Assembly: GCA_043818275.1 (NCBI GenBank)
Contig: JBDRFY010000013.1
Location: 1 to 35,618, forward strand
Source of the DNA: a bacterium
GTDB taxonomy: Bacteria; Babelota; Babeliae; Babelales; JAUWHS01
Direction of reading: 5' to 3'
DNA length: 35,618 nt
Part shown: one piece after another, positions 1 through 35,618 of the stretch
How positions within the stretch are numbered: position 1 is the stretch's first letter
Layout of the letters: each line of letters starts with the position of its first letter
Made by a program: the position numbers and the translations under genes
The notes under the pieces: generated by a model
The model's input: the letters and a program-made list of their open reading frames with translations, nothing else
The model's database searches: none
What the model was told of the DNA's origin: nothing

Positions 1-91
1 AGACATCGAAGTATTGCAAATTTCTTTGTTAATATTTTCTCGGCATTAAGCGCATACAGTTTTATTGAAAATAAACCATCAATTAAGTGCA

Positions 92-499
92 TTAAAATGC
101 CATTAATTGAGAATTTATAATTATCGAATTCGCGTTAAATAAAAAATACCTCAACGATTTTTTGGTATTATCATACCTTATTAATTTATTATCAGGTTTA
201 TAAACAACTGCTCCTTTAGCAATAAGATTTTCAATGATTTGTTCCATTTTTTTTATGTCTTCGTCTTTAGATGTATAAAAGACCGTGGATACGGCTAACT
301 GAATAGGCGTAAGACTGCCTGCTGTAACAATATTCGGAATCGTTTCAGTTTCTTTTAATATTTCCTTTACGGCGTCAGCATCTTTGTTTTTTATCGCATC
401 CAGCAAGGCAAATTGGCCTTTATATTTATGTGAAGAGACAAAAGAATTAACGCCAAAAACAAGAATAAAAACCAAGCCTAATTTTTTTAACATACCCAT
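92..499 (-). CDS. Secreted ankyrin-repeat-like protein
   Basis: N-terminal hydrophobic signal (KKLGLVFILVFGV). Ankyrin-like segments ALLDAIKNKDADAVKEIL and GSLTPIQLAV...IIENLIAKGA. GGAG upstream of the start. Confidence 0.55.
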   Translation of the reverse strand: MGMLKKLGLVFILVFGVNSFVSSHKYKGQFALLDAIKNKDADAVKEILKETETIPNIVTAGSLTPIQLAVSTVFYTSKDEDIKKMEQIIENLIAKGAVVYKPDNKLIRYDNTKKSLRYFLFNANSIIINSQLMAF

Positions 500-531
500 A
501 AAAAAGCTCCTTTCAAATATCCTTTTTTACC

Positions 532-606
532 TGGAGCCGGTGATCGGAGTTGAACCGACGGCCTACTGATTACGAATCAGTTGCTCTACCACTGAGCTAC
601 ACCGGC
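532..606 (-). tRNA. tRNA-Thr (CGT)
   Basis: Reverse complement GCCGGTGTAGCTCAGTGGTAGAGCAACTGATTCGTAATCAG...GGTTCAACTCC...CACCGGCTCCA forms a cloverleaf with anticodon CGT and encoded CCA. Confidence 0.96.
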
Positions 607-637
607 CCGCCTTCGTTTTTAACTACGGCGTGGCAAG
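606..637 (+). repeat. Mini-hairpin element abutting the tRNA-Thr 5' end
   Basis: CCCGC-CTTCG-TTTTTAA-CTACG-GCGTGG-CAAG. GCCCGC is repeated at 605-610 and 637-642. Confidence 0.75.
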
Positions 638-666
638 CCCGCAACAACAAAAACAAATTCTTTGCG

Positions 667-746
667 TCCTTCGACTCGTAGACTCGCTATGCTCTTCGCT
701 CGCTCCCTACTTTGCTGAAGCTTCGCAGGGCACGCAGGATAAGCGG
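667..746 (+). repeat. REP-like palindrome (TCCTTCGACT...GCTCAGGATAAGCGG) with a nested mini-hairpin at 705-734
   Basis: Resembles the TCCTTCGACTACGCTCAGGACGAGCGG repeat at 1807-1833 once the 30-nt insert CCCTACTTTGCTGAAGCTTCGCAGGGCACG is removed from GCT^CAGGA. Confidence 0.65.
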
Positions 747-780
747 GACGAATACATTGCGTCGAAGCCCGGCAGGGCGA

Positions 781-1125
781 TTAACCTTCAACCGCCTCCT
801 GACAAATAATACATCTTGCCGCATAAGGATAATGCTCTAATCTTTTAACTGAAATTGGCTCTCCACAATCAATGCAAATACCATACTCACCTTTTTTAAT
901 TCTGTCCAAAGCCAAATCAATCAAATTTAATTCATCAATTTCGCTTTTCTGTAAGGAATTCTGTAATTTTTCCATGGTTAAAGCCAATGCTTCATCCGCA
1001 GTATCACTCACCCCACCGTCTGTAACTTTTTCTTTAGATTGCAAGCTGACCTGTTTTTGTAATTCATCCTTGCGCGCAAGAATTTTTTCTCTAATTTTTT
1101 CAATAAATTCTAATCTTTCTTTCAT
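781..1125 (-). CDS. dksA: DksA/TraR C4-type zinc finger protein
   Basis: Coiled coil with DxxDxA tip (DTADEA) and YGICIDCGEPI...RL...P.A.RCIICQ zinc finger. Confidence 0.85.
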   Translation of the reverse strand: MKERLEFIEKIREKILARKDELQKQVSLQSKEKVTDGGVSDTADEALALTMEKLQNSLQKSEIDELNLIDLALDRIKKGEYGICIDCGEPISVKRLEHYPYAARCIICQEAVEG

Positions 1126-1587
1126 TTATCTCCCTTCCCTGGCAAGTTTAAAAAACTGTTTTAGCATACCGAGGGATTCTTCTTTCAAAACTCCCCCTTT
1201 AACTTCAAAACCTTTTTTATAAAATATAGGTAGTTTATCAAAATTAATTCCTAAGCCAAATAAAGTTGACGTTGATCCAAAAATAACTCCCTTAATTCTG
1301 CTTAATTTCATTAAACCTAAACACATCAAACATGGCTCCAAGGTTACATACATCAAACAATTATCAAGTCGCCAATCCTTAATTTTTTTACATGCTTTTT
1401 TAATGGCGATTGCTTCTGCATGGGCTAACTGGCATTTTTCTTTTTCTATTTTATTATACCCGCGAGATAAAATTTCACCTTTTGAATTAACCAAAACGGC
1501 ACCAACAGGAACCTCTCCTTTTTTAAAAGCAATTTTTGCCTGTAGTAATGCTTTGCGCATATAAAATTCATGATCTAATTTATTCAT
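1126..1587 (-). CDS. tadA: tRNA adenosine(34) deaminase
   Basis: GEVPVGAV, HAE and TLEPCLMC deaminase motifs; C-terminal LKQFF. Confidence 0.9.
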   Translation of the reverse strand: MNKLDHEFYMRKALLQAKIAFKKGEVPVGAVLVNSKGEILSRGYNKIEKEKCQLAHAEAIAIKKACKKIKDWRLDNCLMYVTLEPCLMCLGLMKLSRIKGVIFGSTSTLFGLGINFDKLPIFYKKGFEVKGGVLKEESLGMLKQFFKLAREGR

Positions 1588-1670
1588 AATCCAACATTAA
1601 ATTTAAATTTTAAAAATCCAAAGCTGTTAAAAAAACGTACATTGCGATTATATAACTAAACTAAAAAAAT

Positions 1671-1838
1671 ATACCTCGCTCGTCCTGAGCGCAGTCGAAG
1701 GATATCGAGCAATCAAATAACAAGAATTATTTATTGAATTGTAATTTCTTATTGCAGGTATTTTTACATAAACAATAATTTTATTTCATTAATTTGCCGC
1801 TCGTAATCCTTCGACTACGCTCAGGACGAGCGGTGTAT
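1671..1838. mobile_element. REPIN/MITE-like element: two inverted REP-like palindromes around an AT-rich core
   Basis: CGCTCGTCCTGAGCGCAGTCGAAGGA (from 1677) and TCCTTCGACTACGCTCAGGACGAGCG (to 1832) are inverted repeats. A homologous copy including the core lies inverted at 35299-35484. Confidence 0.8.
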
Positions 1839-2157
1839 GTCAATATTCTAAGTATTTAACCATGCCAACTCATCCCAAATTCTCATCTTTTTATATGTAA
1901 AAAATCACAACTTAAGCTATAAAAAAATCAAAATAAAAATTTAGTATATTTTTTATTTCATAATCAGAGCAACAGTTAACCAAAAAATCTACAATCTGTA
2001 ACGTAAAAATCAACTATTTTTTCAAGTTTTTTGAATAAGAATAGACAGTCTGCTATAATAACAAAACCAAAACGCCCGATAATAACAAAAATGATTCTGT
2101 TAAAATAGGGGGCTTTAAAAAATAAAAAATTTTTATTTCATAACAAGGACACAATTA

Positions 2158-5073
2158 ATGAAAAAAGATGAAAAAGAAACAAATGCGGAAAAGGGTGCTC
2201 GGGAATATGGCGCAAAGGCCATAAAAGTTTTAGAAGGTCTGGAAGCGGTCAGAAAACGACCTGCAATGTACATTGGTTCAACCAATGTTTCAGGACTTCA
2301 TCATCTGGTTTATGAGGTTGTAGATAATTCTGTCGATGAAGCTTTGGCAGGATACTGTAATAACATTAAAGTTATTTTACATTCAAATGGCTCCTGTTCT
2401 GTTGAAGATGATGGACGAGGAATTCCCGTTGATATTCATCCAACTGAAAAAGTTTCTGCTGCCCAGGTTGTCATGACCAAACTTCATGCTGGTGGAAAAT
2501 TTGAAAAAGAATCTTACAAATATTCAGGCGGATTACATGGCGTTGGTGTTTCCGTTGTTAACGCCTTATCTGAAAAGCTAGAACTAAAAATTTATAGAAA
2601 TGGAAAAATTTATTCTCAAAAATATGAATACGGAAAACCACTTGATGAATTAAAAGAAATCGGTGAAACCGAAAAAAACGGGACATATATCCGATTTACC
2701 CCAGATTCAAAAATCTTTGAAGTAACAGAATTTAATTTTGACACGCTTGCCTCACGATTAAGAGAAATGGCTTTTTTAAATAAAGGTTTAAAAATTGAAA
2801 TCCGGGATGAAAATACAGAACAGGAAGAAGTATTTTTCTTTGAAGGTGGCATTGCATCTTTTATTGAAGCAATTAATGCAAAAAAGAATCCTGTCTTTAA
2901 CGAAATTGTTCAATTTCAAAAAGACGATGGTCAATATATTTTAGATTTGGCATTTCAATACAATGATGGTTATGCAGATCAGGTTTTTAGTTTTGTAAAC
3001 AACATAAGAACCACTGAAGGTGGAACTCATGAAGCAGGTTTCAGATCCGCTTTAACCAAGAGTTGTAATAAGGCTGCGCAAAATTTAAATATGTTGAAAG
3101 ATGGAGAAAATCTTTCAAGCGATGATGTTCGGGAAGGTCTTGTTTGTGTTTTGAGTATTAAAGTTCCAGAACCACAATTTGAAGGACAAACAAAAAGCAA
3201 ACTTGGCAATAACGAAGTTAAAGGATTAGTTGACTCCTGGGTATATGCATTTTTAAATACTTACTATGAAGAACATCCACAAATTACTAAAAAAATTCTA
3301 CAAAAAGCATTTCTTGCACAACAAGCAAGAAATGCCGCCAAAAGAGCCCGCGAATTAACACGAAGAAAAACAGTCCTTGAAAATTCTGTACTTCCAGGCA
3401 AACTTGCCGACTGCTCAGAAAGTGATGCTTCAAAAACAGAATTATTCATCGTGGAAGGAGATTCTGCAGGTGGTTGTTTTTCTGGAGATACCAAAGTTGC
3501 TTTGCTTGATGGAAGAAATTTAAGCTTTAAAGATTTAATCGAAGAAGACAAAAAGGGCATAAAAAATTATTGTTATACGACAACAAAAAATGGCTGTGTC
3601 GATATTGCTCCAATTAAAAATCCACGTAAAACCAAAATAAATACTAGCGTAATAAAAATTATTTTAGATAACGATGAAGAAATTGTTTGTACTCCAAACC
3701 ATTTATTTATGTTAAAAGATAGTTCATACAAAAAAGCCCAAGATCTAACTTTCAATGATTCATTAATGCCTCTTTACAGAAAGCTTTCTAAAATAGAAAA
3801 CAAAATGGAAATAAATAGTTATGCAACACAACATTACAACCACAAAATAAAAAAAATTATCAAACTAGATAAAAAAATAGATGTATATGATCTAGAAATA
3901 GAAGAAACACATAACTTTGCTCTTGCTTCAGGAATTTTTGTTCACAATAGCGCCAAACAGGGACGCGACCGATTTATTCAAGCAATACTACCCTTACGAG
4001 GTAAAGTTATAAACGCAGAAAAAGCCCGATTCGATAAACTTTTGGCAAACAATGAAATAAAAGATCTGGTAACTGCCATTGGCGCTGGGATTGGTGAAGA
4101 AGAATTTGATCCGACAAAAGCACGTTATCACAAAATTGTAATTATGACAGACGCTGACGTTGATGGTTCACACATTAGAATTTTACTTTTAACATTCTTT
4201 TTCAGACACATGAAACCATTAATTGAAAGTGGTTATTTATATGTCGCCCAACCACCTCTTTACAAAGCAAAAGTTGGAAAAACATCCAAATATTTAAAAG
4301 ACGATTCAGAATTAAAACAATTTTTATTTGATTGGGCAGAACAAAACACATCTTTAAAATTGGATGACAAAACATACAAAGAAAATGAATTCAAAAATTT
4401 ATTGGATCAAATTTTACAATACGACAAAGAAGTTACAAAAATAAGTAATTACACTGAAGTTTCAAAACAGCACTGTCACGAATTGATAAATTTTATGGAT
4501 AAACACGACTGGACCTTAGGAAAATACACACAAAACGAAATTATAAAAAAACTTCAGGAACATTTTAAAAACTATAAAATTAAATGTAAATTCAAAACTG
4601 ATCAGGAAGATGAAAACGCACTCGAAACAGAAAACCAGGTAAAGGAAATTTTAATTTTTACCGAAAACAAAAAAACATGGGAAGTTCCATTATCATTTTT
4701 TGAATCAGAAGAAAGTGAGAAACTCATAACCTTGTACAAACCAATTGCGCAAATTGATTTACAAAAATGGAATTTTGTTATCAGTGATAAAAATGAAATA
4801 ACCGGAAATGGTGTTTTGAGGCTTGCTGATACAATTGTCAATTCAGGTAAATCATTAATGACAATTCAACGATACAAAGGTCTTGGTGAAATGAACCCTG
4901 ATCAGTTGTGGGAAACAACTATGGATCCCGAAACAAGATGTTTGCTTAAAGTTACAATTGAAGATGGAATTAAAGCTGACCAATGGTTTACATCTTTGAT
5001 GGGCGATGTCGTTGAAGATCGCAGGGAATATATTGAAAAGCATGCGCATTTTGTAAGAAACTTAGATATCTAA
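2158..5073 (+). CDS. gyrB: DNA gyrase subunit B, intein-containing
   Basis: GLEAVRKRPAMYIG, EVVDNSVDE, SGGLHGVGVSVVNALS, EGDSAGG, PLRGK, MTDADVDGSHI and QRYKGLGEMN motifs. Confidence 0.98.
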   Translation: MKKDEKETNAEKGAREYGAKAIKVLEGLEAVRKRPAMYIGSTNVSGLHHLVYEVVDNSVDEALAGYCNNIKVILHSNGSCSVEDDGRGIPVDIHPTEKVSAAQVVMTKLHAGGKFEKESYKYSGGLHGVGVSVVNALSEKLELKIYRNGKIYSQKYEYGKPLDELKEIGETEKNGTYIRFTPDSKIFEVTEFNFDTLASRLREMAFLNKGLKIEIRDENTEQEEVFFFEGGIASFIEAINAKKNPVFNEIVQFQKDDGQYILDLAFQYNDGYADQVFSFVNNIRTTEGGTHEAGFRSALTKSCNKAAQNLNMLKDGENLSSDDVREGLVCVLSIKVPEPQFEGQTKSKLGNNEVKGLVDSWVYAFLNTYYEEHPQITKKILQKAFLAQQARNAAKRARELTRRKTVLENSVLPGKLADCSESDASKTELFIVEGDSAGGCFSGDTKVALLDGRNLSFKDLIEEDKKGIKNYCYTTTKNGCVDIAPIKNPRKTKINTSVIKIILDNDEEIVCTPNHLFMLKDSSYKKAQDLTFNDSLMPLYRKLSKIENKMEINSYATQHYNHKIKKIIKLDKKIDVYDLEIEETHNFALASGIFVHNSAKQGRDRFIQAILPLRGKVINAEKARFDKLLANNEIKDLVTAIGAGIGEEEFDPTKARYHKIVIMTDADVDGSHIRILLLTFFFRHMKPLIESGYLYVAQPPLYKAKVGKTSKYLKDDSELKQFLFDWAEQNTSLKLDDKTYKENEFKNLLDQILQYDKEVTKISNYTEVSKQHCHELINFMDKHDWTLGKYTQNEIIKKLQEHFKNYKIKCKFKTDQEDENALETENQVKEILIFTENKKTWEVPLSFFESEESEKLITLYKPIAQIDLQKWNFVISDKNEITGNGVLRLADTIVNSGKSLMTIQRYKGLGEMNPDQLWETTMDPETRCLLKVTIEDGIKADQWFTSLMGDVVEDRREYIEKHAHFVRNLDI
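3475..3948 (+). mobile_element. Mini-intein (158 aa) in GyrB
   Basis: Interrupts EGDSAGG|SAKQGRD. Starts CFSGDT, block B CTPNH, ends VYDLEIEETHNFALASGIFVHN followed by Ser+1. Too short for a homing endonuclease. Confidence 0.95.
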
Positions 5074-5079
5074 CAAAAA

Positions 5080-5106
5080 ACTAGCACCGGTTTTACCGGT
5101 GCTAGT
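5080..5106. terminator. Probable bidirectional intrinsic terminator
   Basis: Perfect 12-bp inverted repeat ACTAGCACCGGT-TTT-ACCGGTGCTAGT between convergent genes, with an A-tract on the left. Confidence 0.8.
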
Positions 5107-5148
5107 ATAAATTATTCTTCCATTTCTTCGTCATCACTTAAATTCAAT

Positions 5149-5904
5149 TCATCCAAATCTAAACCTGAGTTCTTCTTCACTCGGCAATTCATCGTCTGGA
5201 ACAAAAGTATATTTTCCACAAATATATAACTGCCCGCTATCAACTCTTTGCTTCAAACTCATTGGAAGCAAAACTGATTGTCCATGTTTTTGCAATTCAA
5301 TATCTAATTTTTTAAGTTTATTTAATTCTGATATCTCTTTTGGCAAATATTTTATATCATTTCCCCATATACTTAATTCTTCTAAATCTATCCATTTACT
5401 AATAAAAGAAGGAATACTGGAAAGTTGCTCGTTCTTATAAATTACAACTTTTTTTAAATTTGTTAAATAGATAAGACTTAAAGGTAAACTAGAAATTAAT
5501 GTATGCATAATAAAAAGCGTTGTTTTGTTTTTTGTATCATCTGAAAAATTATCGAATATATATTTAATTGCTTCTTTTAAATTATTATCCCCAATATCTT
5601 TTCCAACAAAACTCAATATATCTTTCGTAGAATGATGTTCCTTATCCTTAAAGCATCTATTAATAGTCCACTGGATTGATTCTTGTAAAACAATTTCTTT
5701 CTGTTCCTCATCCAAACCTTGAAGCAAATCACCTAAATCGAACGAATCTTTTGGCTTCTGAATCGCTGTAGTTGTTTTTTTACTCTTACCTTTATCTGGA
5801 CCATATTGTTTTGGCTTTCGGCCAACGGCTTCTAAGCTAGACACCAAAAGAAAGAAGGAAAAAATAAGTACTGAAATTTTACGAAAATTAGTTAAACTTT
5901 TCAT
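5149..5904 (-). CDS. Secreted leucine-rich-repeat protein
   Basis: Start placed at MKSLTNF (GGAGG upstream). Signal peptide, then C-terminal LRRs (LSSIPSFISKWIDLEELSIWGNDIKYLPKEISELNKLKKLDI). Confidence 0.75.
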   Translation of the reverse strand: MKSLTNFRKISVLIFSFFLLVSSLEAVGRKPKQYGPDKGKSKKTTTAIQKPKDSFDLGDLLQGLDEEQKEIVLQESIQWTINRCFKDKEHHSTKDILSFVGKDIGDNNLKEAIKYIFDNFSDDTKNKTTLFIMHTLISSLPLSLIYLTNLKKVVIYKNEQLSSIPSFISKWIDLEELSIWGNDIKYLPKEISELNKLKKLDIELQKHGQSVLLPMSLKQRVDSGQLYICGKYTFVPDDELPSEEELRFRFG

Positions 5905-6178
5905 CTCAAACCTCCAATTTTTTAAAATTCTGTAAAAATTAATATTATTCATAAATTATAACCTTACATACTGAAATTATATCACAGAAACAATTCGATT
6001 TCAAAAGGGTTATTCAAGATAGAAAATTTGATAAAAAAGGCAAATTTTTGGATTAAAAACAATCATTTTTTCGGAAAAAACAAATTTTGTGCATATTTCG
6101 TTTTGAATAGTAAATTTGCACAAAATTTGGTATCTTAAAAATTCAATATAAAAAAAAGTAAATTTTAAGGAGTTCACT

Positions 6179-7366
6179 ATGTTTAAAAGAGATTTAGACT
6201 CAATTTTAATTGATTACAAACAATTTCCGGTAATCGCCATTCTTGGCCCGCGACAATCAGGAAAAACAACTTTGGCAAAGCATACATTTAAAAATTATGT
6301 TTACACTTCCTTTGAAGATCCAGAAACCAGAGAGCTAGCGCAAAACGATCCGCATAAATTTTTCAGTATTCATGAAAATAAACATGGAATAATAATTGAT
6401 GAATTTCAAAATGTTCCAAAAATTCTTTCCTACATTCAACTTGAAGTTGATGAAAAAAAACGCACTGGATATTTTATTCTTACCGGATCTCAAAACTTTT
6501 TAATGAATCAAGCCATAACACAAAGTTTGGCTGGTCGAGTTGGAATTTTAACCTTGTTGCCACTTTCAATTAATGAACTTGAATCAAATAAATTAATTAA
6601 AAATCAAATAGCTGATTCAACAATTTTTAATGGTGGTTATCCAAGACTGTATGATAAAAATATTTCGCCTGAAAAATTATATCCTTCTTATATCCAATCA
6701 TATGTTGAACGCGATGTCAGACAACTTACAAACGTAGGGGACTTAAGATCATTTCAAAGATTTATGCAATTATGCGCAGGAAGAATTGGCCAACTTCTCA
6801 ACTTATCTGAACTTGCATCCGTTTGCGGAATAAGTGTCTCAACTGCGCAACGATGGATTTCGATTTTAGAAGCAAGTTATATTTTATTTTTACTATCACC
6901 CTATTTTAAAAACTTTAATAAACGAATTACAAAATCACCCAAAATTTATTTTTATGATACAGGGCTTGCATGTTCTTTACTTGGAATTGAATCACCAGAA
7001 TTTTTATCCCTACATCCTCTTTACGGAAATATTTTTGAATCTTTTATCGTCGCTGATATTTACAAACAATATTTTAATATCGGCAAAAGACCCCCTGTTT
7101 ATTTTTGGCGAGATTTAAATGGAAGACTTGAAGTTGATTGTATAATCGAACAACATAATAATCTTTTTCCCATAGAAATTAAATCCGGACAAACAATTGC
7201 TTCTGATTATTTTTCAAACATTATTCAATGGAATGAAATTTCAAACACAAATTCAGATAATAATTTCGTTATTTACGGAGGAGAATTAAATCAAAAACGA
7301 TCAAATGGAAATATTATTTCCTGGAAAAATGCTGGAACTATTATTGAAGTATTGAAAAAAAATTAA
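6179..7366 (+). CDS. AAA+ ATPase (AAA_14) with DUF4143 domain
   Basis: Walker A GPRQSGKT, Walker B IIIDE, LTGSQNF, KSPKIYFYDTGL, EVD...PIEIKSG; AAGGAG RBS. Confidence 0.9.
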   Translation: MFKRDLDSILIDYKQFPVIAILGPRQSGKTTLAKHTFKNYVYTSFEDPETRELAQNDPHKFFSIHENKHGIIIDEFQNVPKILSYIQLEVDEKKRTGYFILTGSQNFLMNQAITQSLAGRVGILTLLPLSINELESNKLIKNQIADSTIFNGGYPRLYDKNISPEKLYPSYIQSYVERDVRQLTNVGDLRSFQRFMQLCAGRIGQLLNLSELASVCGISVSTAQRWISILEASYILFLLSPYFKNFNKRITKSPKIYFYDTGLACSLLGIESPEFLSLHPLYGNIFESFIVADIYKQYFNIGKRPPVYFWRDLNGRLEVDCIIEQHNNLFPIEIKSGQTIASDYFSNIIQWNEISNTNSDNNFVIYGGELNQKRSNGNIISWKNAGTIIEVLKKN

Positions 7367-8031
7367 CCGAGAAAAGCTGTAATTAACATTTTTTTAGCTT
7401 CATCTAAATCAAGTCCGCGAGATTGAAGATAAAACAGTTGATTTTCATCCAGTTTAGAAATTGCCGCGCCATGATGGCAATTAACTTTATCCGATTTAAT
7501 TTCCATTTTTGGAATGGTAACAATTCCTGATTTTTCCCCAATTAAAATGTTTTTATTTATTTGATTGGCAACAACGTTTTGAGCATTCTGCGCAACCTTA
7601 ATTAAATTATCACTTTTTAATTTTGAAATATCATCAAAAACACCTTTGATAATCAAATTACTTTTCGTACTTGAAACTTTGTGATCTTGAATTGTTTTAA
7701 AATTAAAAGCTTGATCCTTTTTACCATTACATAAAATTTTAATTTGGGCGTTTGCATCAAAACCAATTAATTCAAATGTTAATTCTTTGTTTGCACTTTC
7801 ATTTGGCTTTGAAAAATAACTAAGTTTACTATTTTTATCTAAAACAAATTTAATTTTACTTTTAATTAAATGATCATCTAAAAGATCTAAAGTAATATTT
7901 GGTTTAATATTGATCTCTAAATCTAACCCTTTTTCAAAACTTAAATCTTTTAAAAAATCTTTGAGTAAATTTTTTAAAGAAACTTGTTTTGTATAATTTT
8001 TTTCAATATTTATTTTAATCAACTTATTCAT
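7363..8031 (-). CDS. sufD: Fe-S cluster assembly protein SufD (short form)
   Basis: C-terminal IPKMEI...VNCHHGAAISKLDENQLFYLQSRGL; follows sufB. Confidence 0.8.
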   Translation of the reverse strand: MNKLIKINIEKNYTKQVSLKNLLKDFLKDLSFEKGLDLEINIKPNITLDLLDDHLIKSKIKFVLDKNSKLSYFSKPNESANKELTFELIGFDANAQIKILCNGKKDQAFNFKTIQDHKVSSTKSNLIIKGVFDDISKLKSDNLIKVAQNAQNVVANQINKNILIGEKSGIVTIPKMEIKSDKVNCHHGAAISKLDENQLFYLQSRGLDLDEAKKMLITAFLG

Positions 8032-9422
8032 GGAGTCATCTCCATTTCAATAAGTCTATTCATCTCAATCGCGTATTCCATAGGCAAAGTTTTTACAAAC
8101 GGTTCAATAAAACCATTAACAACAAAAGTTTTTGCTTCCTGAGCGCTAAGCCCGCGACTCATTAAATAAAAAAGTTTTTCTTCATCAATCTGACTGACGC
8201 TTGCCTCATGACCAACATTAACTTCATTATTTCTTACATCAATAAATGGATAAGTATCAGATTGTGATTTATCATCAAGCATTAACGCATCGCATTGAAC
8301 AAATGATTTACAATTTTTTGCATTTTCATCAATTTTAACCAACCCGCGATAACTCGATCTTCCACCATTGCCGCTAATTGATTTAGAAATAATTCGTGAA
8401 TTTGTGTTACTTGCCTGATGAATAACTTTTGCCCCAGCGTCCTGAATTTGTTTTTCATGTGTCGCTATGGCAATGGACAAAATTTCAGCTTTTGAATTTT
8501 CCCCTTTTAAAATTACCGCTGGATATTTCATCGTTACACCACTTCCCAAATTTCCATCAACCCATTCAACTGTCGCATTTTCATAAGCAACAGCTCTTTT
8601 TGTTACCAAATTTGAAACATTGCGGGACCAATTTTGTAAAGTTGAATAACGAATTCTTGATCCTTTTTTTGCTATTACTTCAACAACTGCAGCATGCAGG
8701 CAACTTTTTGAATATGCTGAAGCGGTACAACCTTCAATATAATTTATAAAACTTCCCTCATCAGCAATTATCAAGGTTCTTTCAAACTGCCCCAATCGAT
8801 CTGCATTAATTCTGAGATATGCCTGCAATGGAATATCAATTTTTACATTTTTGGGAATATAAATAAAACTGCCTCCGCTCCACAAAGCGGTATTTAACGC
8901 AGCAAATTTATTATCTGTAAAAGGCACAATTGAGCAAAAATATTCTTTAAAAATTTCTGGATATTTTTTTAACGCCGTATCGGTATCACAAAAAATTACA
9001 CCTTTGTCTGCCCACTCTTTTTTTAAATTATGGTAAACAACTTCAGATTCATACTGCGCGCCAAGACCAGCCAAATGTTCGCGTTCCGATTGCGGAACTC
9101 CTAGTTTTTCAAATGTTTTTTTAATATATTCCGGAACTAATTCCCAACTTGATTCTTGTTTTTTGAAAGGCTTAAGATAAAACATGATACGATCAACATT
9201 TAAAAAACTTAAATCCGGTCCCCATTTCGGTAATGGTTTAGATTTAAACTCTTCCAATGCTTGCAAACGAATATCAAGCATCCATTTAGGTTCATTCTTT
9301 TTAGCTGAAATTTTTCTGACGACCTCAGCACAAAGCCCACCTTCAGCTGAAGAAAAAGGACAAGCAATACATTTTGATTTTTTAGACACCTTTTTTTTAA
9401 AAGGCAAACGAATTTTTTTCAT
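8028..9422 (-). CDS. sufB: Fe-S cluster assembly protein SufB
   Basis: AQYESEVVY, DNKFAALN, GQFERTLII, YIEGCTA, VTKRA, TMKYP, HEASVS and FYLMSRGL motifs. Confidence 0.96.
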   Translation of the reverse strand: MKKIRLPFKKKVSKKSKCIACPFSSAEGGLCAEVVRKISAKKNEPKWMLDIRLQALEEFKSKPLPKWGPDLSFLNVDRIMFYLKPFKKQESSWELVPEYIKKTFEKLGVPQSEREHLAGLGAQYESEVVYHNLKKEWADKGVIFCDTDTALKKYPEIFKEYFCSIVPFTDNKFAALNTALWSGGSFIYIPKNVKIDIPLQAYLRINADRLGQFERTLIIADEGSFINYIEGCTASAYSKSCLHAAVVEVIAKKGSRIRYSTLQNWSRNVSNLVTKRAVAYENATVEWVDGNLGSGVTMKYPAVILKGENSKAEILSIAIATHEKQIQDAGAKVIHQASNTNSRIISKSISGNGGRSSYRGLVKIDENAKNCKSFVQCDALMLDDKSQSDTYPFIDVRNNEVNVGHEASVSQIDEEKLFYLMSRGLSAQEAKTFVVNGFIEPFVKTLPMEYAIEMNRLIEMEMTP

Positions 9423-9427
9423 GGATA

Positions 9428-10165
9428 TTATTTATATCCCGTTTTTTCTAATTGTTCTGCCAATCCAAAATCACCAGACTGAACAATTTTTCCATTTTGC
9501 ATAACATGAACAAAACCAGGTTTTAAAAACTTTAAAATTCTTTGATAGTGAGTGATTATTAAAATAGATATTTTTGGATTTGATTTTTTTAGATTATTAA
9601 TTGAATTGCAAACATTTTGCAAAGCATCAATATCAAGTCCAGAATCAAGCTCATCCAGGATTGCTAATTTTGGATTTAATACGGCCATTTGCAATGTTTC
9701 AGCCAACTTTTTTTCCCCTCCGGAAAAACCAATGTTTAAATAACGATCAACAAAAGATTCACTTATTTTTAATTCTTGTAATTTTTCATTTAATAATTTA
9801 TTAAATTCTTTTGGACTTAAATGATTATCAGAATAAATTGAATTATATGCTTGACGCAAAAAATCACGTAAAGTAACACCCTCAATTTCATACGGATGCT
9901 GTAACGATAAAAACATTCCCAATTTTGCCCGTTGATCAACCGGAATATTTGTTATGTCTTTACCAGCAAAAAATATCTGTCCACTTTCAATTTTATATTT
10001 TGGATTACCCATCAAGGTTAAAGCTAAAGTACTCTTTCCAGAACCATTAGGCCCCATGATTGCATGAACTTGACCTTGATCAATATTAAGATTAATTCCA
10101 TTCAGAATTTGTTTGTTTTTAATTGAAACATGTAATTTTTTTATTTCTAACAATTTTTTCATCAT
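9428..10165 (-). CDS. sufC: Fe-S cluster assembly ATPase SufC
   Basis: HAIMGPNGSGKSTL, GFSGGEKK, ILDELDSGLDIDAL, ITHYQRIL. Confidence 0.96.
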   Translation of the reverse strand: MMKKLLEIKKLHVSIKNKQILNGINLNIDQGQVHAIMGPNGSGKSTLALTLMGNPKYKIESGQIFFAGKDITNIPVDQRAKLGMFLSLQHPYEIEGVTLRDFLRQAYNSIYSDNHLSPKEFNKLLNEKLQELKISESFVDRYLNIGFSGGEKKLAETLQMAVLNPKLAILDELDSGLDIDALQNVCNSINNLKKSNPKISILIITHYQRILKFLKPGFVHVMQNGKIVQSGDFGLAEQLEKTGYK

Positions 10166-10198
10166 TTCTTACTAATTTAGGATAAATGTTGAATTTTT

Positions 10199-10310
10199 AG
10201 ATCCTGAACCAAGTTTCAACCTTCGCTAAGCTTCGGTTGACAAGCAGAATGACTGTTATCCTAGCATGTTCATCGTAGTTGGACGAAGATGGAAACTTGA
10301 TTCAGGATCT
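10199..10310. repeat. Inverted doublet of REP-like palindromes (AGATCCTGAAnCAAGTTCAG...), each carrying a 29-nt mini-hairpin insert
   Basis: Inserts at 10216-10244 (+) and 10265-10293 (-), both at CAAGTT^C. Confidence 0.75.
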
Positions 10311-10351
10311 CGCATTTAATATAAATATAACAACTTCAGACAAAATAAAAA

Positions 10352-10464
10352 GCGCTCACCTCAAACAACACTTCTACTGAGCCAAACAAGAACCACAAGG
10401 AACTTATTTAAAACAAAAACACTCAATAAAAATGCTTTCCTTTGTAAGTGTTTAAGGTAAACGC
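10352..10464 (-). other. Long imperfect hairpin followed by a U-tract; contains a 21-codon hydrophobic ORF (10361-10426)
   Basis: GCGTTTACCTTAAAC pairs with GTTTGAGGTGAGCGC (15 bp, 3 G-U) on the minus strand, followed by TTTTT. Confidence 0.5.
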
Positions 10465-10467
10465 AAT

Positions 10468-10729
10468 AATCTTTTTGGCATTCGCCCTGGGCTTTTCAGC
10501 CTTGCTGTAGAGCTGGACATAATAAAATGACCAAACCCAACAGCAACAACATAATTAGAATAAATCCAATTATATTCAAAACGAACACCAAATTTTCAAA
10601 TCTTTTTGGCATTCGCCCTGGGCTTTTCAGCCTCGCTGTAGAGCTGAACATAATAAAATGACCAAACCCAACAGCAACAACATAATCAGAATAAATCCAA
10701 CTACGTTCAAAACGAACACCAAATTTTCA
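10468..10729. repeat. Tandem direct repeat, 2 x 131 bp
   Basis: 10468-10598 and 10599-10729 are identical apart from six transitions seen by eye. Confidence 0.95.
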
Positions 10730-10730
10730 A

Positions 10731-11048
10731 TTATTTATCTTTTACAACTTTCTTTTTGTTGTGTTTTTTAACTTCTTTGTTTTTTCCATTTTTATTTTTT
10801 TCAGCTTTCTTTTCAGCCTTTTTGTCATCACCCATGCTGTGGCCAATTAAACCACCCGCAACACCACCAATGACACCACCGGCAACACCACCACCAGTAC
10901 CACCAGCAGCAGCACCAATTCCGGCACCAGCACCGGCACCAAGTACGGCACCAACTACTGTTTTTTCTTCCTTAGAACAACCCATAAATAAGGTTGATCC
11001 ACCTAAAAGCAATGCAAAAAGCAAATAAGGCATACTTTTATTGTACAT
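10731..11048 (-). CDS. Glycine-zipper lipoprotein
   Basis: Lipobox FMGC, GAVLGAGAGAGIGAAAGG...GGLIG zipper, Lys-rich tail. Confidence 0.8.
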   Translation of the reverse strand: MYNKSMPYLLFALLLGGSTLFMGCSKEEKTVVGAVLGAGAGAGIGAAAGGTGGGVAGGVIGGVAGGLIGHSMGDDKKAEKKAEKNKNGKNKEVKKHNKKKVVKDK

Positions 11049-11214
11049 GCTCTTCCTTTCTTATACTTAAAAACTATATTTTTTACATTCAACTATAGCT
11101 ACATACTTATACACAATTCTATTCTAATAGAAAATATATTCCAATTTGAAGAGTTTAATAAAAATAAATCTATTTCAAGGGCAAAAAAGTAAATTTTTAT
11201 CAAAAAAGGTGAAT

Positions 11215-11733
11215 TTATCGATAGCTTAAATGCACATTTTCTTTGCTGCAATATGGACAATATCGATAATTTGACTCTGGATTAAAGGTTGTCCCGCAAA
11301 TTTTGCAAAATTTTTCTCTAATTAAATGATTTCCACAATAAGGACAGTTATTTGCTCCAGCAATAGATACGTTTCTATGACAATTATCACACCATTTTTT
11401 AAGGTTTTTTCTCAAATATCGATTTTCTTCTTTGAGATTTTGCATTTCTTCTCTTTGAGTTCGATCATCCTGAGCCTCGAGTTTATCGAGAGGTCGAAGG
11501 ACTTTTCTGTCTTCTGATCTTCCAATTTTTCTGCCGATATAATTTCCGATAACAGCTCCAAGCAAGGTTCCACCACCCTTACTTTTATCACCACTCAAAG
11601 CCTCTCCAACAACTGCACCCGAAGCTGCGCCAACGGCACCCCCTGTTGCTTCATGTTTACCGCAACCGAAAAAAGTCAAAACAAACAACAAAAAAAAGAA
11701 ATATTTAAATAAATTTTTAACTCTGAATTCCAT
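11215..11733 (-). CDS. Glycine-zipper lipoprotein with C-terminal double zinc ribbon
   Basis: Lipobox FFGC, Gly zipper and four CxxC pairs (CDNC, CPYC, CKIC, CPYC). Confidence 0.75.
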   Translation of the reverse strand: MEFRVKNLFKYFFFLLFVLTFFGCGKHEATGGAVGAASGAVVGEALSGDKSKGGGTLLGAVIGNYIGRKIGRSEDRKVLRPLDKLEAQDDRTQREEMQNLKEENRYLRKNLKKWCDNCHRNVSIAGANNCPYCGNHLIREKFCKICGTTFNPESNYRYCPYCSKENVHLSYR

Positions 11734-12499
11734 AATTTTTTCCCGAAATTATCTCTTTAACATCATTCTCATTTACCCAACCAATTTGTCCATTAAATTT
11801 AATTTTAAAAAAATTATCTGTTTTTTTATTAATAAGAACTTCACTACCCTCAAAAAGAAATCCCAACTGCTGAAAATTATTACTTGGTCCGGACCATAAA
11901 ATAGTTTTTGGCAAAATAACAATTCCATATCTTGAAAGATCATAACTATGCCTTAAAACCAAACTAATTCCAAATAAAAAAACGAACCAAAACAGAGTGA
12001 TTATAACCACCTTACTCTTTTTTTTGTATAAAATTCTTAAAAAAACAAATAAAATAAACCATAAAATTAAAAACATAATTTGAAAAAATAAAATTGGCGC
12101 TGATCTAATCCAGGAAAGAAAATAATTTTTAACTTTAGCTAAAAATCTTGAAACAAAATTATTAAAACCCTTCTTTTTATCCTTTGACAATTTTTCCTGT
12201 AGCAAATTTATATTTTCTAAAAGCTCCCCGCGTCCCAAAATTCCCCAATCACTCTCCGCCCTTCTCCAGTAAAGCAATGCCTGACCATATTTGCCAAGCT
12301 TATAAAAACAATTTCCCAGGTTATAATTTATCTGAAAATTCTTTTCTGGAATCTGCTGATAAGCCTGCATCGCTTCTTTAAATTTTCCCGACGTATAAAG
12401 TTGATTTGCTGTTGAAAATTGTTCATTATTATCAAACCCGTAAACCAAATTCACGCTCATTAAAAAAGTAATTAAAAATATTTTTAATTTAATTTTCAT
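11717..12499 (-). CDS. batE: BatE-like TPR + SH3 membrane protein
   Basis: Signal peptide, TPR (YNLGNCFYKLG), two TM helices, C-terminal SH3-like (SGPS...EGSEV...GWV); operon context. Confidence 0.75.
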   Translation of the reverse strand: MKIKLKIFLITFLMSVNLVYGFDNNEQFSTANQLYTSGKFKEAMQAYQQIPEKNFQINYNLGNCFYKLGKYGQALLYWRRAESDWGILGRGELLENINLLQEKLSKDKKKGFNNFVSRFLAKVKNYFLSWIRSAPILFFQIMFLILWFILFVFLRILYKKKSKVVIITLFWFVFLFGISLVLRHSYDLSRYGIVILPKTILWSGPSNNFQQLGFLFEGSEVLINKKTDNFFKIKFNGQIGWVNENDVKEIISGKNYGIQS

Positions 12500-12513
12500 T
12501 TTTATCCCAAAGT

Positions 12514-14322
12514 TTATTTTTTTAATTGTTCAAACCAATATTTAGCCTTACTTAAAAAATTTTGCTCTTGTTTAAAACCTGAATCTTTACCTGCAAAATG
12601 GTAGCTCGCGCATTTATTCAAATAATCTAAAAAATCATTAATCATATTTTCCGGCCAACCCGTTTCAAGCAATTTTTGTGAAATAAAATTTTCCGTAATA
12701 GTTACATGAGATAAATCATATTTAAATGCCATGTAGTTTATATAAAACTGATAAAGTTGTTCAATCTTTTGTTGTTTTATAATGTTATCTAATTTTTTCT
12801 CAAAAGCATTAAGATTTTTTCGTCTTGCAAAACCTGAAAAATATTTTTTCTCTATTTTATTGCAAAATTTAAAAATTGAACCTCTATAAAAAATAATTAT
12901 TGGCAGCAAAATTAAAACCAAAAATAACCAATAAGGTAAACTAAACTTATTACTTTCATGAGCTAATTCTTCACTTATAAAATTAATATCACTTTTAAAA
13001 GTTTCATTCTTTTTTCCATTTAAAATCGATGAGTCACTTTTTATTAAATCATTTTGAACAAAAAGTTCATCCTCATCACCAGGATTAATTTTCAATTCTA
13101 ATGATTGAGTTTTCAGCGTATTATACGAATGAGATTTGGTATCAAAATATGTAAAATTTTGTTCAGGAATTTTTAATTCACCTGCTTGACCAACCTGTAA
13201 AACATATTCAAATATCTTGCTTCCCTTGGTTAAATCAGATTTCAAATCTTGCCGCACATCAAACCTGGATTCGTAATATTTACAGGAAGATGGAACATTT
13301 AATTTAGGATAAGTAATTTGCTCTAAATTACCAATTCCTTCTAATTTTAGCTTTACGGTTATAGGCTCATTAATTAAAACTTCTTTTTTATCAACTGTTA
13401 ATTCAAAACTATCTAAAGCTCCAATACCATCAACAGAACCTGAATACTTTGGTAATGCTTGCACATCAAGTTTTAAAGGATTAGATAAAACTTTTTTTTG
13501 CTCAACTTCCTGTCCAAAAAAACCGGTAGGCAAAAAATCATCCCCAAACATTCCTAACCGTTTTCGCTTATAAACAGGAACAACAAATTCAACTACTAAT
13601 GGCTTTACTTCTTTTAGGCCTTCTTTTAATGGTGTTATTAAATATCTTTTTTCTGAAACATTAAATATTTTTCCGCCAACATTTTCCTGTCGCGTTAAAA
13701 CTTGTTCAATATCCTTAACAATAAAATCTGACGATTTAAATGGCTCTACGCCCATTTGCAAAATAGCGCCATTTGTATAAATAGAAGCGGTTAACAATGT
13801 AGGCTGACCAATAAAAATTTGGGGATCTTTGATATCTAATTTGCAAAAAACTTCATAGTCATGAAAATTAGTATTTATATTTGCAGAACCTTTTCTGTTA
13901 GATCTTGAAACAGGCTGGCCAGCCGATCTGGTTTTTACTGTTACATCTAAAATATTTGAATCTATTCTTTTATCATCCTGAACTATAAATGCCGGACCAA
14001 TTTTAAATTCACCATTTTTTTCAGCTTGAATGCTATAAACAACATTAATATTTTTTTCCACATAACCATTTATTTCTATATCACTTGAATGACCACCAAC
14101 AACTGAAGCTTTAAAATTATCTAACCCATAAATTTGCAATTCGTCACTCCATTTACCATCAACGATTACTGAAGCAATTAATTGAAATGATTCACCTAAA
14201 TAAACAATATTCTTTCCATTTTCAATTTCTACACCTTGCAATTCCAAATTTATATTGGTTGCAATAACACTTTTTAATGTAAAAAATAAAATTAATAATA
14301 AATTATTTATTTTTTTTACCAT
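12514..14322 (-). CDS. batD: BatD family protein
   Basis: Signal peptide, beta-rich domains (GEFKIGPA, EGIGNL, FTYFDT), late TM helix; lies between batC and batE. Confidence 0.8.
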   Translation of the reverse strand: MVKKINNLLLILFFTLKSVIATNINLELQGVEIENGKNIVYLGESFQLIASVIVDGKWSDELQIYGLDNFKASVVGGHSSDIEINGYVEKNINVVYSIQAEKNGEFKIGPAFIVQDDKRIDSNILDVTVKTRSAGQPVSRSNRKGSANINTNFHDYEVFCKLDIKDPQIFIGQPTLLTASIYTNGAILQMGVEPFKSSDFIVKDIEQVLTRQENVGGKIFNVSEKRYLITPLKEGLKEVKPLVVEFVVPVYKRKRLGMFGDDFLPTGFFGQEVEQKKVLSNPLKLDVQALPKYSGSVDGIGALDSFELTVDKKEVLINEPITVKLKLEGIGNLEQITYPKLNVPSSCKYYESRFDVRQDLKSDLTKGSKIFEYVLQVGQAGELKIPEQNFTYFDTKSHSYNTLKTQSLELKINPGDEDELFVQNDLIKSDSSILNGKKNETFKSDINFISEELAHESNKFSLPYWLFLVLILLPIIIFYRGSIFKFCNKIEKKYFSGFARRKNLNAFEKKLDNIIKQQKIEQLYQFYINYMAFKYDLSHVTITENFISQKLLETGWPENMINDFLDYLNKCASYHFAGKDSGFKQEQNFLSKAKYWFEQLKK

Positions 14323-15407
14323 GGTTTTTGTCCCTTGCTTAAAGGCCCCCGATTTTCAGTTTTATTTTTCATCAACATTTTTTGCATTTTAGACTCATCC
14401 GCCTGTAAATCCTGCAACATCGCAAGCATACCCTTTTCTTTCATGTTATTATTTTGATCAGTTTCCTGAGCTAAACCCATAACATCTTTTTCTTGTCCAT
14501 CTTCTTGATTTAAATCTGATTCTTGTTCTGACGCTGAAGGCCCTTTTTCTTCTTGCAAGTCTTCTGGATTTTCGTTTTGATTTTCTTTATTTTCTTGGTT
14601 TTCATCACCTTTTTCATCGTCAGTTTTTTGATCATCTTTTTCTTGCTCGTCTTGCTTTTGTTCTTCTAAATTTTTTTCTTGTTGCCCATCATCTTTATCT
14701 TGATCTGATTGCCTACCTTTTTTGTCACCATTTTCATCTTTCTCACCTTTTTCCTTTTTATAAGCATCTTCTTTTTCGTTATTTTGTTTATCCTGTTTTT
14801 CTTGCTTATCATCCTTGTTTTGATTTTGCTTGTCCTGATTTTGTTTTTGTTGTTTTTCTTTTTCAGGTAACTTCTTTTTTATTTTTTCCAACAACTCTTC
14901 AGCTAATTTCTTATTTTTTCTTGCCTCTTCATTTTTATCATCTAAAACTAAAACATTTTTATAATTTTCTACTCCATTTTCAATAGTCTTCATAGCCAAC
15001 TGCAAAATTTCTTCTTGCAAATCCTCTTCTTCCCAATTATCACCCAAAAGAGACAAACTCCCTTTATAAAAACTATTTCCTGCGTTAAAATAAGATTTTT
15101 CTTTAAGAATTAAATTTTCATTTGAGTTGTCAGCGGCTCGAATAAAAGAATTTTGAGCATCTTGAAATTGATTTAATTTATAAAAAATAGTTCCTAAATT
15201 ATAATTTAATTTTGCATCATTAGGATTATCAATTTGATCTTTTTGTAAAATATCCTTTATTGAATAATAATCCTCTTTTTCATATGCTTTTTTTAAACGA
15301 TAATCTTTAAAAAGATTAGACAAACGAAAAGCATTCAATGGTTGAACACAAAAAATAAAAAACAAAAATATAAATTTATAAAAAATATTATTTAATAAAA
15401 ACATCAT
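14316..15407 (-). CDS. batC: BatC-like TPR protein with acidic/Gln-rich tail
   Basis: YNLGTIFYK and FNAGNSFYK TPRs, Q/E/D/K low-complexity region, terminal KPW. Start chosen at the ATGA overlap with the batB stop. Confidence 0.75.
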   Translation of the reverse strand: MMFLLNNIFYKFIFLFFIFCVQPLNAFRLSNLFKDYRLKKAYEKEDYYSIKDILQKDQIDNPNDAKLNYNLGTIFYKLNQFQDAQNSFIRAADNSNENLILKEKSYFNAGNSFYKGSLSLLGDNWEEEDLQEEILQLAMKTIENGVENYKNVLVLDDKNEEARKNKKLAEELLEKIKKKLPEKEKQQKQNQDKQNQNKDDKQEKQDKQNNEKEDAYKKEKGEKDENGDKKGRQSDQDKDDGQQEKNLEEQKQDEQEKDDQKTDDEKGDENQENKENQNENPEDLQEEKGPSASEQESDLNQEDGQEKDVMGLAQETDQNNNMKEKGMLAMLQDLQADESKMQKMLMKNKTENRGPLSKGQKPW

Positions 15408-16405
15408 AGCAACCATTCCAAAAGTAACATTACAAATGCTAAACCTAAAAACCATGGATATTGATCCTGATATAAAGACAATTTTTTATCTTCAAAACTC
15501 TCTTTTTCAAAACTTTCAATAAGACTTGAAATATAATTTAAATCAGAATCAGAATTAGTAGATTTAATATAATGCCCCTGCAAATAAGAAGAAATCTGTT
15601 TTAATTTTTCTTCATTTAATTTTGATAAAGCAACTTTGCCTTTTTCCTCTTCATGACCAATTTGTTTTCCAAATTTATCAAGTTTTGGAATCGGAGCGCC
15701 CTGCGTAGAACCAATCCCCCAACTCAAAACTTTTATATTTTCTTTTTTAGCTCTCTGTTTAACAGAATTTAAATTTGTCGAAAAATCTTCACCATCAGTA
15801 GCCAACAAAACCAATTTATTTTTTCTGTCTGCTGAATTGGAAAAAATTTCTGTCGCTTTTAACAGCGCCTGATCAATAGATGTTGTTCCCGAAGCAATCG
15901 TTTCAACATCAACAGAATTTAAAAAGCTTAAAAACGCTGGATAATCAGAGGTTAGTGGACACTGCAAGAATGCGGAACCCGAAAATAAAATTAACCCAAC
16001 TCTCTCAAATTTTAATTTATCCAACAAATTTCTAATTTTTAATTTTATAAATTCTAGCCGGTTTGGTTTTAAATCTTTGGCAAGCATACTGCGGGAAACG
16101 TCTAAAACAATTAGTAAATCACGTCCCTCCTGAACAATAACGTTTTCTTTTTTCCCCCATTGCGGACGAAGTAATGCCAAAAAAATACATGTCAGGGATG
16201 CGATTAACAAAAAAGTTTTTATTTTTTGTCTGGAAGATGAAAAACCCGGAAACAAAATTTTTTGATTAGATTTGTGAACTAATAAATTTACAATATTTTT
16301 TACTGTTTTGTAATTTTTTAAAATCAGTAATGCAAATAATAAAAATATAGGAGCATAAATAAAATTATTTAAACTTGCCCAGTGAAGTTCAAAAATATCA
16401 ACCAT
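15404..16405 (-). CDS. batB: BatB vWA domain membrane protein
   Basis: ALLRPQWG, MIDAS DVSRSM, PNRL, PLTSDY, TDGED. Confidence 0.85.
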   Translation of the reverse strand: MVDIFELHWASLNNFIYAPIFLLFALLILKNYKTVKNIVNLLVHKSNQKILFPGFSSSRQKIKTFLLIASLTCIFLALLRPQWGKKENVIVQEGRDLLIVLDVSRSMLAKDLKPNRLEFIKLKIRNLLDKLKFERVGLILFSGSAFLQCPLTSDYPAFLSFLNSVDVETIASGTTSIDQALLKATEIFSNSADRKNKLVLLATDGEDFSTNLNSVKQRAKKENIKVLSWGIGSTQGAPIPKLDKFGKQIGHEEEKGKVALSKLNEEKLKQISSYLQGHYIKSTNSDSDLNYISSLIESFEKESFEDKKLSLYQDQYPWFLGLAFVMLLLEWLL

Positions 16406-17395
16406 TTAAACACCACGCCAAACAAAAAATCTTAAAAATAATTCTAAGCCAAAAAGAAATAACAAAATCCAAAAGAAACTAAAAAAAGCTTCATAATATC
16501 TTTGAAAAACATCCGTCTGATATTCTGTTTTTTCCAGAGAATCAATTTTATTATAAATTTCTCGCATCTCTGTTGGATTATTTGCCCTAAAACATGCCCC
16601 ACCGGTTTGAGCTGCAATCCTTTTCAATAAATCCATATCAATCGCAACCCCTACAGACTGAACTCCAAATAAAGGATGTTTAATAAAACTTCCCTTTTCA
16701 TTTCCAATTCCAACAGTATAAATTTTAATTTCAAATTGTTTTGCCAATTCCAAAGCATTATCTGGACTAATTTTTTCTTCTGTCGGCTCTCCATCCGTTA
16801 ATAAAATTATTATTTTACTTTTAGCTTTTGAATCTTTTAACCTGTTTACAGCTGTTGCCAATCCGGTACCTAAACTTGTCCCCTCCGGACTAATAAAACC
16901 CAGATTTAATTGCCCGACAATATTTTTTAACATTTGTTTATCCAAAGTCAAAGGACACAACGAAATTGCGTCACGACCAAAAATAACAACCGAAATCGGA
17001 TCGTCTGTCCTTTTTTCAATAAATCTGATCGCCTCACTTTTTACAACATCAATTCTTGGTCTTCGATCATTAATATCATCAAACAATTGCATACTACCAG
17101 AAACATCCAAAACCAAAGCAATATCTATTCCTTCAACATTAATTTTTGATCTACTGTCAACCCATTGTGGCCGCGCAATTAAAAAAATTAAAATTAATAA
17201 GGTAAATAACCTTAAAAAATATAAAATCCATCTGTGATAGCTTGCGGCAGCAAAATTATGTTTATGAAAAAAATTACCCAAAGAATATGAATAAATATTT
17301 TTTTTGCCAAACTTCCATTTAAAAACCAAACCCAACAAAAAAAGTGGTATAAAAAAATATAAAATATTGGGATAAGCAAACCGCAAAAGCAACAT
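16406..17395 (-). CDS. batA: BatA vWA domain membrane protein
   Basis: ARPQ, GIDIALVLDVSGSM, GTSLGTGLATAVNRL, SKIIILLTDGE, KIYTVGIG. Confidence 0.88.
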   Translation of the reverse strand: MLLLRFAYPNILYFFIPLFLLGLVFKWKFGKKNIYSYSLGNFFHKHNFAAASYHRWILYFLRLFTLLILIFLIARPQWVDSRSKINVEGIDIALVLDVSGSMQLFDDINDRRPRIDVVKSEAIRFIEKRTDDPISVVIFGRDAISLCPLTLDKQMLKNIVGQLNLGFISPEGTSLGTGLATAVNRLKDSKAKSKIIILLTDGEPTEEKISPDNALELAKQFEIKIYTVGIGNEKGSFIKHPLFGVQSVGVAIDMDLLKRIAAQTGGACFRANNPTEMREIYNKIDSLEKTEYQTDVFQRYYEAFFSFFWILLFLFGLELFLRFFVWRGV

Positions 17396-17397
17396 TA

Positions 17398-18225
17398 TTA
17401 ATCCATAAATTTAGGTTTAAAAAATAAAGAATAATTGCTGTGTTTGATTTTAAAATAAATAATCGAAGAAATTGATAAATACAAAATTATGCCTATGTAA
17501 TAAGAAAAATACATAACGATAGACCAAAATTCCAACTCTAACGGTCGCATAAAAAGAATAAGTGCGGCAGTTGAGATTGCGCCAAAAATAAAACTTATTG
17601 GAAAAAAATAAAAAATAAACTTGCAACCATTTTTAATAGAAAGAAAAACTGAGCTTAAACCATTGGAAAAATCAAAGAAAAAATAGCTACTAAAAACAGC
17701 TGTAGCAAAAGTTAAACTCAAAAGAATAAATAAAACAATCGTTAAAAACCAGGAATCATACATAGAATAAGGCAAACTTTGCAAATAGTCTCCGCCTCCC
17801 CAAATATAAGTTATTAAATAAAGAGCGCTCAAACCAACAGCATAAATAAAAAAAGGTATAAGTAAAAACCCTCCAATTCTATGAATATATTTTATAAAAT
17901 ATCTAAAATCTTTGCGTTCTACAGAAGCTCTAACAACCATAAATGCAAAAAAAGAAAAAAGCATAAAAAATAAATATCTCAAAATTAATAATGAAACTGA
18001 TAAAAAACTTTCAAATGGATCCATGGCAAAAAAAGATTCTATAACATAATCAAAGGCAAAAAGAAAAAGGCCAAACCACCAAAAATACTTTAAAATTATT
18101 AAAAAAGACCGTTTAAAGGCATTTAATGAAGCAAGAAATAATAAAGACAAATTGTTCCATTTAAAAAATGTTAATGATTCAAGCCATTTATTTAAAACAA
18201 ACTTTAAAAACATAAAACTCCCCAA
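17398..18225 (-). CDS. Hypothetical multi-pass membrane protein
   Basis: About six hydrophobic segments; ends 2 nt before the batA start. The exact start is uncertain. Confidence 0.7.
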   Translation of the reverse strand: MGSFMFLKFVLNKWLESLTFFKWNNLSLLFLASLNAFKRSFLIILKYFWWFGLFLFAFDYVIESFFAMDPFESFLSVSLLILRYLFFMLFSFFAFMVVRASVERKDFRYFIKYIHRIGGFLLIPFFIYAVGLSALYLITYIWGGGDYLQSLPYSMYDSWFLTIVLFILLSLTFATAVFSSYFFFDFSNGLSSVFLSIKNGCKFIFYFFPISFIFGAISTAALILFMRPLELEFWSIVMYFSYYIGIILYLSISSIIYFKIKHSNYSLFFKPKFMD

Positions 18226-18416
18226 ATTTAAAAATTTTAAAAATATTGAACAATCATTTTATCAAATAATTCGCAAAAAATTTAAAAAAATTTGAACAAA
18301 TAAAAAAATATCTCAATTAAAGTTTAAAAATCAACAAAATTAATCATAAAACACTCTCTTTGGCAAATCAACAACCACACAACAATTAGCCATTTCAAAG
18401 ACAAAAAACAATAAAA

Positions 18417-18446
18417 TTGACATATAGGAAATATATAAAATAAACT
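18417..18446 (+). promoter_or_regulatory. Candidate sigma70 promoter for topA
   Basis: TTGACA-18 nt-TAAACT upstream of topA; the AT-rich background weakens this call. Confidence 0.35.
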
Positions 18447-18560
18447 AAATATTAATAAATTAAGATTATCTGCATTTGACATTCAGCCAAGATTTTGTCA
18501 AAACTGTGCTTTAAACAACGTAAAAAAAGAAGGCCTAAATTGGGGAGGCTTAGAAGGGAC

Positions 18561-20829
18561 ATGGCTAAAAAGATTAAAAAAATGAATGATTTAAAGCTAT
18601 TAATTGTCGAATCTCCTGCAAAAATTAAAACAATATCCAAATTTTTGGGTAGTGATTTTAGAATATTGTCCACACTTGGACATATAAAAGATTTGCCAGC
18701 CAGAAAACTTGGCGTTGAAGTTGACAAAAAAAAGAAACTAATTTCGATTGAATATGTTGTAATGCCGGATAAAGGCAAAACAATTGCTGATATCTGCAAA
18801 CAAGCTTCACATTGTGGCGACATTTATCTGGCCACTGATCCTGATCGTGAAGGAGAAATTATTTCCTGGCATATTAGTCAGGAAATTGAAAAAGTTTTTA
18901 AAGACAAAACAAGAATTCATAGAATAACATTCAATGAAATTACTAAACCTGCAATCTTGCAGGCAATTCAGAATCAGTCTGTTATTGATATACATAAAGT
19001 TGAAGCTCAGCAGGCAAGACGGGTTTTAGATCGCTGGGTTGGTTATGAAGTTTCTCCAGTTTTATGGAAAAAAATCAAAAAAGGGTTATCTGCGGGTCGT
19101 GTTCAATCTGTAGCCTTACTATTAATATGCCAACGCGAAGAAGAGATTGTAAATTTCAAACAAGAAGAATATTGGTCTGTTCATGCTGATTTCAAACATA
19201 AAAAAGAAAACTTTCCGGCTGAACTTTTTAAAATTAATAATAAAAATGTTGAATTAAAAAACAAAGCCGAAACAGATAAAATATTAGACCAAATAAAAAA
19301 AGAATCTAATTATTCTGTTTCAAAAATTACAGAAAAGAAACGATTAAAAAAATCTGCTCCACCATTCATGACAAGTACATTGCAACAAGATTCATATAAT
19401 AAATTACATTTATCTGTTGACCGAACCATGTCAATTGCGCAAAAACTTTATGAAGGACTTCCTTTACAGGATCCAAGCAAACCTGAAGCATTAATAACAT
19501 ACATGCGAACAGATTCTTTACGTATTTCTGATACAGCTTTAAAAGATACCCGTGAATTTATTTCTAAAAAATATGGTAAAGATTACTTGCCAAAAACAAT
19601 AAGCGTTTACAGCAAAAAAGGGGCTCAGGATGCTCACGAAGCAATCCGGCCAATTAATGTAAATGTTACACCGGAAATTGCGCAAAAATATTTAAAACCG
19701 GATGAAGCCAAACTTTATTCATTAATTTGGAAAAGATTTGTTGCTTGCCAAATGACTGATGCAGAGTATTTTCAACGACAGGTTTTGGTTACAGGTGGAA
19801 AATTTACATTTAAAGCAACAGGTTCAACTTTAATGTTTGACGGTTTTTTTAAAAGTTTATTCTATTGAAGAAGAAGACGAAGATGAAAAATCTGTAAAAA
19901 TTCCAAAAGATATAAAAGAAAAAGATGATGTTAACCTACAAAAGGTTGAAGGAAAACAACATTTCACTCAACCTCCTGCGCGATATACTGAAGCAACATT
20001 GGTCAAAGAACTTGAAAAGCAAGGAGTGGGAAGACCAAGTACCTATGCCGCAATTTTAACAACTATTCAAAAACGGGAATATGCAACAAAAGAAAATAAA
20101 AAATTTCAGCCAACCGAACTTGGTAAAACCGTAGATAAAATGCTTCGCGAAAATCTGCCTGACATCATTAATGTAAAATTCACAGCACAAATGGAAGAAG
20201 ATCTTGATAAAATCGCAAGCAACGAGCTCGAAAGAAATAATGTCTTATTTGAATTTTATGACAAATTTCAAAAAGATCTTGAAAAATTTAAAGGCCAGGA
20301 AACAAAAAAAGAAGTTTTGGATATTAAATGTCCACAATGCGGCAAACCATTAGTAATAAGATTTGGAAAATCTGGGAGCTTTGTTGGATGTACCGGTTTT
20401 CCGGAATGTGATTTTACTTCAAACTTTAAAAAAGATGAAAAAGGTAATGTTATTTTATTACAACAGGAAAAAACTGAAATAAGCGAAATTCCCTGCCCTC
20501 AGTGCGGAAAATCCTTAATTAAAAAAATGGGAAAATTTGGATCCTTTCTCGCATGCCCTGGTTATCCTGAATGTAAATACATTCATCAGGAAGCTTTAAA
20601 AATGCCATGTCCTGAATGTGGAGGCAAAATCGTTAAAAGAAAATGGCGTGGTGGAAATTTCTGGGGATGTTCTAATTATCCAAAATGCAAATTCGCAATA
20701 TTTGGAGAGGTGGAAGAAAAACCTTGTCCAAAATGCAAATCACCTTACCTTTTAGTCAAAAAAGAAAAAGACGGCAAAACAATTTTGACATGTCCCAATA
20801 AAGAGTGTGATTACAAAGAAGAAACATAA
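18561..20829 (+). CDS. topA: DNA topoisomerase I, split by a single-base frameshift at 19844-19850
   Basis: LIVESPAK, ATDPDREGE, SAGRVQS, catalytic ITYMRTDS, AHEAIRP. The second frame has HFTQPPARYTEA, GRPSTYA and four zinc ribbons. Removing one T restores DGFLKVY. Confidence 0.95.
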
Positions 20830-20929
20830 AAAAACTCAAAAAATATTTGCCTTAAATAAAAAATTTTATTAAGATTTCCAGACCTGTTATAAAAATCTTA
20901 AAATCAATAGAATAATAATAAAACCACCC

Positions 20930-21457
20930 ATGATAAAATTAAAATTCTTAGCATTAATATTATTTACTTTTTTATTTTCATTATCTTTAAAAAGCAATCT
21001 TACGATATGCGAACAATGCAGAAAATTAACTCAAGAAGACATCAAAAAATTATTAGATGAAGAACAGAATTACTCTTATGTGGATAAAAAAAATGACTTA
21101 TTATTAACACATCTTAAAACTTGTCCCTTTTGTAACTTCAAACACTTCCCACCATTTTATATTAGTTTTTTATGTCATCCGGCAATAAAATATACAGTTA
21201 TAACAACCATCTTCATGATGATTTTCATTAAATTTCTTCCAGCACCAACAAAGCCTCCACAAATTGAGGAATTAATAACTCATTTTTTAAATAACCTTGA
21301 TTTACAAAACAATAGTTTTACTGAAATAATTGAAGATCTAATCAAATATGTAACATCTCTACATGCAGCATATGGAATTTATATTTCAGAATCAGAAACA
21401 TTTGCATACTGTCAAAAATTATTAACTCAATACTTTCAAATCAACTATTTTTTCTAA
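20930..21457 (+). CDS. Hypothetical exported/membrane protein
   Basis: Signal peptide, two CxxC (CEQC, HLKTCPFC) and one TM segment. Confidence 0.6.
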   Translation: MIKLKFLALILFTFLFSLSLKSNLTICEQCRKLTQEDIKKLLDEEQNYSYVDKKNDLLLTHLKTCPFCNFKHFPPFYISFLCHPAIKYTVITTIFMMIFIKFLPAPTKPPQIEELITHFLNNLDLQNNSFTEIIEDLIKYVTSLHAAYGIYISESETFAYCQKLLTQYFQINYFF

Positions 21458-23142
21458 AACATTTTCAAAATTATTGTTAACAAAATCCACAACGATTCAC
21501 TCGCAAAAACTCCTGACCAAAAAGATGTTTCTGTTTGTGTTTTTTTGGAAAAGTAAGAAATCACAGCGCCAATTGCCAAACCGATTGTAATTGTGTTTGG
21601 CATTAAAAGTCCACCAAAAACCATTGTTGGATTAAATTTTAATTTTTTCAAAATCCATCCATAAATAAAACCCAATCCAACCACATAAAAATCAAAATTA
21701 AGAGACTGAATTAACAATGCTCTTGATTTTGCCCGTTGCGCGAAAAGTTCCGCGGAACCAAGTTGCAAATTAGTAAATAAAATCCAAAAGAAAAAACCGA
21801 TGCTTAAAGATGTAACAATTAATCCCAACCACTGATATTTGTAAATTCGGTTAAAATTAATTTTGCAAAGATGCCCAACTTTATAATCAAAAAGTAAATC
21901 TGTGGCAGCTGCAGCACAAATATTATAAAACACACAAATAAAAGTTATCTGAAAATAATTAAGCTTAAAAAGAATCATCATCGGAATCATAATAAATGTC
22001 GCGAATCGGCCAAAAGGAACAAGCCCAACCTTACCACCCAATAAACTTATTTGATAAGTAAATAATAAAGTTAATCCTAAAAATAAAATTTGCGCTAACG
22101 GCATGAAGCCTAAAACATAAAGGAAAATAAAGCTTAAAGAAAAAAGAACAATTGGTTCTTTATATTTTATTATAAAATTTTTACTTGAAAAATTTCCCTT
22201 ATTTGAATGCAATTTATCAAGTTTTAAAAATTTAAATATTTTGTTTATCTGATCTTTAATTGAAAATAAAAAACCGGCAGAAATTCCTTCTTTAATTTTT
22301 TTAAACAAAATAACCGGATATTTTAAATTACCTAAAACAAATTCAGCTACAACCAGGCCACTGCAAAAAGCCATTAAAAATGTCTCTTTATTTATCATTG
22401 AAAAAAGAGGAATTGAATTAAGGGGGTAAACAATAATGTATCGCGAAAGCATTCCAACAAATAAGGGGGAAACAATTTTAATGCCCACAATAAAACCAAC
22501 AGCCCAAACGGTTGGCCAAATTGCTATCACAATTTCTTTACCCGCAAAACCCTGAAAAAAATAAATTGCCTGAGGAATAAAACCTTTAAATTTTAAAAAA
22601 CCGTCTCTTAAAAAACAAATTCCCAAAGTGGATAAAAAACCGGCCAACATGCTCTTGGCTTGTTTGTATTGCGATTGAGAAGAAATTGTTTCATAAATTA
22701 AATCACCTACAGGAAAGGAAAGTTTTTCCTGATTAATCAATTTATCAGCCCAAACCCTTGCCAACCAGAGGCCAAGTCCCCCTGCAATTAAGCAACTAAT
22801 TGCGATAAATCCACAAAAATAGAATGGATTTTTAATCCAGTTATTGAAAGATACAGGATCCAAAAAAAACAAGGTTGGTAAGGTAAAACCAATTCCAACA
22901 GCAATCAATCCACCAACAGACCCAGCAGTTTGCATCAAAGCAATATCCTGATTTATTTTTCCCTGACTTTCGTGAATTTTGCGAAACCTTAAAATTAACC
23001 CACCAATTAAAACCAAAACTGGAGCAATCCAGGGACCCACCATTGTCGACATAGCGATATAAGATAAAACGGCTGATGAAAAAAGAGAAAATAAAATACT
23101 TGGAATTATTAAAAAAAGATCCATAATCTCCTCAAAAAACAT
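21454..23142 (-). CDS. OPT/YSL-family oligopeptide transporter-like membrane protein
   Basis: Many TM helices; QTAGS, FTLP, LSFPVG and DLLFDYKVGH resemble OPT family motifs. Confidence 0.7.
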   Translation of the reverse strand: MFFEEIMDLFLIIPSILFSLFSSAVLSYIAMSTMVGPWIAPVLVLIGGLILRFRKIHESQGKINQDIALMQTAGSVGGLIAVGIGFTLPTLFFLDPVSFNNWIKNPFYFCGFIAISCLIAGGLGLWLARVWADKLINQEKLSFPVGDLIYETISSQSQYKQAKSMLAGFLSTLGICFLRDGFLKFKGFIPQAIYFFQGFAGKEIVIAIWPTVWAVGFIVGIKIVSPLFVGMLSRYIIVYPLNSIPLFSMINKETFLMAFCSGLVVAEFVLGNLKYPVILFKKIKEGISAGFLFSIKDQINKIFKFLKLDKLHSNKGNFSSKNFIIKYKEPIVLFSLSFIFLYVLGFMPLAQILFLGLTLLFTYQISLLGGKVGLVPFGRFATFIMIPMMILFKLNYFQITFICVFYNICAAAATDLLFDYKVGHLCKINFNRIYKYQWLGLIVTSLSIGFFFWILFTNLQLGSAELFAQRAKSRALLIQSLNFDFYVVGLGFIYGWILKKLKFNPTMVFGGLLMPNTITIGLAIGAVISYFSKKTQTETSFWSGVFASESLWILLTIILKMF

Positions 23143-23358
23143 ACATTTTTCGCAAAAATTAACTTTAAGGCCATAAATATAACTTTAAGAAATTGGTTTC
23201 GCAAGCGCTCCTAAAAACCAATAAAAACCCCATTTTTATTCCTCAAAAATAAAATAACTCTTCTTAAAATAAATTAAATAAACCTTTATTATTGCATATT
23301 TCAGTTCAAATTATTTACAATTAGTAATGAATAGGTGTGGATAAAAAGGAGTAAGCAA

Positions 23359-23823
23359 ATGGATATTAATAAAAAAAACTCACATTTATATCTAATTGGA
23401 ATATTATGCGCAAGTATAATAAGTTTGGGTTTTTTATATTTTATTTTCTTTGTTCCTCCAAAAATTAAAGGCTCAATTCTTGAATTTTCTATTTTTGAAA
23501 TTTATCCCCCACCAGAAGTTTTTAGGGGTTTTAACTATCCCAAATTACTTTCATTAATGGAAGATTGCAGAAAAATAGCCCTGGACTGGGGGCATGATTT
23601 TTACGAATTTACAAGCAACAAAGAAAATAAAATAAAAATTGATAAATTAATTGATCAATTCAAAGAAGAAAATTTTTTATTTAACAAATATTACAGAAAT
23701 ATCAGATTTAACCGCAGATATGATATTCCGGAACAACAACGCAAGGCCTTACTTTATTACTCTTATTCAATTGAAAACAGCATTAAAGAATTACAAGAAC
23801 TTTCCAGAAAATTTGATAACTAA
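23359..23823 (+). CDS. Hypothetical protein with N-terminal TM anchor
   Basis: ATG at 23359 preceded by AAGGAG; single hydrophobic segment. Confidence 0.6.
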   Translation: MDINKKNSHLYLIGILCASIISLGFLYFIFFVPPKIKGSILEFSIFEIYPPPEVFRGFNYPKLLSLMEDCRKIALDWGHDFYEFTSNKENKIKIDKLIDQFKEENFLFNKYYRNIRFNRRYDIPEQQRKALLYYSYSIENSIKELQELSRKFDN

Positions 23824-23825
23824 TA

Positions 23826-24776
23826 TTAATTAAAAATATTTTTTAAAAATTTATTAACTTTTTTTCTATATAAATCCAAATAAACATTGTGCAATCTTGC
23901 GTGTTGGCATTCAGGACCAACCCATAATCTACTTTTTTCATGAGTTGTGACAGCAAACATTTCCACACTATTTTTACTTGGAACAATATTATCATTTGAA
24001 GAGTGTATAAAGAAAATTGGTTTATTGATTTTTTTAACACTTTCAATTGGCAACATTTTATCAAAATTTATTTTTGAAACAAAATAAAAAACCCATTTGG
24101 TAACATAAAAAAACGGAAATCTTGGCAATCCTTTTGATCTGACATGAAAAGACTCATAAACTATTTCTCTTAAAGATTTAAAGGATGAATCAATAATCAA
24201 AGCATCACAAATATTTGGATTAATTTCAGTAGCTTTTAAAGATGCCGCCCCTCCCATTGAAGCTCCAAAAATAATTAATGGTAATTCACCATCATTTTTA
24301 GTTTTATTTTTCAAAAAAATTGAGGCATTTATAACATCATTGGATTCTTTAAATCCTATTGTTATCAGATCCCCCTCACTCTGACCATGCGCGCGAAAAT
24401 CAAACATTAAGATGTTATAATCAGGAAACATTTCCAAAAATAAATAGAAAAATTCTTTAATGCTGTGAATACCATGACAAAGTAAAAGATTTCCTTTTGG
24501 ATTTGGTCGTTTGAAAAAAAAACCTTTTAAAATTTGACCTTCATCATTTTTAAATTCTACTTCCCGCAAATCCGGCCGGGCTAAAATTTTAGGCTTAATT
24601 TCTTTTAATAATCCCGCGCGATGCCCACCTGATCGGGTATGTTCATTTGGAACAACAAGTCTTTTCATTGCCAGATAAGAAATAATTACAACGATAACAA
24701 TCAAAATTAAAGAAACAATTAAAAAAGAAAGAATAAAAAAATTTAAATCTTGCAATAACTGAAAATATACTGACAT
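23826..24776 (-). CDS. Membrane-anchored alpha/beta hydrolase
   Basis: LLCHG, FDFRAHGQSEG, nucleophile elbow GASMG, PIFFIHS..D..VP, late His. Confidence 0.88.
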   Translation of the reverse strand: MSVYFQLLQDLNFFILSFLIVSLILIVIVVIISYLAMKRLVVPNEHTRSGGHRAGLLKEIKPKILARPDLREVEFKNDEGQILKGFFFKRPNPKGNLLLCHGIHSIKEFFYLFLEMFPDYNILMFDFRAHGQSEGDLITIGFKESNDVINASIFLKNKTKNDGELPLIIFGASMGGAASLKATEINPNICDALIIDSSFKSLREIVYESFHVRSKGLPRFPFFYVTKWVFYFVSKINFDKMLPIESVKKINKPIFFIHSSNDNIVPSKNSVEMFAVTTHEKSRLWVGPECQHARLHNVYLDLYRKKVNKFLKNIFN

Positions 24777-24787
24777 TTTTTCTTATC

Positions 24788-25138
24788 TCAAAAACCCAGA
24801 TTTTTTCCGGCTAAAAAATGCCAGTGCAGATGAAAAACAATCTGGCCAGCTTCTTTACCATTATTTGAAACTAAATTAAAAGATGGAGCTCCATCAAGTT
24901 TTGATGCTAATTTTTTAGCAACCTTGATCATTTTCCAAATCAAATCTGAATGTTTTTCTTCCAGATCATTTATATTTTTTATATGTTCCTTTGGAATAAT
25001 TAAATAATGAATTGGAGCCTTTGGATTAATATCCTTGATAACCAAAATGTCATCATCTTCAAAAACAACATCACTTGGAATTTGTTTATTGATAATTTTG
25101 CAAAAAATACAATTAGAATCTTGCATCACCCATCCCAC
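24788..25138 (-). CDS. HIT family nucleotide-binding protein (HinT-like)
   Basis: CIFCKI, DINPKAPIHYLIIPK, AGQIVFHLHWH. Confidence 0.92.
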   Translation of the reverse strand: MGWVMQDSNCIFCKIINKQIPSDVVFEDDDILVIKDINPKAPIHYLIIPKEHIKNINDLEEKHSDLIWKMIKVAKKLASKLDGAPSFNLVSNNGKEAGQIVFHLHWHFLAGKNLGF

Positions 25139-25160
25139 AATAAAAAAGTTGTTGCTCCAG

Positions 25161-25219
25161 CCCTACTTCGTTTTTTCCTCTGAAGGTTAAACTGAAGGTT
25201 TCAAGCTATGAAGGGCATT
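25161..25219 (+). repeat. Mini-hairpin element, long-loop variant
   Basis: CCCTA-CTTCG-loop-CTATG-AAGGG-CATT. Confidence 0.55.
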
Positions 25220-25253
25220 CTTCGCCTAAATAATCATTCCATTTAAAAACTGG

Positions 25254-25313
25254 CCGTGCCACCCGTAGCCCATACACCTTTTGCAAATCTTCGAAAGTAA
25301 GGGCAAAGGGTGG
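25254..25313 (-). repeat. Mini-hairpin element overlapping the tRNA-Leu CCA end
   Basis: Minus strand CCACC-CTTTG-loop-CTACG-GGTGG-CACGG followed by a second CCA. Confidence 0.7.
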
Positions 25314-25397
25314 TGCCGAAGGTCGGACTCGAACCGACACAGTGTTACCACCACGGGATTTTGAGTCCCGCGCGTCTACCAGTTTCGCCACTTCGGC
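25311..25397 (-). tRNA. tRNA-Leu (CAA)
   Basis: GCCGAAGTGGCGAAACTGGTAGACGCGCGGGACTCAAAATCCCG...GGTTCGAGTCC...CTTCGGCACCA with a long variable arm. Confidence 0.96.
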
Positions 25398-25428
25398 CTT
25401 AAATTTCAATTAAATAAAGCATGTTTAT

Positions 25429-25456
25429 ATGCTAACAAAACGGATAATATCGTCAA
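25429..25456 (-). promoter_or_regulatory. Candidate sigma70 promoter for tRNA-Leu
   Basis: TTGACG-16 nt-TAGCAT on the minus strand, about 30 nt upstream of the tRNA. Confidence 0.35.
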
Positions 25457-25465
25457 GGTAATGGC

Positions 25466-26680
25466 TTAAAATAAATTTGCCATGTCAAAAATTGGCAAAT
25501 AAACAGATAGCATAAGCAAAGCTATCAGGATACCCACAAAAATCATTAAAACTGGTTGAAAAAATGTTGTTAAAACATACAACTTTGAATCTAGTTCTTT
25601 TTTAAAAAAATCCACTTGCCGTTGCAACATTAAATCAAGATTCCCCGTTCTTTCTCCAACAGAAGCCGCAACAATTAAACTTTGTGGAAAAAAATTTTCA
25701 CCTGCGATTTTTAAACTTTGCGTAAAAGAAGTTCCCTGGTTAACTAAATTAGTTAATTGCAAAATCTTTTGCCTGAAAACAAAATTTTTTACTGAATAAA
25801 GTGAATTTTTAAGCGATTCACTCAACGTAATTCCTGAATTTAAACAAATTGATAAAACAGATAAAAAACAAATTAAATCAAAATTTAAAATAAGATCCTT
25901 TATAAAAAATATTTTTAACAAAAATTTATCTTTTAAATTTCTAATTGATTCAAATTTGAATAAGAAATAAATAAAAAAACAACAAAACAAACTTCCCAAA
26001 AACCACCATTTAAAATCATCGGAACGTAAAAAATTACTTATTTTCAAAATTAATTGAGTAGAAACAGGCAATTGTTTATCCATCGAAAAATAAAGTGACG
26101 AAAATTGAGGAACAACAAAAATAAATATTCCTGAAATTATCAACAATGCAAATGAAATAGTTATAGTTGGCAACAATGCCGCCTGTTTTAATTTTTTGGT
26201 TAACTCATATCGTGTTGTTAAAAAAATACAAAGTTGTTTTAAAACAAAATCCAATTTTCCTATCCTTTCACCAACTCTTACCATCCAGACCATAAAAGGT
26301 GAAAAAATATCTTGTCGTTTTTGCAATGTATCTGAAAAGGATAAGCCCTCATCAACAGAACTCTCTATTTGTAAAACAACATTTTTAAACGCTTTGTTTT
26401 TTATCTGATTTTTAATCAAAGAAATTGATGTTAATAAATCAATTCCACTTTCAATTAAAGTTGACAGATTTTGAAAAAAATTAATTAGCTCAATTTGAGA
26501 AAATCGGACTAAGAAATTTAAACCTTTTTGAATTTTAAAATTAAAACTTTTTTTACTTTTTAATAAAGCAATCCCCTTTTCAAATAATTTACTTTTCAAA
26601 TCACTTGCAGATTCAGCATCTAATTTACCATTACAACTGTTTCCATATTTATCTAAACCCTGCCAGGAATATTTTTGCAT
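25466..26680 (-). CDS. Type II secretion F / type IV pilus platform protein (PilC/GspF)
   Basis: Two T2SSF repeats (LSTLIESGI...VGERIGKLD and VGERTGNLD), three TM helices, terminal YLPIFDM. Confidence 0.9.
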   Translation of the reverse strand: MQKYSWQGLDKYGNSCNGKLDAESASDLKSKLFEKGIALLKSKKSFNFKIQKGLNFLVRFSQIELINFFQNLSTLIESGIDLLTSISLIKNQIKNKAFKNVVLQIESSVDEGLSFSDTLQKRQDIFSPFMVWMVRVGERIGKLDFVLKQLCIFLTTRYELTKKLKQAALLPTITISFALLIISGIFIFVVPQFSSLYFSMDKQLPVSTQLILKISNFLRSDDFKWWFLGSLFCCFFIYFLFKFESIRNLKDKFLLKIFFIKDLILNFDLICFLSVLSICLNSGITLSESLKNSLYSVKNFVFRQKILQLTNLVNQGTSFTQSLKIAGENFFPQSLIVAASVGERTGNLDLMLQRQVDFFKKELDSKLYVLTTFFQPVLMIFVGILIALLMLSVYLPIFDMANLF

Positions 26681-26690
26681 ATTTCTTCCT

Positions 26691-26978
26691 TCAATTAATT
26701 TTCAATTGCTTTTCAACCCCTAATTTAAGCAATATCTCATCGTAAGATAAATTAGTATCAATTTTGATTTTTTTATTCCTGTCTTTCGCTCCCAGCACAA
26801 TTTCAATATTACTTTTTGGTAAACTCAGTTTTTTGGAAATTAATTTAATCAATTCATCATTCGCCTTACCTTTTTCAGGTGGATTTTTTAAATAACATTT
26901 CAATTTTTCCGATTTATCCAAGAAAAAGAATTGCCTGCCTGAAGCCGGAATTACCTTGACATCAATAATAAAAGACAT
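26691..26978 (-). CDS. DUF167/YggU family protein
   Basis: VKVIP, PPEKGKANDELIKLIS, IEIVLGAKDRNK. Confidence 0.88.
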   Translation of the reverse strand: MSFIIDVKVIPASGRQFFFLDKSEKLKCYLKNPPEKGKANDELIKLISKKLSLPKSNIEIVLGAKDRNKKIKIDTNLSYDEILLKLGVEKQLKIN

Positions 26979-27125
26979 AAAAACTCCACATTTTTTTTAA
27001 TTTTTATAGTTTATTATCAAAAAATAACACTAAAACGAGACAAGTTATTTAATATTTTTTATACTATGTTTTTCATGATAAATTTACTATAAAATTCAAT
27101 TTTCATTGATATTATTGATATATAT

Positions 27126-27399
27126 GCGCCTCCCTCGATTTACTCGGGACCGGCGCCGCTTCCGCCTACGCATAAAGCTACGGCGGGCATGCAATTGAAA
27201 TATTTAACATTTATATGCGCCCATAGCTTCCTGCTTCGCACTACCGAAGGACAAATTTTTGGTATCGCTTCGCAGGACAGGCAATTGGGATAATGACCCT
27301 ACTTAATAAAATGTTGAAATTATTTAATTTTTCCCGCGCCCATAGCTTCCTCCTGCGTACCGCCAAATGGCGGCACTACGGCGGACAGGCAATTGGATA
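27126..27399 (+). repeat. Array of three tRNA-Arg 5' fragments, each interrupted by a mini-hairpin at the same position
   Basis: GCGCCCATAGCT[insert]CAATTGG(G)ATA at 27217-27292 and 27336-27399; degenerate copy at 27126-27202. Confidence 0.85.
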
Positions 27400-27410
27400 A
27401 AATAATTTTC

Positions 27411-27487
27411 GCGCCCATAGCTCAATTGGATAGAGCGTCAGACTACGGATCTGAAGGTTAGAGGTTCAACTCCTCTTGGGCGCACCA
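27411..27487 (+). tRNA. tRNA-Arg (ACG)
   Basis: GCGCCCATAGCTCAATTGGATAGAGCGTCAGACTACGGATCTGAAGGTTAGAGGTTCAACTCCTCTTGGGCGCACCA. Confidence 0.96.
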
Positions 27488-27525
27488 CCCTTCGTACCGC
27501 GAATAGCGGCACTACGGGTGGCAGG
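27485..27525 (+). repeat. Mini-hairpin element overlapping the tRNA-Arg CCA end
   Basis: CCACC-CTTCG-TACCGCGAATAGCGGCA-CTACG-GGTGG-CAGG, then CCACCC again. Confidence 0.8.
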
Positions 27526-27622
27526 CCACCCAATATTATTTAAAATTGAGAAACAACTGGCTTTATTTTTAGTTCTTTCAAATTTTTATAAATTAACAAT
27601 ACTTCGATAATACAAAGTCGGG

Positions 27623-27653
27623 CCTGCCCCGACGAAGCTTTAGCGAAGTCGGG
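27623..27653 (-). repeat. Mini-hairpin element at the tRNA-Ser(GCT) 5' end
   Basis: Plus strand CCTG-CCCCGA-CGAAG-CTTTAG-CGAAG-TCGGG; AAGTCGGG is repeated on both sides. Confidence 0.8.
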
Positions 27654-27743
27654 AGAGGTGGCTGAGTGGTCGAAAGCGCTTGCCTGCTAAGTAAGTATCT
27701 GGGGAAACCCGGATCGAGGGTTCGAATCCCTCCCTCTCCGCCA
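27652..27743 (+). tRNA. tRNA-Ser (GCT)
   Basis: GGAGAGGTGGCTGAGTGGTCGAAAGCGCTTGCCTGCTAAGTAAG, long variable arm, GGTTCGAATCC...CTCTCCGCCA. Confidence 0.95.
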
Positions 27744-27778
27744 GTCTTCGCTTGCTACGCAAGCTTCGTCTGGCGCGG
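27741..27778 (+). repeat. Mini-hairpin element overlapping the tRNA-Ser(GCT) CCA end
   Basis: CCAGT-CTTCG-CTTGCTACGCAAG-CTTCG-TCTGG-CGCGG, then CCA. Confidence 0.75.
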
Positions 27779-27873
27779 CCATTTTTTTTAAATGATTTTT
27801 TACAAAAATTATTTGATATTTTTGTTCTTTTAAATTTTTATAAGTTTATTCCTTTGCCAAAGCGAAGTTGGGG

Positions 27874-27903
27874 CCTGCCCACCGTAGCCTTGGCGAAGGT
27901 GGG
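27874..27903 (-). repeat. Mini-hairpin element at the tRNA-Ser(TGA) 5' end
   Basis: Plus strand CCTG-CCCAC-CGTAG-CCTTGG-CGAAG-GTGGG; the last GG is the tRNA 5' end. Confidence 0.8.
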
Positions 27904-27993
27904 AGAGGTGGCAGAGCGGTTGAATGCGGCGGTCTTGAAAACCGTTATCCCCTTTGCGGGGGATCGGGGGTTCGAATCCCTCCCTCTCCGCCA
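27902..27993 (+). tRNA. tRNA-Ser (TGA)
   Basis: GGAGAGGTGGCAGAGCGGTTGAATGCGGCGGTCTTGAAAACCGT, long variable arm, GGTTCGAATCC...CTCTCCGCCA. Confidence 0.95.
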
Positions 27994-28028
27994 GTCTTCG
28001 CTTGCTACGCAAGCTTCGTCTGGCTTCG
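27991..28028 (+). repeat. Mini-hairpin element overlapping the tRNA-Ser(TGA) CCA end
   Basis: CCAGT-CTTCG-CTTGCTACGCAAG-CTTCG-TCTGG-CTTCG, then CCAGT again. Confidence 0.75.
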
Positions 28029-28044
28029 CCAGTAAAATTAACAT

Positions 28045-28084
28045 AAAAAATAGGGTGATGGTTACAATCATCACCCTATTTTTT
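28045..28084. terminator. Bidirectional intrinsic terminator
   Basis: AAAAAATAGGGTGATG-GTTACAAT-CATCACCCTATTTTTT between the tRNA cluster and a convergent gene. Confidence 0.85.
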
Positions 28085-28098
28085 ATAACGATTCTTTT

Positions 28099-29589
28099 TT
28101 AAAAACTAAAACCAACCTTTGCCCAAATCGACCAATATTCTAGTTCATTATTTTTTGGAGCAAATTCATACGAACCACCAAGACCAAGAAGAACTGGAAC
28201 TTTTTTTGCGTCTCTAAAAATATATCCGATTCCTGCATAAATTTTATGCGTCAAATATGAAGGCGTTGAAGCAGCATCTGTATCAAGTCTATCTTGATTT
28301 ATTTTTGCGTTATTAAAACCTTTAGCCTCATACCAATTATCTTTTTCATTCACATCTAAAGGTCCAACAGAAAAATCTTTAAAATCCGCAATGATTCCAT
28401 AAACATCATTCTGCCAATTTTTAACACTAATCGATTCTGCTGATTTCCAAAAAAGATTATACCCTAAATCACAAGTTAGATTTCCATTATTGTACGTAAA
28501 CATACCAATAGCATCTAATTGATTTTTGGGGTCAACTTTTACATCTTGGGTTAAAATATTTGCTGCTGGTGTTGCAAAAGAATCTCCATTTTTTCCGATA
28601 CAATAATATTGACCGTAATCAAAATCTTTTATACCCAAAGTTCTTTTTTCTGTTCCGTTAAAAAGATAGCGATAATTTGCAACTATACTTAATTTGATAT
28701 TTTGATCTTTATTATCATCCCATAATGTAAAACTGGAATCCAAACCCAAACCCAAAGCCCAATGATGACCATTTCCGCAAATCGGTTCAAATAAAAATTC
28801 ACCTTTAGGTTTATTTCCTGTTGGCAAAGTAAGACCAATATTCACTTTAAAATATTTATTAATTTCATCTAATAAACGATACCCTAAAATTAAATCAATA
28901 TCTGCAATTCTTGTTTTGCTATGATCTCCATAAATTTTTGCCTGAGTTAAAGCAGTTTGTGAATTTAAAGCTCCTGATTCCTTTTCATATATTCCTGAAA
29001 AATAACTTGTTATTACCCCAGCTTTATATTTTGAATTCGGATCTACATTTTCCTGAAACGTTTTTAAATTTATACTATTTTTAACATGAACAATTGGCAT
29101 ATTAACTTTAAAATAGAGTCCCTTAAAAATTTTTTCTAAATCATGATAAGAATTTAAAAACAAACCTAAATTTTCCCGCTCTGGATTCAATTCAATAGAA
29201 GCATAATAATCTGCAATCCCAGCATCTGAATCGTGAATTATATATAAAAGATTTAATTGATTCATATCAGGATCTTGTTCTTTAAATGTTATTAATTTAC
29301 TATTATGAATCCCAAAATATGCGCCCAAATCATTTTTATTTGTTGATTCTGAATAAAAAGGAACAAACTGAAAGCTTGCTAAAAATGGATTTTCTATCTT
29401 GTCTTTTATTGGTTCATACTTTTCATAATCATTTTTAAGCTGTAATAATTCATAAAACGTTGTACTTTCCAAAGCCAAATTTACGCCCGCAGATCTAGGC
29501 AAAAGATATGTCTTATTCGTATATGATTCCAAATTATTTGTTAAAAACAAGATCGCTAATGTTAAAATAATTAATTTTAATGATTTCAT
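28099..29589 (-). CDS. Exported protein, probable outer-membrane beta-barrel
   Basis: Signal peptide, alternating amphipathic strands, terminal WAKVGFSF (BAM-type C-terminal Phe). Confidence 0.7.
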   Translation of the reverse strand: MKSLKLIILTLAILFLTNNLESYTNKTYLLPRSAGVNLALESTTFYELLQLKNDYEKYEPIKDKIENPFLASFQFVPFYSESTNKNDLGAYFGIHNSKLITFKEQDPDMNQLNLLYIIHDSDAGIADYYASIELNPERENLGLFLNSYHDLEKIFKGLYFKVNMPIVHVKNSINLKTFQENVDPNSKYKAGVITSYFSGIYEKESGALNSQTALTQAKIYGDHSKTRIADIDLILGYRLLDEINKYFKVNIGLTLPTGNKPKGEFLFEPICGNGHHWALGLGLDSSFTLWDDNKDQNIKLSIVANYRYLFNGTEKRTLGIKDFDYGQYYCIGKNGDSFATPAANILTQDVKVDPKNQLDAIGMFTYNNGNLTCDLGYNLFWKSAESISVKNWQNDVYGIIADFKDFSVGPLDVNEKDNWYEAKGFNNAKINQDRLDTDAASTPSYLTHKIYAGIGYIFRDAKKVPVLLGLGGSYEFAPKNNELEYWSIWAKVGFSF

Positions 29590-31676
29590 TTTTGGAGCCT
29601 TTTTTCTTCAACAAATCTTATCACTGCTTCAATGTCATCTTTAGTATTAACCTTTTCAAGTAAATTTTCCCATATTTTTTTGTCGAGTCCAGAAGCATTC
29701 AAATAACTTTTTAATCTGGCTTTGGCTATTGTAAAATTTCCTCTACTAATTTGTACTTCTATATGTTTTTTTTGGGCATTTAAAGTTTCTTGTTGTGTTT
29801 CAGTTTTCTTTTCCGCGATATTTTCAATATCATTTTCCATCAAAACTATTTTTTCACCTGAAAGAGTTATCGTCCTTTTTTTCTCTTCTATTTGCAATTT
29901 ATTTTCGTCCGCTTTTTCCTCTTCTTCGCGCTTTAATTTTTCTTCTTCTTTTTTCCGTCTCTCTTCTTCTTCACGTTTCAGCCTCTCTTTTTCTTCACGT
30001 TTTTGCCTCTCTTCTTCCTCACGCTTTTTACGTTCTTCTTCTTCTTTTTGCTTTATTTCTGCTTCTGCTTCCTCACGTTTTTTACGTTCTTCTTCTTCTT
30101 CTTTTCTTAGTCTCTCTTCTTCTTCACGTTTCAGCCTCTCTTTTTCCTCTTTTCTTAACCTCTCTTCTTCTTCACGTTCCAATCTTTCTTCTTCCTCTTT
30201 TCTTTTTCTCTCTTCCTCTTCTTCAAGTTGTCTTTCTTCTTCTTCACGTTTTAATCTTTCTTTTTCCTCACGCTTTCTTTTCACTTCTTCTTTACGTTCT
30301 TCTATTTTTGCTTTTAATTTACCAATTACATCTCCTTTTATCTCACATCTTTTTTGCAATTTTATTAATCCATTTAAAACGCCTTCTTGTTCTTTTAAAT
30401 CTTTTTGATTCAAAAGAGCATCAAAAGGATTATCACTAAGATCTAAATGTTTAAGATGATCAAGACGGTCTGTTGATATTATATTTTTAGGAATATCTTT
30501 TAAACCAACATTCTTAAGATTCAATGTTTTAAGGAGATCACAAAAAAATACTAGACTGTTTACAACTTCTTCTATTTTTTGAATTTTATTATTAGATAGG
30601 TCTAAAAACGTAATATACGTACTATTAGCTCTGCTTCTGTCACTAATAGGATCATAAATTAAATTTGCAATAGCGAACTGATCAACCGAAACATCCGTTA
30701 AGTTAGCATTATTAAGGTTCAAATATTCAAGGGATGGACTGTTTTTAACAATATAATCAAGGGGACATTTTCCATAATCTCCTCTAACAGTTATGTTTTC
30801 TATTTTATTATAAGAAAGATCCAAATATTTAAGATCTTCAAAACGATAAAGGATACTATGCGGAATTTTTTTTAACCCGACATCTCTAAGCCAAAGCCCA
30901 ACAAACTTATTTTTAACTACTTTCTCTAATACATCGTATATATTTGAGATTTTGTTCTTGGAAAGACTCAAAAAATTAAGATTTTCTAGTCTAATATTCT
31001 CTGGCATTTTTGTTAATCCAATATTGTCGAGAAAAAGCTGCTCAAAATTTGGATTATTTTCTATAATTTTTTCTATTTTTTCATTTATATCTTTATATTT
31101 TTTTAGATTTTGGTTATCGATAAGACTCAATATTTTAAGTTTTCTAAGCTCAGTCAAACTCTCCGGAATAGTTGTTAATCCAACATTCTGGAGGCTAAGC
31201 CATTCTAAATTTTGATTATTTTTTACAATTTTTTCTATCGCTTCATCTTCTATATTTGGATTATCACTAAGATTTAAACCTTTAAGAATGTCTTTATCAA
31301 TTAACGCTAACTCATCAATATCTTCCAATTGATTATCAGAAAGATCTAGAATGTTTATACAACCCTTGTTAATTAAACCAACAAGCTCTTTAAATACCCA
31401 TTCTTTAAATTTTTTTCTAACTTTTGTTTTTAATAAACTACTCAAATCAATAGAGTTTTCGTTTTTTTCTTTATTTTTTTTTATTTGTTTTTCTAACCAT
31501 TCTTTTATTTTGGCCCTATTTCTCGTTTCCCATTCATATTTTTTTTGTTCTTGTTTTTCCTCTTCGGTTTTTTCCCTCCACAACCAACCCATACTATAAA
31601 CAGAGGTATTAAAAACACAAAACAAACACATTGATAAAATTAAAAATTTTAAGGACTTAAATTGAAACCAATTCAT
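29586..31676 (-). CDS. Secreted leucine-rich-repeat protein with a charged helical (E/R/K-rich) tail
   Basis: Start MNWFQ with AAGGAG RBS; signal peptide; many LxxLDLSxN repeats; EEEERKKR-type repeats. Confidence 0.85.
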   Translation of the reverse strand: MNWFQFKSLKFLILSMCLFCVFNTSVYSMGWLWREKTEEEKQEQKKYEWETRNRAKIKEWLEKQIKKNKEKNENSIDLSSLLKTKVRKKFKEWVFKELVGLINKGCINILDLSDNQLEDIDELALIDKDILKGLNLSDNPNIEDEAIEKIVKNNQNLEWLSLQNVGLTTIPESLTELRKLKILSLIDNQNLKKYKDINEKIEKIIENNPNFEQLFLDNIGLTKMPENIRLENLNFLSLSKNKISNIYDVLEKVVKNKFVGLWLRDVGLKKIPHSILYRFEDLKYLDLSYNKIENITVRGDYGKCPLDYIVKNSPSLEYLNLNNANLTDVSVDQFAIANLIYDPISDRSRANSTYITFLDLSNNKIQKIEEVVNSLVFFCDLLKTLNLKNVGLKDIPKNIISTDRLDHLKHLDLSDNPFDALLNQKDLKEQEGVLNGLIKLQKRCEIKGDVIGKLKAKIEERKEEVKRKREEKERLKREEEERQLEEEEERKRKEEEERLEREEEERLRKEEKERLKREEEERLRKEEEEERKKREEAEAEIKQKEEEERKKREEEERQKREEKERLKREEEERRKKEEEKLKREEEEKADENKLQIEEKKRTITLSGEKIVLMENDIENIAEKKTETQQETLNAQKKHIEVQISRGNFTIAKARLKSYLNASGLDKKIWENLLEKVNTKDDIEAVIRFVEEKRLQK

Positions 31677-31813
31677 ATTCTCTCTCCTTGTTAAAATCTC
31701 AAAAAACAAAATTACTTGTTTCTATTAAACTCATTTTGCTAATTTAAAATTTGTTAAAAAATTTATATCAAATTAATACACAAAAAATAAAGAATTCTAA
31801 AAAAGGAGCGAAA

Positions 31814-32377
31814 ATGAAAAATATCTTTGAAAAAATTTTATTAATTTTTGTAGCGCTTACTTGCATAAACATGGGAACAGGGGAACGGGTTAGCACCACA
31901 CTTGATCCGGTATACACAAAACTTGAAGATGGCGCGGGAAGTTTTAAAGGAACTATTTTTAATAAAGTTGATGGTAAATTAATTCAAACAAATGTGATTG
32001 ACATTTCTTTTTCCGGAAAAACATCAATCGGTGGAATTAAAAGTGAAAATGATGATTCATATACAACGCTGGATTTTGCAAAAATCACCAAATTGATAAT
32101 TGAAGATCCAGAATATGAAAGTAAAAGATACGGACGTAAAGATTTTATTCTTGCATCGCTTGTAGACAATGAAGGTAAAAAACACTCTGATTTTTTAATC
32201 CCCAAAAATGTAATCGTTTGCGGATTAACCGAAGAAGGCAGACTGGAAAAAGCCTGGTTTTTAAGATACATGCAAAAAATAGAAATCCTCAGAAAACCGG
32301 TTATGCAAAAAACAAAAGATGAAGTTGTTGAAGAAAAAAGTATCTTGACAAGAATTTCTGAATACGTAGGTGGATAA
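31814..32377 (+). CDS. Hypothetical exported protein
   Basis: ATG at 31814 with AAGGAG RBS; N-terminal hydrophobic segment. Confidence 0.7.
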   Translation: MKNIFEKILLIFVALTCINMGTGERVSTTLDPVYTKLEDGAGSFKGTIFNKVDGKLIQTNVIDISFSGKTSIGGIKSENDDSYTTLDFAKITKLIIEDPEYESKRYGRKDFILASLVDNEGKKHSDFLIPKNVIVCGLTEEGRLEKAWFLRYMQKIEILRKPVMQKTKDEVVEEKSILTRISEYVGG

Positions 32378-32398
32378 AATTAAATTAATTATTTCTCA

Positions 32399-33244
32399 TT
32401 AAAAAACTGCGTCCTGATATTGGAAAATATATTTGCAATTTGAGCAATTTTTAGCATCTTGTGGAATTTTATCAGATTGCAGGCATTGATAAATTTCCAT
32501 TATTTTATCTTCTATCCAAGAATCACCCCCTTCGTATGAAAGCAATGAAATATCAAATTCCAATATTCCGTCAAAACGATCTCTGTCTTTTTTTCCATTG
32601 CAATAAACAAAATATGCAATATCAGAAACATTAAATCCATTTTGTCTAAACAACCATTGATAAATTTCAACTTGCCTTTTGTAACTGATTTGCCAATCCG
32701 CATCAAGAGAAACTTTTCCTTTTTTTGACGTTGCTTTGTAATCTGCGATGATTAATTGACCTTCAGAAGTAATCCATACATCATCAATTCCACCACAAAT
32801 TTTCAAGTTTGTATCAGGAACTTCATACTCAATTCCGTGGTGCAAGGCATCTCTCCATGTATTTAAATTTTTATGTTTAAATGGAATTACATCATTTAAT
32901 CCATTTTCGATAAAAAGTGGATGTGGCTCACCCTTTTCTCGATAAATATCAAATTCTTTTTTCAATAATTCATCAACAGCATTATTTAAATTAAAAGGAA
33001 AACCTGGAGGGCATTTAATTCCCAATTTCAAGTCAAGATAAAAACATCTTGGACATCTTAAATATTGTTCTATTCGACTTCGGCTAAGACGAAAAGGAAT
33101 TTCTGAGTTTGGATCATAAATATTTTTTCTAGATTTTTTTGTTGCTGTTGGACCAGATGCAAGGTTAGCCTTTCTTTTTCCGCAATACAAGTCATTGGAG
33201 TAAAAACAAGAAGTAAATAAAATTAGATAAAGAATTTTTTTCAT
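32399..33244 (-). CDS. PD-(D/E)XK nuclease (Cas4/RecB-like) with N-terminal signal peptide
   Basis: LSRSRIE..CPRCFY, GGIDDVW...IIADYKAT, QVEIYQW, C-terminal CSNC. Confidence 0.85.
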   Translation of the reverse strand: MKKILYLILFTSCFYSNDLYCGKRKANLASGPTATKKSRKNIYDPNSEIPFRLSRSRIEQYLRCPRCFYLDLKLGIKCPPGFPFNLNNAVDELLKKEFDIYREKGEPHPLFIENGLNDVIPFKHKNLNTWRDALHHGIEYEVPDTNLKICGGIDDVWITSEGQLIIADYKATSKKGKVSLDADWQISYKRQVEIYQWLFRQNGFNVSDIAYFVYCNGKKDRDRFDGILEFDISLLSYEGGDSWIEDKIMEIYQCLQSDKIPQDAKNCSNCKYIFQYQDAVF

Positions 33245-33329
33245 AAAACTACCCTAAAAAATAAAAATCAAAAAGCTACCAATTAAAGCAAAAAAAATTG
33301 TAACATAAAAAAATAAAAAAGGAGAAAAA

Positions 33330-34238
33330 ATGTCGGTCATTAAATTAAATAATCACAAAATAGAATTGAGAAACGAAGAAAAAATTTTCTTCCCAAAAAA
33401 TAAAATAACAAAAGGGGATCTGATAAAATACTACAAAGAAATTTCGCCGGTCATGCTGCCTTACCTCAAAGACCGGGCTATTTCTATGCAACGATTTCCC
33501 AGTGGAATTAAGGGCATATCTTTTTATGAAAAGGATGCGCCAGGTTATTTTCCAAAATGGATTAAAACTGTAAATGTTAAACGAAAAACTAATGGAAGTT
33601 ATAATTGTGTTGTTTGTCAAAACGCAGCTACTCTTGTTTACATTGCAAATCAGGGATGCATTACTCCCCATATCTGGTTAAGCACAATAAAAAAATTAAA
33701 CTATCCAGATAAAATTATTTTTGATCTTGATTTAGAAAAGGCGACTCCAACAAATTTTAAACTCGCCTGTCAAACTGCAAAAGCTTTAAAAGAAATTATA
33801 GAATCTATTGGATTATCTGCTTATGTTATGACAACTGGCTCAAAGGGATTGCATGTTTGTATTCCAATTAAAATAGAATATACATTTGATAAAATTCGCG
33901 CATTTGCAAAACAAATCGCTTTAAAAGCAATAGAAAAAAATCCGGATAAACTAACACTTGAATCAAGAAAAGAAAAACGCAAAAACAAATTATTAATTGA
34001 TATTATGCGAAATGGTTTTGGCGCGACTTCGGTTACTCCATATGCGATTCGGCCAATTGAAGGCGCGCCTGTAGCAACACCACTTGAATGGAAAGAGCTT
34101 GATAAGAAAAATTTATCTTCTCAAACATACACAATTAAAAATATTTTTAATCGATTAAGCAAAACTGGCGATGCATGGAAATTGTTGCCAAAAAATAGGA
34201 AATCTTTAAATTTAGCTTTAAAAAAAATACAAGGATAA
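33330..34238 (+). CDS. Stand-alone LigD-type primase-polymerase domain
   Basis: TKGDLIKYY, RFPSGI, PDKIIFDLD, TTGSKGLHV, IDIMRN, PYAIR, PVATPLEWKEL. Confidence 0.9.
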   Translation: MSVIKLNNHKIELRNEEKIFFPKNKITKGDLIKYYKEISPVMLPYLKDRAISMQRFPSGIKGISFYEKDAPGYFPKWIKTVNVKRKTNGSYNCVVCQNAATLVYIANQGCITPHIWLSTIKKLNYPDKIIFDLDLEKATPTNFKLACQTAKALKEIIESIGLSAYVMTTGSKGLHVCIPIKIEYTFDKIRAFAKQIALKAIEKNPDKLTLESRKEKRKNKLLIDIMRNGFGATSVTPYAIRPIEGAPVATPLEWKELDKKNLSSQTYTIKNIFNRLSKTGDAWKLLPKNRKSLNLALKKIQG

Positions 34239-34239
34239 A

Positions 34240-35217
34240 ATGCTTGTCATTAGAAAAAATATTTTTATTTTATTTTTAATCTTTAATTTTTCATTTCTTT
34301 CTATTTTTTCCCAACACAATCAAACATCAATCCACAAACAAATTGAAAACATTAGTAAATCCATAGAGGGTGAGATTGGAGTCGCAGCATTGCACATTGA
34401 GAAAAATAAATTAATTGAGTTTAACGGAAATATAACATTTCCAATGTCAAGCACATATAAATTACCGATAGCCACTTATTGTCTCCATTTAATTGATAAT
34501 GGAAAACTGAATTTAGAAACAACAAAAGTTGTATCAATAAATGATATGCGCCGTTTTTGTTTTATAAAGCCCAAACAAGAACTTACCATTCGCCAACAAA
34601 TTCAACTAATGTTAGAAAAAAGTGATAATGCAACTTCAGACATTATTTTTAAAATGGTAGGAAGCGGTAAACCCATAACTCAATGGTTAAGAAAAAACAA
34701 CATTAAACAAATGCGAATTGATAGGTCAACATTAAAAATGATTGCCGATTATTCTGGTGTAACAAATCTCGGAAACGAAGAAGAATGTACTGTAGAAAAA
34801 GATTGGAAATTGTTAAAAAATGTAACCCCAAAAAATAAAAAACTTGCTTTACAACATTTTTATTGTGATCAACAAGATACTACAACACCAATAGAAATGA
34901 CTAATTTACTAAGAAAGCTTCATAAGGGTGAACTTATAAGGCCTGCCTCAAAAGATTTTTTATTAAAAAGCATGTTAAGATGCAAATGGAAAAAACAACG
35001 TATCACAAAATTATTACCACCCAAAACTATTCTTTGGCATAAAACTGGAAGTATGGATAAAATAATTTCAGATGTTGGTATTTTAAAATTACCAAATAAT
35101 AATGAACATCTTGCTTATGCTATTTATACAAATAAAAGTTCAATGTCTGTAATTAAACAAGATACTGCAATATCAAATATTTCAAAATTATTATTTGATT
35201 ATTTTTCTAAGAAATAA
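34240..35217 (+). CDS. Class A beta-lactamase-like serine hydrolase
   Basis: Signal peptide, FPMSSTYK (SxxK), SDN, DTTTP, HKTGS; atypical omega loop. Confidence 0.85.
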   Translation: MLVIRKNIFILFLIFNFSFLSIFSQHNQTSIHKQIENISKSIEGEIGVAALHIEKNKLIEFNGNITFPMSSTYKLPIATYCLHLIDNGKLNLETTKVVSINDMRRFCFIKPKQELTIRQQIQLMLEKSDNATSDIIFKMVGSGKPITQWLRKNNIKQMRIDRSTLKMIADYSGVTNLGNEEECTVEKDWKLLKNVTPKNKKLALQHFYCDQQDTTTPIEMTNLLRKLHKGELIRPASKDFLLKSMLRCKWKKQRITKLLPPKTILWHKTGSMDKIISDVGILKLPNNNEHLAYAIYTNKSSMSVIKQDTAISNISKLLFDYFSKK

Positions 35218-35298
35218 ATTATTTCTTCTCTTGAAAAAACAGACTATTAATTGATATATAACTGATGTTACGCATATTTTGTTTTAAAGTTTTATATT

Positions 35299-35484
35299 TA
35301 CACCACTCGTCCTGCCTGCCTGCCGAAGCCTTGGCGAAGGTTGGAGCGTAGTCGAAGGATTACGAGCGGCAAACTAAATGAAATAAAATTATTGTTTATG
35401 TATAGAATGTATGCAATGAAAATTTACAATTCAATAAATATTTATTCACGAATTTGTCGCTCGTAATCCTTCGACTGCGCTCAG
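35299..35484. mobile_element. Second REPIN/MITE-like copy; left repeat has a mini-hairpin insert (35315-35344), right repeat is cut by IS110
   Basis: Aligns to the reverse complement of 1671-1838, including the core (ATGAAATAAAA..TTATTGTTTATGTA...TTACAATTCAATAAATA). Confidence 0.8.
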
Positions 35485-35618
35485 CGATTGTGTTAAATTG
35501 CAACAAAATTTTATGCAATTCTAGGATTCCAGGTTGTTTTATTTTTTAACATTGCATTTAATGTGACAATTATTTTTCTCATAACCGCGACAAGTGCAAC
35601 CTTAGGACATTTCCCACG
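35483..35618 (-). mobile_element. Right end of an IS110-family element (runs off the window)
   Basis: Transposase C-terminus, then a 26-nt end AATTTTGTTGCAATTTAACACAATCG and a CT core joined to GAGCGCAGTCGAAGG. Confidence 0.75.
35511..35618 (-). CDS. IS110-family transposase/recombinase, C-terminal 35 aa (partial)
   Basis: RGKCPKVALVAVMRKIIVTLNAMLKNKTTWNPRIA* matches the GKxxKVALVAxMRKxxxxLNAMxK...W tail typical of IS110 proteins. Absent from the ORF track. Confidence 0.8.
   Translation of the reverse strand, partial: RGKCPKVALVAVMRKIIVTLNAMLKNKTTWNPRIA

Follow-up and report, generated by a model that had tools for sequence, protein, structure and literature searches.

Upstream of the tRNA-Arg(ACG) gene in the window (the whole stretch of 35,618 nucleotides analysed here) stands a stack of three partial copies of the gene's own 5′ end, all of them interrupted by hairpin-like inserts that belong to a dispersed repeat family of the genome. 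The stack looks polar and its order chronological when compared with a related genome, and similarly plugged fragments recur beside tRNA genes in other members of the order. We propose that the array may consist of the scars of repeated breakage, linked to the hairpins and to small GIY-YIG nucleases, that was repaired by partial tandem duplication, a reading to which we give an even chance of being right. The window is contig C13 of an assembly of 1.33 Mb in 92 contigs with 30.8% GC, a metagenome-assembled genome (G000) with 4% contamination that belongs to an uncultured amoeba-associated bacterium.

The features of the locus are collected in Table 1. The initial annotation had described the 5′ part of the tRNA as recurring three times upstream, split by inserts of 31, 53 and 42 nt, and both the coordinates and a search with the first 12 nt of the tRNA agree with it. 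The exact 12-mer occurs only at 27217, 27336 and 27411 in the whole 1.33-Mb assembly; with up to two mismatches it has three matches in the window against 0.56 expected, a number reached in one of 100 shuffles. The decay with distance from the gene described there is also borne out, as unit 3 is identical to the gene at 22 of 22 nt, unit 2 carries one extra G and unit 1 is degenerate with a second insert.

Table 1. Features of the tRNA-Arg(ACG) locus, in window coordinates
Feature	Position	Strand	Basis
Flank copy F0, oldest copy of the tRNA gene 5′ flank	27100..27125	+	Alignment A1 with the flanks of the other units
Unit 1 (start of first partial 5′ copy), tRNA nt 1-5	27126..27130	+	
Unit 1, insert of 23 nt that follows nt 5, 'type B' (TCCCTCGA...GGGACCGG)	27131..27153	+	
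Unit 1, decayed tRNA nt 6-12, 4/7 identical	27154..27160	+	
Unit 1, 31-nt type A hairpin	27161..27191	+	Counterpart at the same site in G001
Unit 1 tail and flank copy F1 (CAATTGAAATATT...; tail begins CAATTG)	27192..27216	+	Alignment A1
Unit 2 (start of second partial 5′ copy), tRNA nt 1-12, exact	27217..27228	+	
Unit 2, 53-nt type A hairpin, subfamily with long AT-loop	27229..27281	+	
Unit 2, tRNA nt 13-22 and one extra G	27282..27292	+	
Spacer of unit 2; its 3′ part holds flank copy F2 (TTGAAAT motif)	27293..27335	+	Alignment A1
Unit 3 (start of third partial 5′ copy), tRNA nt 1-12, exact	27336..27347	+	
Unit 3, 42-nt type A hairpin, subfamily with nested mini-hairpin loop	27348..27389	+	
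Unit 3, tRNA nt 13-22, exact	27390..27399	+	
Short flank F3 immediately 5′ of the live gene	27400..27410	+	
Intact tRNA-Arg(ACG), CCA encoded	27411..27487	+	ARAGORN; Rfam tRNA, 71 bits
Hairpin module in the 3′ trailer, same repeat superfamily, with ...TGGCAGGCCA at its end	27488..27531	+	Fold z -2.1

Units within the array measure 75-119 bp, with spacers of 11-43 nt. The spacers had been taken for unrelated AT-rich sequence, a description that alignment A1 overturns: each unit opens with a copy of the gene's upstream flank, which carries a TTGAAAT-type motif. The F1 stretch serves twice, standing for tRNA nt 13-18 while it opens the next flank copy, and has 13 nt in common with the single unit of G001, a genome of the same genus. 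Where the TTGAAAT motif would stand ahead of the live gene, there is instead the D-loop fragment of unit 3. The three units differ from one another both in their hairpins and in their junctions.

The genes neighbouring the array encode T2SS-F, YggU, HIT, a hydrolase and an LRR protein, and there is no integrase, cas or nuclease gene within about 5 kb, in line with the earlier remark that integrase and cas genes are missing nearby. The 11-43-nt spacers of the array hold no trace of coding sequence, a scan of the locus for sigma-70 promoters and terminators gave nothing above shuffles, and Rfam at E<=1 returned only tRNAs and chance antisense matches, with no other family in the array. A tRNA intron, or a split or permuted tRNA, was rejected since the units hold only nt 1-22 and neither ARAGORN nor Rfam calls a tRNA there. 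A CRISPR array was also rejected, given that the repeated part is a tRNA start, that the hairpins differ and that no cas gene is near. As for the assembly, sequencing run X1, which may be of the source sample, has a 151-nt unitig identical to 27119-27269, from unit 1 into unit 2. Among the low-depth unitigs searched none covers 27270-27410, a stretch supported by the assembly alone, and read support for the array is accordingly partial.

The inserts that plug the units belong to two types. Type A has the form TCC...stem-loop...GGACAGG and is a dispersed, GC-rich family with inverted-repeat ends. The inserts had first been called mini-hairpins, but the folds themselves are only slightly better than shuffles: the predicted DNA folding energies of the array inserts are modestly better (z -1.3 to -1.6), that of the 23-nt insert is no better (z +0.5), and taken one by one none of these z-scores is significant. 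The 42-nt insert has six dispersed relatives of 77-88% identity (on C74, C62, C22, C18, C88 and C11), most of which sit in another repeat at GCT^CA with flanks that are not duplicated. Copies related to the 53-nt insert are found in tRNA-Ala trailers and near a tRNA-Pro gene on C18. The family prefers GCT^CA sites: a strict family pattern (TCC, stem, loop, stem, GGAC-tail) has 35 matches in the genome, and GCT lies at the left of 14 of them against about 0.8% expected from base composition, with five of the 14 being copies of one composite repeat. Because the three type A inserts of the array fall into different loop subfamilies, each with copies elsewhere in the genome, they point to separate events. 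That type A copies stand in other repeats without duplication of the flanks argues that insertion does not itself make the duplication, and a hairpin insertion that generates a long target duplication was rejected on these grounds.

The type B insert is found again, with its position unchanged, in units upstream of tRNA-Arg(TCG), tRNA-Arg(TCT) and tRNA-Met, and the Arg(TCG) and Arg(TCT) units share the TAG-to-CCG change of unit 1. Each of the four type B plugs (those of the units at 27154-27160 of the window, at C50:67232-67238, on C18 upstream of 25998 and on C41 upstream of 6457) is inserted after tRNA nt 5, with nt 6 and 10-12 retained and TCC or GCC in place of the tRNA letters at nt 7-9.

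GC-rich hairpins of related build follow most tRNA genes in the genome. These 3′ trailers, at 27488-27531 and at most other tRNA genes, share one plan, in which the encoded CCA and three further nt pair with a downstream GGN-TGG, CAGG and a second CCA then form an alternative short hairpin, and a T-run often comes after. Superfamily hairpins in reverse orientation abut the 5′ ends of both tRNA-Ser genes (27617-27651 and about 27870-27901), which have identical trailers and similar upstream flanks. Two further sites may be recorded here: a type A hairpin on the minus strand of C19 (index 5462 of the reverse-complemented contig) lies apparently inside a seeming coding sequence, and a hairpin repeat at C50:67540-67580, 75 nt upstream of tRNA-Arg(CCT), holds a 15-nt exact copy of the anticodon arm.

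The genome has five intact Y1 transposase genes (on C33, C36, C59, C76 and C60), one of them IS200-like and the other four RAYT-like, which could move hairpins. A separate family of double-hairpin repeats flanks the RAYT-like genes and has itself received insertions of type A hairpins, and no link of Y1 transposases to the type A hairpin was seen. An assignment of the type A hairpins to REP/RAYT or IS200/IS605 elements is not supported, as the repeat flanking the RAYT-like Y1 genes is a different one.

The tRNA-Arg(ACG) locus is not alone in its genome. A check of the other tRNA genes for interrupted 5′ fragments, which the initial annotation had recommended, found upstream units at four of 44 tRNA genes: three each at Arg(ACG) and Met and one each at Arg(TCG) and Arg(TCT), eight units in total, all eight of them plugged. 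Units at tRNA-Met have their plugs at other positions, and the copies end at tRNA positions of about 11, 35 and 21. Of the 44 tRNA genes, 14 have the TTGAAAT-type motif no more than 40 nt upstream, compared with 5.7% of random 40-nt windows, and in 13 it stands 10-22 nt upstream; it is seen in relatives too. It may be a promoter element of the lineage, and it resembles the D-loop sequence where several units end.

Evidence on the order of events comes from a comparison with relatives, of which G001 is the only same-genus genome compared. G001 has one unit at the Arg(ACG) locus, and the sequence after its hairpin matches the farthest of the three units here; at tRNA-Met it again has one unit, which matches the distal one of three; at Arg(TCT) it has none, where the source genome has one. 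Unit number also varies at greater distance: 28 order-level relatives have no clear unit at the Arg(ACG) locus (matches of up to 10 nt, at control rates), and where the array takes up 336 nt, a contig of run X2 from a more distant relative has 61 nt. From these alignments, new units seem to arise next to the gene, as they would if each event duplicated the live gene's start. The array had been called a chronological record of attack followed by regeneration. Its polar order is supported by G001 at both Arg(ACG) and Met, and the different hairpin subfamilies speak for separate events, but attack on an intact gene before duplication is only one possible order: most of the data also agree with a duplication that came first and a dead copy that received its hairpins afterwards.

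Plugged fragments of this kind are not restricted to one genus. A pattern for the plugged D-arm (TAGCT, TCC...GGACARG and CA) was applied to 201 genomes of the order, and gave 31 matches in 16 of them, a count in which related genomes are non-independent samples; the reversed control pattern gave none. Twenty loci were examined, and 19 of them have, 20-148 nt downstream, an intact tRNA gene with the same 5′ start; the genes concerned are tRNA-Arg (with four anticodons), His, Met and Val. The pattern for unplugged close duplicates has a single match, not tRNA-like, in one of the 201 genomes; with their plug taken out, roughly 13 of the 31 plugged units would fit the unplugged pattern, seven of these being from one array in G145.

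Several of these loci have more than one unit or plug. In G153 an old copy of almost full length bears three plugs, and the flank is repeated exactly over 27 nt. Of the two units in G152, where the locus also shows nested plugs, the distal one has decayed further, and G046 has two units whose hairpins have diverged. Two plugs in unit 1 of the window, three in G153 and the nesting in G152 indicate that extra plugs accumulate later. The array of G145 (C19:8659-9114) has seven identical 69-bp plugged units of a tRNA-Val(CAC) start directly upstream of the gene; it is a recent, ladder-like product of plain tandem amplification, and shows that arrays can grow by plain unequal crossing-over. Plain tandem duplication of an already interrupted fragment, which had been named as an outcome that would undo the first interpretation, is what happened in G145, but the array in the window differs from unit to unit in hairpin and junction. 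Outside the order, 15-mer scans of genome and metagenome collections gave mostly chance matches; of 240 loci inspected, six have a plugged fragment with an intact tRNA start no more than 600 nt downstream, at observed distances of 66-140 nt.

Small GIY-YIG nucleases are the candidate partners of the hairpins. The source genome has six small GIY-YIG ORFs of 80-109 aa, four of which lie 138-313 nt downstream of tRNA genes. A search for a co-occurring nuclease had been recommended; such genes lie near tRNA genes elsewhere in the genome, and none lies on C13. ORFs of 80-90 aa score 47-60 bits against PF01541 and consist of the GIY-YIG domain only; NCBIfam has no family for them, the group I intron endonuclease model TIGR01453 scoring 18.7 bits against a cut-off of 56, and sequence matches in the PDB are to SLX1 and UPF0213 proteins. 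Membership of a homing-endonuclease family was rejected on the size of the proteins, their single domain and the TIGR01453 score below cut-off.

Across the order, a type A hairpin in reversed orientation stands 53-60 nt upstream of the GIY-YIG match at seven of 34 loci examined, in six genomes. The seven-letter tail pattern is found upstream at only two of the 34, since the tail varies, and the five-letter core at ten. GIY-YIG genes follow a tRNA gene at nine of the 34 loci. Within the source genome, two of the four unit-bearing tRNA loci have a small GIY-YIG gene within about 400 nt downstream, and the same pairing is seen in G158. Among the first 41 genomes, plugs occur in three of 29 with small GIY-YIG copies and in none of 12 without, a count that has no power. 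The GIY-YIG gene that comes after tRNA-Glu on C6 has the C-terminal remnant of a second one downstream of it, at C6:11900-12020, a hint that cassettes are stacked on the 3′ side too.

How, then, might such a stack arise? On the reading that we prefer, the array would be a stack of scars at the DNA level and not a functional RNA array, each unit being a dead partial copy of tRNA-Arg(ACG) made up of the promoter-like upstream flank and the first 12-22 nt. The trigger would be a breakage or an invasion of the tRNA 5′ region, tied to the hairpin family and to the 80-residue GIY-YIG nucleases that accompany it, and the break may be repaired by recombination with a sister copy misaligned between the D-loop (TTGGATA) and the upstream motif (TTGAAAT). 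Each unit would be made by a short tandem duplication that includes the start of the live gene, so that the newest unit would adjoin the gene and older ones would be pushed upstream. The dead copy bears the type A hairpin at GCT^CA in its D-arm, and the survivors would be only those products that retain an intact tRNA. The sequences themselves establish the anatomy of the units, the dispersed family with its choice of site, the polarity, the return of the pattern at other tRNA genes and in other genomes, the scarcity of unplugged duplicates and the hairpin beside GIY-YIG genes. We infer the cutting by a nuclease at this locus, its role as the cause of duplication and the order of plug and duplication. 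An experimental precedent is SegB, a GIY-YIG enzyme that cuts inside tRNA genes and leads to recombination-dependent tandem amplification (PMC13096335, main text), and the main text of the Ssn study provides a precedent for tiny GIY-YIG enzymes paired with dispersed hairpins (PMC11893778). The pairing of small GIY-YIG genes with tRNA loci and the intact cassettes of G041 described below also speak for this reading. Against it stand the lack of a GIY-YIG gene on C13, the plug-bearing genomes in which no homologue of the nuclease turned up, the flanks of type A insertions elsewhere that are not duplicated, the later accumulation of plugs, the plain amplification in G145, the poor agreement of the hairpins with the published SRM consensus, their unremarkable folding energies and the presence of Y1 transposases.

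A wider claim can be formulated on this basis, which we put forward tentatively and hold to be somewhat more probably wrong than right. It is that an undescribed kind of selfish DNA, composed of GIY-YIG nucleases and their cognate hairpins, repeatedly breaks or invades essential single-copy tRNA genes in Dependentiae and in unrelated lineages, and that the survivors rebuild the promoter and 5′ end and so leave an ordered stack behind.

The closest competitor, a live if less probable account, dispenses with the nuclease. Here the duplications would be spontaneous, by slippage or unequal exchange between the D-loop and the upstream motif, and hairpins mobilised by another route, such as the Y1 transposases, would soon afterwards plug the dead copy, with insertions into the live gene lost by selection. 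Its preference for GCT^CA would bring the hairpin into the dead copy. Such an account agrees with the similar short motifs at the junctions, with type A insertions elsewhere that have no flank duplication, and with multiple and nested plugs as signs of later arrival, and it draws further support from the plain amplification in G145 and from the five intact Y1 genes. It is also favoured by plug-bearing genomes that lack a detectable nuclease: in four of ten further ones (G085, G096, G106 and G149, 84-95% complete) no homologue of the 80-residue nuclease was found at E<=1e-5. It fits less well with the state of the units, since all eight in the source genome are plugged, including the youngest, which is still identical to the gene at all 22 nt, and since 31 plugged matches stand order-wide against one unplugged match that is not tRNA-like. 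The different repeat family around the RAYT-like genes speaks against the transposase route, and the hairpin at a fixed distance upstream of GIY-YIG genes counts against the account as well.

Alternatively, the units could be remnants of an autonomous cassette, comprising a hairpin, a GIY-YIG gene and a replacement flank with tRNA 5′ end, that homed into the tRNA gene and later had its nuclease gene deleted. We regard this as improbable for the array, even if cassettes of this form exist. In G041, a metagenome-assembled genome recorded as Planctomycetia, a GIY-YIG ORF lies between exact 43-nt and 29-nt repeats of flank and tRNA start; there are two such intact cassettes, at tRNA-Gln and tRNA-Arg(CCT), one with an old copy plugged by a 20-nt palindrome, and the same genome has a plugged Arg(ACG) unit devoid of a gene. 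G014 may be read in a similar way, with a GIY-YIG gene 82 nt upstream of tRNA-Arg(ACG) at a point where the contig ends, and with a variant of the reversed hairpin. Within the order, however, no GIY-YIG gene examined lies between tRNA 5′ repeats, and the nine of 34 that adjoin a tRNA gene in the manner described above follow it. The cassette account would require three clean deletions at one locus, and the short spacers of the array retain no coding trace.

Far less probable is a functional array, whether as a leader for expression or processing of tRNA-Arg, as a source of RNAs that resemble tRNA fragments or as a decoy for hairpin insertions. The copying of the TTGAAAT-type motif into each unit, together with its enrichment before tRNA genes, would suit a regulatory role, as would the D-loop fragment that takes the place of this motif before the live gene. 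Against such a role, the array is absent at the locus from the 28 order-level relatives and the X2 relative, two species of the same genus differ in their hairpins and in how many units they have, the distal units are decayed, Rfam recognises no family but tRNA and the promoter scan stayed at chance level. Hardly credible, finally, are mis-assembly of the 92-contig, 4%-contaminated genome, for which the error-prone nature of repeats and the lack of read support over 27270-27410 may be cited but which is countered by the exact unitig from unit 1 into unit 2 and by comparable units in metagenome contigs and 15 further genomes of the order, and att-site scars of a conventional integrase-borne element, an option of the initial annotation that we discard as the genome's three tyrosine recombinase genes are on C46, C18 and C68 only and none lies within 5 kb of the array, it is the tRNA 5′ end that is duplicated and the units are only 75-119 bp.

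If breakage and repair by partial tandem duplication is the right reading, small hairpin/nuclease elements would regularly target essential single-copy tRNA genes in reduced genomes, and these genes would stay intact by way of partial tandem duplications that leave a time-ordered stack of scars. Such stacks would provide a natural relative clock for insertion events, and would point to new pairs of hairpins and nucleases, of a kind now sought as tools for single-stranded DNA. The finding on phage SegB, in which a nuclease drives the amplification of tRNA genes, would then extend to bacterial chromosomes. For annotators, these loci advise caution with pieces of pseudo-tRNA and with promoters that were possibly rebuilt from tRNA fragments.

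Among known systems, partial tRNA copies at att sites are alike in having one incomplete and one complete copy in direct orientation, but in the example given in the main text of PMC9897764 they are separated by about 21 kb, with one at either end of a genomic island, and not by 75-119 bp. The array here has no integrase, and has a hairpin inside the fragment. REP/REPIN-RAYT and IS200/IS605 systems share with it dispersed extragenic hairpins beside a conserved short target, an absence of target duplication and Y1 transposase genes in the genome; they differ in that the repeat family flanking the RAYT-like genes is not type A. Cassette arrays of integrons are likewise polar, with the newest unit at a fixed end and an imperfect hairpin at the end of each unit, but here no integron integrase is nearby and the units are gene-less copies of the neighbouring tRNA start.

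The architecture had been presented as unlike any described system. This holds in so far as full-text searches of the literature gave no description of stacks of hairpin-plugged 5′ tRNA fragments, and a study of tRNA gene fragments gives, in its main text, integrative elements and CRISPR as their only sources; it does not hold in full, as two systems come close. The first, the Ssn nucleases of single-stranded DNA with their NTS/SRM repeats, has a very small single-domain GIY-YIG protein (94 aa in SsnA, 80 aa here), an oriented, imperfect GC-rich hairpin that lies beside the nuclease gene and is also dispersed in the genome, GTC directly 5′ of the stem on one strand, and a host-associated bacterium as its carrier (PMC11893778, main text). 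The hairpins here miss the published SRM consensus, which has no match in the genome and 0-1 in five block-shuffled controls, and they and the nuclease genes sit at tRNA genes, with hairpins that plug dead tRNA copies; the word tRNA is absent from the main text of PMC11893778. The second, the free-standing SegB of phages T4 and T6, is encoded next to tRNA genes and gives rise to tandem amplification of a tRNA-containing segment (PMC13096335, main text), of which the structural outcome alone is seen here, including the seven units of G145. It differs as a phage enzyme that acts on double-stranded DNA and amplifies whole functional tRNA genes under selection, and the main text of PMC13096335 has neither hairpin repeats nor dead, plugged 5′ fragments. 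The hairpin-plugged tRNA 5′ stack, for which we found no description in print, accordingly has its close relatives in Ssn/SRM and in SegB-driven amplification.

Follow-up and report, generated by a model that had tools for sequence, protein, structure and literature searches.

An IS621-like insertion sequence, very probably RNA-guided, at the CT core of a palindromic repeat in a Dependentiae genome

The end of the window and the repeats around it

The window, by which we mean the whole stretch of DNA analyzed here (35,618 nt), is the entire contig C13 (JBDRFY010000013.1) of the genome bin G000, a set of 92 contigs (1.33 Mb, 30% GC) from the phylum Dependentiae, a little-studied phylum of intracellular bacteria. 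Two adjoining open reading frames of 302 and 325 aa (33330–35217, plus strand) end 40–50 nt before a composite repeat, and past this repeat the contig breaks 134 nt into a multicopy element that we refer to as IS-A. We consider it very probable that these last 134 nt are the right end of an insertion sequence of approximately 1.2 kb that belongs to the IS110 group, resembles IS621, is guided by RNA, and is present in at least two copies in the bin. Because the window is an entire contig, there is no adjacent window to read, and we sought the rest of IS-A on other contigs and in sequence collections, using for comparison an order- and phylum-level sample of 261 genomes of 0.5–1.9 Mb each.

On the minus strand, the last 108 nt of the window form an open frame ending in ...LNAMLKNKTTWNPRIA (also given as ...MRKIIVTLNAMLKNKTTWNPRIA-TAA), with the TAA stop at 35511–35513 and all 35 visible codons open. 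The non-coding right end that follows, AATTTTGTTGCAATTTAACACAATCG, leads into the repeat in the order AATTTTG-TTGCAA-TTTAACACAATCG-CT-GAGCGCAGTCGAAGG (from 35482 downwards), where the sequence after the CT, GAGCGCAGTCGAAGGATTACGAGCG, is the terminus of a palindromic repeat (Table 1). The intact copy of this repeat at 1677 reads CGCTCGTCCTGAGCGCAGTCGAAGG, placing the junction on the CT dinucleotide as a first-pass annotation of this DNA had claimed; the strings and coordinates which that annotation gave for the transposase tail, for TTGCAA 13 nt ahead of the CT, and for the CT itself were all correct on the minus strand.

Table 1. Positions of the features at the window end and of one intact repeat copy
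Feature	Position	Strand	Basis or remark
3′ end of the IS-A transposase gene	35511..35618	minus	35 codons + TAA, open at the contig end; ORF list
IS-A right end, 26 nt, non-coding	35485..35510	minus	ends ...TTTAACACAATCG; identical at the C12 end
−35-like hexamer TTGCAA	35498..35503	minus	separated from the CT core by 13 nt; would form the outward-facing half of a junction promoter
CT core at the right junction	35483..35484	minus	CT found at the C13, C12, C49 and C65 junctions
Inner palindromic repeat unit, 139 nt	35344..35482		inverted termini GAGCGyAGTCGAAGGATTACGAGCG, matches at 35482(−) and 35344(+); self-complementary BLAST match
Mini-hairpin insert GCCTGCCTGCCGAAGCCTTGGCGAAGGTTG, 30 nt	35314..35343	plus	occupies CCT|GAGCG at the opposite terminus
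Degenerate half of the repeat's terminal site, CACTCGTCCT	35304..35313	plus	terminus alignment
Outer inverted-repeat end, ACTGATGTTACGCATA when read on the plus strand, belonging to a larger composite element	35261..35276	minus	same 16-mer in the C49 flank of the left junction
Intact repeat copy	1677..1832		two empty predicted IS-A targets TCGTCCTGAGC: 1680–1690 (+), 1819–1829 (−)

The visible tail of the frame is IS110-like, as the first-pass annotation had read it. It matches the C-terminus of the complete IS110 transposase encoded on C62 of the same bin at 18/30 residues (60% over 30 aa; tblastn against the 1.3-Mb genome, E 3e-6), and recurs with 100% identity at the end of contig C12 (tblastn). 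In addition, 24–26 of its 35 residues match the C-termini of approximately 315-aa proteins that carry both PF01548 and PF02371 (precomputed Pfam), and the tail ends where these full-length proteins end. Since only 35 residues are visible and these lie after the Pfam domains, the predicted catalytic domains of IS-A (DEDD and Ser) would be located beyond our view. The C62 gene (C62:62–1042, minus strand), which scored above cut-off for PF01548 (70.1 bits) and PF02371 (75.9 bits), is the only complete IS110-family gene in the bin, and belongs to an element that we refer to as IS-B. The nearest complete relative of IS-A lies on contig C41 of genome G151, and its transposase matches IS621 (8wt6, E 1.5e-28) and ISCro4 (9t56, E 1.7e-29); a sequence search of the PDB with the IS-A tail alone found nothing.

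The repeat that receives IS-A belongs to a family dispersed over the bin. Its terminus, GAGCGyAGTCGAAGGAT, has 56 matches on many contigs (up to three mismatches), nearly always preceded by CCGCTCGyCCT, and the 35482 end of the inner repeat unit constitutes the right half of the IS-A target. Among 58 exact GCTCG[T/C]CCT sites, 35 continue into G/AAGC and are intact, nine carry a mini-hairpin, two carry IS-A, and 12 continue otherwise, several of the latter with other repeat modules at the same boundary. Two folds are available to the terminus, a CGCTC/GAGCG stem whose loop contains GTCCT (and its CT) and a longer stem; the z-scores of −1.5 and −2.8 are modest.

The mini-hairpins are GC-rich and approximately 30–40 nt long. 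The one in the window lies between ...CTCGTCCT and GAGCG, either at the CCT|GAGCG boundary or 1 nt further in, an ambiguity caused by the G that recurs at each end of the insert; it had been proposed that this insert lands within 1 nt of the IS-A core boundary, and it does. The insert turns the right half-site after the CT into GCCTG, and the GAGCG on its other side is left without a CT. Under the pairing rules, such a site has ceased to be a predicted IS-A target, and any protection that this would confer follows as a logical consequence of the sequence only. We considered whether the mini-hairpin could itself be an IS110-type insertion product and dropped this idea, because its right border lacks a second CT.

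Four junctions at one CT core

Two right junctions, at the end of the window and at the end of C12, both read ...ACACAATCG-CT|GAGCG. The C12 end carries the identical 134 nt and CT followed by a different repeat copy, which begins GAGCGTAGTCGAAGGATATCGAGC... and whose far terminus is intact; the repeat copies at the two right junctions differ, reading GAGCGCAG.. and GAGCGTAG.. By searching the bin for CCGCTCGTCCT with other sequence following, we located two left junctions at the starts of C49 and C65, which read CCGCTCGTC-CT|TGTATGTT and in which ..ACCGCTCGTCCT and ..TCCGCTCGTCCT are each followed by the same 130 nt, starting TGTATGTTAAATATC... The left junctions can be summarized as ..CGTC-CT|TGTATG, the right junctions as ..AATCG-CT|GAGCG, and the empty sites as CGTC-CT-GAGCG.

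From the left and right junctions taken together, IS-A is bounded as CGCTCGTC-CT-[TGTATG...ACAATCG]-CT-GAGCG; this arrangement is found in two distinct copies of the repeat, with the insertion core CT on both sides and without long terminal inverted repeats. IS-A sits at the exact CT of CGCTCGTC-CT-GAGCG twice in this genome, and the missing half of the repeat that the first-pass annotation expected to flank the other end of the element, CGCTCGTC-CT, is present at both C49 and C65. Each pair of contig ends is identical over 141 nt from the contig end (computed for C49 and C65, established by reading for C13 and C12), which fits an assembly graph breaking at a multicopy element. Because the outer 16-mer ACTGATGTTACGCATA occurs in both the C49 and the C13 flank, at matching distances, C49, IS-A and C13 probably represent one locus, with one IS-A copy inside one composite repeat. 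The bin further contains 23 exact copies of TCGTCCTGAGC, which are apparently empty predicted targets.

Junctions that lie at contig ends of a MAG of 92 contigs, with an estimated contamination of 4.19%, might be assembly chimeras or contamination, with the element not in the host chromosome at all. We regard this as extremely unlikely, in that the four contigs are independent and carry a repeat family spread over the whole bin (the 56 terminus matches), the left and right junctions rebuild the target exactly, and the bin contains the related element IS-B within a contig of 63 kb.

It is also unlikely, if less so, that the ends of these four contigs are what is left of IS110 copies that have died or lost internal sequence (for example, minis lacking a transposase), and not parts of two complete active elements. 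In favor of such remnants, no part of the body of IS-A is in the assembly, where a search with the G151 transposase finds the C62 element only, and degenerate IS110 copies with in-frame stops are known in relatives (G084 and G164). However, both ends of IS-A are 100% identical between copies (130 and 134 nt) while the host repeats differ, which argues for recent transposition, and the visible frame is open throughout. Moreover, the bin holds no contig under 2002 nt, meaning that a collapsed IS-A contig of approximately 1.2 kb would have been dropped from it.

Searches in other collections covered both ends and the protein. No exact match to a 46-nt string from the right end or to a 28-nt string from the left-end loop turned up in scans of metagenome contigs. 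BLAST searches with the left end (against 60 relatives) and with the right end (against all 261 genomes) returned only the bin itself and weak matches to other IS110 elements, IS-A not being found in any of the other 260 genomes searched, and no protein with the IS-A tail was found in protein searches with IS-B, the G151 protein and the P0169 tail region. Three public runs from two studies contain part of the window end (0.46, 0.26 and 0.05 of the sampled words), and alignment of the contigs from these runs to the start of C49 gave one contig of 151 nt, at positions 1–37, with no joints and no loose ends, a result that bears on neither circles, empty sites nor the element body.

Another repeat copy, at C65:14140–14266, is 100% identical over 84 nt to window positions 35399–35482 and has a mini-hairpin where IS-A sits in the window. 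We considered this copy as an empty allele of the C49/C13 locus and dropped it as such: because its resemblance to the C49 flank is limited to 77 nt (95%) and is lost further upstream, we read it as a paralogue. Directly beyond it, the 140 nt of C65:14267–14406 (L008), which start CAGGAGTTACGCAATATAACC, are identical to C64:54324–54463 (L009) at a second contig end; they form one end of a third multicopy element, which is inserted mid-repeat, and this end resembles the outer inverted repeat ACTGATGTTACGCATA of the composite repeat.

Guides in the left end and in relatives from Dependentiae

The left end of IS-A comprises at least 130 nt in which no gene start was seen, and reads ...GCTGATAACATCTCGCTTCGTCCT-C-GATAaaaaaTATC-G-TGCTCAG-C before the contig ends. 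This layout is that of complete relatives, and represents the 5′ part of a predicted target-binding loop whose 3′ closing stem would lie beyond the contig end. We read guides by one rule, taking as the left guide the 9 nt ending in CT before the small hairpin, and as the right guide the run after the closing G up to AG. The left guide of IS-A, CTTCGTC-CT, matches the target GCTCGTC-CT at 5/7 positions plus the core; the mismatches are the two distal positions (CT versus GC), and TCGTC-CT is identical to the target. For the right guide, most of which is visible, the complement reads CT-GAGCA and matches CT-GAGCG at 4/5 positions plus the core, the last position being mismatched (A versus G). 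The target of about GCTCGTC-CT-GAGC that the first-pass annotation had predicted fits these left-end guides, TCGTC-CT and the complement CT-GAGC, and its central proposal, an IS110 element of the bridge-recombinase family at a CT core inside the repeat, is supported by the guides together with the four junctions and the transposase tail.

With our own covariance model R1, the truncated IS-A left end scored 18 bits (E 0.14, positions 1–58), which is within the range of reverse-strand noise matches on other loci (E 0.001–0.38), and the model placed the fragment correctly, on the right strand and cut at the 3′ end. Rfam 15 yielded no relevant family for the left-end RNA and only chance-level matches to unrelated families.

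Protein searches detected IS110 elements of the IS-A clade in 19 of the 261 genomes, with 17 guide types. The 17 element types are 1157–1245 bp long and show a two-loop bridge-RNA fold; left ends in relatives measure approximately 180–200 nt. Thirteen distinct complete sequences, representing 11 guide types and measuring 1180–1245 bp, start with CT|TGTATG and end with TTGACT-N13-CT; five further types (nine insertions) measure 1157–1221 bp. The consensus of 11 left ends consists of two modules, each made of a stem, an internal loop and a hairpin, with 26 pairs, 14 of which show compensatory changes, and the covariance model built from these 11 finds the RNA at 9/9 further IS110 loci (E 3e-23 to 1.1e-4). 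The donor loop in relatives matches the right end of the element (e.g., ACAATCACT, ACAATTACT, AATAATCGCT) and CTTGTA of the left end, and covaries with right ends that read ..AATCA-CT, ..AATTA-CT, ..AATCG-CT and ..ATTGA.

We compared the guides of 12 element types with their own flanks and with the flanks of the other elements. Left guides matched their own flank at 5.2/7 positions on average versus 2.1/7 for other flanks, and right guides matched at 3.8/5 versus 1.6/5. When guides and flanks of the 12 types were permuted, 0 of 20,000 permutations reached the observed sums, a figure to be read as an indication and not as a probability, because the elements are related and the guides were parsed with the flanks in view. 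In the five types (nine insertions) outside model building, the left guides scored 6, 3, 6 / 7, 7, 7 / 3 / 5 / 6 of 7, and the right guides 4, 3, 4 / 3, 3, 3 / 3 / 2 / 5 of 5. Poor matches also occurred, with 2/7 for the left guide of the G220 element and 2/5 for the right guide of the G237 element.

Two of these relatives insert into sites like that of IS-A. The G253 element has three insertions in GCGCTCGTC-CT|GA.., and its left guide GCTCGTCCT equals all three flanks exactly. The G151 element lies in CCGTTCGCC-CT|GAGCGAAG, and combines the left guide TCGCC-CT with the same right guide as IS-A, such that the T-to-C change relative to TCGTC-CT of IS-A is mirrored in guide and target. From these sites and guides, we conclude that three elements aim at repeat termini of this kind, their guides following the local T/C variant.

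Given the two folds available to the target terminus, one of which holds CT in its loop, we also weighed whether IS-A is an IS110 element whose site is chosen mainly by the structure of the repeat hairpin, through protein-DNA or structure recognition, with guide matches being secondary. A target stem-loop is reported to add specificity in ISPpu10 (2026 preprint, 10.64898/2026.03.19.712850), but the same preprint presents structure as a layer added to RNA pairing and not as its replacement. In addition, guides covary with flanks across elements whose targets share no sequence relation, and the z-scores of the terminus fold are modest. We find site choice mainly by structure very unlikely.

IS-B, for its part, is complete (1201 bp, C62:21–1221; L007), with copies of its right end at the starts of C59 and C39, and its left guide, CCGAGG-CT, is identical to the left flank, CCCGAGG-CT. 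In a genome of the same genus (G001), an orthologue of IS-B that is 87% identical has the left guide CTGGG-CT and the flank CCCTGGG-CT, indicating that guide and target changed together.

Proposed route of insertion and comparison with known systems

In the route that we propose, a DEDD/Ser recombinase would excise IS-A as a circle, in which the right end and the left end are joined across the CT core. This joining would create a predicted junction promoter, consisting of TTGCAA, a spacer of 17 nt (13 nt + CT + TG) and TATGTT. The first-pass annotation had singled out TTGCAA as −35-like, and the hexamer indeed stands where 11/11 complete relatives have TTGACT, 17 nt upstream of the left-end TATGTT once the ends are joined. 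The promoter would drive a bridge RNA encoded in the left end, whose first internal loop would pair with both target strands: the left guide, TCGTC-CT, corresponds to the top strand left of the cut, and the right guide, the complement of CUGAGCA, would pair with CT-GAGC right of the cut. A second loop, predicted to contain ..ACAATCGCT.. and ..TACAAG.., would pair with the joined element ends. Strand exchange at CT would then put IS-A inside the terminal hairpin CGCTC-GTCCT-GAGCG of a repeat with dozens of copies.

A more speculative scenario, which we hold to be quite unlikely, is that IS110 elements and the hairpin modules nested in CCT|GAGCG are rivals for the terminal hairpin's loop, so that the modules effectively immunize the repeat ends. 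This would amount to a three-way arms race among nested selfish hairpins, an RNA-guided insertion sequence that retunes its guides, and a reduced symbiont genome. In a bolder variant, the hairpin modules may themselves be moved by a recombination reaction directed at CT or at the loop.

Published descriptions of IS110 architecture include a CT core, a 9-base left guide, a right guide of at least 4 bases, REP targets and a junction promoter, the last reconstituted across the joined ends (PMC11208160). IS621 of E. coli (Durrant et al., 2024, PMC11208160; structures 8wt6 and others) resembles IS-A in having CT cores on both sides and a long left and short right end; in the target loop of its left-end RNA, with a left guide of 7 nt plus core, a small hairpin and a right guide ending in the complement of the core, the RNA being predicted for IS-A; in targeting the end of a palindromic intergenic repeat (REP); and in the outward −35 box of its right end, a −35-like hexamer in IS-A. 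In contrast, the host of IS-A belongs to the phylum Dependentiae, its repeat family and guide sequences are unrelated to those of IS621, and its right guide seems longer, at core + 4–5 nt versus core + 2 in IS621. The comparison of IS-A itself covers its two ends, and the protein match to IS621 cited above belongs to the nearest complete relative.

ISPpu9 and ISPpu10 of Pseudomonas putida likewise occur in multiple copies in one conserved, repeated intergenic sequence that forms a stem-loop, as reported (PMC12288879; 10.64898/2026.03.19.712850); for IS-A, the hairpin of the Dependentiae repeat may contribute to recognition. The IS1111 group shares with IS-A the DEDD recombinase family and RNA-guided, site-specific insertion, which for IS-A is predicted. 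Its members are described in PMC11208160 as having a long right end with the RNA and subterminal inverted repeats of 7–17 bp, in contrast to the 26-nt right end of IS-A and the guide loop in its left end. Also close are the Dependentiae IS110 elements (G151:C41, three in G253, G033, G136, G243 and others, and IS-B), which share the left end TGTATG and the right end −35-N13-CT; those of G151 and G253 also use the same kind of terminus (..TCGyC-CT-GA..). IS-A differs from these relatives in its own guides and in having TTGCAA versus TTGACT.

We assign IS-A to the IS621-like, bridge-RNA-guided IS110 group as a new member, and see no new mechanism in it. What had been announced as a new bridge-RNA system is better described as a new member of the known one. 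Our literature search did not find Dependentiae and IS110 mentioned together. The position of IS-A in a hairpin repeat of Dependentiae parallels that of such elements in REP sequences elsewhere, and the rules published for bridge RNAs (CT core, guides, repeat targets, junction promoter) hold in this phylum to the point that the unseen half of the insertion site was predicted from 164 bases. The 17 guide types in 19/261 genomes amount to a small series of guides reprogrammed in nature whose natural targets are known, and these compact orthologues of approximately 1.2 kb could be useful for testing guide rules. For the assembly itself, IS-A accounts for several breaks.

Several relatives depart from the common layout. 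In G073 (L036, L054, L060), TT takes the place of the core CT in the right end and right flank (..ACAATCG-TT|GACGC), with AA in the right guide but CT kept in the left guide, and the best register of the left junction varies among copies; the TT may be a natural core variant. At L046 (G114:C9), the left junction carries a tandem duplication of the 18 nt with which the left end begins (TGTATGTTAAAAATAGCT). At L038 (G084:C23), whose ORF has an in-frame TAA, CT-TGTATCAC comes immediately after the right end and resembles the start of a left end, and this may be a tandem or circle-like junction of right and left ends in the chromosome. The right end of the G151:C41 element (L035) measures 97 nt, versus approximately 17–47 nt in others, and holds a GC-rich hairpin module between the stop codon and the −35 box, a location that makes it a selfish hairpin nested inside an insertion sequence. 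Finally, the element at L018/L048 (G056:C17) lies in the same kind of repeat terminus on the other strand, at CCCTTCGACAAG-CT|CAGGGCGAGCGG, which is the reverse complement of CCGCTCGCCCTG-AG-CTTGTCGAAGGG; it uses a neighboring CT, from which it follows that different IS110 elements use different CTs of one hairpin.
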